64,000 nt of DNA from Haliotis rufescens. Taxonomy: Eukaryota. Below are positions 1 to 64,000 of this stretch, one piece after another. Below the pieces are notes generated by a model. It did not search any database, was not told where the DNA came from, and worked only from the letters and a program-made list of their open reading frames with translations. Within the stretch, counting starts at the first letter, position 1; the number at the start of each line of letters is the position of its first letter. The position numbers and the translations under genes are program-made. Location of the stretch: positions 7,502,001-7,566,000 of the forward strand of contig NW_025963846.1 in assembly GCF_023055435.1 (NCBI RefSeq), written 5' to 3'.

Positions 1-170
1 GTGGCGAGGTCCTGTGTCTGTGTATCCCCTAGTGATGGGGTTTACTGGTCAATGTATTCACTAGTGAGGGGGTTAACTGGTCAATGTATCCCCTTGTGAT
101 AGGGTTTACTGGTCAATGTAACCCTAGTGTTGCGATCCCGTGTTTGTGTGCCTCCTAGTGTTGAGATCAT
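1..170. repeat. Short minisatellite, about 32-bp unit (ggtcaatgtatcccctagtgatggggtttact)
   Basis: ggtcaatgta recurs at 47, 79 and 111; it abuts the truncated 3' end of the Tc1 transposase. Confidence 0.8.
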
Positions 171-172
171 GT

Positions 173-1140
173 GACGTTACAAGTCGTTGAATGCTTCTCT
201 GAGGCAAACGGATCCATTCTTCATGAAGTGCGGCTTCAAGTCCAGCGAGATTTTGAACTGGGGGATCACGATGTCTGATTTTCCGGCCAAGAATGTCCCA
301 GAGATGCTCAATCGGATTAAGATCCGGACTACAGGCCGGTCAAGGAAGAGTAGCAATAGCTTCTTGACGCAAACAAGCCAAAACTGCCCGAGATCTGTGT
401 GGTCTAGCATTGTCGTCCATGTAAACAGGTCTTGTCTGAAGAGGATGGTTGTCAAAATGAGGGACTACCACTGGACGAAGAACGGCATCTTGGTATTGTT
501 GGCCATTCAGGTGTTCACGAATTGTCGCCAGTGGAAGTTTGCAGCCGAAGGAAACACAACCCCTTATCATGACAGACCCCCCGCCACATGCTAAGGTCTT
601 CTGGATTTTCCTTGGTGCAAAACGAGTGTTACGTTGCCTCCAAACATGTATTCGACCATCCACATTTCGTAGCAGCATTCGACACTCGTCAGACCAATGG
701 ATCCTTCTCCAGTTGGCCAAGTTCCATCGACTACGGGCACGATACTAAATCAGACGATTCCGCATGTGCCTCTCAGTCAGTTGAGGACGTTTTACTGGTC
801 TTCTGGCGTTATAACCAGCCGCTCTGAGGCGACGCCTTACGGTCATCGTCGAGAGTCTCTGATGGGTAATCCACTGCAGTCTTAAATCTGTTGAAGTGGC
901 AAATGGATTTCGTCTGACTATCCTGAAAAGACGTCTATCCTCTCTGTTAGAGGTCTTTCTTGGCCTACCAGACCTATGCCTGTCATTGACATCATTGGTT
1001 TGACCATGTTTGACAATCAAACGAGTGATAACACTGTGATGACGACCCATTTGTCTTGCAATGGCCCTGCATGACATGCCAGCATTTGTCATCCCTATCA
1101 CTTGCCATCTTTCAGCGTTCGTTAACTTTCTCCTCACCAT
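173..1140 (-). pseudogene. Tc1-family DD34E transposase pseudogene
   Basis: ORFs 745-1140 and 340-720 and the continuation below 340 are one frame broken by two stops at expected Trp codons. Motifs: paired HTH, GRPRKT, WSDE, DDNARPH, SPDLNPIEHLW; 34 residues between D2 and E. Confidence 0.93.
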
Positions 1141-1407
1141 GGCTGATTTTCAACCTCTATTGGGAGGGGAATCTCACACAGGAGCAAAATGCAACCACGT
1201 GTCTGAAACTTGAATTTCACTATTTATAGGGTAGGGGAACTGCAGCAACACGTAAGGTACGCTTTCCTTGTGGTATCTGGACAAATTTGGGTTCATGAAA
1301 CTATGGAAGCCTTATTCAGTCATACATCATCATATTTCGTATTTCTCATTCCTACACGTGAAATCAAGAGACTATGTATATGGTGGCGCTTAACTTTTGT
1401 GTATGTG
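173..1407 (-). mobile_element. Tc1/mariner DNA transposon, 3'-truncated
   Basis: Contains a DD34E transposase. The terminal sequence at 1386-1407 (revcomp cacatacacaaaagttaagcgc) is followed by TA and resembles the TIR of the second Tc1 at 4549-5830. The other TIR is missing. Confidence 0.9.
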
Positions 1408-1954
1408 TATATATGTCGAATCGTCGCTGAAGGTATTCAACGTGCACGGGACCTTTCTTGAACTCTGTCTGCAGTATATACACACGTAGTACTTCGACCT
1501 ATTGGTTTGTCGCACTCAGACAATAAGTTCTGATTAAATCATTTAATGTTGAAACTGATTGCAGGCAATTTCATGTGATCCGTCTGATGGCTCAACAAAT
1601 CTTCGACACATCAAATAATTGAGTCGCGATCATCTGATGAATCTGGCCAGGACTTTCAAAGCATTCGTAAAATGCTTGTTAGTTGAAAACTCCTCGCGTC
1701 ACTCGCTTCAATTTGTGGTATATGTGGGTGGGTTCTGGGGCTGCACATCCAAATGATGATAACAGTGGTAAAGACGAAACTCCAATCATCTTTCTAAGCA
1801 TACCTCGTACTTCATACGCTTCCGACAATTCTCAACAGATATATTTCGGAATTACTCCTCGAGCTTCCTGTCACTCATGCCCAGAATTCAAGGGCATAGT
1901 TCCCCAGTGTCCCACACTGTTGGGAATTGGTAGGCCATGATGGCAGCTGTCAAC

Positions 1955-2420
1955 TATTGAAGACAAATCTGATTATAGCATATTTGGAAGACAACCGGTG
2001 TGACATGGCTGATGTTAAAGACAATCTGGCGTCATATAGTTGATTTTGAATACAATTTGGCCTTACGTGGCTGATCTTGAAGACAATCGGGTATCATGCA
2101 GCTGATTTTGAATATAATCTGGTGACATATAGCTGATTTTGAAGACAATCGGGTTTCATCTGGCTAATCATGAAGACAGTCTGGTGTTACATGGCAAATC
2201 TTGGCGAAAGTCTGGCGTCATATAGTTCGATTTTTGAAGACAATTTGGCCTCACGTGGCTGATCTCGAAGACGATCGGTATCATGCAGCTGATTTTGAAT
2301 ATAATCTGGTGACATATAGTTGATTTTGAAGAGACTCTTGCGTCCGTGGCTGATGTTGAAGACAAACATGTGTCATGTGGCTAATCGTGAAGACAGTCTG
2401 GTATCACATGGAAGATCTTG
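1955..2420. repeat. Degenerate 31-bp minisatellite (gctgattttgaagacaatctggtgtcatata)
   Basis: gctgattttgaa at 2101, 2132 and onward; about 15 diverged units. Confidence 0.85.
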
Positions 2421-2574
2421 CTCACAGTGTCGACTCTTAGTTTGATTGTTTACAGGCTGACACCTGTGTAACGTACACACGACATCACATTGTACTTTTA
2501 CAAACAGTCACACAGGAGATCATTTCCGTAAAGGTAATCCATATACTGTTATAAACCTCTCACGATGTCACTCT

Positions 2575-4330
2575 GTTAGAAATATAGGTTTTCTCGGTTA
2601 AACCCGTAAAGGAGTTATTCCCCTCAGAATGCCCGGGTAAGAAGGCATTCCGTGAAAAGAATGCCCGGGTCAGCGGGCATTCAACTGCTCTCCTTCTTGG
2701 TAGGATATACTAAATGTTAAAGAGAAAACTCGTGATTTCAAATCTTAAGTGTACGTACAGTGCAATTTAATGGAAATTGAGATTAATGACATTTTGGCGA
2801 GGCAACGACGGTGATTCTTGTAAGGATTCTCCGCGTTCTTCAGGTCTTGTTTGTCCGGCATCGGATGTAGGTGGAACAAGCAGTGCTTCCAGTGTATCGG
2901 ACTTACTTGTGCTGGTGTGGGAGGTTTCAGTTCCTGCCTTCGGTAGTTTCGTCAAGATCTCCGAGAGCTGTTGTTTCTGTTCGTCAGACGTTCGCTTGTA
3001 GCTCCGCACAGCATCGCTTCTTTGACCTGTAATAAACAAAATACCGTAATAACAAGAAGTTTTAAAAATCCACACATTTCTTAATGACGTTTAGTTCCAG
3101 TTCTCGACATATGAGGATACACACGTGTTTGCAAATTTTAAACTAACTTGATAACTACAAATATTAATATTGAAAAATGCCACTGCAATTCTTTTTCACT
3201 CTCGTGTCGTTGTTTCACAATTCTTTTGCTTGACATAAACATTTAAACTGATTTAACCAAACTCTTCTGTCTACGGTTGAATAATTTTAAAAGGAGGATA
3301 TTTAGAAACATTTCAGAACGTTAGACTGTTAATACATAATTTTCATAACATACCTGTTACTCCACACATCAGTTGCTCGTCAACCTGCTCCAGGTATTGT
3401 CTGTTAGCTGCGGTGTCCCTCAGGGAGTGGTTGCTTTTTCTTTCCTCTAGTCCCGAGGCTGACAGGGTGTTGTGACCAAACGGGATGCTCGTAAACCTCT
3501 TTTCAGAATTTCTACATCGGCTAGGAGCAAAATAGAAAAATTCGGCGTATTTCCCAACGGGACTGAAAATATATACATCATGTTTATAAACAAAGTAAAC
3601 AAGATTTTAACGTTAACATTCAAAAAAGTAATTCGTATGCCATATTTTTTCATACGATATTAATTTTCAATATGGTTTTAATTATATAGCAAAATTAGTC
3701 AACAAGAATGATATCAATTCCTCTCGTTCCATATATCAAAAATAGCATAAAAAATATGAAAAGCGTAAAAAATATGCATACCATAGTAACAGCCTGACAT
3801 AGCATTGTCTTGGGTTGCCAAGGTTTTCCTAGGCTCGCACTTGTTTGGGGACAACTTTCCGTTGATTCAACCCTCCAGCATTGGTTTTGGAAACGACTTC
3901 GCGGTTCAACATGTATCTCCCCCCCTCTTTCGTCCGTGTGTGGTCCCGTTATTTGAGGGTCCTTTCAAATCTTCATGCTCCTTCCCACCTCAAAAGGCAA
4001 AATGGAGACCTAAAATTAGGAATTGTCTTTATGAAAAGTGGCGATTCACGTCCATATATAAAAGCAAACACGTTTTGATCAATGTTGGAATGGATATAAA
4101 ATTTCAATTTTTATGAACATCTCCAAAATAATAATTTTAAATACAATATTATATGAATAGTAAAATAATGTAGTTTACACCATTCCTCAGTTTTATCATA
4201 AAGATAATATATGAACAGCTTTAATTGATGGGCATTTTCGCTGAAACAGATTTAAAATAGAAAATATACATTTTACATACCTGTGAGGTAGAGAATCGTG
4301 TCAAGTAGTTGTTGGGGAGGTTACCCACGC
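2575..4330 (-). mobile_element. Crypton-type (tyrosine recombinase, DUF3504-like) DNA transposon relic with spliceosomal introns
   Basis: Four exon remnants with YR motifs, plus a putative terminal region with paired palindromes (2627-2682). The 5' part is cut by a SINE at about 4333. Confidence 0.8.
2767..4330 (-). pseudogene. Crypton tyrosine recombinase pseudogene; exons about 4330-4281, 4009-3782, 3562-3354, 3026-2767
   Basis: Spliced translation: PQQLLDTILYLT|GLHFAF*GGKEHEDL...SKTNAGGLNQRKVVPKQVRA*EN..CYVRL|..FGHNTLS..KSNHSLRDTAANRQYLEQVDEQLMCGVT|GQRSDAVRSYKRTSDEQK. All three introns are GT..AG. The frame carries stops and frameshifts. Confidence 0.87.
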
Positions 4331-4332
4331 AA

Positions 4333-4548
4333 GGGTGGTCAAGCCGTCTATGGCGCCGCAATTCGCTGTGCAGAGTTGCGTCCCTTGGGCACGCCAGAAA
4401 CCTATGTTTGTGGGTTCGAATTCCGATTCGCCCCGATTATGTTTCTAGGTTTGTCAGCACCATACCCGTGCTCGTGGGTTTCACCGAAGTGATAAACGTC
4501 CGAGACATGCATGACTTCGGGCTTTCCTCCCTCATTAAGCGTGATATA
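4333..4548 (+). mobile_element. tRNA-derived SINE family B (Leu/Ser-like head), truncated by the Tc1 insertion
   Basis: Matches the full copies at 17331-17609 and 35471-35739. Confidence 0.85.
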
Positions 4549-5830
4549 CACAAAGAAAAAAGTTAAGCACACTCCCATTTCTGAACCATGACAAATGGCA
4601 AAATGATGGCATGGGATGACTGACCACAGGAGCTGGGTGATACCAATGTCATCGGATAGAACAAACATTTGACAACAAATAAAGAAGATATTGGTAAGTT
4701 GTGATTGAAATTTACTAACAAAAACATCATGGTAACACAGGTACTGTTTTTGACCTTAGACAACACCTAAAAAAGGTATGGAGCTCAGGATTAACTAAAC
4801 GAGTTACGTTTGATGTTGCATGTGAGCATGTTCCTTAAAGTCTCTACTTGACATGACACGTGAAACAGATCAGTATCGGGTATAACCGCCACTAGCCCGG
4901 ATGACGCATTCCACCCTACGTATAATGCCTCCAGTCAGACGTTGGATCTGTTGATGGGTCAACAACAACCACTCCTGATGCAATGCTGCTTCCAATTGGC
5001 GTACAGTAGGATCAAGAGAGATACACCCCCAAACCATTACCGAGCCCCGCCGTATGCAACAGTCGGTATAATGTTCCTGGGGGTGTAGGCCGTGTTCCAG
5101 TGCCTCCAAACTCTTGTTCTTCCATCGGTGACGTGGAGCAGAAAGCGACTTTCGTCTGACCAATGGATCCGTCTCCAAGTTCTCAGATTCCACTTCTGTC
5201 GCGCAATCCACCATGCTGAACGAGCAGCTTTGTGGTGATCTTTATGACTCGTCTAGCCCTCAGTCCTGCTGCTTTCAGCCGGTTCCTGACGGTTCTGGTT
5301 CTGAAACGACGATTGGGCAACCACAGCTGTGTCAGACGAGTACTTAAAAAGGGTTCTCGGCGTATGAGACAAAGAAGGCCCCTGTCTTCGCGATGTGTCG
5401 TCACAGGTCTTCCGGATCTAGGACGGTTCTGTACATTACCGGTCGGAGCATGTTTCTTGACTAAACGGCTTACGACAGTGTGATGATACAACAAATTCCG
5501 ACCAATGGCATTACAAGACATTCCTGCGTTATGCATGCCTATTATTTGCCACCTTGTCGCGTTTGATAATCGCCTTCGTGCCATGTCATGGAATTACAGT
5601 TTAAAACCGAGCTTAAGAAAGCAATTTTAACGTTTGGATATACTGCTTTTAGAGGTACCCGAGGGTAGCATGCTGCACGGGCAAACGATGCATGGCACGT
5701 GAGCTTTCGTCACGCATAACTGATTACATCATTTCGAGAAAACATAATTCTTCCCGTAATTATATCTTTCATGACTGTTACAAACAAACAATAATTCATT
5801 ATATTAGGGTGCTTAACTTTTTTGTTTGTG
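4549..5830 (-). mobile_element. Tc1/mariner non-autonomous deletion derivative
   Basis: 22-bp TIRs cacaaa(g/c)aaaaaagttaagcac with 1 mismatch, TA on both sides, internal transposase remnant. Confidence 0.92.
4870..5584 (-). pseudogene. Tc1 transposase remnant with internal deletions
   Basis: N-terminal HTH/SGRP, GSVMVWGCIS and C-terminal GGYTRY are present; the segment carrying the D2 and E catalytic residues is deleted. Confidence 0.9.
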
Positions 5831-6404
5831 TATATATAGCTCAATGTAAGAGTGAAGTCAAAGTCTATTTGAGTCGACCTCAGACAGGAAAAGTGAAAAG
5901 ATGCATGAGTGTGTTTGCTTCAACGCCTCTTTGATAAGTATTTCAGTTGGACTAGGGCGTGTCAGACGTACGTGGGAGGACAGTCGGAAGTGATGCAGAT
6001 ATTAGGCATTTACGGCTTTCGTGAAACCCAATAAACATGTCAACGTTTCCACGTCCGGTTACAGACAGAGAAGGTACTTTAACCACTCCATATGCGTCTC
6101 CAGGTTCCAGACGCATTGTAAAAAGTCACCACCTCACACCGGGGACATGATAGAGTTGAGCGCTTGACCGCAAGAAACCTACAACCGGAATCGCGCCTTG
6201 TCCCTCAGTGTCACGTGACTTGGTCATACTTTTCACCAAAGAGCTGTAACGTGTGTGTGAGTAAGTGCGTGAGTGATTGACAACGGTACATGTACCTAGT
6301 ATAAGAACGAGCATATCAGGATGTGGACACTCAGACTGTAACACCCATTTACTGGCACGAAATGTTTTAAAATTTATATTTTTGGATTTGTAAAAAAAAA
6401 AATA

Positions 6405-6680
6405 TGCTGATATTCGACGATGACACTGTGTTATTAGTCGAAAGTCCATAAGAGCTGCAGAACACTTTGAATATTTTTAAAGATTACTGTTCAGAGTGGC
6501 AATTTAAACTCAACGTTAGTAAAACAAAGATAGTTATGTTTGGTTCTGGGCCAGCCAGAAAAGACGTTATTTTAGGTATGACGATACACCAATAGAAATT
6601 GTTGATACATGTATTTATATTTAGATATAAAATTTCACAAAAATAGAAACTTTAATCAGGCAGTTAAGGCCTTAAGTTAA
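6405..6680 (+). mobile_element. Non-LTR retrotransposon RT fragment
   Basis: Translates LIFDDDTVLLVESP*ELQNTLNIFKDYCSEWQFKLNVSKTKIVMF (YADD-box region onward). Confidence 0.8.
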
Positions 6681-6801
6681 GCCTTTAACCAAATATATGG
6701 CCCTTGGCAAATGATGAGTGGTATACATACAATTCGTGAATTGTACCACTGTGAGTGGTCTTGATGAAATAAAGAACTTATACTTGAACCATCTCCAAAG
6801 C

Positions 6802-6990
6802 ACGCGGGTGCGCGGATGGCCTCGTCGTCTATGGACCCGCAATTCGCCTCATAGGCGTCCGCGAATCTTTTGTCCCTTGATTCCAATCCCAGAGATACCT
6901 TGATGAGGAATCTTCATCCGGCGGCGTCATACCGTGCTCGTGGGTATCACGAAAGAGGTAAACATCTGAGACCTGCATCACTTCGGTTTC
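6802..6990 (+). mobile_element. Diverged SINE family B copy
   Basis: Head (ggatggcctcgtcgtctatgg) and body (ataccgtgctcgtgggtatcac...gagacctgcatcacttcgg) match family B. Confidence 0.6.
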
Positions 6991-6992
6991 AG

Positions 6993-7155
6993 AGGCGATA
7001 GAGTAGCCTAGTGGTTAAAACGTTCGCTCGTCACACCGAAGACCCGGGTTCGATTCCCGAAATCGGTACAAAGTGTGAAGCCCATTTCTGGTGTCCCCCG
7101 TCGTGATATTGCTGGAATTTTGCTAAAGGCGGCGTTAAACCATACTCTCTCACTT
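6993..7155 (+). mobile_element. Short tRNA-Asp-like SINE family A
   Basis: A box tagcctagtgg, GTC anticodon-like loop, B box ggttcgattcc, tail gcggcgttaaac..actc. Confidence 0.88.
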
Positions 7156-7170
7156 AATTCGGTTTTGTGC

Positions 7171-7719
7171 AAGTCATCTTCCCGAGGCAAGAGAGTTAAC
7201 TGTCTTTAATAGTCCAGTTTCCACCCTTGCCTAACAAGGGCTGGAATTCCTGGGCTCGATCGTAGCGCCACTAGTGGCTATTACGATTTATGTCCCTTCT
7301 ATGCCTCGCCTGTGGACCTATCAGATTCCACCTTTCGTATCACTTGCATTTGCTTCAAACAAAATGGCGGCGCTTAGTCAAGAAGATCTGATCGATAAAC
7401 AAGATCTATATTGTGATAAAACGGGTCTTACATCGCGTAGTGCATCAAATCACGTGCGTTGCTTGATTAAAATCATGAAAAGATTTGGAAAATATTTGTT
7501 GACAACGAGTTGGCGGTGCACATGCTTTGCAAATCCTGCAATCGACCGAAATCTGCATGACAGTTTACGAACCGGATTTCGATTTCGATGCGCGATTGTG
7601 ATTGGACTATGATTCGTTAGTCCAGGCAAAATATAACTCCATAATGCCAGCCTAGTTCGGCAAGGGTGGAAACTGGACTTTTATAGTCAATTAACTCCCT
7701 TGCCTCGGGAAGATGACTT
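7171..7719. mobile_element. MITE with about 78-bp terminal inverted repeats
   Basis: aagtcatcttcccgaggcaag..ccagtttccacccttgcc at the left is the reverse complement of ggcaagggtggaaactgg..cttgcctcgggaagatgactt at the right. Confidence 0.85.
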
Positions 7720-8817
7720 TAATTTGACGCATAATAATATAACTGACATATGTTTAAGTCTACTCCCTCACCCATACAGGCGACAGATGAATGTGCGTGG
7801 TTAAGCCAACCTTTCCTTAAGGTAAGTGTCACCATAAACCACAGGTAATAAGACGACAACTCTGAAACTAATTATCTATCTCTCTTTATCTATAGTCTAA
7901 ATCTAGAGGATCGCGTCTTACCATTTTATTCAGATTAATATATAGACTAGTTGGTTTAATGTGTCTACTGCACCGGGGCAAGTATATTTAATCGTATTTG
8001 CATTGTGAAATAAACTTAATATAATATTGAAAGATGGCATGAACGTGTATTGTCTTCAGTTTTACATGCTCAAAATCCTATGACTCATTACTACGGACTG
8101 AAAACGGCGGGGAATTGAGGGGCGGTACTAATCGCTTGTATATACCCGGAATATGATAGCACAAACTTTGCCGTCAACAGTCACTGGAGATGCAATTTCA
8201 GTGATTGTCTTTATATTGGTTTCACCAACGATGACAACTGTTTCGAAGTATTTCTGTACTGAAAAGTGAAGTTAATGTTAAATATATACAAACGAGAGAG
8301 TAACCTTGATTATGTCAAGACATGTATGTTCCTTCCTGACAATCAGTGATTATAATGATGGAACTGTAAAGCGTCATAGGTTGATCGGTCCTGTTTACAC
8401 AACAAACCACTGGGCAAGAAAGACCATGTTAGCTCGATGTCGTTTTAATTCGCCCTTTGACACTGTCATTCAGTGCCAATCTATTGGGGATGAAAATGGA
8501 CTGACACAGCACATTACTTGTGGAAAGAACACGAAAAATGCTTGGTTTTGATACAGTGATTTCACAAAGTGTTTTTTTTAAATATTTAGAAACGGTTGGA
8601 AATTCTAGAGTAAATCTTCAGCCAATCACAATAAATAAAAGCGACAAAAAACATTTCCATTTCCATTAGAAACTTCTAATAAAGTAAAGTCTATTGTACC
8701 ACTCCGATCATGAAAAAGTGATGACACCAGGTATTCCTGAAAAGGTGAGCGTACACTGCCTCATCGGTGGCACAAACCCATAAAAAATAAATTCTCCAAG
8801 AGCTACATGTATTTAAA

Positions 8818-9174
8818 ACCGCCTCCGTTGTCTTGTGGTAGAGCGTCCGCCCGGAGAGCGGAAGGTCCGGGGTTCGATCCCCGACCGCGTCATACCAAAA
8901 GACGTTAAAAGATGGTACTTGTTGTTACCCTGTCTGGCGCTCGGCATTAAAGGACTAAAACAAGTACTAGTCGGCTCGGAGTCAGTATACTGTGTCTGAG
9001 TGGGATATTCATGTAAAACTGCGGCATGGTATCTCAGTGAGCTAGCACTATAAATCGGCATCAGTCCGGACTAGTACAAGCAGCCACACAAACACACACA
9101 CGTACATGCACGTCGTTATATAAGTGCAATAATCTTGGACGCGACGTTAAACCCCATTTCACCTCACCTCACCT
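8818..9174 (+). mobile_element. tRNA-headed SINE family D with Meta/MESC-like core
   Basis: A/B boxes, gtcataccaaaagac..tcagtgagctagcactataaa core, (cacct)n tail; near-identical to 38924 and 57371. Confidence 0.9.
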
Positions 9175-9271
9175 ATATGTATGTAAGTAAAGTACTCTTT
9201 CTCATCGTCCCTTGTGCCTTTGCATTTCCTCTCTTCGCCTTCATGCCATTTGATATAAAAGGCAGTGATGA

Positions 9272-12200
9272 TCGAATTCTTGTTTTTACTCATACATTGC
9301 TGTGTGGTGAGTTTTAATTGTAAATAGTCTCGAATTCTGGTTTCTACTCATAGATTGCTGTGTGGTGAGTTTTAATTGTAAATAGTCTCGAATGCTTGTT
9401 TCTACTCATACATTGCTGTGTGGTGAGTTTTAAATGTAAATAGTCTCGAATTCTGGTTTCTACTCATAGATTGCTGTGTGGTGAGTTTTAATTGTAAATA
9501 GTCTCGAATGCTTGTTTCTACTCATACATTGCTGTGTGGTGAGTTTTTAATGTAAATAGTCTCGAATTCTGGTTTCTACTCATAGATTGCTGTGTGGTGA
9601 GGTTTAAATGTAAATAGACTCGAATTCTGGTTTCTACTCATAGATTGCTGTGTGGTGAGGTTTAAATGTAAATAGACTCGAATTCTGGTTTCTACTCATA
9701 GCTTGCTGTGTGGTGAGTTTTAAATGTAAATAGTCTCGAATTCTGGTTTCTACTCATAGATTGCTGTGTGGTGAGTTTTAATTGTAAATAGTCTCGAATG
9801 CTTGTTTCTACTCATAGCTTGCTGTGTGGTGAGTTTTAAATGTAAATAGTCTCGAATTCTGGTTTCTACTCATAGATTGCTGTGTGGTGAGTTTTAATTG
9901 TAAATAGTCTCGAATGCTTGTTTCTACTCATAGATTGCTGTGTGGTGAGGTTTAAATGTAAATAGACTCGAATTCTGGTTTCTACTCCTAGCTTGCTGTG
10001 TGGTGAGGTTTAAATGTAAATAGACTCGAATTCAGGTTTCTACTCATAGATTGCTGTGTGGCGAGGTTTTAATGTAAATAGACTCGAATGCTTGTTTCTA
10101 CTCATAGCTTGCTGTGTGGTGAGGTTTTAATGTAAATAGTCTCGAATGCTTGTTTCTACTCATACATTGCTGTGTGGTGAGGTTTAAACGTAAATAGACT
10201 CGAATTCTGGTTTCTACTCATAGATTGCTGTGTGGTGAGGTTTAAATGTAAATAGACTCGAATTCTGGTTTCTACTCATAGCTTGCTGTGTGGTGAGGTT
10301 TAAATGTAAATAGACTCGAATTCTGGTTTCTACTCATAGCTTGCTGTGTGGTGAGTTTTAAATGTAAATAGTCTCGAATGCTTGTTTCTACTCATACATT
10401 GCTGTGTGGTGAGTTTTCAATGTAAATAGACTCGAATTCTGGTTTCTACTCATAGATTTCTGTGTGGTGAGTTTTAATTGTAATAGTCTCGAATGCTTGT
10501 TTCTACTCATACATTGCTGTGTGGTGAGTTTTAAATGTAAATAGTCTCGAATTCTGGTTTCTACTCATAGCTTGCTGTGTGGTGAGTTTTAATTGTAAAT
10601 AGTCTCGAATGCTTGTTTCTACTCATACATTGCTGTGTGGTGAGTTTTAAATGTAAATAGTCTCGAATTCTGGTTTCTACTCATAGATTGCTGTGTGGTG
10701 AGTTTTAATTGTAAATAGTCTCGAATGCTTGTTTCTACTCATAGATTGCTGTGTGGTGAGGTTTAAATGTAAATAGACTCGAATTCTGGTTTCTACTCAT
10801 AGATTGCTGTGTGGCGAGGTTTAAATGTAAATAGACTCGAATGCTTGTTTCTACTCATACATTGCTGTGTGGTGAGGTTTAAATGTAAATAGACTCGAAT
10901 TCTGGTTTCTACTCATAGCTTGCTGTGTGGTGAGTTTTAAATGTAAATAGTCTCGAATGCTTGTTTCTACTCATAGGTTGCTGTGTGGTGAGTTTTTAAT
11001 GTAAATAGTCTCGAATTCTGGTTTCTACTCATAGATTGCTGTGTGGTGAGTTTTAAATGTAAATAGACTCGAATGCTTGTTTTAACTCATACATTGCTGT
11101 GTAGTGAGTTTTAATTGTAAATAGTCTCGAATTCTGGTTTCTACTCATAGATTGCTGTGTGGTGAGGTTTAAATGTAAATAGACTCGAATTCTGGTTTCT
11201 ACTCCTAGCTTGCTGTGTGGTGAGGTTTAAATGTAAATAGACTCGAATTCTGGTTTCTACTCATAGATTGCTGTGTGGCGAGGTTTAAATGTAAATAGAC
11301 TCGAATGCTTGTTTCTACTCATAGCTTGCTGTGTGGTGAGGTTTAAATGTAAATAGACTCGAATTCTGGTTTCTACTCATAGCTTGCTGTGTGGTGAGTT
11401 TTAATTGTAAATAGTCTCGAATGCTTGTTTCTACTCATAGGTTGCTGTGTGGTGAGTTTTTAATGTAAATAGTCTCGAATTCTGGTTTCTACTCATAGAT
11501 TGCTGTGTGGTGAGTTTTAAATGTAAATAGACTCGAATGCTTGTTTCTACTCATACATTGCTGTGTAGTGAGTTTTAATTGTAAATAGTCTCGAATTCTG
11601 GTTTCTACTCATAGATTGCTGTGTGGTGAGTTTTAATTGTAAATAGTCTCGAATGCTTGTTTCTACTCATACATTGCTGTGTGGTGAGTTTTAAATGTAA
11701 ATAGTCTCGAATTCTGGTTTCTACTCATAGCTTGCTGTGTGGTGAGTTTTAAATGTAAATAGTCTCGAATGCTTGTTTCTACTCATACATTGCTGTGTGA
11801 TGAGGTTTAAATGTAAATAGACTCGAATTCTGGTTTCTACTCATAGATTGCTGTGTGGTGAGGTTTAAATGTAAATAGACTCGAATTCTGGTTTCTACTC
11901 ATAGCTTGCTGTGTGGTGAGGTTTAAATGTAAATAGACTCGAATTCTGGTTTCTACTCATAGCTTGCTGTGTGGTGAGTTTTAAATGTAAATAGTCTCGA
12001 ATGCTTGTTTCTACTCATACATTGCTGTGTGGTGAGTTTTCAATGTAAATAGACTCGAATTCTGGTTTCTACTCATAGATTTCTGTGCGGTGAGTTTTAA
12101 TTGTAAATAGTCTCGAATGCTTGTTTCTACTCATACATTGCTGTGTGGTGAGTTTTAAATGTAAATAGTCTCGAATTCTGGTTTCTACTCATAGCTTGCT

Positions 12201-14727
12201 GTGTGGTGAGTTTTAATTGTAAATAGTCTCGAATGCTTGTTTCTACTCATACATTGCTGTGTGGTGAGTTTTAAATGTAAATAGTCTCGAATTCTGGTTT
12301 CTACTCATAGATTGCTGTGTGGTGAGTTTTAATTGTAAATAGTCTCGAATGCTTGTTTCTACTCATAGATTGCTGTGTGGTGAGGTTTAAATGTAAATAG
12401 ACTCGAATCCTGGTTTCTACTCCTAGCTTGCTGTGTGGTGAGGTTTAAATGTAAATAGACTCGAATTCTGGTTTCTACTCATAGATTGCTGTGTGGTGAG
12501 GTTTAAATGTAAATAGACTCGAATTCTGGTTTCTACTCATAGCTTGCTGTGTGGTGAGGTTTAAATGTAAATAGACTCGAATTCTGGTTTCTACTCATAG
12601 ATTGCTGTATGGTGAGTTTTAAATGTAAATAGTCTCGAATGCTTGTTTCTACTCATACATTGCTGTGTGGTGAGTTTTAAATGTAAATAGTCTCGAATTC
12701 TGGTTTCTACTCATAGATTGCTGTGTGGTGAGGTTTAAATGTAAATAGTCTCGAATTCTGGTTTCTACTCATACATTGCTGTGTGGTGAGTTTTAATTGT
12801 AAATAGTCTCGAATGCTTGTTTCTACTCATAGATTGCTGTGTGGTGAGGTTTAAATGTAAATAGACTCGAATTCTGGTTTCTACTCCTAGCTTGCTGTGT
12901 GGTGAGGTTTAAATGTAAATAGACTCGAATTCTGGTTTCTACTCATACATTGCTGTGTGGTGAGGTTTAAATGTAAATAGACTCGAATTCTGGTTTCTAC
13001 TCCTAGCTTGCTGTGTGGTGAGGTTTAAATGTAAATAGACTCGAATTCTGGTTTCTACTCATAGCTTGCTGTGTGGTGAGTTTTAAATGTAAATAGTCTC
13101 GAATTCTGGTTTCTACTCATAGATTGCTGTGTGGTGAGTTTTAATTGTAAATAGTCTCGAATGCTTGTTTCTACTCATAGATTGCTGTGTGGTGAGGTTT
13201 AAATGTAAATAAACTCGAATTCTGGTTTCTACTCCTAGCTTGCTGTGTGGTGAGGTTTAAATGTAAATAGACTCGAATTCTGGTTTCTACTCATAGATTG
13301 CTGTGTGGTGAGGTTTAATTGTAAATAGTCTCGAATGCTTGTTTCTACTCATACATTGCTGTGTGGTGAGTTTTAAATGTAAATAGTCTCGAATTCTGGT
13401 TTCTACTCCCAGCTTGCTGTGTGGTGAGGTTTAAATGTAAATAGACTCGAATTCTGGTTTCTACTCATAGATTGCTGTGTGGTGAGGTTTAAATGTAAAT
13501 AGACTCGAATTCTGGTTTCTACTCATAGATTGCTGTGTGGTGAGTTTTAAATGTAAATAGTCTCGAATTCTGGTTTCTACTCATACATTGCTGTGTGGTG
13601 AGTTTTAAATGTAAATAGTCTCGAATTCTGGTTTCTACTCATAGATTGCTGTGTGGTGAGTTTTAATTGTAAATAGTCTCGAATGCTTGTTTCTACTCAT
13701 AGCTTGCTGTGTGGTGAGGTTTAAATGTAAATAGACTCGAATTCTGGTTTCTACTCCTAGCTTGCTGTGTGGTGAGGTTTAAATGTAAATAGACTCGAAT
13801 TCTGGTTTCTACTCATACATTGCTGTGTGGTGAGTTTTAAATGTAAATAGTCTCGAATTCTGGTTTCTACTCCCAGCTTGCTGTGTGGTGAGGTTTAAAT
13901 GTAAATAGACTCGAATTCTGGTTTCTACTCATAGATTGCTGTGTGGTGAGTTTTAAATGTAAATAGACTCGAATTCTGGTTTCTACTCCTAGCTTGCTGT
14001 GTGGTGAGGTTTAAATGTAAATAGACTCGAATTCTGGTTTCTACTCATAGATTGCTGTGTGGTGAGGTTTAAATGTAAATAGACTCGAATTCTGGTTTCT
14101 ACTCATAGCTTGCTGTGTGGTGAGGTTTAAATGTAAATAAACTCGAATTCTGGTTTCTACTCATAGCTTGCTGTGTGGTGAGGTTTAAATGTAAATAAAC
14201 TCGAATTCTGGTTTCTACTCATAGCTTGCTGTGTGGTGAGGTTTAAATGTAAATAAACTCGAATTCTGGTTTCTACTCATAGCTTGCTGTGTGGTGAGGT
14301 TTAAATGTAAATAGACTCGAATTCTGGTTTCTACTCATAGATTGCTGTGTGGTGAGGTTTAAATGTAAATAGACTCGAATTCTGGTTTCTACTCATAGCT
14401 TGCTGTGTGGTGAGGTTTAAATGTAAATAAACTCGAATTCTGGTTTCTACTCATAGCTTGCTGTGTGGTGAGGTTTAAATGTAAATAAACTCGAATTCTG
14501 GTTTCTACTCATAGCTTGCTTAGTGGTGAGGTTTAAATGTAAATAAACTCGAATTCTGGTTTCTACTCATAGCTTGCTGTGTGGTGAGGTTTAAATGTAA
14601 ATAAACTCGAATTCTGGTTTCTACTCATAGCTTGCTGTGTGGTGAGGTTTAAATGTAAATAAACTCGAATTCTGGTTTCTACTCATAGATTGCTGTGTGG
14701 TGTGCTGTTTCAAATGTAAATAGACTT
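9272..14727. repeat. 58-bp tandem satellite array, about 94 units
   Basis: Unit gaattctggtttctactcatagattgctgtgtggtgagttttaaatgtaaatagtctc; period checked at 9331/9389/9447. Confidence 0.98.
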
Positions 14728-15325
14728 GTAAGACACAGGTATACGCCATTATCACATAGATCGGATATGTTCCATAAACAGGAAATACAAACAAGAGTCC
14801 ACCTTGTTTTCTTAATGAAGAAGGCGATGTTTGCACCTGCTTGTTCAATGACATTGACGTCACGATGTTTGTTATCGAAAGCGCACATGTTGTGCTCCTT
14901 ACAATCTCCCGTCCACTCCCTGTGACACAGCAACAAGAGAAATTAGTTGTAAACGAGGAATAGTGCATGGTTAATAGTTATCCGATATACTGAAAATAAT
15001 ACTGTCTTTAGATAATGTTAGAGTTGCTCCCCTTAGTTACCAGGACACACGGTTTCAGGGCTGATAGTACCATTCTCATCATTGTGTGTTTCACAAAGGC
15101 GAGTACCCTGCACATACAGAGCCTTAAGCTTGTCATGAAAATCTTAGCTGACACGCTGCGATATAACTGAAATATTATAATAAAGCGTCATTAAGCACAA
15201 TTCACCTCCTACGAGCCAAGTGTTGAAAACAGAACCACGCGCGAGAGAAAAGAACATTTATTGTTAATAATAAAGAATTACATGCCGGATTCTTTTTCAC
15301 TTCCCATGCGGATAGTACTGAGCTG

Positions 15326-15432
15326 GGTGTCGTTGTGAAAAACAACCGTAGCGCTGCGGCTGTCGTAAGTCTGTGTTGAGGTATGGGAGTTGCGATAACC
15401 TTAGCGCAAAGATCGCTTTGTACAACGGCACC
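15326..15432. mobile_element. Short hairpin MITE, PIF/Harbinger-like (CWG TSD)
   Basis: TIR ggtgtcgttgt/acaacggcacc flanked by CTG on both sides; internal tagcgc motifs shared with the copies at 27442, 32499 and 54143. Confidence 0.65.
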
Positions 15433-15944
15433 CTGAACATGAAGTATGTATATCATAAATATGCGCAATACACGGGCAATGTTATAAGAATTGCTGAAGG
15501 TATATGGATGATCCCCTGAAACAACGCTAGCCATTCAGACACATTGAGGGAATTAAATGGCAATTATTCTCCCAATAGAAATTAACATGTTTTCAGGTTT
15601 TAATGTTCGTGATGGACAGTGTTCCACGGTCGAATGCAAAGTTTACGTCTAGACCAGGTAATGGGTGTCATTCGTGAACTGAGACATAATCTCTGTGGAG
15701 TTAAAACGACCGTTATCTGCCAAGCTTTATCTCAGTCATAACAGTTAGTTTTGAATGACCAGAATCATATGTTAGGAGTGCCTCTATGCTCGCCTCTATA
15801 CAGGCTAGGATTGCAGTAGTACTGCTTTGGAGTCAAACTATAATTCTGCCGAACGATTGTCATTTGCTACAAGGCTTGGTTTAGTGGGCAGTCTATTTAG
15901 TGTATACATAGTGGTGATGTTCGATTGTCGGGAACAATCAATTT

Positions 15945-16062
15945 GAGTGAGTGAGTGAGTGAGTGAGTGAGTGGAGGGTTCGAACCCACAATCATAATTA
16001 GGTTTCTTCTCGCGTGCCCAACGAGCGCCTCAGACGACTAGACAACTCTGCTCCCCCGCCCC
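15945..16062 (-). mobile_element. SINE family B fragment with (GAGT)n
   Basis: ttcgaacccacaatcata, cctcagacgac and (gagt)n. Confidence 0.65.
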
Positions 16063-16867
16063 CTCCCAACCTAATTGTTTATGTTAGCCGGAACTTTCCA
16101 ATTTATATTTCACCAACTTTTCTAAAAGCTATTGATGGTTAGTTCTGTGTACAAGGAATAATTCAACGTTGATACGTGGGTAAATGCAGTCTCAGATTCT
16201 ATTAGTGCTGGGAATGCTAAATTCTTTCCTGAATCAAACGGTTTTCTTACTGACTTTGTAAGGAATTGAAATGACTCGATGAACTGAACACGACGCTCGT
16301 GAGGTTAATTGTCAATTTCGACAACTTTTATCATGTTGTTTAATGGTGTCCAATCCATAATGTTTTAAAGTTTCTACGTGATTGGTTCACAAGATGCAGG
16401 ACCAGACTGAAACTGTAATCTTGGGCCATGTTGACGAAACGCACACTAAATACACAATCCAATTATTGACAGGTTGTGGTGTTAATACAATAATGACGGC
16501 GATGCCATACGTCACAAGTATAGACTGTGACATTCCCAATACTGTATTTACGTTAATAACTCAGGCTGTGACCTTTGTTGAACCATGGCATCGTTTCATT
16601 ATGTGAATGATGAAGTCCTGTCCTGTCACTCCCTCTTATACGTATGACAAAGACGGGACTGATGTGGGCCAGTGTTTTTAACATGGTCAAACAAAAACCG
16701 GACGAAATATTATTAATGCTCTATTTTCAGACCTTTAACGATGTGGCAGGTGAACGGGGTTTTTTTTTATTGTGAAATGTATTCTAAATCGCACTGTCAA
16801 GCTTTACAGAATGGCGCCCAAATAGTATATCCTGTAGAAATAGTGAAATCACCATATGAGTACTATA

Positions 16868-16961
16868 GGGAGTTGGGTTTAACGCCGCTTTTAACAGTAT
16901 TCCAGTCATGTCACGGCGTGTCAGCTAAATGTGGGAGGAAAGCCCGCAGTGATGCAGGTCT
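16868..16961 (-). mobile_element. SINE family B 3' part running into the assembly gap
   Basis: ttaacgccgcttttaacagtattccagt..gtgggaggaaagccc. Confidence 0.8.
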
Positions 16962-17091
16962 NNNNNNNNNNNNNNNNNNNNNNNNNNNNNNNNNNNNNNN
17001 NNNNNNNNNNNNNNNNNNNNNNNNNNNNNNNNNNNNNNNNNNNNNNNNNNNNNNNNNNNNNNNNNNNNNNNNNNNNNNNNNNNNNNNNNNN
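16962..17091. other. Assembly gap (130 N)
   Basis: Run of N. Confidence 1.
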
Positions 17092-17308
17092 CCGGACCTA
17101 TGCCGATCTTATAGTGACATCCCACTGAGTTACCATGCCGCAGTTAAACATGGATACCCCACTCAGACACAGTACAGTCACTCCGAGCCGACCAGTCCTT
17201 TCTTTAACCAGGCAGGGTAACAACGTGTACCATCCAATATTGCCTTTTGGTATGATGTAGCCAGGGATCGAAACCCATGGTCACGACCTTCCACACACGG
17301 GGCAGACC
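17092..17308 (-). mobile_element. Diverged SINE family D (Meta-like) 5' part
   Basis: cactgag..ccatgccgcagtt..cccactcagacacagta..ctccgagccgaccagtcc. Confidence 0.75.
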
Positions 17309-17330
17309 AGAAAAACGTTATTCAGTATAA

Positions 17331-17609
17331 TTAGTGAGTGAGTTAGGCTTAACGCCGCTTTTAACAGTATTCCAGTTATATCACGGTGTGTCAGCTTAAT
17401 GTGGGAGGAAAGCCCGAAGTCATGCAGGTCTCTGACGTTTACCACTTCGGTGAAACCCACGAGCACGGGTATGGTGCTGACAAACCTAGGAACATAATCG
17501 GGGCGAACCGGGACTCGAACCCACAATCATAGGTTTCTGGCGTGCCGAAGGGACGCAACTCTGCACAGCGAATCGCGGCGCCTTAGACGACTGGGCCACC
17601 CGTGCCCCC
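17331..17609 (-). mobile_element. SINE family B, full length
   Basis: 13-bp TSD ttattcagtataa (17318-17330 and 17610-17622); A box tggcccagtcgtctaagg, B box ggttcgagtccc. Confidence 0.93.
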
Positions 17610-18361
17610 TTATTCAGTATAAGATCAAGGCCCATATTACATACATGAACATACAGTATCCACGTATTGCATGAATGTACACCCCTAATACGACTTCATT
17701 GGGTTTTTTAATACGTCTCTGTTTGTAAATCAATGTATAATTTAACTACATCATTTCGTATGAAAAAATAAAGTTGTAAGTTGCGCGTTTCGGTCCTAGT
17801 TGTCGTATTATGGAAAAGAGTATTATGTTTTATTAAGTTTTATTTTATGAAATATGTCAAACATGAGATGACATCCCGGGAACACGGATTCTAAATATGA
17901 CAAAATCTGCTTATTTGATCAGAAAAACCGACACACTGTTATAGCTCTGAAACTGTACAGACTCAGGCCATTTTATGTTTTGTAAATGAAATGATTTATT
18001 TCAAACCACGTTTTATTGATCTTAAGTGAAAATATATTCATTAATAAAAAAACAACCATTCATTGTTTTATCTCATACATTCCTGGGAATAGTCAACTAC
18101 CACGTAGAATTACCTTCATTCAGCATTTGTGATGCTACAAAAATACATGCTGCCACTGTCTAATGGCTATGTAAGTGTAGCTCTCATATTCGACCAGCCA
18201 TAATATTTCTCCTGCTCGTTGGTTCTGATAGCTGGGATATGAGAGGTGCAAAGGGGCCTTTTCCTGTAGTCCCCTGTGATGAATATGAAAGTCTGTCTCC
18301 AGAAAATAATATCTGATCTAATATCTGAGCACGAGCAACGCACCACGTTGTTGACACGAGA

Positions 18362-18591
18362 GTGAGTGAGTGAGTGAGTTGGGCTTAACGCCGCTTTTAA
18401 CAGTATTACAGTTATATCGCGGCGTGTCAGCTTAATGTAGGAGGAAAGCCCGAAGTGTTGCAGGTCTCAGACGTTTAACACTTCGGTGAAACCCACGAGC
18501 ACGGGTATGGTGCTGACAAACCTAGAAACATAATCAGGTTGATCCGGGATTCGAACCCACAATCATAGGTTTCTGGGCCACCCGTGCCCCC
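18362..18591 (-). mobile_element. SINE family B with an internal head deletion
   Basis: 13-bp TSD tgttgacacgaga; (gagt)n tail. Confidence 0.92.
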
Positions 18592-18704
18592 TGTTGACAC
18601 GAGAACACACACAATAGGTCGATATGAAACGACTCTGACGACAAGCGTTGGGGCTCGGAAACCCATTCTCCTCTGGTACAAGACCACTTCGTCGTTGGAA
18701 CTGG

Positions 18705-19225
18705 AACTGGAACTATCACGTTTAAATCATCAAATAAGTAAAAGATGTAATATTCTTGTGTGCTTGCCGAAATCATTTGTGAATGATGTATTGAAACTAT
18801 TGGCTGATCGACAGGTGGTTTCTTGGTCAGAAAGGTTATTGAGCAACACCGGTAAACTTTGAACATATAGCTTATTTAAGAAAAAATATGGCGCGGAAAA
18901 CTACGTTAAATCTTTAACTCGTGGATGGTCCCGAAGCGCCCTTGCTAAAGTTAGGTGCGGTATTGCCCCTATTCGAATTGAAACAGGGCGATATGAGAAC
19001 CTTCCCGTCGATCAGCGTATATGCCACTTATGTAAAAACAGTGTGGCAGAAGACGAAGTCCAAGTTCCTGTTTATGATGACTTGCAAAATGTCTGTTATT
19101 CTTATGGTCAATTTAAAAATTATACAAAGTTATGCTTTTAAATGTCCAGTGAAAATCTACAAAAACAACTAGCCAAAACCTGCTTCTATATTTTACAGCA
19201 AAGGAGAAACATGTCTTATCACTGA
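18705..19225 (+). mobile_element. Non-LTR retrotransposon ORF2 C-terminal fragment
   Basis: KL*TYSLFKKKYGAENYVK..RSALAKVRCGIAPIRIETGRYENLPVDQRICHLCKNSVAEDE: typical LINE C-terminal ETGR/CxxC..EDE region. Confidence 0.8.
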
Positions 19226-19299
19226 TGTTATAAGCCTACCTGTATATAGGTTGTATATCAGCTTTTATTACAGTCTCTTATTATTCCATGAGGAATGGA

Positions 19300-19532
19300 A
19301 CCCGTGAAGATCCGGGACATAATTGGTCTTCAGAGGCCCTTGTCGTAAGAGGCGACTAACGGGATCGAATGGTCAGACTCGCAGACTTGGTTGATGCACG
19401 TCATCGTATCCTAACTGCGTGGATCGATGCTCGTGATATTAATCACTGGATTGTCTGGTCCAGATTTTATTTACAGACCGCCATCATATAGCTGGAATAT
19501 TGCTGAGTTTGGCGTTAAACAACAAACAAACA
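19300..19532 (+). mobile_element. SINE family C (non-tRNA structured head, (AAAC)n tail)
   Basis: 8-bp TSD aggaatgg; matches the copies at 33022, 50565 and 53552. Confidence 0.88.
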
Positions 19533-20189
19533 AGGAATGGCCTATGTATTTTAATCCAAAAGTGTGGTTTAGGTCTGCTTGTACAAGTACATGCACGGAT
19601 AAATGCCAGTTCTATAGAGCCAGGCCGCCTGATATAACACGTGGCAGGAGAACATGGACACCCCACTCAGACACAGTATACGGACTTCTGGCGAGCAGGT
19701 TCCTGTTTTATGCCCAATATTCACTACATGCGGGTACAGTGTATGTACAGGATTCTAAGAGCTGCATTTGCTTGTACACCACTGAAGGTCGATGGATGTA
19801 CACGAACGTTAAATTCGGAAAATATATATGCCTTGTGACCGCCATTTGACTATCCGTTTGGTAACTCGAAGTGATCAGGGTCAGTTGAATTGTGAGTGAC
19901 AAGCAAGTGACGTCACATTTGTTAACCCATGTACAACGCGCTAATCTCAATGCACTGTGACACGCTCGAAGCACACACTGAAACGTTTCTTGAGATAGGT
20001 TTGGTGGAAGAGATGGATTTGGGGATACTGCTTTGAATTGGGGATACAACTGCTGCCGCAGTTGAGTAGATATGTCCCCGGCCCATGGCGTGTTGACTTC
20101 GCAGCAGGGACAGTCGTCAGGGAGGAATTTTCCTGAGATGGAAGTGTCTTGTTTTTATGAAAAAATTAAGTTAACATGTGACATAGGGC

Positions 20190-20431
20190 TTGTTGGTTGT
20201 TAACGCAGCAATATTTCAGCTACGCGGTCTCTAAATGATCGTGTCTGGACCAGACAATCCAGTGACTGACATCATGATCATCGATCTAGGCAATTGGGAT
20301 ACGATGACACGCATCAACCAAGTCATCGAGTCTGTCCACCGATGCCGTTGATCGTCTCTTACGACAAGCACAGTCGCCTCTTACGGCACATTTGTTGCTT
20401 AAGACCTATTATAAACATGATCTTCACGAGT
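20190..20431 (-). mobile_element. SINE family C, diverged
   Basis: gtctggaccagacaatccagtga..tcttacgacaagc..gatcttcacgag. Confidence 0.8.
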
Positions 20432-20959
20432 AAGCATTCAAAGGCCACAGATCAGCAGAACATTGTAATAATCAACTCGGGACATTGCCAAGGATAGAAT
20501 AGTGTTGTTGCAGAACGTTTTCAGATGTTTCGCATCTGCAGGAAGCAAACCTGTGAGATGAGTTGTTTGATGGCCATTACTTAGAAGTTGACGGATGACA
20601 GCCTTGCTTAACAATGGTATACACGTCGTCTCTACAGTAAATAAAGAAATTGTCTGAGGTGAGGTCCCCGATTTGAGGTACCTAAAAACACGGGTGGCTT
20701 TTGGCCTCTTACTATCCTAATACGGTAAAACTGTAGTTTTATCTAACATGGTGTGATGAAGGTTATATATAACCGACATATTGCTACGGATGACAGATGA
20801 AGCGGTGTGCACAGTAGACTAATTGATGTTTTGTCCTGGAGACAGCCAAGGACAGTTGTATGTCGGATCTCCACATAAATCAATGCTTCCTCAGACGGAC
20901 TAAGAGGAATGGTATAAAGCCTTTGATAAACATTTAGAAGTTGGGAGAACATGAATACA

Positions 20960-21045
20960 TCACACTTTTTTATGGATTGCAACTTTTGTTATTCTTTGTA
21001 CGACGTTTCAGAGCTACTTCTTGCTCCTTCATCGGGTAACTGCTT
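20960..21045 (-). mobile_element. Penelope-like terminal repeat fragment with hammerhead-like motif
   Basis: Minus strand CCGAUGA-A-GGAGC..GCUCU-GAAA-CGUC followed by aagttgcaatccataaa, as at 22280 and 50167. Confidence 0.55.
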
Positions 21046-21072
21046 AGAACGTGCATAGAATGCTAGATATAC

Positions 21073-21770
21073 TTTCTTACTTACTTTGGAGATTTAACGT
21101 GCGCTTTCCGACTGATGCGTATTTCGCACACGGGCCCGGCCAGGCCATTTAATGTGTTTCCGAAAGGGGCGAAAGTGGTCTGTGCAACCCAAGAGGGGGG
21201 TTAAGGGGTTGCTTATATAGAATTTGGGAATTTTGAGATTTGGAATAGATGCCGATGGGGTTGGGGAGGAGAACTAAGGGAGCTGGGTATGGTGGATGTT
21301 TGTTTGTTTATGTGATTTTGATTTGGTAGGTTATTGTGTTTTTAGATGCGTTTTATTAGTTCCGTTTTTATTAAGAATACGCCTAAGGCCTTGAAGTTTT
21401 CTAGTTTATTTTGTGGGTTTAGTATTGCTTCTAGAGTGAGAGCCTTGTTTAGATTGAGGGTGGTTTGTAATGCGGTTCGATGTGTTAGGTAGTGTGTGCA
21501 GTGGATGAGTGCGTGTTCTGGGGTTTCTGGTTGTTTGCAGTGTGGGCAGTTACCTGTAGTGTGTTTTTTTGGGTTTTTTTAGGTGGTCATTTAGGTTGGT
21601 GTGTCCTGTTTGGAGTTTAGTGATTACTCTGTCGATTTTTTTTGATGGATGGAGAATTTTTGGTTTGGTAAGTGGTTTGCTGAGCACTTTTTTGATTTGG
21701 CTATTTGAGTTTAGAAATAGGTTATGCCATTTTTGTGATTTTTTGCTTGTTTACACTTTTAATTTCTGAT
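21073..21770 (-). mobile_element. I/Nimb-like LINE 3' end (5'-truncated)
   Basis: ITKLQTGHTNLNDHL..GNCPHCKQPETPEHALIHCTHY (CCHC knuckle), then a 3' UTR ending GTGCG..CGCACGTTAAA and (AGTA)n. Confidence 0.8.
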
Positions 21771-22264
21771 TTTGAGATATATAGATTTAGATATATACAT
21801 CATGGTGATATTTATACAACACAAGGTGGGAAGAATGAACAAAGATAACAAAACAATGACAAAGCCAATGACATAGGGTTAATTACAAAGATAACAATAT
21901 AATGACGAAGCCAAAGACACGTTTAATGTACAAAGATAATGACGAAGCCGATCCGCGATGGTATAGGATTAAAATAACATTATAATGACGAAGCCAGTGA
22001 GATTAACAGGAGAGTATTTATTAAGTACACTGAAGGTGACAAGGATCAGGCTATTTTGACACAAACAATAATGTAATCCAGATGTCTATTGTGGTAGATT
22101 TTGTGATTATGGCACTGTGGAGAACTCGCTGGGTAGGTAGATAGTTGTTGTATTTGTACACATTGTCAGTAGACTATTAAAGTTATATGATGGACTTTAT
22201 TCAACTATTATGATTGTTTGCCTCGAGATAAATACGCAAATAATCGAGTAAGAAAAAAATAAGA

Positions 22265-23480
22265 AAAATTGTACAACTTTATGGATAACAACTTCTGGCT
22301 TATTGCACGTAGCGACGTTTCGATGTAAATTCTTCAACCGTTATAAGGCTGGAGTGACAACAACCAATGGTGAGAGGTATATATGCATGACATGTTGTGA
22401 TAAGCAGCAGATTAACATAGACAACAACGGTAACAGATAACAAGCAGATAACTGGATAAAGCCAAATGTACAGTACGAATAACAATTAGCACACGTGTAG
22501 TGAAGCCATATATACAGTGAGGATATGTAATAAAGGGATATACAGTTGTGACAAGCTGATTGGGTCCTAATTAAAATAGAATATTGCTTAAATAGATCTT
22601 CATAGGCAGACGCGATATAATACCCCTCATCTCTGTTGATCAAAGGTTTGTGACTTTGGTCTTTTCTATCGCTCCTGAGAGTGTTCGTTTGGTGAAGATA
22701 TTTTGTTGAGAGGATTTGGACTTTGTCAAACTAAATTTGGAGGCTAGGGAATTTTTGCTGGTGGTCTGAGGGGGCTGATTTGCTGTCTGCGATGGCTGTT
22801 GAAGCCTTGTGTTCTTTGGTGTGGGTACCTACTGGGCGGTAGGTTTCACCAATATACGAATCACCACAGTCACAATTTATCGTATAGATTACTTCTTTAG
22901 GGGGTTGCTTGTTGGAGGGGAGTTGCGGTTAATGTCTTGCCAATGTACATGTAGGGTAGGGGGATTGTGAGAGGGCGGATTCTGGTCTGGTTGGTTTGGG
23001 TTTGGGCTGGAGATGGATGGAGATGGTCCTCGATTAGCTTCGTGGGATACTGTTTGAGGTTCGTGAAGACGTGCTATAGATGTTTAAGTTCCTGATTTAG
23101 TTCAAGGTTGCTGTTCTTGGCTCTTTTGGTCAGTGGGGTGATGATGCCAGACTTAGTGTTAGGGGGGTGGTTAGAGTTGAAGTGAATGTTCTGGTAAGAA
23201 TGGATAGGTTTCCTGTAGACGGTAGTTTGGATCTTGCTGTTTGGGTCTCTGGGTACAAGGACGTCTAGAAAGGGGAGTTGTTGTTGGTTGTTCTCTGTCT
23301 CCATGGTGAACTTAACTCGGGGGTGCTGGGTGTTGAGGTGCTGGAGTAGGGAAGTGGGGTCCTGTTCTTTTCTGAGGATGACAAAGTTTGTCGTCTACCT
23401 TCATGTACAAGCAGACGGGTTGGATTGGGGATGCGGAGAGGGCTTGTTCTTTAAAATGGGTTATGTAGATTTCTGTAAGG
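22265..23480 (-). mobile_element. Penelope-like element remnant (RT C-terminus, GIY-YIG endonuclease, terminal repeat)
   Basis: KVDD..HPRVKFTMETE..LPFLDVLV..TTVYRKP..HFNSNHP; VIYTINCDCGDSYIGET; INRDEGY; hammerhead-like motif at 22311-22350. Confidence 0.9.
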
Positions 23481-25375
23481 ATGGGGGGATAATCGACCCC
23501 CGTTCACATCACAATATTAGCGTCATGAGTACAAGGTGAGGTCCCCGTACGTGGCCGGACACTGATGTTTATATGAATACGTAGCAGTCGCAATAAGTAA
23601 CAAGCATCTTCAGTTACAAATGTCCAGAATCTTGTCACGGTCAAATGTCTTGTAACAAGTTTGTCTACACTCTTGAATTTTGAATGAATGGTTTTGGAAG
23701 CTGGCAGGAATTAGGTGTTTTCAAATGGGCAACCAATCCACACTTGACAGACAGATGGGACGCAAGTCACGTGGCAAAAGGCCCTGGATCGTCTTTTTCT
23801 GGTTGCAGCCAAACTTCCTGAAAATTTCCAGTTCCGAACCTTCCCGAACGAACACGCCTGTCATGTTTAGAAACAACATAGACTGATACTTCTAAAATAT
23901 TCACTGTCGACCACTGGCGATAAAATCTGGCCACACTACTCAACATTTCACTAGAACTTCAATCACTTACTGCCACTGACAATTACTAGAAATACATCAT
24001 TTTCAACAGTCTTTACTGACACATCGCAATAACACATATTCCACATCCGGCTTGACCACACTAAAGACTGGCTCCCATTAACGTAGTCGGGAGGCGTGTA
24101 AACAAATTTGAAATATCTTCCGTCCTGTAGACGCTCCTCAGCCATAATCTACATCTTGTAGTTTCTAAACGGGTATTACCACACGAATAGTTTACTTGTT
24201 CGGTTGTACACAGTCAGGTGTGCGTTTTAATGGTGAAATTACTTTACCTATTTCATGTTTTCACATTATAACATGTATAATTTGAACCTTCATACCATCT
24301 TAATATCTATAACCTTAAAATCAAACCTATACTCTAATCAGACATCTGTCCCTGCGGGAAGCTCTGAGGGCACCGCCGTATGAGGTCGCATCAGGGCAAC
24401 TTTCCATTCAACCAGTCAGCGTCAGGCTTCTAATGTCTCATTAGCAGTCAGCGAAGCATTCAAACAAGCATATTTGATTCCCTTATCTCGGAAAGTAGAA
24501 AACACGGGGAGTTCCAAATGCAAAATAATAAAGCCGCGCTATTTTATAAAATATAATTTTAATTTTGATATAGTTGTGATACCGCTCACTTCATACATCT
24601 CTTTTATTTTACTTCGGGGTCTCGATTCCAAATTGATTTGTGATCAGAATTATGACACATAAGACACATGTTAGAGCAATTGCAATGACAATCACCTCGC
24701 ATCACTTGATATTACGGCCGCGAAGCATTCATTCATGTCCCGTCCTTTCCTGTGCGCGACGGTTCATCGCTTCAACCATTATAAGCCACCACAGGTCCCT
24801 CTGTCGCCTTAGCCCAGTCATTAATTACCACGTGTGTTTTTTTCATTTAGAACTTATGTCACTCGCGGGATGGGATAGACTCAAAGTGTATTAAGCTGTT
24901 GCAACGATGACGGTCGTGGAGTGTGACAATTCCGTTCTACCTTCTTCCCCAGAGAATCTTGAAGAGCCTCCTAATCTCTGAAGCAGCTTTAAGTGGACAT
25001 TTAGGTGGCACAGAGTCTGTTAAAATGGAATACATGCACTAAACCCGTTCTAAAGCGTGTATTTAATTGCGCTGTAGGTTCGCTCTTATGGGTGTTAGTG
25101 AGCATCTATGTGTTACTAAATTGGGATATTCAGAGTGAGCATGGGAATATCTCAGAGTGCTTATTGATTTCATGCTTACAGCAAGTGGGAAAGTAGTTGA
25201 TGGTTAGTGCTGTTTTTCACCTTTCTTTCACTCAAATCACAATGTTCAAGTTTAATATAGGAAGGAGGTCAAATATTGATGCAGCAAGGATCATATATGT
25301 ATTTGACTAGGGCCCATTCGAACTCATTTTTCGTTTGCAGAAGAGTCTGCTTGAAGAACAGATATTTGGAAAGTT

Positions 25376-25514
25376 AATGATAATAATAATAATAATAATA
25401 ATAATATCATCATCATTTTTATTGTTATTACTAGTAGTAGTGGTATCATTGTTGTTGTTATTATTATTATTAGTAGTAGTAGTAGTAGTAGTATTAATAA
25501 TAATAATAATAATA
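25376..25514. repeat. Compound (TAA)n/(TAT)n/(TAG)n microsatellite
   Basis: Direct reading. Confidence 0.95.
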
Positions 25515-26580
25515 CGGAAAAAGGTATTTTATGGATCAAATTCTAGTTCAGATCCTTGAAGAGACTAAAAACGTACCACCATAACCTCTCAATGTGTTGG
25601 ATAGACTACAGAAAAGCTTATGATTCTGTACCTCACGAATGGATTTTGAAGTCACTGGAATGTATTTGACCCCCGAGCTTCTACTTAATTTACTCAAGTC
25701 TTTAATGAATTGAGTAATTTAATCAAATTGAGATGTATTCGCAGGGGCAGGTGGTGACTTCGGAAACCATTTCTATTAGAAGAGGAATATTTCAGGGAGA
25801 TTCTTTTAGTCCTTTGCTTTCTGTTTGTCACTAAATCCTTTAAGGTTTTGGCTTAGCAAAGAGGAATGTTATCACCTCGGACCTCCTCAGCACGGATCCC
25901 AACACCCCTTATTCAACTCCTTTTTAAAGGATGACATTGAACTTATTGAGGAGAAGAGGGAGGATCAGTCAGTTTACTTGGGGATGGGGTGGGGTGGAGG
26001 GAATTAATGACCATATCGGGGAAGGTCAAGCCTATATACGAGTACGTACTTAATGATGCAGGTTGGAAACAAACTCCACAATGTCCATATCAAGGAAAAA
26101 CAAGGAGTACAAATGTAGACTTTTAGAAAATCTGGAGTTCAGAGCCGGACGCTCTCAAAAAAAGTCTATGACACAAATACTCATGCTGTACCCGTCCGTT
26201 CGTATTCTTTTGGTGTTGTTGGACAAAACACAAAATTCAGGGTATTGACATCCTCACACGAAGAATCATGTCAGACAATAGATCCCACCACCCTCGCTCT
26301 GTCCTCAATCGGTTATATTCACCAATCATTATGGGAGGGCGTGGTTTGATTAACACTGGGGTTCTTTATGATAGAATTGTTTTGTGCACTTTTACACACA
26401 TTTATTTGTCTGATGATCCTCTTGTAAAGCATGTCAAGACTCACGATGAAAACAAGGCCATCCGCAGTGCTCGTAAACGAGCCAAGTATGTGGTACATAA
26501 TCGCAATGTCAATGTTGATTTTGGTAATGGTTCTGCACTGTTGGACGGCACAGAAATGAGTGTCAGCCAAACGAAGTGCG
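25515..26580 (+). mobile_element. R4/Dong-clade non-LTR retrotransposon RT fragment
   Basis: NLSMCWIDYRKAYDSVPHEWI, ISIRRGIFQGDSFSPL, HHPRSVLNRLYSPIIMGGRGL. Confidence 0.8.
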
Positions 26581-27441
26581 CAGCCCCGAGTGGTTTATTC
26601 TCCCTGTAGTGTTTTACTGTACGATAAACAACAACCACGAGTCGTATATTTCTTATATGGGCTATCAACATTATGTAGCCTCTTTAAGGATGATGATAAA
26701 ATGTACAAGTTTTAAAATGTATTTACCCGTATTTGAATGAGGACTCCTTCAACAGAATCAAACCACGGCAATGTCAGACAAGCAGATTTTATGCACATGT
26801 GGGAATTTCTCGCATATTCTCACAACCCTTATGTTGATAACCTGTACCTTTTTTTCCCAATTGTTATATCTCTCCCGCTTTTGGATGCGATCGTTCGGCC
26901 ATCGCGTTAATCTGCGTTGCCCAGCTGCACCGACGGGGGACAACTCACTGGACACTCCCTTCTCAAAAATAACGTCATCAAGTTGCGAGCACATGTTCGA
27001 ATCTCCAGAAATGACGTCATGATAAAACAATGTTTTATCGTAGAATAAAGCACTCTCCCTTCATTGTTCTTCGCGATTTATCGCTTGGCTATCTGATATA
27101 TAATAATACAGTATATAATAATGATTAAGCTATTAAGAGTTTTGTTTTTCTGAGTTTATGTTACATTTCATGAATTTCAGGCTTGAAATAACTCACCGCA
27201 AACCCGTTTGAAAATATAAAAAGTTAAAGTGGGAATATATAGTTCCAGGTTTGTTCAATATCTGGAATAAGGTTGATCTTTACACATAGTTCTAGGTAGC
27301 AGTGATGTCTGGAGCTATATGGTTCTTGTTTCGGGGATATCTTCCATCACGTAGAATACACGCACCTTTGGTTCAGGAACATCTTGAATTATGTTTGATA
27401 TTAGTTAATTAATACTGTTGGATATTTCAATTAATTGTCAG

Positions 27442-27637
27442 GGCCTACTTGCACAAGGCGATCTTAGCGCTAAGATGATCGTAACTACCTACCTCTAACA
27501 TAGGCTTACGATAATCTTAGCGTTAAGATCGCTTTGTGCAAGCGATCCAAGCGCTAAGATGACCGGAACTCCCAAGTATAACATACATGAAAATTTTCGA
27601 TAGTCGTAGCGCTTAGAATGCTTCGTAACACAGGGCC
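27442..27637. mobile_element. Hairpin MITE, PIF/Harbinger-like (CWG-flanked)
   Basis: cag|ggcc...ggcc|ctg ends; repeated cttagcgctaagat palindromic cores. Confidence 0.6.
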
Positions 27638-28529
27638 CTGGGATGTCTGGAATTGCTTGGAATTTGTAGTTACGGGTTTAAGGAAAGTCTTGAATTATCT
27701 CATCTCTTCAGCGATGAGTTTAGCATTTCCAGAGCTGCGAGTAGTCCTGTATGAATGAATACACTCACGGTCTGATGTCCTTTTAGTCTCAAGTAATCAA
27801 CTCTCCATATATTTGCAGTGACTCATATATATTTATATCAATATTGTATTCACGGTTTTGAATTTTTATGGTTACAGGTTTTAATCAATATTAATCATCT
27901 CTATGCCTGGCCGAACTATTTGTGCTGGCACATATCATGAATCATACCTTGTGACCTGTTAACAAATGTTACAAAAGTATATTATATAACTGTTCCTAAA
28001 TGAACATGGCGCCCACACTACAGGTAACATGAAGTACAGGCTGCACGTCATATGAAGACATGACGCCGTCAGCATTAACGTAAACCAGGAGATACCTATC
28101 AACCAGTGGCACCAGCTCGTGTATCCAGCAATGCTACACCGTCCATAGCCGTTGGTGTGGGAATTATGTGGAAATTGACATTTCATGATTTATGAAATTC
28201 CATCTTGAAACTGTTGATATATTTGAATATGATATGAATTTGGATTTTTTGGTCAACACAAGTGTATTTGGCGATGCCCGAGGATACGTATCTTATCGTA
28301 CGAGGTTGTGTTCTGGTAGAGTTTGTATTTCATAGGATCGACATTCGATCCATGTTGTCGTACTTGTACACAGAAGCTAAGAGCCTTGGGATATTTCGAT
28401 GAATTTTATTAAATATATCGATCGTTTCCCGTCCTCGTAAACTGACGAGCAAAAGAAACGTTGCCAAAAAGAGAACAGGACCAATATTGAGAAAGATACT
28501 CTATCGTGAAAAGACTTCAATTAACGACA

Positions 28530-28850
28530 TCATCACCAGTTATGCTATGAAAAGCTGTAATCTGCTCTTGTCCGTGAACACGACTTTTTCCCAGTTTCTG
28601 TAATGCCAGTGTCGCATTGTTCGACCCCCAACGATAACTACGACGTCGGTGGTCCGGTCAGCGGTACGCCTGGCAGTGGTCTGTAAGCTCTGATATTAAT
28701 ATATTAAACATGGCCCAACGCGTCTTCGGGACATGGTCTAGCGACCGACATGATTGCCAATGCCAATCGCCGCTGATGACGTCACCGAGCGAAACTGATT
28801 GCTCAGATGGGGGCCATGATCCTGGTGATTCGGTCATTCGGCTACAGTCA
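28530..28850 (-). mobile_element. Highly degenerate Tc1-like transposase fragment
   Basis: Minus strand RAYRPLPGVPLT and HWHYRNWEKVVFTDKSRLQLF resemble the Tc1 W..V.FSDESRF.L region. Confidence 0.55.
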
Positions 28851-29796
28851 AAACTCCTTGCGACGTGATCCTGCTTTGCTCATTGGCGTATCAGGCCAGC
28901 AGTTTGTTCTTCCTGTTGTAGCTTTGATGTTGGCATGGTATTTGTCATTGTCCAACGGTGTGGGTGTGAATGAATAGTGCATGAATGAATGAATTATCCC
29001 GTAAATTTGTTGGTTGGCATGATGCTCATGCAGCATCATTTTCACTTCAAACTCAATTTCCATTGATCCGGGTACTGTGGCAGGTGCATTACTCGGCATA
29101 TTGTTAGGGTTGTGTCTGGGCGATTCACGTTTAACCATTTTGTAACACTATTAGGGGTTTGGACCTCCAGCGTGTGAAATTAGTTTGGTACTAACGTTTC
29201 GTAGTTTATAATCCATAGTTTCAAGGTGAAGCGAGAATGAAACGCTTACTTGTTTCAGAGGACCTTTGTATGTGTAGTGCGGAAAAACAGCGTTGCGCTA
29301 CATAGAGAGGTTATTTTTATCATGGTGATTTTACTATTTTACACACTCAAATTTAAACATTTAATACAGTGGGTAATAATCTGACATAATATCGGGTACA
29401 GTGGGCAGAGGCGACTAAGGGACTGCAATCCGATATGCAGAGATGCGTCCCTTACATGTAGGTCTGTGCCCGAAACCAATGCTCGTGGTCTCGAATCTCG
29501 GTTTGCCTCAATTATAGTTGTAGATTTGTCAACACAATGCCCGTGTTGGCTGGTTTTACCAACATTGTACACGACTTCGGTTAGGCATCAAGTTGACACA
29601 ATGTGATATAACCAACATACTGCTCAAAGCGACGTTCACCCAAACTCCCTCTTCTGTAATGTCATTGAGTGGAGGCGAGATATTTTAAAGCATTGTAAAA
29701 GACAAGGAATCACAGTAAAAGTATATGTGAAAGTCTCTTCACGAAAGATGATCTCCATTCTTGATCACGTAGATTTCAGCTGTGAGAGGTTGGTAA

Positions 29797-30060
29797 TGAG
29801 CTTGTACGATGTTCCCGTGTTTTGTCACTCAAACATTTGACTTGCCTTTGCATGTGTTTGTGACGAGTTCTACCGCTGGAAAATGAGCTTGTACCATGTT
29901 CCCGTGTTTTGTTACTCAAACATTTGACTTGCCTTTGCATGTGTTTGTGACGAGTTCTACCGCTGGGTAGCTTGGTTTCATCACTATTTGATAGTGGTTA
30001 ATAAACACATGCTCATGATACAGTCGGAATCGTACAATGGACTCTGCTTTTAGAACAGAT
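29797..30060 (-). repeat. Dispersed repeat family E with a local duplication of about 86 bp (other copies near 8690-8785, 43345-43555, 51945-52115)
   Basis: gtcacaaacacatgcaaag..aagtcaa is shared with the copies at 43345 and 51945; gatgacaccag..cctg..ggtggcac links 8690 with those two. Confidence 0.7.
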
Positions 30061-31949
30061 TTCTTGTGAAATGGCAATGGTTTTGTCGCTTCTGTTAACA
30101 TTGTCCTCGAATTACTTTTACATATGTAAACCTGCTTGCAGAGATATACTTCCAAAACGATAGACCAAACAGTTTATATTTATGGATTATCAGTGAGGCA
30201 ATACCATACGTTAATATAAACATAACTGCTTCGTCGAGCCATTTCGATTTTCTAGCAATGGTAATGAGGTAACCTTTGCTGCTTAGACAGAACCAATAAC
30301 ACTATCTGAATATTAGAAATGGATCTTGATAATGTTGACGAGTCTGAGACACTAGGTTCATTTGAAAACTACAATACACGTGAATGTCAAGCACAGTGAT
30401 ACGGAATTTGACCGTATATTATCGAGTCATAAACGAGAAAGCGTGGGAGGTGGAAGAAGGAGATATATAGCATATTTGTTTCAGATTTGGTTTTCGGAAA
30501 GTGGTCATTGCAAATGTTAAAGCACTGGCAATATAATTCAAGAGAATGATGACATACTCTTGATAAGAAAACGGTGGCAATCACAATGCATATTGATCGT
30601 TATATTTACCTATGTATACAAGTCAGGGGGTTACTTTTGCGGACACTGGTATAATGACAGAAAAACATGACACAAAAAGAAAAGTTGAGTATAACATTCA
30701 TTTAAAATTATAATAAATTCTTACTCAAATATTTATTTAAGTCATCATTGTTTGCTTTTCAACGCAGCCCTCGGCTGTATGACAACGGCCTGTAGATAAT
30801 AGAGTCTAGACCAGACAATCCATTGACTGGTATTGTGAGTAACAATCCACGCCGCCGGGGTGCCATGACATAAAATGAAGCAAGTCACCGAGACAACAAT
30901 TACCTTTGTAAAGATATAGTCAAACTTACTTCTGAATAAGAGATAAGAAAACTAATCCACATTGGAACTCATACTGTAAACATAAACTATGGACCTGATG
31001 TTCCCCGTGCCGAGACCCTCAACGACAACACGATCACGATTTGGATCGACTATGAAGCAAGGTTTCTACTTCACCAACGGAACCATCACCAGACAAACGG
31101 CCCGTGCACTGACAATAACCTTGAAAGATTCACCAAGATCAGAAGGAAGATCAAGGCTGTAGTCAAGGCGAAACTGGCATAATTCGACTGCAGCATCACC
31201 TAGCCAGAGACATGTCTACCCAGAACTAAAACATCACATCAGATGACCGAAAACGCAGTTCCAACAGGGAGAAAAGACATCAATACAGTTCCTGGATGGC
31301 TTTGGTCATCTGCTGAAACTTGAATGAGAGAGGCAATAATGTTTTATGGTACTTTATATTTATGATCAATATCAATATTTAAGATAATGTAATATAGTAT
31401 GGTGTCCAATGATGTCGTATGTCACTGTATATGTGATAATGTAATTATAACATCGTGTTGAATAGTGATGAATATCAGTATTTAAGATAATAGTCATATC
31501 TAATATGGTGTCCAATAATATGGTTTGTCGTTGTATATCAGTATATAAGATACTGTACTATAAAGCTGCTTTGAACTATCTGTTGTTGTGAAGTTCTCGC
31601 TGGGTCATTCAATTCTAAGCATGACGTTGGAGGTATGGGATTAGGCGTGCAATTATTCAGACGATAATCAGTTGTATGAATCATTCACTGCGCGGATTGA
31701 TATTGTTCTCTGTGCAAATTGGAAGTTTGCTGTAGAGTTATTGAGTCATGGATGACAAAACGTTCTATGAAAGTGAATGGGAAAAAAGAGAATTCATGAT
31801 TTTTGGACAGAAATGACATATTCCAGCACTCAGTAAATCAGATCCATCTACAGGTATCGGACAGGCTGTGATGCCACGTCTTCGGACGTTTATTAATCTT
31901 GGCGTTTTTTATTTATGAACATCTAAATTTCACAAAGCATGTGTCACAT

Positions 31950-32340
31950 ATCTACAAAACAGTTTCTCTAATAAAATACTTCACATTCGTATTATTGGCT
32001 GAATAAGAAATTATCTCAGTGAAAATCACGACTTTTGTTACATCTAGATTGAACTATTGCAACGGCCTCATAAGAAACATCAGTACAAATCAAATGACAG
32101 AGGATACAGAATACTTCAGCCAGAATAAATACCCAAACCAGAAAGTTTGACAACGTCACTCCAGTTCTAAAACGATTCTATTTCTTGTCCGTTTGATCAA
32201 CGAAGCATCAACCTATCTCTATTACCTCCTTATCCACCAACACGTTCACTACGGTCTAATTGCTCGTCTCAACAACGCAGGCTGTAACGACGTAAGGCAA
32301 AAGATCCTTCCAACATGCACCAGCTTTATTGTGAAATTTA
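31950..32340 (+). mobile_element. L2-clade LINE fragment
   Basis: FVTSRLNYCNGL and KFDNVTPVLK motifs (L2 consensus FVTSRLDYCNSL..DHITPVL). Confidence 0.7.
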
Positions 32341-32498
32341 TATAATACAAACCAACATCTCACTTCCTCAGTGTTTTTCTGTTAAATACGCATATCGTAC
32401 ATTTGTTTCATTGCAGCAACAGTGAGTGATACTGGTGAACATGTTTTTGTAAACTTATGTATGTCTGTAAAATGGTGTAATTAATTGTAAAATACCAG

Positions 32499-32586
32499 GG
32501 CCTCGTTCCATAAATCGATCATAGCGCTAAGACAATCTTAACTCACATACTTACGTAGCGATACGATAGCTTTTTGGAATTGGGCT
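32499..32586. mobile_element. Hairpin MITE, PIF/Harbinger-like
   Basis: cag|ggcctcgttcca...tggaattgggct; tagcgctaaga core. Confidence 0.5.
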
Positions 32587-33021
32587 CAAAGCGAACTTGT
32601 ACAGAGCTAAGAATCGATCTCAGACGCTTACCCTCAATTTGATTATCACTATACCTATGTCTTATTCCACTTGCACGAACCGTTCTTTGCGCGATTGTGA
32701 GACGGCTTTGTGTTAAATTCACTAACTTAGTAAAGATCGAAATCTTCAGCGATGGAGGTTCGAATATCTTAAACTTGACTCCTGTCTGCAGTTTTCTGTA
32801 AAAGCTCACAGCTGGTTGATCATACAAACAGTGTAACCAGTCATCACACAACCGATCGACCTTGCACAATTCAAAACTAGATTCCAAAATTAACTCAAGG
32901 ACAAGACTACTGGTGTTATCATTACTGTTGCTTAAACAACTGTGTCCACCGTTTGATATATTGGCATGAACACTGTCCTGATTTCGGAATTGTGAGTAAA
33001 TATGTAGCTCCAGATTCAGTG

Positions 33022-33302
33022 TTTGTTTGTTTGTTTGTTTGTTTGTTTGTTTGTTGTTTAACGCCACACTGAGCAATATTCCAGCTATATCACGGCGGTC
33101 TGTAAATAATCGAGTCTGGACCAGATAACTGGACTTGACATCACGAGCATCAATCCACGCAATTGGGATCGATGACATACATCATTTAAGTCAGCGAGTC
33201 AGACCACCCGATCCCGTTAGTCGCCTCTTACGACAAGCATAGTCGCCTTTTATGGCACGCATTGGTTGCTGAAGATCCATTCTACCCCGGATCGTCACGC
33301 GA
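33022..33302 (-). mobile_element. SINE family C, full length
   Basis: 14-bp TSD ctccagatt(c/t)agtg; (TTTG)n tail. Confidence 0.9.
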
Positions 33303-35419
33303 CTCCAGATTTAGTGACATACATATATATTTCAAATGAATAGGAGTATTTTGCCATTACATATTTACCCTTCCGTCCACTTACCAAGTAACATGGAAGT
33401 TTATGGTAGGCTGATATTGTTAGCAGGTCATTGTGGAACACACATCCATTTGAGTGAATTTCTGCAAATATTACATGTTTACCTATACCTATATCATGTA
33501 TACGTTTTGTTCTTATGATATTGTTCAATGTGTTATATTCGCTTGGTATCAATAAATCAAATTCCCTTTGCTAGATGTTACCATTCATGTCAGATACTTT
33601 ATGATGTATATTCTTGGTAAATGAATAACTTTATTTCTTCAAAATTAAGTGGGTAAATGGCTAGCCCCACTCAGGTACAAACTGCTAAAAAACGGATATG
33701 GTTATGTACTTCGTCTTACCGCTAACTGTAAAGTATTAATAAAAATGAGAAAATAAATACATAGAAGAACCAAAGGCGGAACATCTTAGGCTATCGACTA
33801 GCTTTATGGATCGCTATTGCAATTAACAACATTTATGACGTAAATCTGTGATGCGTTCTTGGTCTTGTGGAAGTATCGGTTTGATTTTCACAGTTTATCA
33901 AAATGAAAGATCAATTTTGTGAACGCAAATCAGATTTTTTATTTGAAAAAGATACCCTCTGACATGCCATTTATATCCATGCACTAATATGACCAGGACC
34001 AACTGTAAAATTCTATTATTGCTTACAGAGATTTTAGCCTACAGTCGCCTAATTGAAATTGATGGCGATTGTAGCCGAAGCCTAAGACCGCGATCTAATG
34101 TATAACTGCATACATATACAGTGATAACTGAAGCGCTAATATAGTTTTGTGCACGTGGGCCATGATACCATTGTAATAGTGTGCCCTACGCGATTCAGCT
34201 TCCTGTAGCCTAAATACACCACCAGGTGGCCAGTTTCACGAGCTAACAAGTGGATGGTGCATAGGGGTCCTCACGTGCCACATGCCACACGTTTTAGTCG
34301 AATACCTACACTGATGCCGAAGATAAACTGGTGGGTATGCTGGCATATGAGTTACAATTATACACTCTAAATTACGCCTGACTACGTTGACACGTTTCAT
34401 TGCAGAGATTTTCCCAGTTGATGGTTTGTGCTGAGGCACAAATCAGGCAATGTGCAAGACCGAAAATTGCATTGCCTGGACTGAAGCATTTATCGAAATA
34501 TCTCATTATTGTCGCTTTAATCTTTTAACTTTTATATTTACTTTAATTATTATTTTGTTTCCAGTCAGGGCGTGTTAGCTTGGGCTTGTTATATGCAATT
34601 AATCATGTCTGGACCAGAGAATCGAGTAGCTGATTTTAAGCTCAACAATCAACGCTCTCGTGGTGCGCTGTTGACCACCCGATCCATTAATGCACTTCTT
34701 ACAACCAGCACACATTGATGGACAAATCCTTACCCCAAAACCCCACGGGACGAGAATACCAATGGACTAGACGTAGTCAGAAATGATCAAAACAACACAA
34801 CATCACCTAAAAGGCGACAAATAATGACAAAAAGGTCAATAGCAATAAGCTTTATTACCAAAACAAGGTAATGTGCTATTTATTGCCCATCCATTGATTG
34901 AGGGTAATTTATTTCATCACTCTGTTATATCAGTACCCGCCTACGTATCTATGTCAGCTATGTGACACTCTCCAGGCATGCATTGTAGGTTTAGAGGATG
35001 TACCAAACACGCTGTTTATTGCAAGCCTACACACGCTCTCTGACCGCTGATGCGAAGCTATTTCTGCATCCCTGTAATACGCCTCTAACATGCAAGACAG
35101 TCGCAGTAATCAACACTACGTCGTGTACTATCTACAGCGGTTTCATTACGTGTGTTTGTTGTTGTTATCTCTCCAAAATTCCTCGTAAACAGACCACTGT
35201 TTTGTATCTATTGCTTATCATTATTATTATTATTACTGATTAAAATACAAAGTAATGGCGTTTGGATACTAGGAAACCGACTTCGAATACACGGCGCCGT
35301 ATTAGATTTGGATTTATTATTAATATTAATATTAATATTAATATTAATATTAATATTATTTTTATTATTTACAGATTAAAATAAAAAATGCAGCAAAGAT
35401 GGTTTGGGTGATTCTGGCA

Positions 35420-36905
35420 CAGTCAGTCTACCATTGCTCTGTATCAGTCTACCATTGTTCTGTATCAACCCGGGGGGCACGGGGGGCCCAGTCGTCTAAG
35501 GGGCCGAGATTCGCTGTGCAGAGTTGCGTCCCTTGGCCTCGACAGAAACCTATGATTGTGGGTTCGAATCCCGGTTCGCCCCGATTATGTTTCTAGGTTT
35601 CTCAGCACCATACCCGTGCTCATGGGTTTCACCGAAGTGGTAAACGTCTGAGACCTTTATTATTCGGGCTTTCCTCCCACATTAAGCTGACACGCCGTGA
35701 TATGCCTGGAATACTGTTAAAAACTCACTCACTCACTCACTGTATCAACCTGCCATTCCTCTGTATCGATCTGCCATTGCTCTGTATCAATCTACCATTG
35801 ATCTGTATTAATCTACCATTGCTCTGTATCATTCTACCATTGCTCTGTATCAGTCTACCATTGCTCTGTATCAAACTACCATGATTGCTCTGTAGCAATC
35901 TGCCATTGCTCTGTTTCAATCTACCATTGCTCTGTATCGATCTGCCATTGCGCTGTATCAATCGACCATTGATCTGTATCAGTCTACCATTGCTCTGTAT
36001 CAGTCTACCATTGCTCTGTATCAGTCTACCATTGTTCTGTATCAATCTATCATTGCTCTGTGTCGATCTGCCATTGCTCTGTATCAGTCTACCATTGCTC
36101 TGTATCAATCTACCATTGTTCTGTATCAATCTACCATTGCTCTGTATCAGTCTACCATTGCTCTGTAACAGTCTACCATTGCTCTGTATCAGTCTACCAT
36201 TCCTCTTTATCAGTCTACCATTGCTCTGTATCAGTCTACCTTTGTTCTGTAACAGTCTACCATTGCTCTGTATCAGTCTACCATTGCTCTGTATCAGTCT
36301 ACCATTGCTCTGTATCAGTCTACCATTGCTCTGTAACAGTCTACCATTGCTCTGCATCAATCTACCATTGCTCTGTATCAATCTACCATTGCTCTGTATC
36401 AATCTATCATTGCTCTCTATCAGTCTATCATTGCTCTCTATCAGTCTACCATTGCTCTGTGTCAGTCTACCATTGATCTGTACTAATCTGCCATTGCTCT
36501 GTATCAATCTATCATTGCTCTCTATCAGTCTATCATTGCTCTCTATCAGTCTACCATTGCTCTGTATCAATCTACCATTGCTCTGTACTAATCTGCCATT
36601 GCTCTGTATCAATCTATCATTGCTCTCTATCAGTCTATCATTGCTCTCTATCAGTCTACCATTGTTCTGTATCAGTCTACCATTGATCTGTACTAATCTG
36701 CCATTGCTCTGTATCAGCCTACCATTGCTCTGTATCAATCTTTCATTGCTCTCTATCAGTCTATCATTGCTCTCTATCAGTCTACCATTGTTCTGTATCA
36801 GTCTACCATTGATCTGTACTAATCTGCCATTGCTCTGTATCAGCCTACCATTGCTCTGTATCAATCTATCATTGCTCTGTATCAGTTTACCATTGATCTG
36901 TTATG
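35420..36905. repeat. 21-bp minisatellite (ctgtatcagtctaccattgct), about 55 units, with a SINE inserted near its left end
   Basis: Direct periodicity; generates spurious LPLLCIS / IQSNGRL repeat ORFs. Confidence 0.95.
35471..35739 (+). mobile_element. SINE family B, full length
   Basis: 11-bp TSD ctgtatcaacc (35460-35470 and 35740-35750). Confidence 0.92.
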
Positions 36906-38154
36906 ATCTGTCTTTTGATTGATCTTTTACTTTTCTGTATCGACCCGCCGTTGTTCTGTATCGATCTGCCACTGTTTCGTATCGATGGGCTATTTGTTTA
37001 CAGCGATCTTTCGTTGTTTTATATTGATGGGTAAAAATCGATCATTCATTATTCTGTAACGATACAACATTTTCTTTGAAGTAATGGATTGTTCTGTATT
37101 CAACTGTCACTTAGTTTCCCAGTTTATGTGACATGCATTGTCGTGATATTTATATTTCCTCTTTTGCTTTTTGATTCCTGTGAAGTAGTCAACGATATTC
37201 ACTCAAAAGCATTTCGTTAAGATATCCTTTGATATTCTGTCATTTGATGTACGATATAATAGCAGCTGACAAAAGAAAATACAATATATTAATGTAACTT
37301 CTTATACGGCTTAACATTTAGATTTTGCCATATCTTCGTCATTACTGCAGATAGAGTCGTTTAATATAATTACATTACGTCCAATGTACTAAAAGCAATA
37401 CACAAATAATTTGATGATGAACCTGATCGTTCGTCACAATCCAATCCATGGTTTAACCAGTGTATATATCAGTTTGAAGCAGGGGTTTAAGCGATGATAA
37501 ACCCGAATTTTAACTGATTCTTTTGTGAACTATCTGCCGATTTGTTCTGAGAACTTAATTGATGACGCCATATGTAATTTTCACTGACGCACACTGATGA
37601 TTTCTTGATTAAAATCGCAGTACAAAGCAGACGTAAACGTATATAAATTTAATAGATAGGTAACAAACCCACTTCAGTGTACACGGATGCTGCATGACGT
37701 TAAAAGGGTGTGTGAATGCGTCTAATGATTAGGGGTAAACATATTTTCAGTATCTAGGCAGCATGTGTCTGGTCGTTCCTGGAGCTTGTTTTTTTCTGAA
37801 TTTTTCTGATTTGTTGTATCTGTTAGTCCGGCAACAGTATGTGAATCGTGCAATTGTGTGTAAAGCAAGAAACTTGTTACGGTGGTTAGGTTATCGCAAG
37901 ATTCAAAGAAACAAACACTCTGCTTTGACGTTTGGTCGTTGCTCAGTACATTGATCACTAGATTGGATGACACCGTTGTTTACAGGGCGCCGTGGCTGGT
38001 TTATTGCTGGGGGTGGCGTTAGGCAACAAACAATTACGTCTGTTGTAAATTGTGTGAGTGGTGAGTGCTACCGACAGAGACATTCTTACCCCATTCCCGG
38101 GTGTCATCACTGATATTTAGTGCCCTATTCATATACATTTGCATGACTGTTTTG

Positions 38155-38375
38155 GCCGCTGTGCAGAGTTGCGTCACTTGGGCATGCCAGAAACCTATGA
38201 ATGTGGGTTCGAATCCCAGTTCGCCCAGATTGTATTTCTAGGTTTGTCAGAGCTTTACACGCGCTTGTTGGTTTCACCAAAGTGGTAAACATCTAAGACC
38301 TGCTTTCCTTCCACAGTAAGCTGACACGCCGTGATATAACTGTTCAAAGCGGCGTTAAACCCAACTCACTCACAC
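38155..38375 (+). mobile_element. SINE family B, 5'-truncated and diverged
   Basis: cgctgtgcagagttgcgtc..gtgggttcgaatccc..gcggcgttaaacccaactcactc. Confidence 0.85.
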
Positions 38376-38923
38376 AGTCAACAATATTGCCCTCAGTCAA
38401 CTTTGTCTTCATTTAGAAATTATTCCAAGAAAATCATTACAACTTTACAATGTTTTCTCCACAAAATACAATGTCGACAATGGATTGCTTATACATCACG
38501 TTGCTAAGGGCGTCATGCTGAGAAATATCGGTGTGAATTCTTCAGTCAGCCAGAATTACTGAAAGTAATGTCCCCGATATTTCTTTCAGGTGTGTAATCT
38601 GGGTAATACAATGTTGGATAATGAGTTACAATCTTATCTCGCCCACGTCTTTGAAATGACTTTATTATGTATCAAGTAAGGCGAGGAGAGGCCCAATTAA
38701 TTATACATCTCATTTTGGTAAACGAAATAAACAAAACAGAATATGTATTCAATATTGATAACACTTGACGTCTCGCAGGATTCACGCAAGGTAAATTTAA
38801 TGTATAATTACTATAGTGCAACACTACACATATCTATTTACATATTATATTGAAATGGTAATTTTGGGATTCTGGGATTTTGTTTCGATGAACCAGGATG
38901 TGCAAATCTCTCTCTTTCCGGAG

Positions 38924-39278
38924 ACCGCCTCCGTGGTCTAGTGGTAGAGCGTCCGCCCGGAGAGCGGAAGGTCCGGGGTTCGATCCCCGACCGCGTCATA
39001 CCAAAAGACGTTAAAAGATGGTACTTGTTGTTACCCTGTCTGGCGCTCGGCATTGAGGGGCTAAAAGAAGGACTGGTCGGCTCGGAGTCAGTATACTGTG
39101 TCTGAGTGGGGTATTCATGTTAAACTGCGGCATGGTATCTCAGTGAGCTAGCACTATAAATCGGCATTATTCCGGACTAGTACAAGCAGCCACACAAACA
39201 CACACACGTACATGCACGTCGCTATATAAGTGCAATAATCTTTGACGCGACGTTAAACCCCATTTCACCTCACCTCAC
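38924..39278 (+). mobile_element. SINE family D (Meta-like), full length, young
   Basis: 14-bp TSD ctctctttccggag. Confidence 0.95.
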
Positions 39279-39395
39279 CTCTCTTTCCGGAGCTTGTTTG
39301 ACTACGAAATGATTAAATGCTAAAGGACAAATATGAATGAAACTTAACATGTACGTAGCTGTATATGTACAAGTACATTGCTAATTGGCCAAATA

Positions 39396-39570
39396 CAGTA
39401 AACTACGGTTAAAACGAACACGCTTATAAGGAACTGACGGATATAACGAACTCACGTTTTGGTCCCGACTATTTGCTGTAGTTATGCTGAATATATGCTT
39501 ATAACGAACTACGGATATAACGAACTAAAATTAGTAGTCCCTTTGAGTTCGTCATAACCGTAGTTTACTG
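39396..39570. mobile_element. pogo/Tigger-like MITE
   Basis: TIR cagtaaactacggtta..acgaac / gttcgtcataaccgtagtttactg with TA TSD; second copy at 44358. Confidence 0.85.
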
Positions 39571-41864
39571 TACATGTAAGTTGATTTTCTTTGATGCATT
39601 ACTGCGTGCTAAGATCCTCATACATTTTACTGTGGGTTGATGTATTGAAGTCGAGCGTAGTAGCTATATTCTTCCTAAAATAGCACATGCATTATCATTA
39701 TTCTGTAAGGTATATGCAGTGATTAAAAGTGATTTATGCCCTTCATGACAAACGCATGAACATTTCGCATCCTGTCATGTACGATAACGTAGTGTCTGTA
39801 CAACCTACTGGTTCTTTCATTACATCTTGTTTTTAAAAAAAACCATGCATATTCAAATATTGGTGTAATACAAAGTATTTTAGTTCATATATACCTCATC
39901 TGATTGTTGCATTTGAATCAGCAGGTCATCCCGTGCTGGCTTATAACCTTTGCGAGTGGAGTCGTGGTCGGGATGCAGTCGTCTTCACGAAAACATATGT
40001 CAAGGAAATAAGACATTTTTTTTATTTCTCTTAATTCGGGGCAGCGACATTTTTGCAATGCGTGGTACGTCTCTAAACTAATTGGTAGTTATGCCATTGG
40101 ACCTATGGTGATAAAAAATAGTTCCTATGTGTTTAAATGTTTTTGACACGTTAAGATGCCTACCAGGCACTCAGAAACACTGCAAATGTCCAGGTAAGTT
40201 GGAATACATTCAAATGCCAATGGAAATCGTGGCTGCGTATGCACACAACATGACAGCAAAACTTCAGCCTTCCGGGGAAAGCAGTATAACCGCTCATTGA
40301 AATTCAAATTCCGCGTAACACATAATTTCGGTCGAAAAGATCGGAACGGCGCGTGGCATTTGGTATTATACTTGTCACAGATCTGTCATATGAAGTTTTC
40401 TTTCTGTGTAATTAGCATACAAGATTTAGAATTCAATAACTCGCCTTGTTGGGCGTATTTTGTCTTCATATATTTTTAACTACATATTTTTCTTTCGGTA
40501 CAAAATGAACATAATTGTTATTCTGGGGAATAGGAGGTACTAGCTTTACCTTTCTGTCCTGGCAGACACATTTGGAATCGTACAATTATTAATTCATACA
40601 GTATTGGGCATATACAATCTTGGTACTTTGATTTTCAGTTCTAGATTTATAATAATATGCTGATCCATCGATGTGTTATAACTGAAACACCAAAGGGGTA
40701 TTAATACACTTGCCGCGCGTGTCTGGACGAAAGGGATACGTCAAATTCTGCTTGCAGCTGTCCGGTTATATGCCAATTTTCTATTGCTATCCCACTGAGA
40801 TACATGGATACCCCACTCAGATGCAGTATAAAGAGCCGACTAGGCCTTGTTTTATCCCATTAATACCATCAAGTGCCGTCTGTTTACCTCCACTGCCTTA
40901 AAGAATTAGATGAGCATGACTTGTCGTACATGTTCACCGTGCATATGTCCATGTATACATACAGGGAACGTCCAAGACGATATACATGCTTTTGTCGAAT
41001 ATGTATGTCACGTACTCTGCCCCTGATATAACACAACGTAGCCTTGGAAGCAGCTTTCCTGGAGACAGTGACTGTCGGATTTCAATTGCTTCAGGATGGA
41101 TGACACGACACAACAAACCAATTTCATCTTAATCCAAGAACATCATGTGTGAAGAGATCCAATGAAAAATTCGGAATTTCAATAAAACATGAATGACACT
41201 TTACATGCGATGTTATGGGACAAGAGGATAATGTTAAGACACTGTAGTAATTGCGAATACATCAAGCTCGGAGATGTGGAGCCTAAATCTTAAACAAAAT
41301 AATTTGTGCTGTTTTTCAAAGACATCTTAATCTTCAAATCAGAAACAGACGCATGCCGTCAGATGGCATTACAAAAATGACAAAGGTCAAGAAAACAGGC
41401 AAAACATGTCACTTCCCGTACGTTATTAACCCAGCAACTGACCGTCTCAGCTCTTCCCGTTTGATCACTGTCACGTAGATCCATACGTTCTGCTACACAT
41501 TTGTCAATTTAGAAATATGTCATTGTTTCCGCGCCGGACAAGGCGCTCTTCATTTACAGGAATCTATGGATTCTGTCCGTCACATCGATTTATCAGACTT
41601 ACTTAATCCCATGTCGGACTCAATATATCACTGCCTTGAGAACGACTGGGGGGAAGCTAATTAGCACGGGCAGAGAAAAACATTCGAGAAACAAAGTATT
41701 GCCTTCACTATGACTGTTTCGGTACCAAACTACAATGTATCTGTAGTGTTGATTTGCATATGCATTTACTCATGCTCTGTTATATTCGCAACTATAAACA
41801 ACGATGGGTGATGGTGTATATATGCTTTTTACAAGCAGCAATGTTTGATGTTAATACATATACA

Positions 41865-42090
41865 TTTCAGCAACAATAGTTGATGTTGTTATATATATAC
41901 TGTTTAGCAGCAACAATAGTTGATGTTGTTATATATATACTGTTTAGCAGCAACAATAGTTGATGTTGTTATATATACTGTTTAGCAGCAACAATAGTTG
42001 ATGTTGTTATATAACTGTTTAGCAGCAACAATAGTTGATGTTGTTATATATACTGTTTAGCAGCAACAATAGTTGATGTTGTTATATGGC
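41865..42090. repeat. 35-39-bp minisatellite (cagcaacaatagttgatgttgtta(ta)n ctgttta), decaying to about 42560
   Basis: Direct periodicity with a variable (TA)n. Confidence 0.85.
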
Positions 42091-42202
42091 TTTTTTAAAT
42101 GCTATGTATGTACTTTTATTAGTAACAGTAGTTGATATTGTTAAACATGCTCTCACACCAACGATTGTTGTAGTTATATCTGCGGTTTTGTAGCAGCAGT
42201 GG

Positions 42203-42373
42203 TTGAGTGAGTGAGTTGGATTTAAAGCTGCTTTAAACAGTTTGTCAGTTTGATCATACGGCGTGTCAGCTAAGTGTGAGAGGAAAGCCCGAAGTTATTC
42301 ATGTCTACCACTTTGGTGAAACACAGGGGTAGATATGGTGCTGACAAACCTAGAACTGGGTCACCCGTGCGCC
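42203..42373 (-). mobile_element. SINE family B, deleted and diverged
   Basis: gtgtcagctaagtgtgagaggaaagcccgaag..tggtgctgacaaacctagaa. Confidence 0.75.
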
Positions 42374-44357
42374 AAGCAATGGCTAATGTTTATATATATG
42401 CGTGTTAGAAGCAGCAATTGTTAATGTTGATATGTAGACTTTTAGTAGGAACATTTGGTGTTGTTGGTATAATATATGCGTGTTAGTGGCAGCAATTGTT
42501 GATGTTGATTTATAGGCTTTTAGTGGAAGCAAGTGTTGATGTTGATATATAGGCCTTTCTGCTGCACCTTTACGACGGATGATGCTGTTAAATGTTCTTT
42601 TTCAGCAACGATACATGGTCGTGTTACTTCATTTTGGGGGCAGCAAGGATGGTTGAAGTTTTTAGACGCACACCTTGATGATAACGATGACGTTGCTGTT
42701 ATATTAACCTTTTACCACATCTGCTTTCTATCAGGAACTCCCCATGGGTGACAAATGACACTTATAATTGTATTTCCAAAGATAGAATTATTCGATTACC
42801 GACTTAGTTTGCAGCGTGATTACAGCGAAAATAATTTAATTCACAGTTGTGGGGTTTCTAGTAATATATACACATACAAACACGTAAATCTCTTATTACA
42901 AATATGGCAGTGAAGTGCACATGCGGGAGTTAACAGAGACTGACGCATGCATCCATGGGTATTACCAACTGACAGTGATACTGATTATGTGGATAACATT
43001 TTATGGCATTTTATCCTTTCACGTGCTGCTGATAAGCAATCACATGACGCATAATCTTTGTTTTTATCTCCAAATTTCAGAATTCACATGATATAATCCA
43101 TTTCGCTAAATTTAACGGAAATTCTTCCTTGTATAGAAATATTTAATAATAACAAATTTAGAACTATTTGGACTATTATTTTTAATTTATTTCACAAAAG
43201 TTGTCACTTTTCTCTTTTATTGAAGTTGGTTGGTGCAGCTGACTGACGAGTGTTTGTGATGTTTTCAACACAGCATGAAATTGGAGGTTTTAACTTCTTC
43301 ATGTATATTTATAATAACTACAAACGACAGAACCCTTTTCATATTCATAGGAAATCGCTGTAACAAAACACAGTTCATTGTACGTTTCCAACTGTATCAT
43401 GAGTATATGTTTATGAATCACAATCAAAAGGTGATGACACCAGGTGTTCGCGAAAAGGTGAGGGTATCCTGCCCCACCGATGGCATCCGTCACAAACACA
43501 TGCAAAGACAAGTCAACTGATCACCTAAAAAACACAGGATTGTATGGTACAAGTCAAAATAGGGAATTGCATTGGACATTATGTTTGTCTCTGATGTGAC
43601 AAATTTGGAAATGTCCTCCACATATCTAAAATAAAAGCTTTACTGAGGTTTTGGAAGTTTTACTCTTGATCGAACAAATTCTGGGCAAGAGTTGTATGAC
43701 GCACGTTGAAATCTTGGTAAAAAGAGAATGCTCGATTGTACCTTAAAAGCTGCGAAATGTGAACACCAAGGGTTCTGCAGGAAAAAATAGACATAAACTG
43801 AAAGTTGACTATTGGAAGATAGAAGTCATCCCTCTTGTCATATATTCTTGAGGAGAGTTTGTTTTGTCACTCTGAATCTTTACGCATAGATCTAGATATG
43901 AAACAGATGTGGTGGTCTAGCTGGTCTCCTTTAGTTCTATTCCCGGTGGATAAATCAGGTATGGTTATTTAACGAAATCAGATTATTCATACACTGGTAC
44001 CTGAAGCTTAAGTAAAATTTCTAGGCCAAATTACCTTATTTTGACCTTATTTTGGGATCGAAGAATGGCGGAATCATCGGAGATTTCTGGAAATGGTTAA
44101 GTCGCCTTTATTTAAACAAGGGTGCAAAGAAATATAGCTGTAAAATTGACATCACCGTTTCTTAACCATGATTACAAAATCTAACCTTGGACTAGAAACG
44201 TAGCTGTTGGAGTTATCTCCAAATAATGATCTCGTCCGGATATTGTGTAAATTCCAATGTCCGATGTCCGATGTCCTCATAAGTATCCTGATTATGGAAG
44301 TGTTGACGCAGCGACACTGAAGTGTAGCAAGTGTAATTATGATAAGGTCGCAGTCTA

Positions 44358-44535
44358 CAGTAAACTCCGTTTATAACGAACACGCTTATGACGAACTGAT
44401 AACTGAACTTTGTTTTTTAGTCCCGGCCATTTGTTGTATATCTGCTGCATATAGCATATATACTTATAACGAACTACGGTTATTACGAACTACAATTGGT
44501 GGTCCCTTTGAGTTCGTTATAACCGTAGTTTACCG
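44358..44535. mobile_element. pogo/Tigger-like MITE
   Basis: TIRs and TA TSD as at 39396. Confidence 0.8.
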
Positions 44536-45310
44536 TACTTCCTTTAAGTGTGTTCATCTTCTACAAAAGCAGAAACACGTCTTATACCAAGTTATTTTCA
44601 TATGCATCCATTCGGAACGACATGGTATGTTACGTTGTATAATACTTGTTTCTTCCAAGCGAAAAATAATGTACGTTTTGCTCTTGGCCATGGTGCCATT
44701 AACACCAAAATATCAATTTATCTTATGTCTTGTCTTGAGAGTATGAACAGGGCATCCCGAACATCTGAACAATTTGGAAGAGAACCCATTGTCAGTGGGG
44801 TTGACCATTTTACATGATAAGTATCACAAAAGAATAAAGAATCATAAGGAAAGGGAATATGCCATATGTACATCAAGGGTGTTTCTGATGGTCATATTGT
44901 GCCGTGTGTCGTTGGCGTTAATCAGTATGAAATATCGAAATAGTAGTGGAATGATTCCATTCATCGTTTTATTGCGTGGTGCGATCTTGGTATGATTTTG
45001 ATTTTCTTAATATATCGAGTATACAATGATGAAACTGATATGCATGTTTAAACATAAGGATTACATTAGGGTTAACCCCTTTGGGGCCTATGCCGATAGT
45101 AAGAGGCTTCCAACTGGATCGGGTGCATGTACCCTGACGGCATGGATCGTTGCTTAAAATATCGGTCCAGGCTCGATTATTCATAGGCCTCCGTCATACA
45201 GCTAGCATATGGGTGTGTGCGGCATTACAGAACAACAAATACACAATCAAACAAGCATCAGGGTTACATGTGAGTAACATCAGACTAACAGTATTCAAGG
45301 CCTTAGCAAA

Positions 45311-45624
45311 TGTGAGGTGAGGTGAAATGGGGTTTAACGTCGCGTCACGTGTATGGCTGCTTGTACTAGTCCGGACTGATGCCGCTTTATAGTGCTAGCC
45401 CACTGAGATTCAATGCCGCAGTTTAACATGAATACCCCACTCAGACACAGTATACTGACTCCAAGCCGACCAGTCCTTGTTTTATCCCCTTAATGCCGAG
45501 CGCCAAACAGGGTAACAACAAGTACCATCTTTTAACGTCTTTTGGTATGACGCGGCTCAGGATCGAACCCCGGACCTTCCGCTCTCCGGGCGGACGGTCT
45601 ACCATTAGACCACGGAGGCGGTCC
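45311..45624 (-). mobile_element. SINE family D (Meta-like) with a 3' internal deletion
   Basis: 10-bp TSD ccttagcaaa. Confidence 0.92.
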
Positions 45625-46904
45625 CCTTAGCAAAGCATTCCAGATGGTGTATGGTACACATGTGGAAGACATTTTCAAATTTGACGAATCAGCTGCAATA
45701 GTCATGTCCGATACAATTCCCTGTAACTATTTGATGGTGATTCTTGAACACGTGCCAATAACATACTAGTCGGAATTGTACAAGGGATTATGGGTGAAGG
45801 TATCGTACATCTGATTATCCAAAGTTGTCGTCGCATGTATTTCCATCATCTAGGGACCATCCCTAATGAAATGGAAGCTGTTGTTGTGGTGTATACGTAG
45901 CAAGCGGACTCGGACGGCAAAAAGATTCATGTTTATGGAGATATTACAAACGTTATTAAACACTTTAATACTCTTTCAATTAGATATTATTTGAAATGAT
46001 CAGAATCTCATATGGGCATTACAATATGCTAATGCCCGTAAAAAAAAGATTCGTATCACGAACATTTCAAACATACATGTACGCGATTGTCACATTTTCC
46101 GAAATGACCTTATCTAACGTCATCCGGATAACCGTGTTTATATATTTGCTGGCAACTTGGTTTGGACTTCAGTCGGAATGGATAGATTGTCCGGCTACGT
46201 TGCAAGCCAAACCAACATCCACCAAAGAACGTAATACTGTAATTATATGGCAGTTAGATAAGTAATAGCAACGTAAACAATCGATAATGCATGTGATGTA
46301 TATATTGCTGACACAACATTTACACTGTTTTGTGAGTAAAGGCGTCCTTGCATCATATCGGAAACAATGCTGTTGTCTGATCCCACGTATGATGAGCAGT
46401 AGGACAACATGCAAGAGGTTACGTCTTCTCACCAGACATGAGAAACATTTGTGCTGAAAACATGCCTTCATTTGTGATTCGGTAAGGTTGACAATGACAG
46501 AACTGAAAGAGAGCCAATACAATAGACTATGCACACAAAGGATATCCGTGCTGATCCGTGGGCTAGGTAATGAACAGAATGATAAGTAAGTTGATTGTTT
46601 GTCGAGAATAATCGCCTGAGACCTGTCAAAAGTTTTCTTAACTTTTCAATGTATGACAGGTTCTTTTTACAGAGACATGCGATTTCCACGGGGACAAAGT
46701 TCCGCCTCCTTCATAAATGTTCATTGTATACCAAGGTTCGTGTCTCGTAATCTTTATGATAAAGAACAGAGACACGGGTATGAGTGAATGGGGTTTTAAT
46801 GTTGTTACTAGAAAAGTGTGTCAGCGATATATGTTCAATGCCACTGTGACATAAGACTCAAACAGTTATTTTTATTGGCCATAGAGCGGGCTGCTCAGGG
46901 AAGG

Positions 46905-47420
46905 TGGTCCATGGGTGATCGCTAGATGACGTTTAGTCGGTCGCTTGATGTTCACGAGGTTGTCAAGAGCCTGTGGTTAGTTGGTCACTATGTGGTCACT
47001 AAGTGATCGCTAGAATGGTAGGAAATGATTTGGCGCTTTCTTGATGGTCGCTAACCGGTCGCTTGATGGTCATTTGGTTGTCACAGGTTTGCTGCTTTGT
47101 TATCGCTGGATTTGGGTTTGATGGTCACTACGTGGTTAAAAGGTGGTCACTTGGTGATAACTGGAGGATTGCTCTGCGGTCACTTATTGATCGGTGGGTG
47201 GTCACTAGCTGGCCGCTGTAAAGTTATTAGGCGGTCCCTTAGTGGTCGCTAGCCGGTCACTAGCCGGTCGCTTGATTGTCATTAGGTTATCGCCAAATAG
47301 CCGCTTAGTGATCGCTAGATTGCCGCTAGCCGGTCACTAGCCGGTCGCTTGATTGTTATTAGGTTATCGCCAGATAGTCGCTTGGTGATCGCTAGATTGC
47401 CGCTAGACGGTGACAAGGTG
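46905..47420. repeat. Degenerate ggtcgct/ggtcact repeat region with a tandem duplication of about 80 bp
   Basis: Repeated ggtcgctag / ggtcactag motifs; gccggtcactagccggtcgcttgattg occurs twice. Confidence 0.6.
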
Positions 47421-50159
47421 ATCTGTAACACGTCGTGTATAGTTACAGTGTGGTTGATTTGCGGTCGCTTGGAGAATCGATACACACGAAGATCGTGTTT
47501 CAACGATTCCCCAAAACACTTTAACAGTTTTATCGTTCTTTCATGCATGATGGATTCCAACATCAAAACATATTTACTTTGTTCCATCCAATTATAATAG
47601 CCGTAGACACGAAATAAACAACGGCTTCAAGTTCTAGATATGTATATGCCATTAATCTTGCTCAGCCCTTTACAGTATGACGTCATTTAAATTACACCAT
47701 CTCTGTATAAACTATATGTAACCACTATGGAGGAATAAAAGTATATATCTTATTCCAATAGCCGCTGACGCAAAGTATGCTAAGATCAACCAACCAGGAT
47801 GCATTTGGTTTCAAATGTCCAAGCAGCCAAAATGCCACTGTGCATGTTAATATTCAGCGCCTGTGTATATAGTTACTGGCAAATGTAGTATCTATCTATA
47901 GCCAGTTGCATAACACGCTGGCTAGGCAGTCGGGTCGAATCAGAGTGATATAACGTCGTATTGAGGTAAATCACGATATATATGACGAAGTAGGCAAATA
48001 TGTGGCACAGCAACGGCAGAAGCAAGTACTCCAAAATGTTTCCTTTCCTACATGTATGCATCAGGACGGATAGGGATAATGAAGAACAATTATCAGGGGT
48101 AGACAGCAAGAGTAAATCCACTTGTCCACATCTCATTTATGTTCAGTCAAGTCCTCGCAATATTTCTCGGGTCAGCGGACTGGAGACCGTGTCTATCAAA
48201 GTGAATATATGGTATGACTAGATTTTGCATTTTTGTTTCGTATCATAGGTTGGCATGGATTATGCAAAAAAATGGTGAAAAGCGAGTTCTTTGGGGCGGG
48301 TTCTGCTCACCTTTGTGTCGTTGTGAGTGTGGGTTTACGAAACTTGTAGCGCTGTGTCAGCTATAACACTGCGGAGGACAGTAGCAGTAGCGTTTCGTGT
48401 GACCATTGGTTGGAGACTTTTAGTCATAATGGCACGTATAGACTATGACGCTTGGACTGACATTCTAGACATCAATTCCTGGCAAGTTTCTTAGGCATGA
48501 CAGCTGCACCATGGGGTGATCATTTGTGGGGACATTAAGTGTCATATCCCCAGACGGAGAAGTCTGAGACTTATATGCACGGAGTTTCTAAGGAATCTTT
48601 CACATTCTGTACATCTTGATATAGAATTCCTCGTATTGGGGCACAGTGAGATGCCCACGCTGACGATCTCCGCTGTCAAATGCCTGAAATAATTCTGTTA
48701 AATCCGCGTGAAATCCAAATCATTAACGCTATATGATGTTAACAAAACACATTTAGAGTACACGTTGTCTAAGATATTTTTAGGATTGCTACCACATATG
48801 ATTTGCTTTCCCTAGAAGAACTTTTTCGAGCACCTGACGGAACAGTACTCTTACATGATGTATTCACAGAGTATTTATAAAACGATAACACCCCTTAGTT
48901 ACCGTTATTGCATCAAAGCTACACTCGAATACGTGAAACACATTTGAATCTTGTCACATACCTGCCAATTCCGTTTTCAGCAGTGACTGTACAATTGTGG
49001 TTATAGACCGATTACTATAAAAAATTATTAATAACTTGCCATGTGTGCGTGTTGATACTTATTGTTTAGATTTCAAGAAATGTATCTTCACCAAATGTGT
49101 TTCAACAGCAAATGTGTTTAATCATTTAAGCATGTGCGTCTGTGTGTTCGGTGCATAATGTTGGCAGCCAAAGATATCGATATTAAGGAGTCGACTACTT
49201 GTTTGGATTTCGGTGGCCTTCGGATGATACACAAAACTATTTCAAGGAGTGCTAAACCTGCAAATGGCACCGTCGTGCATTCGGTGTCACTATGTAGACA
49301 CTGGTGCTAATCGGTACTCTCCTAATATACAGTCTTTGAGGTTATGCGGATAACTTAATTGATTGTTTGAATTTTACATGCATATATAGATAATACTCAT
49401 ATCACACAACGTTCACGTCTACAGCCTTTTGCTTTGTTCTTTGAAGTCATGCCCTGCAACACCAACATGTACATGCTGTGTTTTCACAAGGGTGTTTGGT
49501 CTTAAGCAACCGTCCCGTCCCCAAGTGCTTGGCATTAAAGAATTGTGCCATCAAAAAGCGTTTGGCATGAAACAAACGTGTCGTAACCACGTGGCATTGC
49601 AAACATGTACGACACGAGTGCTCAGTGCAATTAGTTGGTCATTAGACAAATGTGTTGTCACCGCGTGTTTGGTATGAAACCAACATGGCTTCACAGAATG
49701 CTTGGCTCTGTGCATATGCTTTGACATGTGCCGGGACTTTGTGTTTATCTCTTATAATATGTGTTGGCATTATGTGCTCGGCTCTAAACACGTTTGAACT
49801 TGCCACTGAAATATGTTCCGACAAAAAGTGTTTAGCAATTAACAAACGTGTCATTCTATGTGATTACCATTAAACATAGTCATCCTCAAATGGACGACAT
49901 TAAACATTCGATGATACAGAGTTCTTGGTCTTGGAAAAATATGATTTTAGCAATTGATGAATGTGTAGCCACAAAGTGCGGGATATTAAACATAATCTCG
50001 TCATCAAATGTATGACATGAAACATATTCAAAGATAGAAAGATTCTTGGCATTGAAAGATGTATCGAGACAAAACGTTTAGCTCTTAACAAACATCTATG
50101 TCATGTCATAACATGTTTTGCTTAAAACGCATGTCTGGACACAAACGTTTGGATTCAGG

Positions 50160-50250
50160 TAATGTCTTGATTGACAACGGTATATGGATCTATACCGAAA
50201 CGTCGCTTTTGACAGTATTAAAGAAGATGTTATCCAAAAATTGTGTCTAC
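50160..50250 (+). mobile_element. Penelope-like terminal repeat fragment with a minimal hammerhead (U3-A8 variant)
   Basis: UUGACAA-C-GGUAUA-uggauc-UAUACC-GAAA-CGUC then ttaaagaagatgttatcca, homologous to 22280-22350. Confidence 0.6.
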
Positions 50251-50564
50251 TTTGTCAGATAATGGTGTCCACGGCTTCAGAAAAAGGATGACGACATAGA
50301 CATGACAGTCAATACCTTCTGCTACAACGTTAATAAACGTTTCAATGTTTGAGATGAGTTGAATGTTTCGATACTATGGTGTGTTACCTTCATTGGAGGG
50401 AGAATGCTCGAAATAATAGAGGTTCCTGAATTTTAACATTTTGGTAAAACCCATGTGCATGGGTATTGAAGGGCGCAGACACAGAGAGACAAAGACATGC
50501 ACACAGACACAGACACGCTCACACAGACAGACACAGACACATGCATACAGACGCACACACACGC

Positions 50565-50754
50565 ACATCTGTAAAAAATCTAGTCTGGACAAGACAATCC
50601 AGTGATCATGCGCATCGAGCGACTCAATTAGGATACGATCAACCAAATCAGCGAGCCTGACCACCCGAGCCTTGTCGCCTCTCACAAGCATAGTCGCCTG
50701 TTACAGCAAGCATGGATTGATGTAGACCTATTCTACCCCGGATCTTCACGGGTC
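50565..50754 (-). mobile_element. SINE family C next to a (CA/GACA)n microsatellite
   Basis: gacctattctaccccggatcttcacgggtc 5' end. Confidence 0.85.
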
Positions 50755-51576
50755 TTATATTTATGCAGGGCGACATTGACCTTGACACCATCATGACATA
50801 AAGCTTGCAATAAAAGCTGCCAATTGATTACCATTCTGTTTGGCACTGTCTTGTTGGGACGTCGGTAATATGGCAAATTTATAACTGATTTACCTTCCGC
50901 CCCGTATTTCAAGAAATCATCACAGATCTTGATCATTTACACTTAAGCCATCAGAGCATCTCAGTGTAAGTTTTGTGATCGTTGAATTTATACAATCTAT
51001 GTGGTTGTTGTTTTTGGGGTCATTCGGGTGATGAATAGATTGTGGTTACAATATGGAGTTATGATACCATGATTTGACGGCACGGACATTAACATTTGAA
51101 ACTTCGCACGGCGGGTCCGTTTCAAGTGCAATTCAGCGCCGTCATGTCTGCAGATAACACAGCTCTACACATGAAAACACGATACCTTTATCACATAAAT
51201 GACAGCTACATGGCGTACAACGGTGTCGGAGTTTCATTTCAGTTAAGACGGATATCGTGTTGCATGGCGCTGTAGCTTTTCATGACTACTTTCAGTAGTA
51301 CTTGGAAGTCTCCAGCCACATTGCCTTTCCCAAGTCCTCGGCGGTCATTATAACCCTTCCACATACCACCGGGTACCCACCTATGACTTGCAACGCGGTA
51401 AAGAACGAATCTATCATAAGAAACAGGTGAATGCAGACAGTACGTGGTACAAGCTTTCAGTTTCAAATTCATGCAATGTGCAGAGTTGACTCCCTTTCCG
51501 TGCAAGGATCCGGTGGTTGCAGGTCCATATTCATCCCGATTATTATCTTTTGCTGTCAGGGCCATTTGAAGAATTT

Positions 51577-51690
51577 GAGTGAGTGAGTGAGTGAGTATGT
51601 TTTTACGCCGCTTTTAGCAATATTCCAGCAATATCACGGCGGGGGACACCAGAAATGGGCTTCACACATTGTACCCATGTCGGGAATCGA
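51577..51690 (-). mobile_element. SINE family A, 3' part
   Basis: (gagt)n, ttttacgccgcttttagcaatattccagc, gggggacaccagaaatggg. Confidence 0.85.
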
Positions 51691-51786
51691 TACATCGGAG
51701 TAAATGCCTAAGGCCAGTATGAGTTTATGCGCCCATCCCATATCAAATAAGAAAAAACCCGACAAAACCCTTTCAATATTCATCAG

Positions 51787-51918
51787 GGGTTGTCGGGTAG
51801 CCTAATGGTTAAAGCGTTCGCTCGTCACACCGAAGACCCGGGTTCGATTCTGATGTCCGCCACTGTGAAATTGCTGATTTGTTGTCTGAAAACGGTGTAA
51901 AACCATACTCACTCACTC
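51787..51918 (+). mobile_element. SINE family A, internally deleted
   Basis: gggtagcctaatggttaaagcgttcgctcgtcacaccgaagacccgggttcgatt..actcactc. Confidence 0.85.
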
Positions 51919-52754
51919 ATAAGACATATTTGCTAAAAGCATAGCCCATTGAACTATTCCGATAATATTACGAACATGTGTTTATGAATGAGGATCAAAT
52001 AGTGATGACAACAGCAGTTCGCAAAAAGGCCAGCATATCCTGTCCCACAGGTGGCACCCGTCACAAACACATGCAAGGGAAAGTCAATTGTTTACCTAAA
52101 TATAAAAAAAATGGAACATTACGAATACATCGTGATTTAAATTAATTAAAATTAAAATTATGAAGGCTTCAATGACACTGTACCCGATGCTAGTTGAGAT
52201 CGTCATCTGCGACGTATCATGTATCATATCTATTTTAATGTCTAATCAGACTAAATAAATTGACAAGATGTGAATGGGGTCGGTTTGATCATTGATTGGT
52301 TCTATCAGCCTCTTAGCCTAGCTATGATACATCGATGTGTTTAGGAAATTGATAACAGGACCACCAGTGAAGACTTATGGGAGTCTATTATCTCTTTATT
52401 AATTACCCATTCTCAGAACGTCTCACCACCCACAGAAATTCCTTGATTCAGTATCATCGGCGAACACTGTAATGCATGTGTTCCTTGCCGTATAACAGTA
52501 ATTGTGAAAAATATGTCTCGAGGCGCCGCCAGATGAGCTACATGTAGTGGAAGGTCTCTTGTATCTATAAAAAGAGCAAAAGAGAAACAGAAAGGTGATG
52601 TTTGAAACGTACATTTCATGCCATATGCTTGATCAGGATTTTGTCAAAAATATTTCGGTATAAATGAACAGGATTGTTCATCATTGATAACTTACATAAT
52701 TACTTAACACGCTACATTTTACAGATAGACGCGTTTCTGTAGGAAGACATTTCA

Positions 52755-52928
52755 CTAGAGTGAGTGAGTGAGTTTGATTTTACGCCGCTTTAGCAATATT
52801 GCAGCAATATCACGGCGGGGGACACCAGAAATGAGCTTCACACATTGTACCCATGTCGGGAATCGAACCCGGGTCTTCGGCGTGACGAGCGAACGCTTTA
52901 ACCACTAGGCTACCCGACCGACCGCCCC
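52755..52928 (-). mobile_element. SINE family A, full length
   Basis: 7-bp TSD catttca; tRNA-Asp-like head. Confidence 0.9.
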
Positions 52929-53064
52929 CATTTCATTCAAAGTTAGCGATTTTAGATGACAATAATCCAACATGCATGTTTTGGCAGTTTAAATCATACG
53001 TAAATTGTCTACACGTATTACACAGTTCCGCTCGTAGACGCCCCAAAAGTAAGCAAAACAGCTG

Positions 53065-53450
53065 CTATTGGAGGCACCCTTTTGATGAGCAGAGCACAGT
53101 TCCGATTGGACACACCAAATGGATGGCCAGCACAAAGTTCCTATTGGAGGCGCCCCAGAGGTGGGGAGAACAGAGTTCCCTTTGGAGGTGCCCTAGAGGT
53201 TGGGAGAACACAGATCCTATTGGAGGCGCCCCAGAGGTTGGGAGAACACAGATCCTATTGGAGGCGCCCCAGAGGTTGGGAGAACACAGATCATATTGGA
53301 GGCGAGAACACAGGTGCTGTGAGAGACGCCACCTTAATGAATAAAAGACCATTCAGATTGGACACAGCACATGGGCAGAACACAGATCCCACTGGAGACG
53401 CCCTGCAAACGGGCAGAACACCGTTCCTATGAGAGACGGCCCCTTGAAGA
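53065..53450. repeat. About 38-bp GC-rich minisatellite (tattggaggcgccccagaggttgggagaacacagatcc)
   Basis: Several direct units; explains ORFs 52976-53344 and 53082-53432. Confidence 0.85.
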
Positions 53451-53551
53451 GACGCAACATAATGGACAGAGCATTGTGCCTATCGGAGAACCCTTTATAT
53501 TCAGTTAACAGAACTATGATGGATGGTACATTGTTGGACACAAACCGTAGT

Positions 53552-53827
53552 TTGTTTGTTTTTTTGTTTGTTGTTTAACGCCGCACTCAGCAATATTCCA
53601 GCTATATGAGGACAGTCTGTAAATAATCGAGTCTGGGCGAGACAATCCATCCAGTGATTGACATCATGATCATCGATCCACGCAATTGGGATCGATGACA
53701 TGAATCAACCAAGTCAGCGAGCCTGACCACCCGATCCCGTTAGTCGCCTTTTACGACAAGCATAGTCGCCTTTTACGGCAAGCATGGGTTGCAGAAGACC
53801 TATTCTACCCCGGATCTTCACGGGTCG
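53552..53827 (-). mobile_element. SINE family C, full length
   Basis: 11-bp TSD caaaccgtagt (53541-53551 and 53828-53838). Confidence 0.93.
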
Positions 53828-54142
53828 CAAACCGTAGTACTTCCTCTAGATCTTATCAAAACATAGTTCCATTTAGAATATGTCCTATGATATGGCGCAT
53901 CTTTCGGATATGGTGAAACGTTTGTTAATGACTTTTATAGTCATCCAACAGTCATATGCTACAACTTCTTGAATCTTGGTGAATGCTCGTTGTCGGTAAA
54001 TCAGTCTACCTCATGGTATTCCATGGTATTGATTTGTTATAATTCATCAACCGATGTCAATTGTCACGTTCTCGTACATAAGACTTCACCTTCTGTTTGA
54101 TGACTGCAGATCGGGATACTTTTGTTCAGATTATAGGACCAG

Positions 54143-54240
54143 TTCTCCGTTCCACAAAGCGATCTTAGTGATAGGACTACCGTAAGCCTATGTTAAAGTA
54201 TGATCAGCTTAGCGCTACGCTCGCTATGTGGAACGGGACC
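54143..54240. mobile_element. Hairpin MITE, PIF/Harbinger-like (CAG TSD)
   Basis: ccgttccacaaagcga / tcgctatgtggaacgg inverted repeat flanked by CAG on both sides. Confidence 0.65.
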
Positions 54241-56966
54241 CAGTACGTATATAATCAACAAACAACTCGATAGTGACTGAGCGAGTAAGTAAATAGTATT
54301 TTCTGCCATATTAAATGTACACATACATTACAACGGGTCCAAAATAGTCAGGCGTGGACAAACCAAACCTGTAGTCAACAGCCCGCGCAACGATCCCCGC
54401 CGTTACACGATCTTGACACAAAACCAGGTAATAATCACCAGGCGTGTCATGGCAACAGCTCGATGTGATATGCATCCACAGACGAATCATGATCACCCGA
54501 TCTTCATAGTATTCAGTACTTACGACAGCATTGGGTCAAAAGGGAAAAGAACAAGGAAACCGGTTATCATACTAGTTAATGCTTAGTTTCCTGTCACACC
54601 AACGATCCTAACAATGACTTAGATTGACCTTACACAACAGTCTCTAGATCCTCGTGGGATCGTGTGTAATCGTAGACAGCCCTTAAGGTGGGCCATGGAT
54701 AGCCATTTTTGAACGCTGACTTAGCCTTAAATACATGTTGAAATTGTTATCAGTAATACATGAATTGGCATCGTTTAATACTGAAGAAGAACAACAGATA
54801 TGGAAAATTATTGTTTTAGTCCATAAATGCTTCATTTATGATAAAAATATTAACTACTTGCTAGTTACACTTGTTTTCAAGCTAGGGTCAAGATTGCTTC
54901 GCGAACCACTCCCGCGACAGCTCTGTTAGCCGGCACATATACTTGGCCTTGGTGGCAGCGAAATGCATTGGGAACCTGTCTCTATAGATTCCGTCTGCAC
55001 TCAACTACCACCCAAGGCCGGTTTTGTGTGTGCGCTATTTCCGTGAACCAAAGAATGAAGAGCCATTAGTGAGAAGCGCGGGGGTCCATGTTGTTTTGAA
55101 GAGGGTTTGAAAAGAGTAGCTTTTGTTAACTCAATAAAGGAAATTAATGCCTTATAAATATTAGTCAGTTGACGAATGTCTAGGTGTATAGTCTAGGCCA
55201 TTGTTAACGTGAATGGTACTTTAATCTCCAAAGCGAGCATAACATCAAGAAATAGGTTTCTGTTACTGTCATACCCATTCAAACAAATTCGTAAGAATAA
55301 CTTTCATTCCAGTAAATCAAGAAAATTCATATTAAAAGGACAGTCAAACGTTTGTAATAGGGCCCTAATCTCTACTTTCTCCCCGGCTGTCTAACACTGC
55401 CCGCTACTGCTCAATACTTGTCGTGAGTCTATTTCTTCGCTAACGCAACTGAGCGTGACACGAGAATGGGCTACCGTCTGTAAGAACAGCGAAGATACAT
55501 TTTGAGGAATATCTACACGCATTGCTGAACACTAATTGGTTACCCGTGATCTATATATGAAGATTTCGATATTACAATACGCGCATGTTAATTATATTTT
55601 ACAGCTAAACAAACATGCAAAAGGAATGATGGAAGCTCATCGGATGTAGTTATTTGGAAATACCCCGGATGGTTATATGTAGTTTAATTAAACAAAAGTA
55701 TCGCTACAGTGAAAGCTTTTTCGATTTTCGGTTTGCTAAGATAATACGATTACTACTCCCTTGTTGTCATCCATGTTTTCTGGTAAAACCCTACATTTGT
55801 GTATTTGTTGTCATTCGTGTGATGTTAAGTTAATGAATGTATTACAGGTGTAATTAGTGGTAGCACCACTCAGATTACCTGACAAAGGTCCCACTTGGCA
55901 TTTCTTGTGTCTTAGGTAATTATTCAATTTAAATCCAGGTCTGAAGTGGGGTGAAATGTATTTGTAATGTGCACGTGACAGCGCAGCAAGAGTCGCCTCT
56001 TAGCTTTCTGTGGACCTTTATTACTCAGATAATAAATCACCTTTCGGCGGTACATCAGTACAAATAGAACATTGCAGTTTATAGTATGAACGACAAGATG
56101 ATTTTAATTTCATATTAATTTGTTTTGTGAACTTTGATAAATCCTAATGGTTGAGATATTGTTTGACAGTTGACGGTAATTTGAAAGGTTAGGCTATGTA
56201 CAGTAGTAATCTTTTAAGGTTGATTTTACGTTTATATATAAAGTATGGGAATATAAATAAATAATGTAATTCATATCCAACTGATTTTGAATCACAAAAA
56301 GTAGACATTATTTATTCACGTGGGAGGTTGTAGCCATCTTCCAGTTTCTATAGGGAGTCCACGATAACTTGTTTTAAAATAAAGATTTAGAGATGTCGCC
56401 TGGAAGGAGTAAGTGATTTTTGAAAGAGGGCGAGTCCTTTATTACCTTAGAATATATACTTTTAGATGAATCATTCGGAGAGGAATGATCAGTTGAGACA
56501 CCAAAAACACCATCCATCAAAGGATTAACGAAAATACATTGATTGATTAATCACTGTTATCTTGCACATTGGATTTGTCAAAAGTAAGTGTTAACATGTG
56601 TAGGTTTACTAAAGCAGACGGAATACCCCCATATCTGGCGTTAAGTGCCTATGTACAGCAACTTTGTTCAAAGGATTAAACTAAGATACGTTGATTGATT
56701 GTTCATTTGTATCTAACACAATGGATTTTTTAAAGAACCATGGTCATCATGAATATACTTGTTAAGTGTGCTATCTCTGTAGACCAATGAAGCTTGGCAC
56801 CTATGTGAAATACTTGAATCAAACTTACGATGAGTTGAGAAACTACCACGAGTTATAATATCCTGAAACGCTATATCTATTTTAAAATATTAAACTGTTA
56901 CAAAGACGCGTTACATCGAAGACGTTTCTTTGTACAGTTCTTGACGTATGGGATGATGTTCCTTTA

Positions 56967-58099
56967 GGGCTCAGTCACACATTCAGGGTTTCTACTGCCG
57001 TCCTTGATAGGACCATTACCGATTAAAATTTGGCAAAAGTCTGATCAAGATCCAGTGATTCGTGGCGGGAAATTCACTAACAATCAGATATGGTTCAGGA
57101 AGCGTCCCGATTCAGCCCTTTCTAGCCGAATTCGTACCGAATCTCCCGTTCTCAATCCGAATCTGATCCGATTTTATCTTCCGCATCTACAAAACGACCG
57201 CATTTGTCCCGACAGCGTCCCGATTCTCCCGAATGCGATCCGACAGAGATAAGACAGTGACCGGACAGTGAACCGATAAAGACGGTTTGCATTCGGCAAG
57301 ATCTGGACGCAATCTGGACCCAATCGACAAGAAACGGCAATGAACAATTCATGCCCGTTCATCACGACAGGACCGCCTCCGTGGCCTTGTGGTAGAGCGT
57401 CCGCCCGGAGAGCGGAAGGTCCAGGGTTCGATCCCGGGCCGCGTCATACAAAAAGACGTTAAAAGATTGTACTTGTTGTTATCCTGTCTGGCGCTCGGCA
57501 TTAAGGGGCTAAAACAAGGACTGGTCGGCTCGGAGTCAGTATACTGTGTCTGAGTGGGGTATTCATGTTAAACTGCGGCATGGTATCTCAGTGAGCTAGC
57601 ACTATAAATCGGCATCAGTCCGGACTAGTACAAGCAGCCACACACACACATACACGTGCATGCACGTCGCTATATATAAGTGCAATAATCTTGGACGCGA
57701 CGTTAAACCCAATTTCACCTCACCTCACCTCACCTCACCTCACCTCATCACGACAGCGTCCCCGTCCACAGGACATCGTCCAGACAACACAGGACATTGT
57801 TACGATTTTGATCCGATACAGCAGAATCTCTCACGACATAGTCACGATTGCATTCCGACTGATAATCGGCTGAGTTTCCCGAATGTTACGGGACGCACCA
57901 TACTGTCTGGAGTGCGTGGCCGACCTCTCTGGACCTTTCCAGATCCGTAGGACTCTGTTACGAACGTATACGACTGCGTTCAGAAAATGATAGGACATTC
58001 CAGATCATTGAGCGTAGTAATCCGACTTTTTCACTTTTCGTGTCGTAGCGCTGTCTGATCTCAAATGGGACCCATAATCGGCACTGTGTGAACTTTGCC
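56967..58099. mobile_element. Probable non-autonomous PIF/Harbinger-like element interrupted by a SINE
   Basis: Ends gggctcagtcacac / gtgtgaactttgcc with TTA flanks; internal ccga/cgat-rich sequence. Confidence 0.5.
57371..57744 (+). mobile_element. SINE family D (Meta-like), full length
   Basis: 12-bp TSD tcatcacgacag; (cacct)n tail. Confidence 0.95.
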
Positions 58100-59384
58100 T
58101 TATGTGGATATTTACAGATACATTCCTCGAACAAGGTAGCTGCCTAATTGTATACACATAACTTTGATCAGTTTTAATTACGATATTTGCATTTGTTTTC
58201 ATTAATTCGCTGTCGCTTTGAACAGAATCATTGAAAATCTTGTTCATCTACGTTTTTGCTTGGAGGTTCTTCGTTGCGAGACAGGCAACACCCAGTCGTT
58301 GTTATCACAAGCCTTTTCGTTTGTAGGCGTGTATATGTTACTGTCAAAGTGTAACATGTGTTTTTCACTCAGCCAATTTATGAAATGCCCAAACATTTCA
58401 GTCATTTTACAAATTGACTGAAAACTTTTTCCATTCATTTAACAGATTGACTAAAAGTTATGAAGACGTTCAAAAGGGTTTGACAACATTACAATAGGCT
58501 AATTATGCTACGATTAGAAACCCAAACATATAGAAATGTAGAAGGACTTTCATTTCACTTTTTTCCGATTATTTTCAGTAATTTAATGATGAAATTAAAC
58601 AACAAAATGTTTTTAATTCGTTATCGTAATAACATCAATGGACAGTTTTTTCATTCAGTTTGTAAAATAACTGAATATGTATGCATGAAATAAACTGCCT
58701 CAGTGAAAATTGTTGTAATTTTACACATTGACCATAACATGGTACACACGATAAAATAAGCAATGTTCAGGTGAAATATTTTGTTTGTGTTAGAAGTGAA
58801 ATCAGTGTAAACGAAAATAGCACAATTCCAAGCAAGTGACTTATCACAACTTTGTCACCATTACCACTGCTACCTACGATACCTACAAAACTGTATTTCA
58901 GTCTGTTGATCAATGTGACGATCCGCCCTTATTCTAACAATTAAAGCTACAAATGCGCTTAGGTTTTGGCGCCGCAAAGGTTGCGAACTAGTCAAGATTT
59001 CTGGGATATCATCCAGGTATCCACGGGGGAAAAACCAATAACAAAGACAACAACCAGTGCCGATGAATTGTCAGAGAACGGTGCCCCTTTAAGGACCGGT
59101 GAAATTCCGGTATGGGAAAGAATTATTTTATCAAGTCTCATTCAACTGCGACACAAATGTCTTCTCATAAATATCTTCCTTGTCCTGATAAAAACGTAAG
59201 AATACTCAGCTAATAGGATTTTCAACTGATGTTCTAATGTTATATACTGAAATATGCCATGACTAATTGCCATCGCTCTATTCACTTCCCGTTATATAAT
59301 GACAACTCTAAGCACACAAGCACATCATCGACTCAGAAGTAATTTCTTCACGTTAAGCCAAAGGCGTGTTCACTCTCAATGAAT

Positions 59385-62235
59385 TCACTGTGTGACTGTG
59401 GACAATAGGCATTTATACTAAATAGTCATTGTGTGACTGTGTACTATAAGCTTCTACATTCACCACTCAATGCATGACTGTGTACTACAGGCCTGTACAC
59501 TCACCACTCATTGTGTGACTGTGTACTACAGCCCTGTACACTCACCACTCATCGTATGGCTGTGTACGACAGGCCTGCACACTCACCACTCATTGTGTGA
59601 CTGTGTACCACAGGCCTGTACACTCACCATTCATTGTGTGACTGTGTACTAGAGGCCTGTACACTCACCACTCATTTTGTGACTGTGTACTAGAGGCCTG
59701 TACACTCACCACTCATTGTATGACTGTGTACTAGAGGCCTGTACACTCACCATTCATTATGTGACTGTGTACTAGAGGCCTGTACATTCACCACTCATTG
59801 TATGACTGTGTACTAGAGGCCTGTACACTCAACACTCATTGTGTGACTGTGTACTACAGGCCTGTACACTCACCACTCATTGTGTGACTGTGTACTACAG
59901 GCCTGTACACTCAATTCATCGTGTGACTGTGTACTACAGGCCTGTACACTCACAACTCATCGTATGACTGTGTCCTAAAGGCCTGTACACTCAATTCATT
60001 GTATGGCTGTGTACGGCAGGTCAGTTCACTCAACACTCATTGTACAAGAGGCCTGTACACTCAATTCATTGTATGACTGTGTCCTAGAGGCCTGTACACT
60101 CACCACTCATTGTATGACTGTGTCCTAAAGGCCTGTACACTCAATTCATTGTATGACTGTGTACTAGTGGCCTGTATTCTCAATTCATTGTGTGACTGTG
60201 TACTAGAGACCTGTACACTCACCATTTATTGTATGACTATGAACTTGAGGCATGTACACTCACCACTCATTGTATGACTGTGTACTTGAGGCCTGTACAC
60301 TCACCACTCATTGTATGACTGTGTACGACAGGCCAGTACACTCACCGCTCATTGTATGACTGTGTACTAGAGGCCAGTACACTCACCACTCATTGTATGA
60401 CTGTGTACTAGAGGCTTGTACACTCAATTCATTGTATGACTGTGTACTACAGGCCTGTACACTCAATTCATTGTATGACTGTGTACTAGTGGCCTGTATT
60501 CTCAATTCATTGTGTGACTGTGTACTAGAGACCTGTACACTCACCATTTATTGTATGACTGTGAACTTGAGGTATGTACACTCACCACTCATTGTGTGAC
60601 TGTGTACTTGAGGCCTGTACACTCACCACTTATTGTATGACTGTGTACGACAGGCCAGTACACTCACCACTCATTGTATGACTGTGTACGACAGGCCTGT
60701 ACACTCACCACTCATTGTATGACTGTGTACGACAGGCCTGCACACTCACCACTCATTGTATGACTGTGTACTAGAGGCCTGTACACTCAACACTCATGGT
60801 ATGACTGTGTACGAGAGGCCTGTACACTCACCACTCATTGTTTGACTGTGTACTACAGGCCAGTACACTCACCACTCATTGTATGACTGTGTACTACAGG
60901 CCGGTACACTCACCATTCATCGTGTGACTGTGTACTACAGGCCTGTACACTCACCACTCATTGTGTGACTGTGTACTGGAGGCCTGTACACTCACCACTC
61001 ATTGTGTGACTGTGTACTACAGGCCTGTACACTCACCACTCATTGTGTGACTGTGTACTACAGGCCTGTACATTCACAACCCATTGTGTGACTGTGTACT
61101 ACAGGCCTGTACACTCACCACTCATTGTGTGACTGTGTACTACAGCCCTGTACACTCACCACTCATTGTTAGACTGTGTACTAGAGGCCCGTACACTCAC
61201 CACTCATTGTGTGACTGTGTACTACGGGCCTGTACACTCACCATTCATTGTGTGACTGTGTACTACAGGCCTGTACACTCACCACTCATTGTGTGATTGT
61301 GTACTAGAGGCCTGTACACTCACCACTCATTGTGTGACTGTGTACTACAGGCCTGTACACTCACCACTCATTGTGTGACTGTGTACTAAAGGCCTGTACA
61401 CTCACCACTCATTGTGTGACTGTGTACTACATGCCTGTACACTCAACACTCATTGTGTGACTGTGTACTAGAGGCCTGTACACTCGCCACTCATTGTGTG
61501 ACTGTGTACTACAGGCCTGTACACTCGCCTCTCATTGTATGACTGTGTACTAGAGGCCGGTACACTCACCACTCATTGTGTGACTGTGTACCACAGGCCA
61601 GTACACTCACCTCTCATTGTGTGACTGTGTACTACAGGCCGGTACACTCACCTCTCATTGTATGACTGTGTACCACAGACCTGTACACTCACCTCTCATT
61701 GTATGACTGTGTACTAGAGGCCGGTACACTCACCACTCATTGTGTGACTGTGTACCACAGGCCAGTACACTCACCTCTCATTGTGTGACTGTGTACTACA
61801 GGCCGGTACACTCACCTCTCATTGTATGACTGTGTACCACAGACCTGTACACTCACCTCTCATTGTATGACTGTGTACTAGAGGCCGGTACACTCACCAC
61901 TCATTGTGTGACTGTGTACCACAGGCCTGTACACTCACCTCTCATTGTGTGACTGTGTACGAAAGGCCAGTACACTCACCACTCATTGTGTGACTGTGTA
62001 CCACAGGCCCGTACACTCACCTCTCATTGTGTGACTGTGTACTACAGCCCTCTACACTCACCACTCATCGTATGGCTGTGTACGACAGGCCTGCACACTC
62101 ACCACTCATTGTGTGACTGTGTACCACAGGCCTGTACACTCACCACTCATTGTGTGACTGTGTACTACAGGCCTGTACACTCACCACTCATTGTGTGACT
62201 GTGTACTACAGGCCTGTACACTCACCACTCATTTT
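59385..62235. repeat. 41-bp minisatellite (tgtgtgactgtgtactacaggcctgtacactcaccactcat), about 70 units
   Basis: Period checked at 62101/62142; some 38-bp variant units. Confidence 0.97.
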
Positions 62236-62322
62236 GTAGTATAGCCTGTTGAACACAAACTCATTGTTTTCCCCCTTACTCAAACGAACATAAAACAGAA
62301 GCTCATCATGGCCTTTGAACTG

Positions 62323-62328
62323 TTTATT
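62323..62328 (-). promoter_or_regulatory. Candidate polyadenylation signal (AATAAA) for the mGluR-like gene
   Basis: tttatt on the + strand about 840 nt downstream of the stop codon, just before the 41-bp array. Confidence 0.35.
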
Positions 62329-63168
62329 GCGATCATTCGGGCGCCCTCCCCTTCACCGCCCTGTTCGTTGAGCGAAGCAGAAATTGTAGAAGTGCTGCTT
62401 AGCAACGAATAACACGAAAACATAAATTTTGTGAAATCAATACAAAACAAAACAGCACAAACATGTAATGAAATGCAACGCCACGTATAACGTGAAATAT
62501 CTCTAACTTGATACACGGAAGAATATATTTCATTCAAATTAAGCTTTCTTTACAGGGAACCTGTTGAAAAGGGGTTTTAAAAAATGGATATGTACAATGC
62601 TGCATGATATGAATGTACTATCCAAATGACATGTCAATCATATTCATAGACATGATACCAAAACGCCTTTTCAAATTAGGAAACTCAGTTAAATCACGTA
62701 TGTACAGCAGTAATCCCTATTTGAAAAGGAAGGGGTCATATTTTAGATATCATGTTCATGAACAGGATTTACAATCATTTGAAATGAAATAGGATACACA
62801 ACAGTAACAATATATCCTTTGCATCCCCCTCTGCATCCTCTCCTCGTCGTTGTTGGTCAAGGTACAGTCTGTACACAGTTCGCGAAGGGTAAGAACCAGT
62901 TCGTACTTAATTAGATATGGCGTGGCATGGTACATGACATTATAAACATCATCACGCCAACACGAAATATGGTTTCGTCCTCTTTGTGGAATAATACATG
63001 GTACACGAGATCTTTGAAACAATTATGGCACTGTTATAATGAGCATGTGTAGATATAAAAAATTCAAATTCAAAGACAATAAAATATATCTAGTCAGCAC
63101 TTTTCCGACGCACACGTCTCCTTCACACACAATGCATTCCTTCAACACACTCTGATGACCATCCCGGT

Positions 63169-63501
63169 TCACGAAGCACCGCTAGATGGCGCCTGCATGG
63201 CCACACCCTCGTCACAAGACGATGTCTCCTCTAGGCTGTCTGAAAACACATTGTTCTCCACATGTTGAATGTCCTTATGGATACTGCCGTTCTGGGCAGT
63301 GCTGGCAGTGACTGGCGTGGGGCCACCATAGAACGCCCTGTTGGTTTTATTATTTGCAGCACTTTGAATGGAAGTAGATGTGGCTTGGCGAACGTTTTTG
63401 TGAGGCTGGCACAAGACGACGTACACCTTGGGAGCGAACAGGCAGAATAGGGCTACAGTTGCACTGATGCTGACACCCATACACAGCGATGTCACCTCGA
63501 T
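63169..63501 (-). CDS. Terminal coding exon (TM7 and cytoplasmic tail) of a metabotropic glutamate receptor-like class C GPCR
   Basis: Pyrimidine-rich acceptor ttttttctag at 63502-63511, then IEVTSLCMGVSISATVALFCLFAPKVYVVLCQPHKNVR (mGluR S.SA.V.L..LF.PKVY....P.KNV signature) to a TGA stop. Upstream exons lie beyond the window. Confidence 0.92.
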   Translation of the reverse strand: MEVTSLCMGVSISATVALFCLFAPKVYVVLCQPHKNVRQATSTSIQSAANNKTNRAFYGGPTPVTASTAQNGSIHKDIQHVENNVFSDSLEETSSCDEGVAMQAPSSGAS

Positions 63502-64000
63502 CTAGAAAAAACAAAAAACAAATAGGTTTTCATCAAATGTAGATCCAAATATTTGAAATGTTACAGGACTGAACGATTAGGGTGCATTTGACTTGATGGT
63601 GCTTCAAAGTAAACCATATTAACTATTTATTATCAGGTCAGCTTTTTTAAATGTTGTCTTTCAACACCGATCCTACAAATTTCTTGGGTGACAGGATGAC
63701 AAGGACGTCAATACGTCTAGCTGTTATACGTGATCATGACATTGGAAACCATTGATGGGCCTCTCGGTACAATTGTGATTTTGGTAGCAGTGAATTGGAA
63801 ATATAAAAAAAACTATTCAAATTCAACCTGCCTACCCTTTACTTTTTAGGAGTGCTGTCAGTTAACTCTCTTGCCTCGGGAAGATGTCTACAGTGTAATT
63901 CAAGTATAATTACATCCGACATAACGCATGTGCATTCGAGCTATTCGCAAAGCTGACAGGTCAGTTCAAGTTATAAAACGTCACACTGAAATGTTTGAAA

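Follow-up and report, generated by a model that had tools for sequence, protein, structure and literature searches.

Does the intron-split recombinase remnant in this stretch of Haliotis rufescens DNA derive from a transposon that was itself spliced or from a domesticated host gene, and where do its introns come from? The window, that is the whole stretch of 64,000 nucleotides that was analysed, carries on its minus strand the remains of a tyrosine recombinase gene, in which three introns with GT..AG ends can be read from the sequence. Our results support a dead, 5′-truncated copy of a multi-copy Crypton (DUF3504) transposon and not a domesticated gene. Furthermore, we lean towards an ancient origin common to the middle intron of this dead spliced Crypton and the last intron of the host WOC/ZMYM gene. 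The window copy by itself is an ordinary fossil. The element is of a known kind; the conserved and shared intron is the new aspect.

Structure and decay of the recombinase copy

Intron sites are numbered by the residue of L005, an uninterrupted paralogous ORF of the same genome (371 aa), followed by the phase (e.g. 154/1, 235/2, 314/1). A spliced aligner given only L005 returned the identical three introns (Table 1), and their coordinates (4280-4010, 3781-3563 and 3353-3027) are exactly those of the original prediction. A profile of 21 relatives scored 333 on the region with introns, 163 without them and at most 42 over 100 shuffles. GC content was 23-29% in the introns of the window copy versus 48-50% in the exons.

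Table 1. Features of the Crypton copy and the repeat adjoining its break, with positions in the window.
Feature	Position	Strand	Details
3′ untranslated and terminal region	2549..2766	-	end ...GAGGTTTATAA at 2549
Exon 4	2767..3026	-	G-Q-R-S, catalytic Tyr in VRSYKR, C-terminal tail and stop
Intron 3	3027..3353	-	327 nt, phase 1, Gly preceding second His, position 314/1
Exon 3	3354..3562	-	NHSLR (HxxR); in-frame 24-nt deletion relative to relatives
Intron 2	3563..3781	-	219 nt, phase 2, Cys codon, position 235/2
Exon 2	3782..4009	-	TGA as catalytic Arg codon, Lys in SKT, second stop, two frameshifts
Intron 1	4010..4280	-	271 nt, phase 1, Gly codon, position 154/1
Exon 1 remnant (PQQLLDTILYLT)	4281..4328	-	remaining 5′ part lost
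212-bp high-copy repeat	4329..4540	.	adjoins break; outside the Crypton

The motifs SKT, NHSLR, GQRS and VRSYKR as well as the Arg position in F*GG were present as originally described. Both phase-1 introns split a Gly codon, but their placement immediately before catalytic motifs did not hold for intron 1, which lies six codons ahead of the Arg. The proposed extent of 2767..4330 was shifted at both ends: exon 1 starts at 4328, with positions 4329-4540 forming a separate repeat, and the element continues to 2549. Its terminal region contains a short inverted repeat (GAATGCCCG / CGGGCATTC), as read from the sequence. The 212-bp repeat, which is probably SINE-like, occurs elsewhere in the window in two full-length copies (88-92%) and three partial ones and had no match in Rfam.

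The catalytic Arg codon of the window copy is TGA (3992-3990); in the ten relatives displayed it is CGA in four, AGA in two and another Arg codon in four. The second stop of exon 2 lies at 3831-3829. Relative to L085, exon 2 has an 8-nt deletion and a 1-nt insertion, which are the two frameshifts, and a 15-nt in-frame deletion near its 3′ end; the in-frame loss of 24 nt in exon 3 was likewise scored against L085. Since the Arg codon is a stop and the second catalytic His is replaced by Gln (GQRS), the copy is dead. The lost N-terminal part was sought by tblastn with five relatives over the 64-kb window, which gave no further piece, and alignment of the neighbouring 8 kb on the other side (L122) did not recover it either.

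In run X18, contigs span both junctions, and over 2805-3923 they show 44 differences and 25 gap letters, as would fit an old insertion. Three putative RNA runs mapped on the window left the exons without cover and were uninformative about expression. Two decayed Tc1/mariner remnants with transposase HTH matches occupy positions 340-1149 and 4546-5593 (limits approximate), and a degenerate tandem repeat, whose period is close to 93/186 bp, lies at 1987-2420, just past the 3′ end of the element.

Crypton identity, termini and splicing of related families

The 1.33-Gb genome gave 500 candidates for DUF3504, among which all 150 of the 150 scored matched; the window copy was absent from these 150. 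Pfam searches with the four single exon pieces returned no relevant match, but the spliced read-through of the copy scored 189 bits against the profile of 21 relatives and shared 48% identity with P0301 over 200 columns; P0301 itself matches PF12012 at 4e-33 and PF00589 at 1e-7. The DUF3504 affiliation that had been predicted thus holds by way of relatives, not of the separate exons. Only DUF3504, QRICH1 and Phage_integrase domains were present in the full-length relatives P0301 and P0063, and the catalytic R-H-R-Y residues are intact in relatives such as L088, L118, L093, L134 and L124.

Two dispersed fragments (L002 and L003) belong to the own family of the window copy, at 87-88% identity. 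The first of them (L002/L102) is 88% identical to the exon 4 region and includes part of intron 3. For exon 3, where 73 of 97 candidates gave a match, the closest non-self sequences among the top matches reached 49-53% identity; for exon 2, with a match in 40 of 82 candidates, the closest reached 62%.

The TTTATAA terminus was found at the same place in 14 of 27 other loci examined, mostly with unrelated flanks. Family L085, whose copies are 86-97% identical, terminates in the same letters and has its 3′ end in common with the window element. A common 5′ motif is located 483-742 nt upstream of the shared 3′ end in 12 of the 27 loci, which the two common ends identify as short non-autonomous elements. 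These short copies start near TTATGG and finish in TTATAA, with no evident duplication by eye. The short copies L056-L079 measure about 0.5-0.7 kb; several carry a long 5′ hairpin and some show tandem expansions of a 32-bp subterminal unit.

Among the 21 loci of group A, the group of the window copy, the exact sites 154/1, 235/2 and 314/1 were present in 13, 16 and 16 loci, respectively. Site 314/1 was also used in L180. Besides group A (154/1, 235/2, 314/1) we distinguished group B (235/2, 325/0), group C (235/2, 270/1, 322/2), group D (72/1, 135/1, 207/2, 281/1, 312/0), group E (235/2, 314/1) and group F (290/2, 314/1); many other fetched loci had unbroken frames. In this portion of the gene, Crypton introns were seen at no fewer than 12 distinct sites. 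Site 235/2 was exact in 32 of 100 fetched Crypton-like loci (L084-L183), across four differently spliced groups, a proportion that is not a genome-wide frequency because the 100 loci were hand-chosen, partly for a DUF3504 match stopping near this site. The sites are common to families whose exon 3 is 39-53% identical to that of the window copy. In a quick tree, groups A, B, C and E together with the L103 family, which is without these introns, formed one clade (SH-aLRT 99). The same intron sites in close relatives and a 3′ end common to dispersed short copies thus bear out the predicted dead copy of a spliced animal Crypton family.

Among metagenome loci, 235/2 was seen in 0 of the best-scoring 80 of 285, a set biased to unbroken frames, and introns at other sites were found in 28 of these best 80. 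Viral contigs gave 18 pattern matches, none of which was confirmed. A second, unrelated spliced Crypton family (L150-L156) has five introns, intact frames and copies that are 96-98% identical. Twelve clustered DUF3504 matches with frames of 515-925 aa were located at G000:C323:3.19-3.52 Mb (L164-L166); in the three inspected, L164-L166, the alignment stops short of the HxxR-to-Tyr end. This cluster is possibly a lineage-specific domesticated family.

Splicing was observed in the young sister family of L134, and the three introns of the window copy are predicted. L134, L135 and L136 are 3.39-kb copies, 99.9-100% identical, which lie on three contigs with unrelated flanks and contain no stops or frameshifts. 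The original prediction had suggested looking for junction reads at intact paralogues. Contigs of X1 and X2, putative RNA runs of two studies, join L134 position 3313 to 3972. This skip of 658 nt equals the 235/2 intron as predicted, with a shift due to a TCAG that flanks it at either side, whereas both intron borders are read through in contigs of X15. In X7, a third putative RNA run, a piece ends at position 3313, and X1 contains a second skip of 505 nt versus 508 predicted. The RNA nature of X1, X2 and X7 is a guess. When spliced, L124 yields a product that agrees with an annotated abalone protein at all of 354 residues.

The introns of the L134 family are compatible with recent Crypton mobility, a point left open in the Glomhopper paper (PMC13465315). 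In addition, L134 provides an intact element on which the excision-circle model could be tested. At the 5′ end, the first few letters differ between the near-identical copies L134, L135, L136, L132 and L137, while the 3′ end is constant, as would be expected from a recombination core picked up at the donor site.

An intron site in common with the host WOC/ZMYM gene

The single WOC/ZMYM gene of the host (L021) lies on a different contig from the window copy. The only zf-FCS match of the genome is located 20 kb upstream on the same strand, and one L021 exon matches three ZMYM-like proteins annotated in abalone at 99-100% identity. Comparison of intron positions with relatives and with this gene, as originally proposed, showed that the sites are shared with relatives and that 235/2 is also present in WOC/ZMYM. 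The L021 domain has four intron sites, of which only the last matches a Crypton site. This last intron is in phase 2 in the same codon as 235/2 and opens TG|GTAAG in the aligned Cys. The Cys of RCPVKLYEFYLSKC aligns ungapped to RCFVRLFEKYRSLC of L085 (RC-x11-C in WOC and the intact relatives); five of these residues are lost in the window copy, whose donor context is the same. The pairs WOC 76/1 and Crypton 72/1 or 79/0, and WOC ~118/1 and Crypton 114/1, were rejected as matches, the sites being 3-6 codons apart. The last L021 intron also holds a 6-nt micro-exon, which is used in the annotated isoform P0122.

Protein ends point indirectly to the 235/2 intron both in Cryptons of other molluscs and in the WOC of further animals: where a frame is called on unspliced DNA, reading through a phase-2 GTAA donor gives R or W followed by a stop. 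In a search without length filter, 14 of 150 proteins ended exactly one residue past 235, 13 of them in R or W; at any nearby position there were at most three ends, and 98 proteins continued past the site. A length-filtered search with the query cut at the site gave 14 of 59 new proteins ending there, and four proteins occurred in both sets. At the 235 site, named proteins of mussels, oysters and gastropods either end or diverge. Among 120 WOC matches, those shorter than 400 residues and nine long ones were inspected; four fragments closest to copepod-like WOC end in W at the 235 site and a fifth diverges there.

For human QRICH1 (NM_017730), published listings place c.2071 in exon 10 and c.2207 in exon 11 (supplement rows of PMC10767160 and Table 1 of PMC10422060), and the last intron therefore falls in the interval from codon 691 to codon 736. 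This interval includes the aligned codon, which is 713 when the alignment is made by counting back from Trp739. The position of the last human intron is thus consistent with 235/2, not exact; literature searches for the exact human splice position gave nothing direct.

Origin of the shared intron

Goodwin et al. are said to have described, in 2003, fungal CryptonF genes that are spliced. Like the window element, CryptonF (as presented in PMC3212892) is a tyrosine-recombinase DNA transposon, and it is the source of the excision-circle model; unlike it, CryptonF belongs to another clade, carries a GCR1_C domain and has direct repeats of 4-6 bp. The closer counterpart is CryptonA of animals (Kojima and Jurka 2011, PMC3212892), which has the DUF3504-type tyrosine recombinase and short non-autonomous derivatives. 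No long terminal repeats were seen at the one surviving end of the window copy, which would fit CryptonA. In contrast to CryptonA as given there, the window gene has its introns at sites that are conserved between families. The word 'intron' occurs 13 times in the main text of PMC3212892, each time for host genes and never for introns of animal Cryptons. Glomhoppers (fungal CryptonA, PMC13465315) resemble the window family in their DUF3504 recombinase and many intron-bearing copies. In that paper, no intron position is common to Glomhopper copies, and intron-rich copies are taken as possibly degenerate or domesticating, whereas the sites described here are common to families and one spliced family has near-identical dispersed copies. 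WOC/ZMYM2-4/QRICH1 (PMC3212892) have a homologous domain, and the L021 orthologue has one intron at the codon and phase of the window copy. Unlike the window copy, WOC/ZMYM is single-copy, fused to zinc fingers and without the HxxR-to-Tyr end, and its three further intron sites match none of the Crypton sites seen here.

According to the model cited in PMC3212892, an intact element would be transcribed and spliced by the host, the recombinase would excise it as a DNA circle and re-insert it, and short copies with the same ends would be mobilised by the recombinase. As a Crypton moves as DNA, its introns travel along, and sites can persist while intron sequences turn over. WOC/ZMYM would have been domesticated from a Crypton that already bore the 235/2 intron. 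Inheritance of the WOC/ZMYM intron from a spliced transposon is our preferred reading, with about an even balance between it and parallel gain. With the same evenly poised confidence, living and still-transposing spliced Cryptons may keep an intron older than the split of molluscs and arthropods, possibly that from vertebrates, which WOC/ZMYM2-4/QRICH1 would have inherited at domestication.

The main competing explanation accepts the dead spliced Crypton and takes the match with WOC/ZMYM for a parallel gain at one site, which we regard as a serious possibility that we tentatively disfavour. Cryptons often gain introns, as the at least 12 distinct sites indicate, and AG|R occurs at this codon in many of them. 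AG|R-type contexts are favoured sites for intron gain. A hand calculation with 4 host sites, 12 Crypton sites and about 800 possible ones gives a chance match of about 6%, and more if gains favour certain sites. The trees also give WOC no firm place, as parallel gain would allow. In a tree of 45 rows (LG+C20; rows picked from the 109 of a larger tree), WOC was sister to a 26-row clade containing all Crypton rows with 235/2, at a support of 43/30. The AU test did not reject a tree with WOC outside this clade (p 0.54). The WOC branch is very long, a FastTree run placed WOC outside the 235/2 clade and two intronless groups, and two Crypton groups branching equally close to WOC are without the 235/2 intron, as are the best-scoring 80 metagenome loci. 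The tree neither supports nor rejects inheritance of the intron. Against parallel gain, 235/2 is the most widespread intron among the families of this genome and is present at the base of the 26-row clade adjoining WOC, and the host site is TG|C, not of the AG|G type.

It is highly improbable that the introns came late, as intron-making transposons or AT-rich junk that inserted into a Crypton copy without introns. Relatives without these introns do exist in the same genome (e.g. L103, L110, L116 and L117), and the original prediction had named such relatives as a sign of later insertion. However, the L103 family and the others form separate subclades and do not thereby make the introns of the window copy late insertions. 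Moreover, sites and phases are identical across many diverged families, and the intron sequences of the window copy match none of 53 loci except for the end of intron 3 in L002 of the same family. That the copy is a decayed domesticated DUF3504 gene, as had also been suggested, or a broken duplicate of WOC/ZMYM is hardly credible in spite of its several introns and the one site in common with WOC: its frame is broken and, in contrast to host WOC, it retains HxxR and Tyr, it nests among multi-copy transposon families and has same-family fragments (L002, L003), its terminus is that of dispersed short copies, and the WOC orthologue is located elsewhere.

Inheritance of the intron from a spliced Crypton, if true, would exemplify a host intron derived from a transposon and not gained later. 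According to PMC3257199, work on intron gain has assumed zero ancestral introns in domesticated genes since transposons lack introns; the WOC/ZMYM intron would then be a counter-example. PMC3212892 states that WOC/ZMYM/QRICH1 are not linked to animal Cryptons by phylogeny alone and that their source lineage has probably died out; inheritance would identify a surviving sister group of this source element. The shared intron is a marker independent of phylogeny and can be checked in any annotated genome. No report of an intron common to Cryptons and WOC/ZMYM was found in the literature searched, which did not extend to Repbase entries and subscription journals.

Between the WOC/ZMYM exons of the host, on the same strand as these, we observed an unbroken recombinase frame with all catalytic motifs (L163; G000:C246:5163640-5165058, minus). 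It belongs to a divergent, multi-copy family, whose best other copies are 77-79% identical, and is therefore likely a transposon in an intron.
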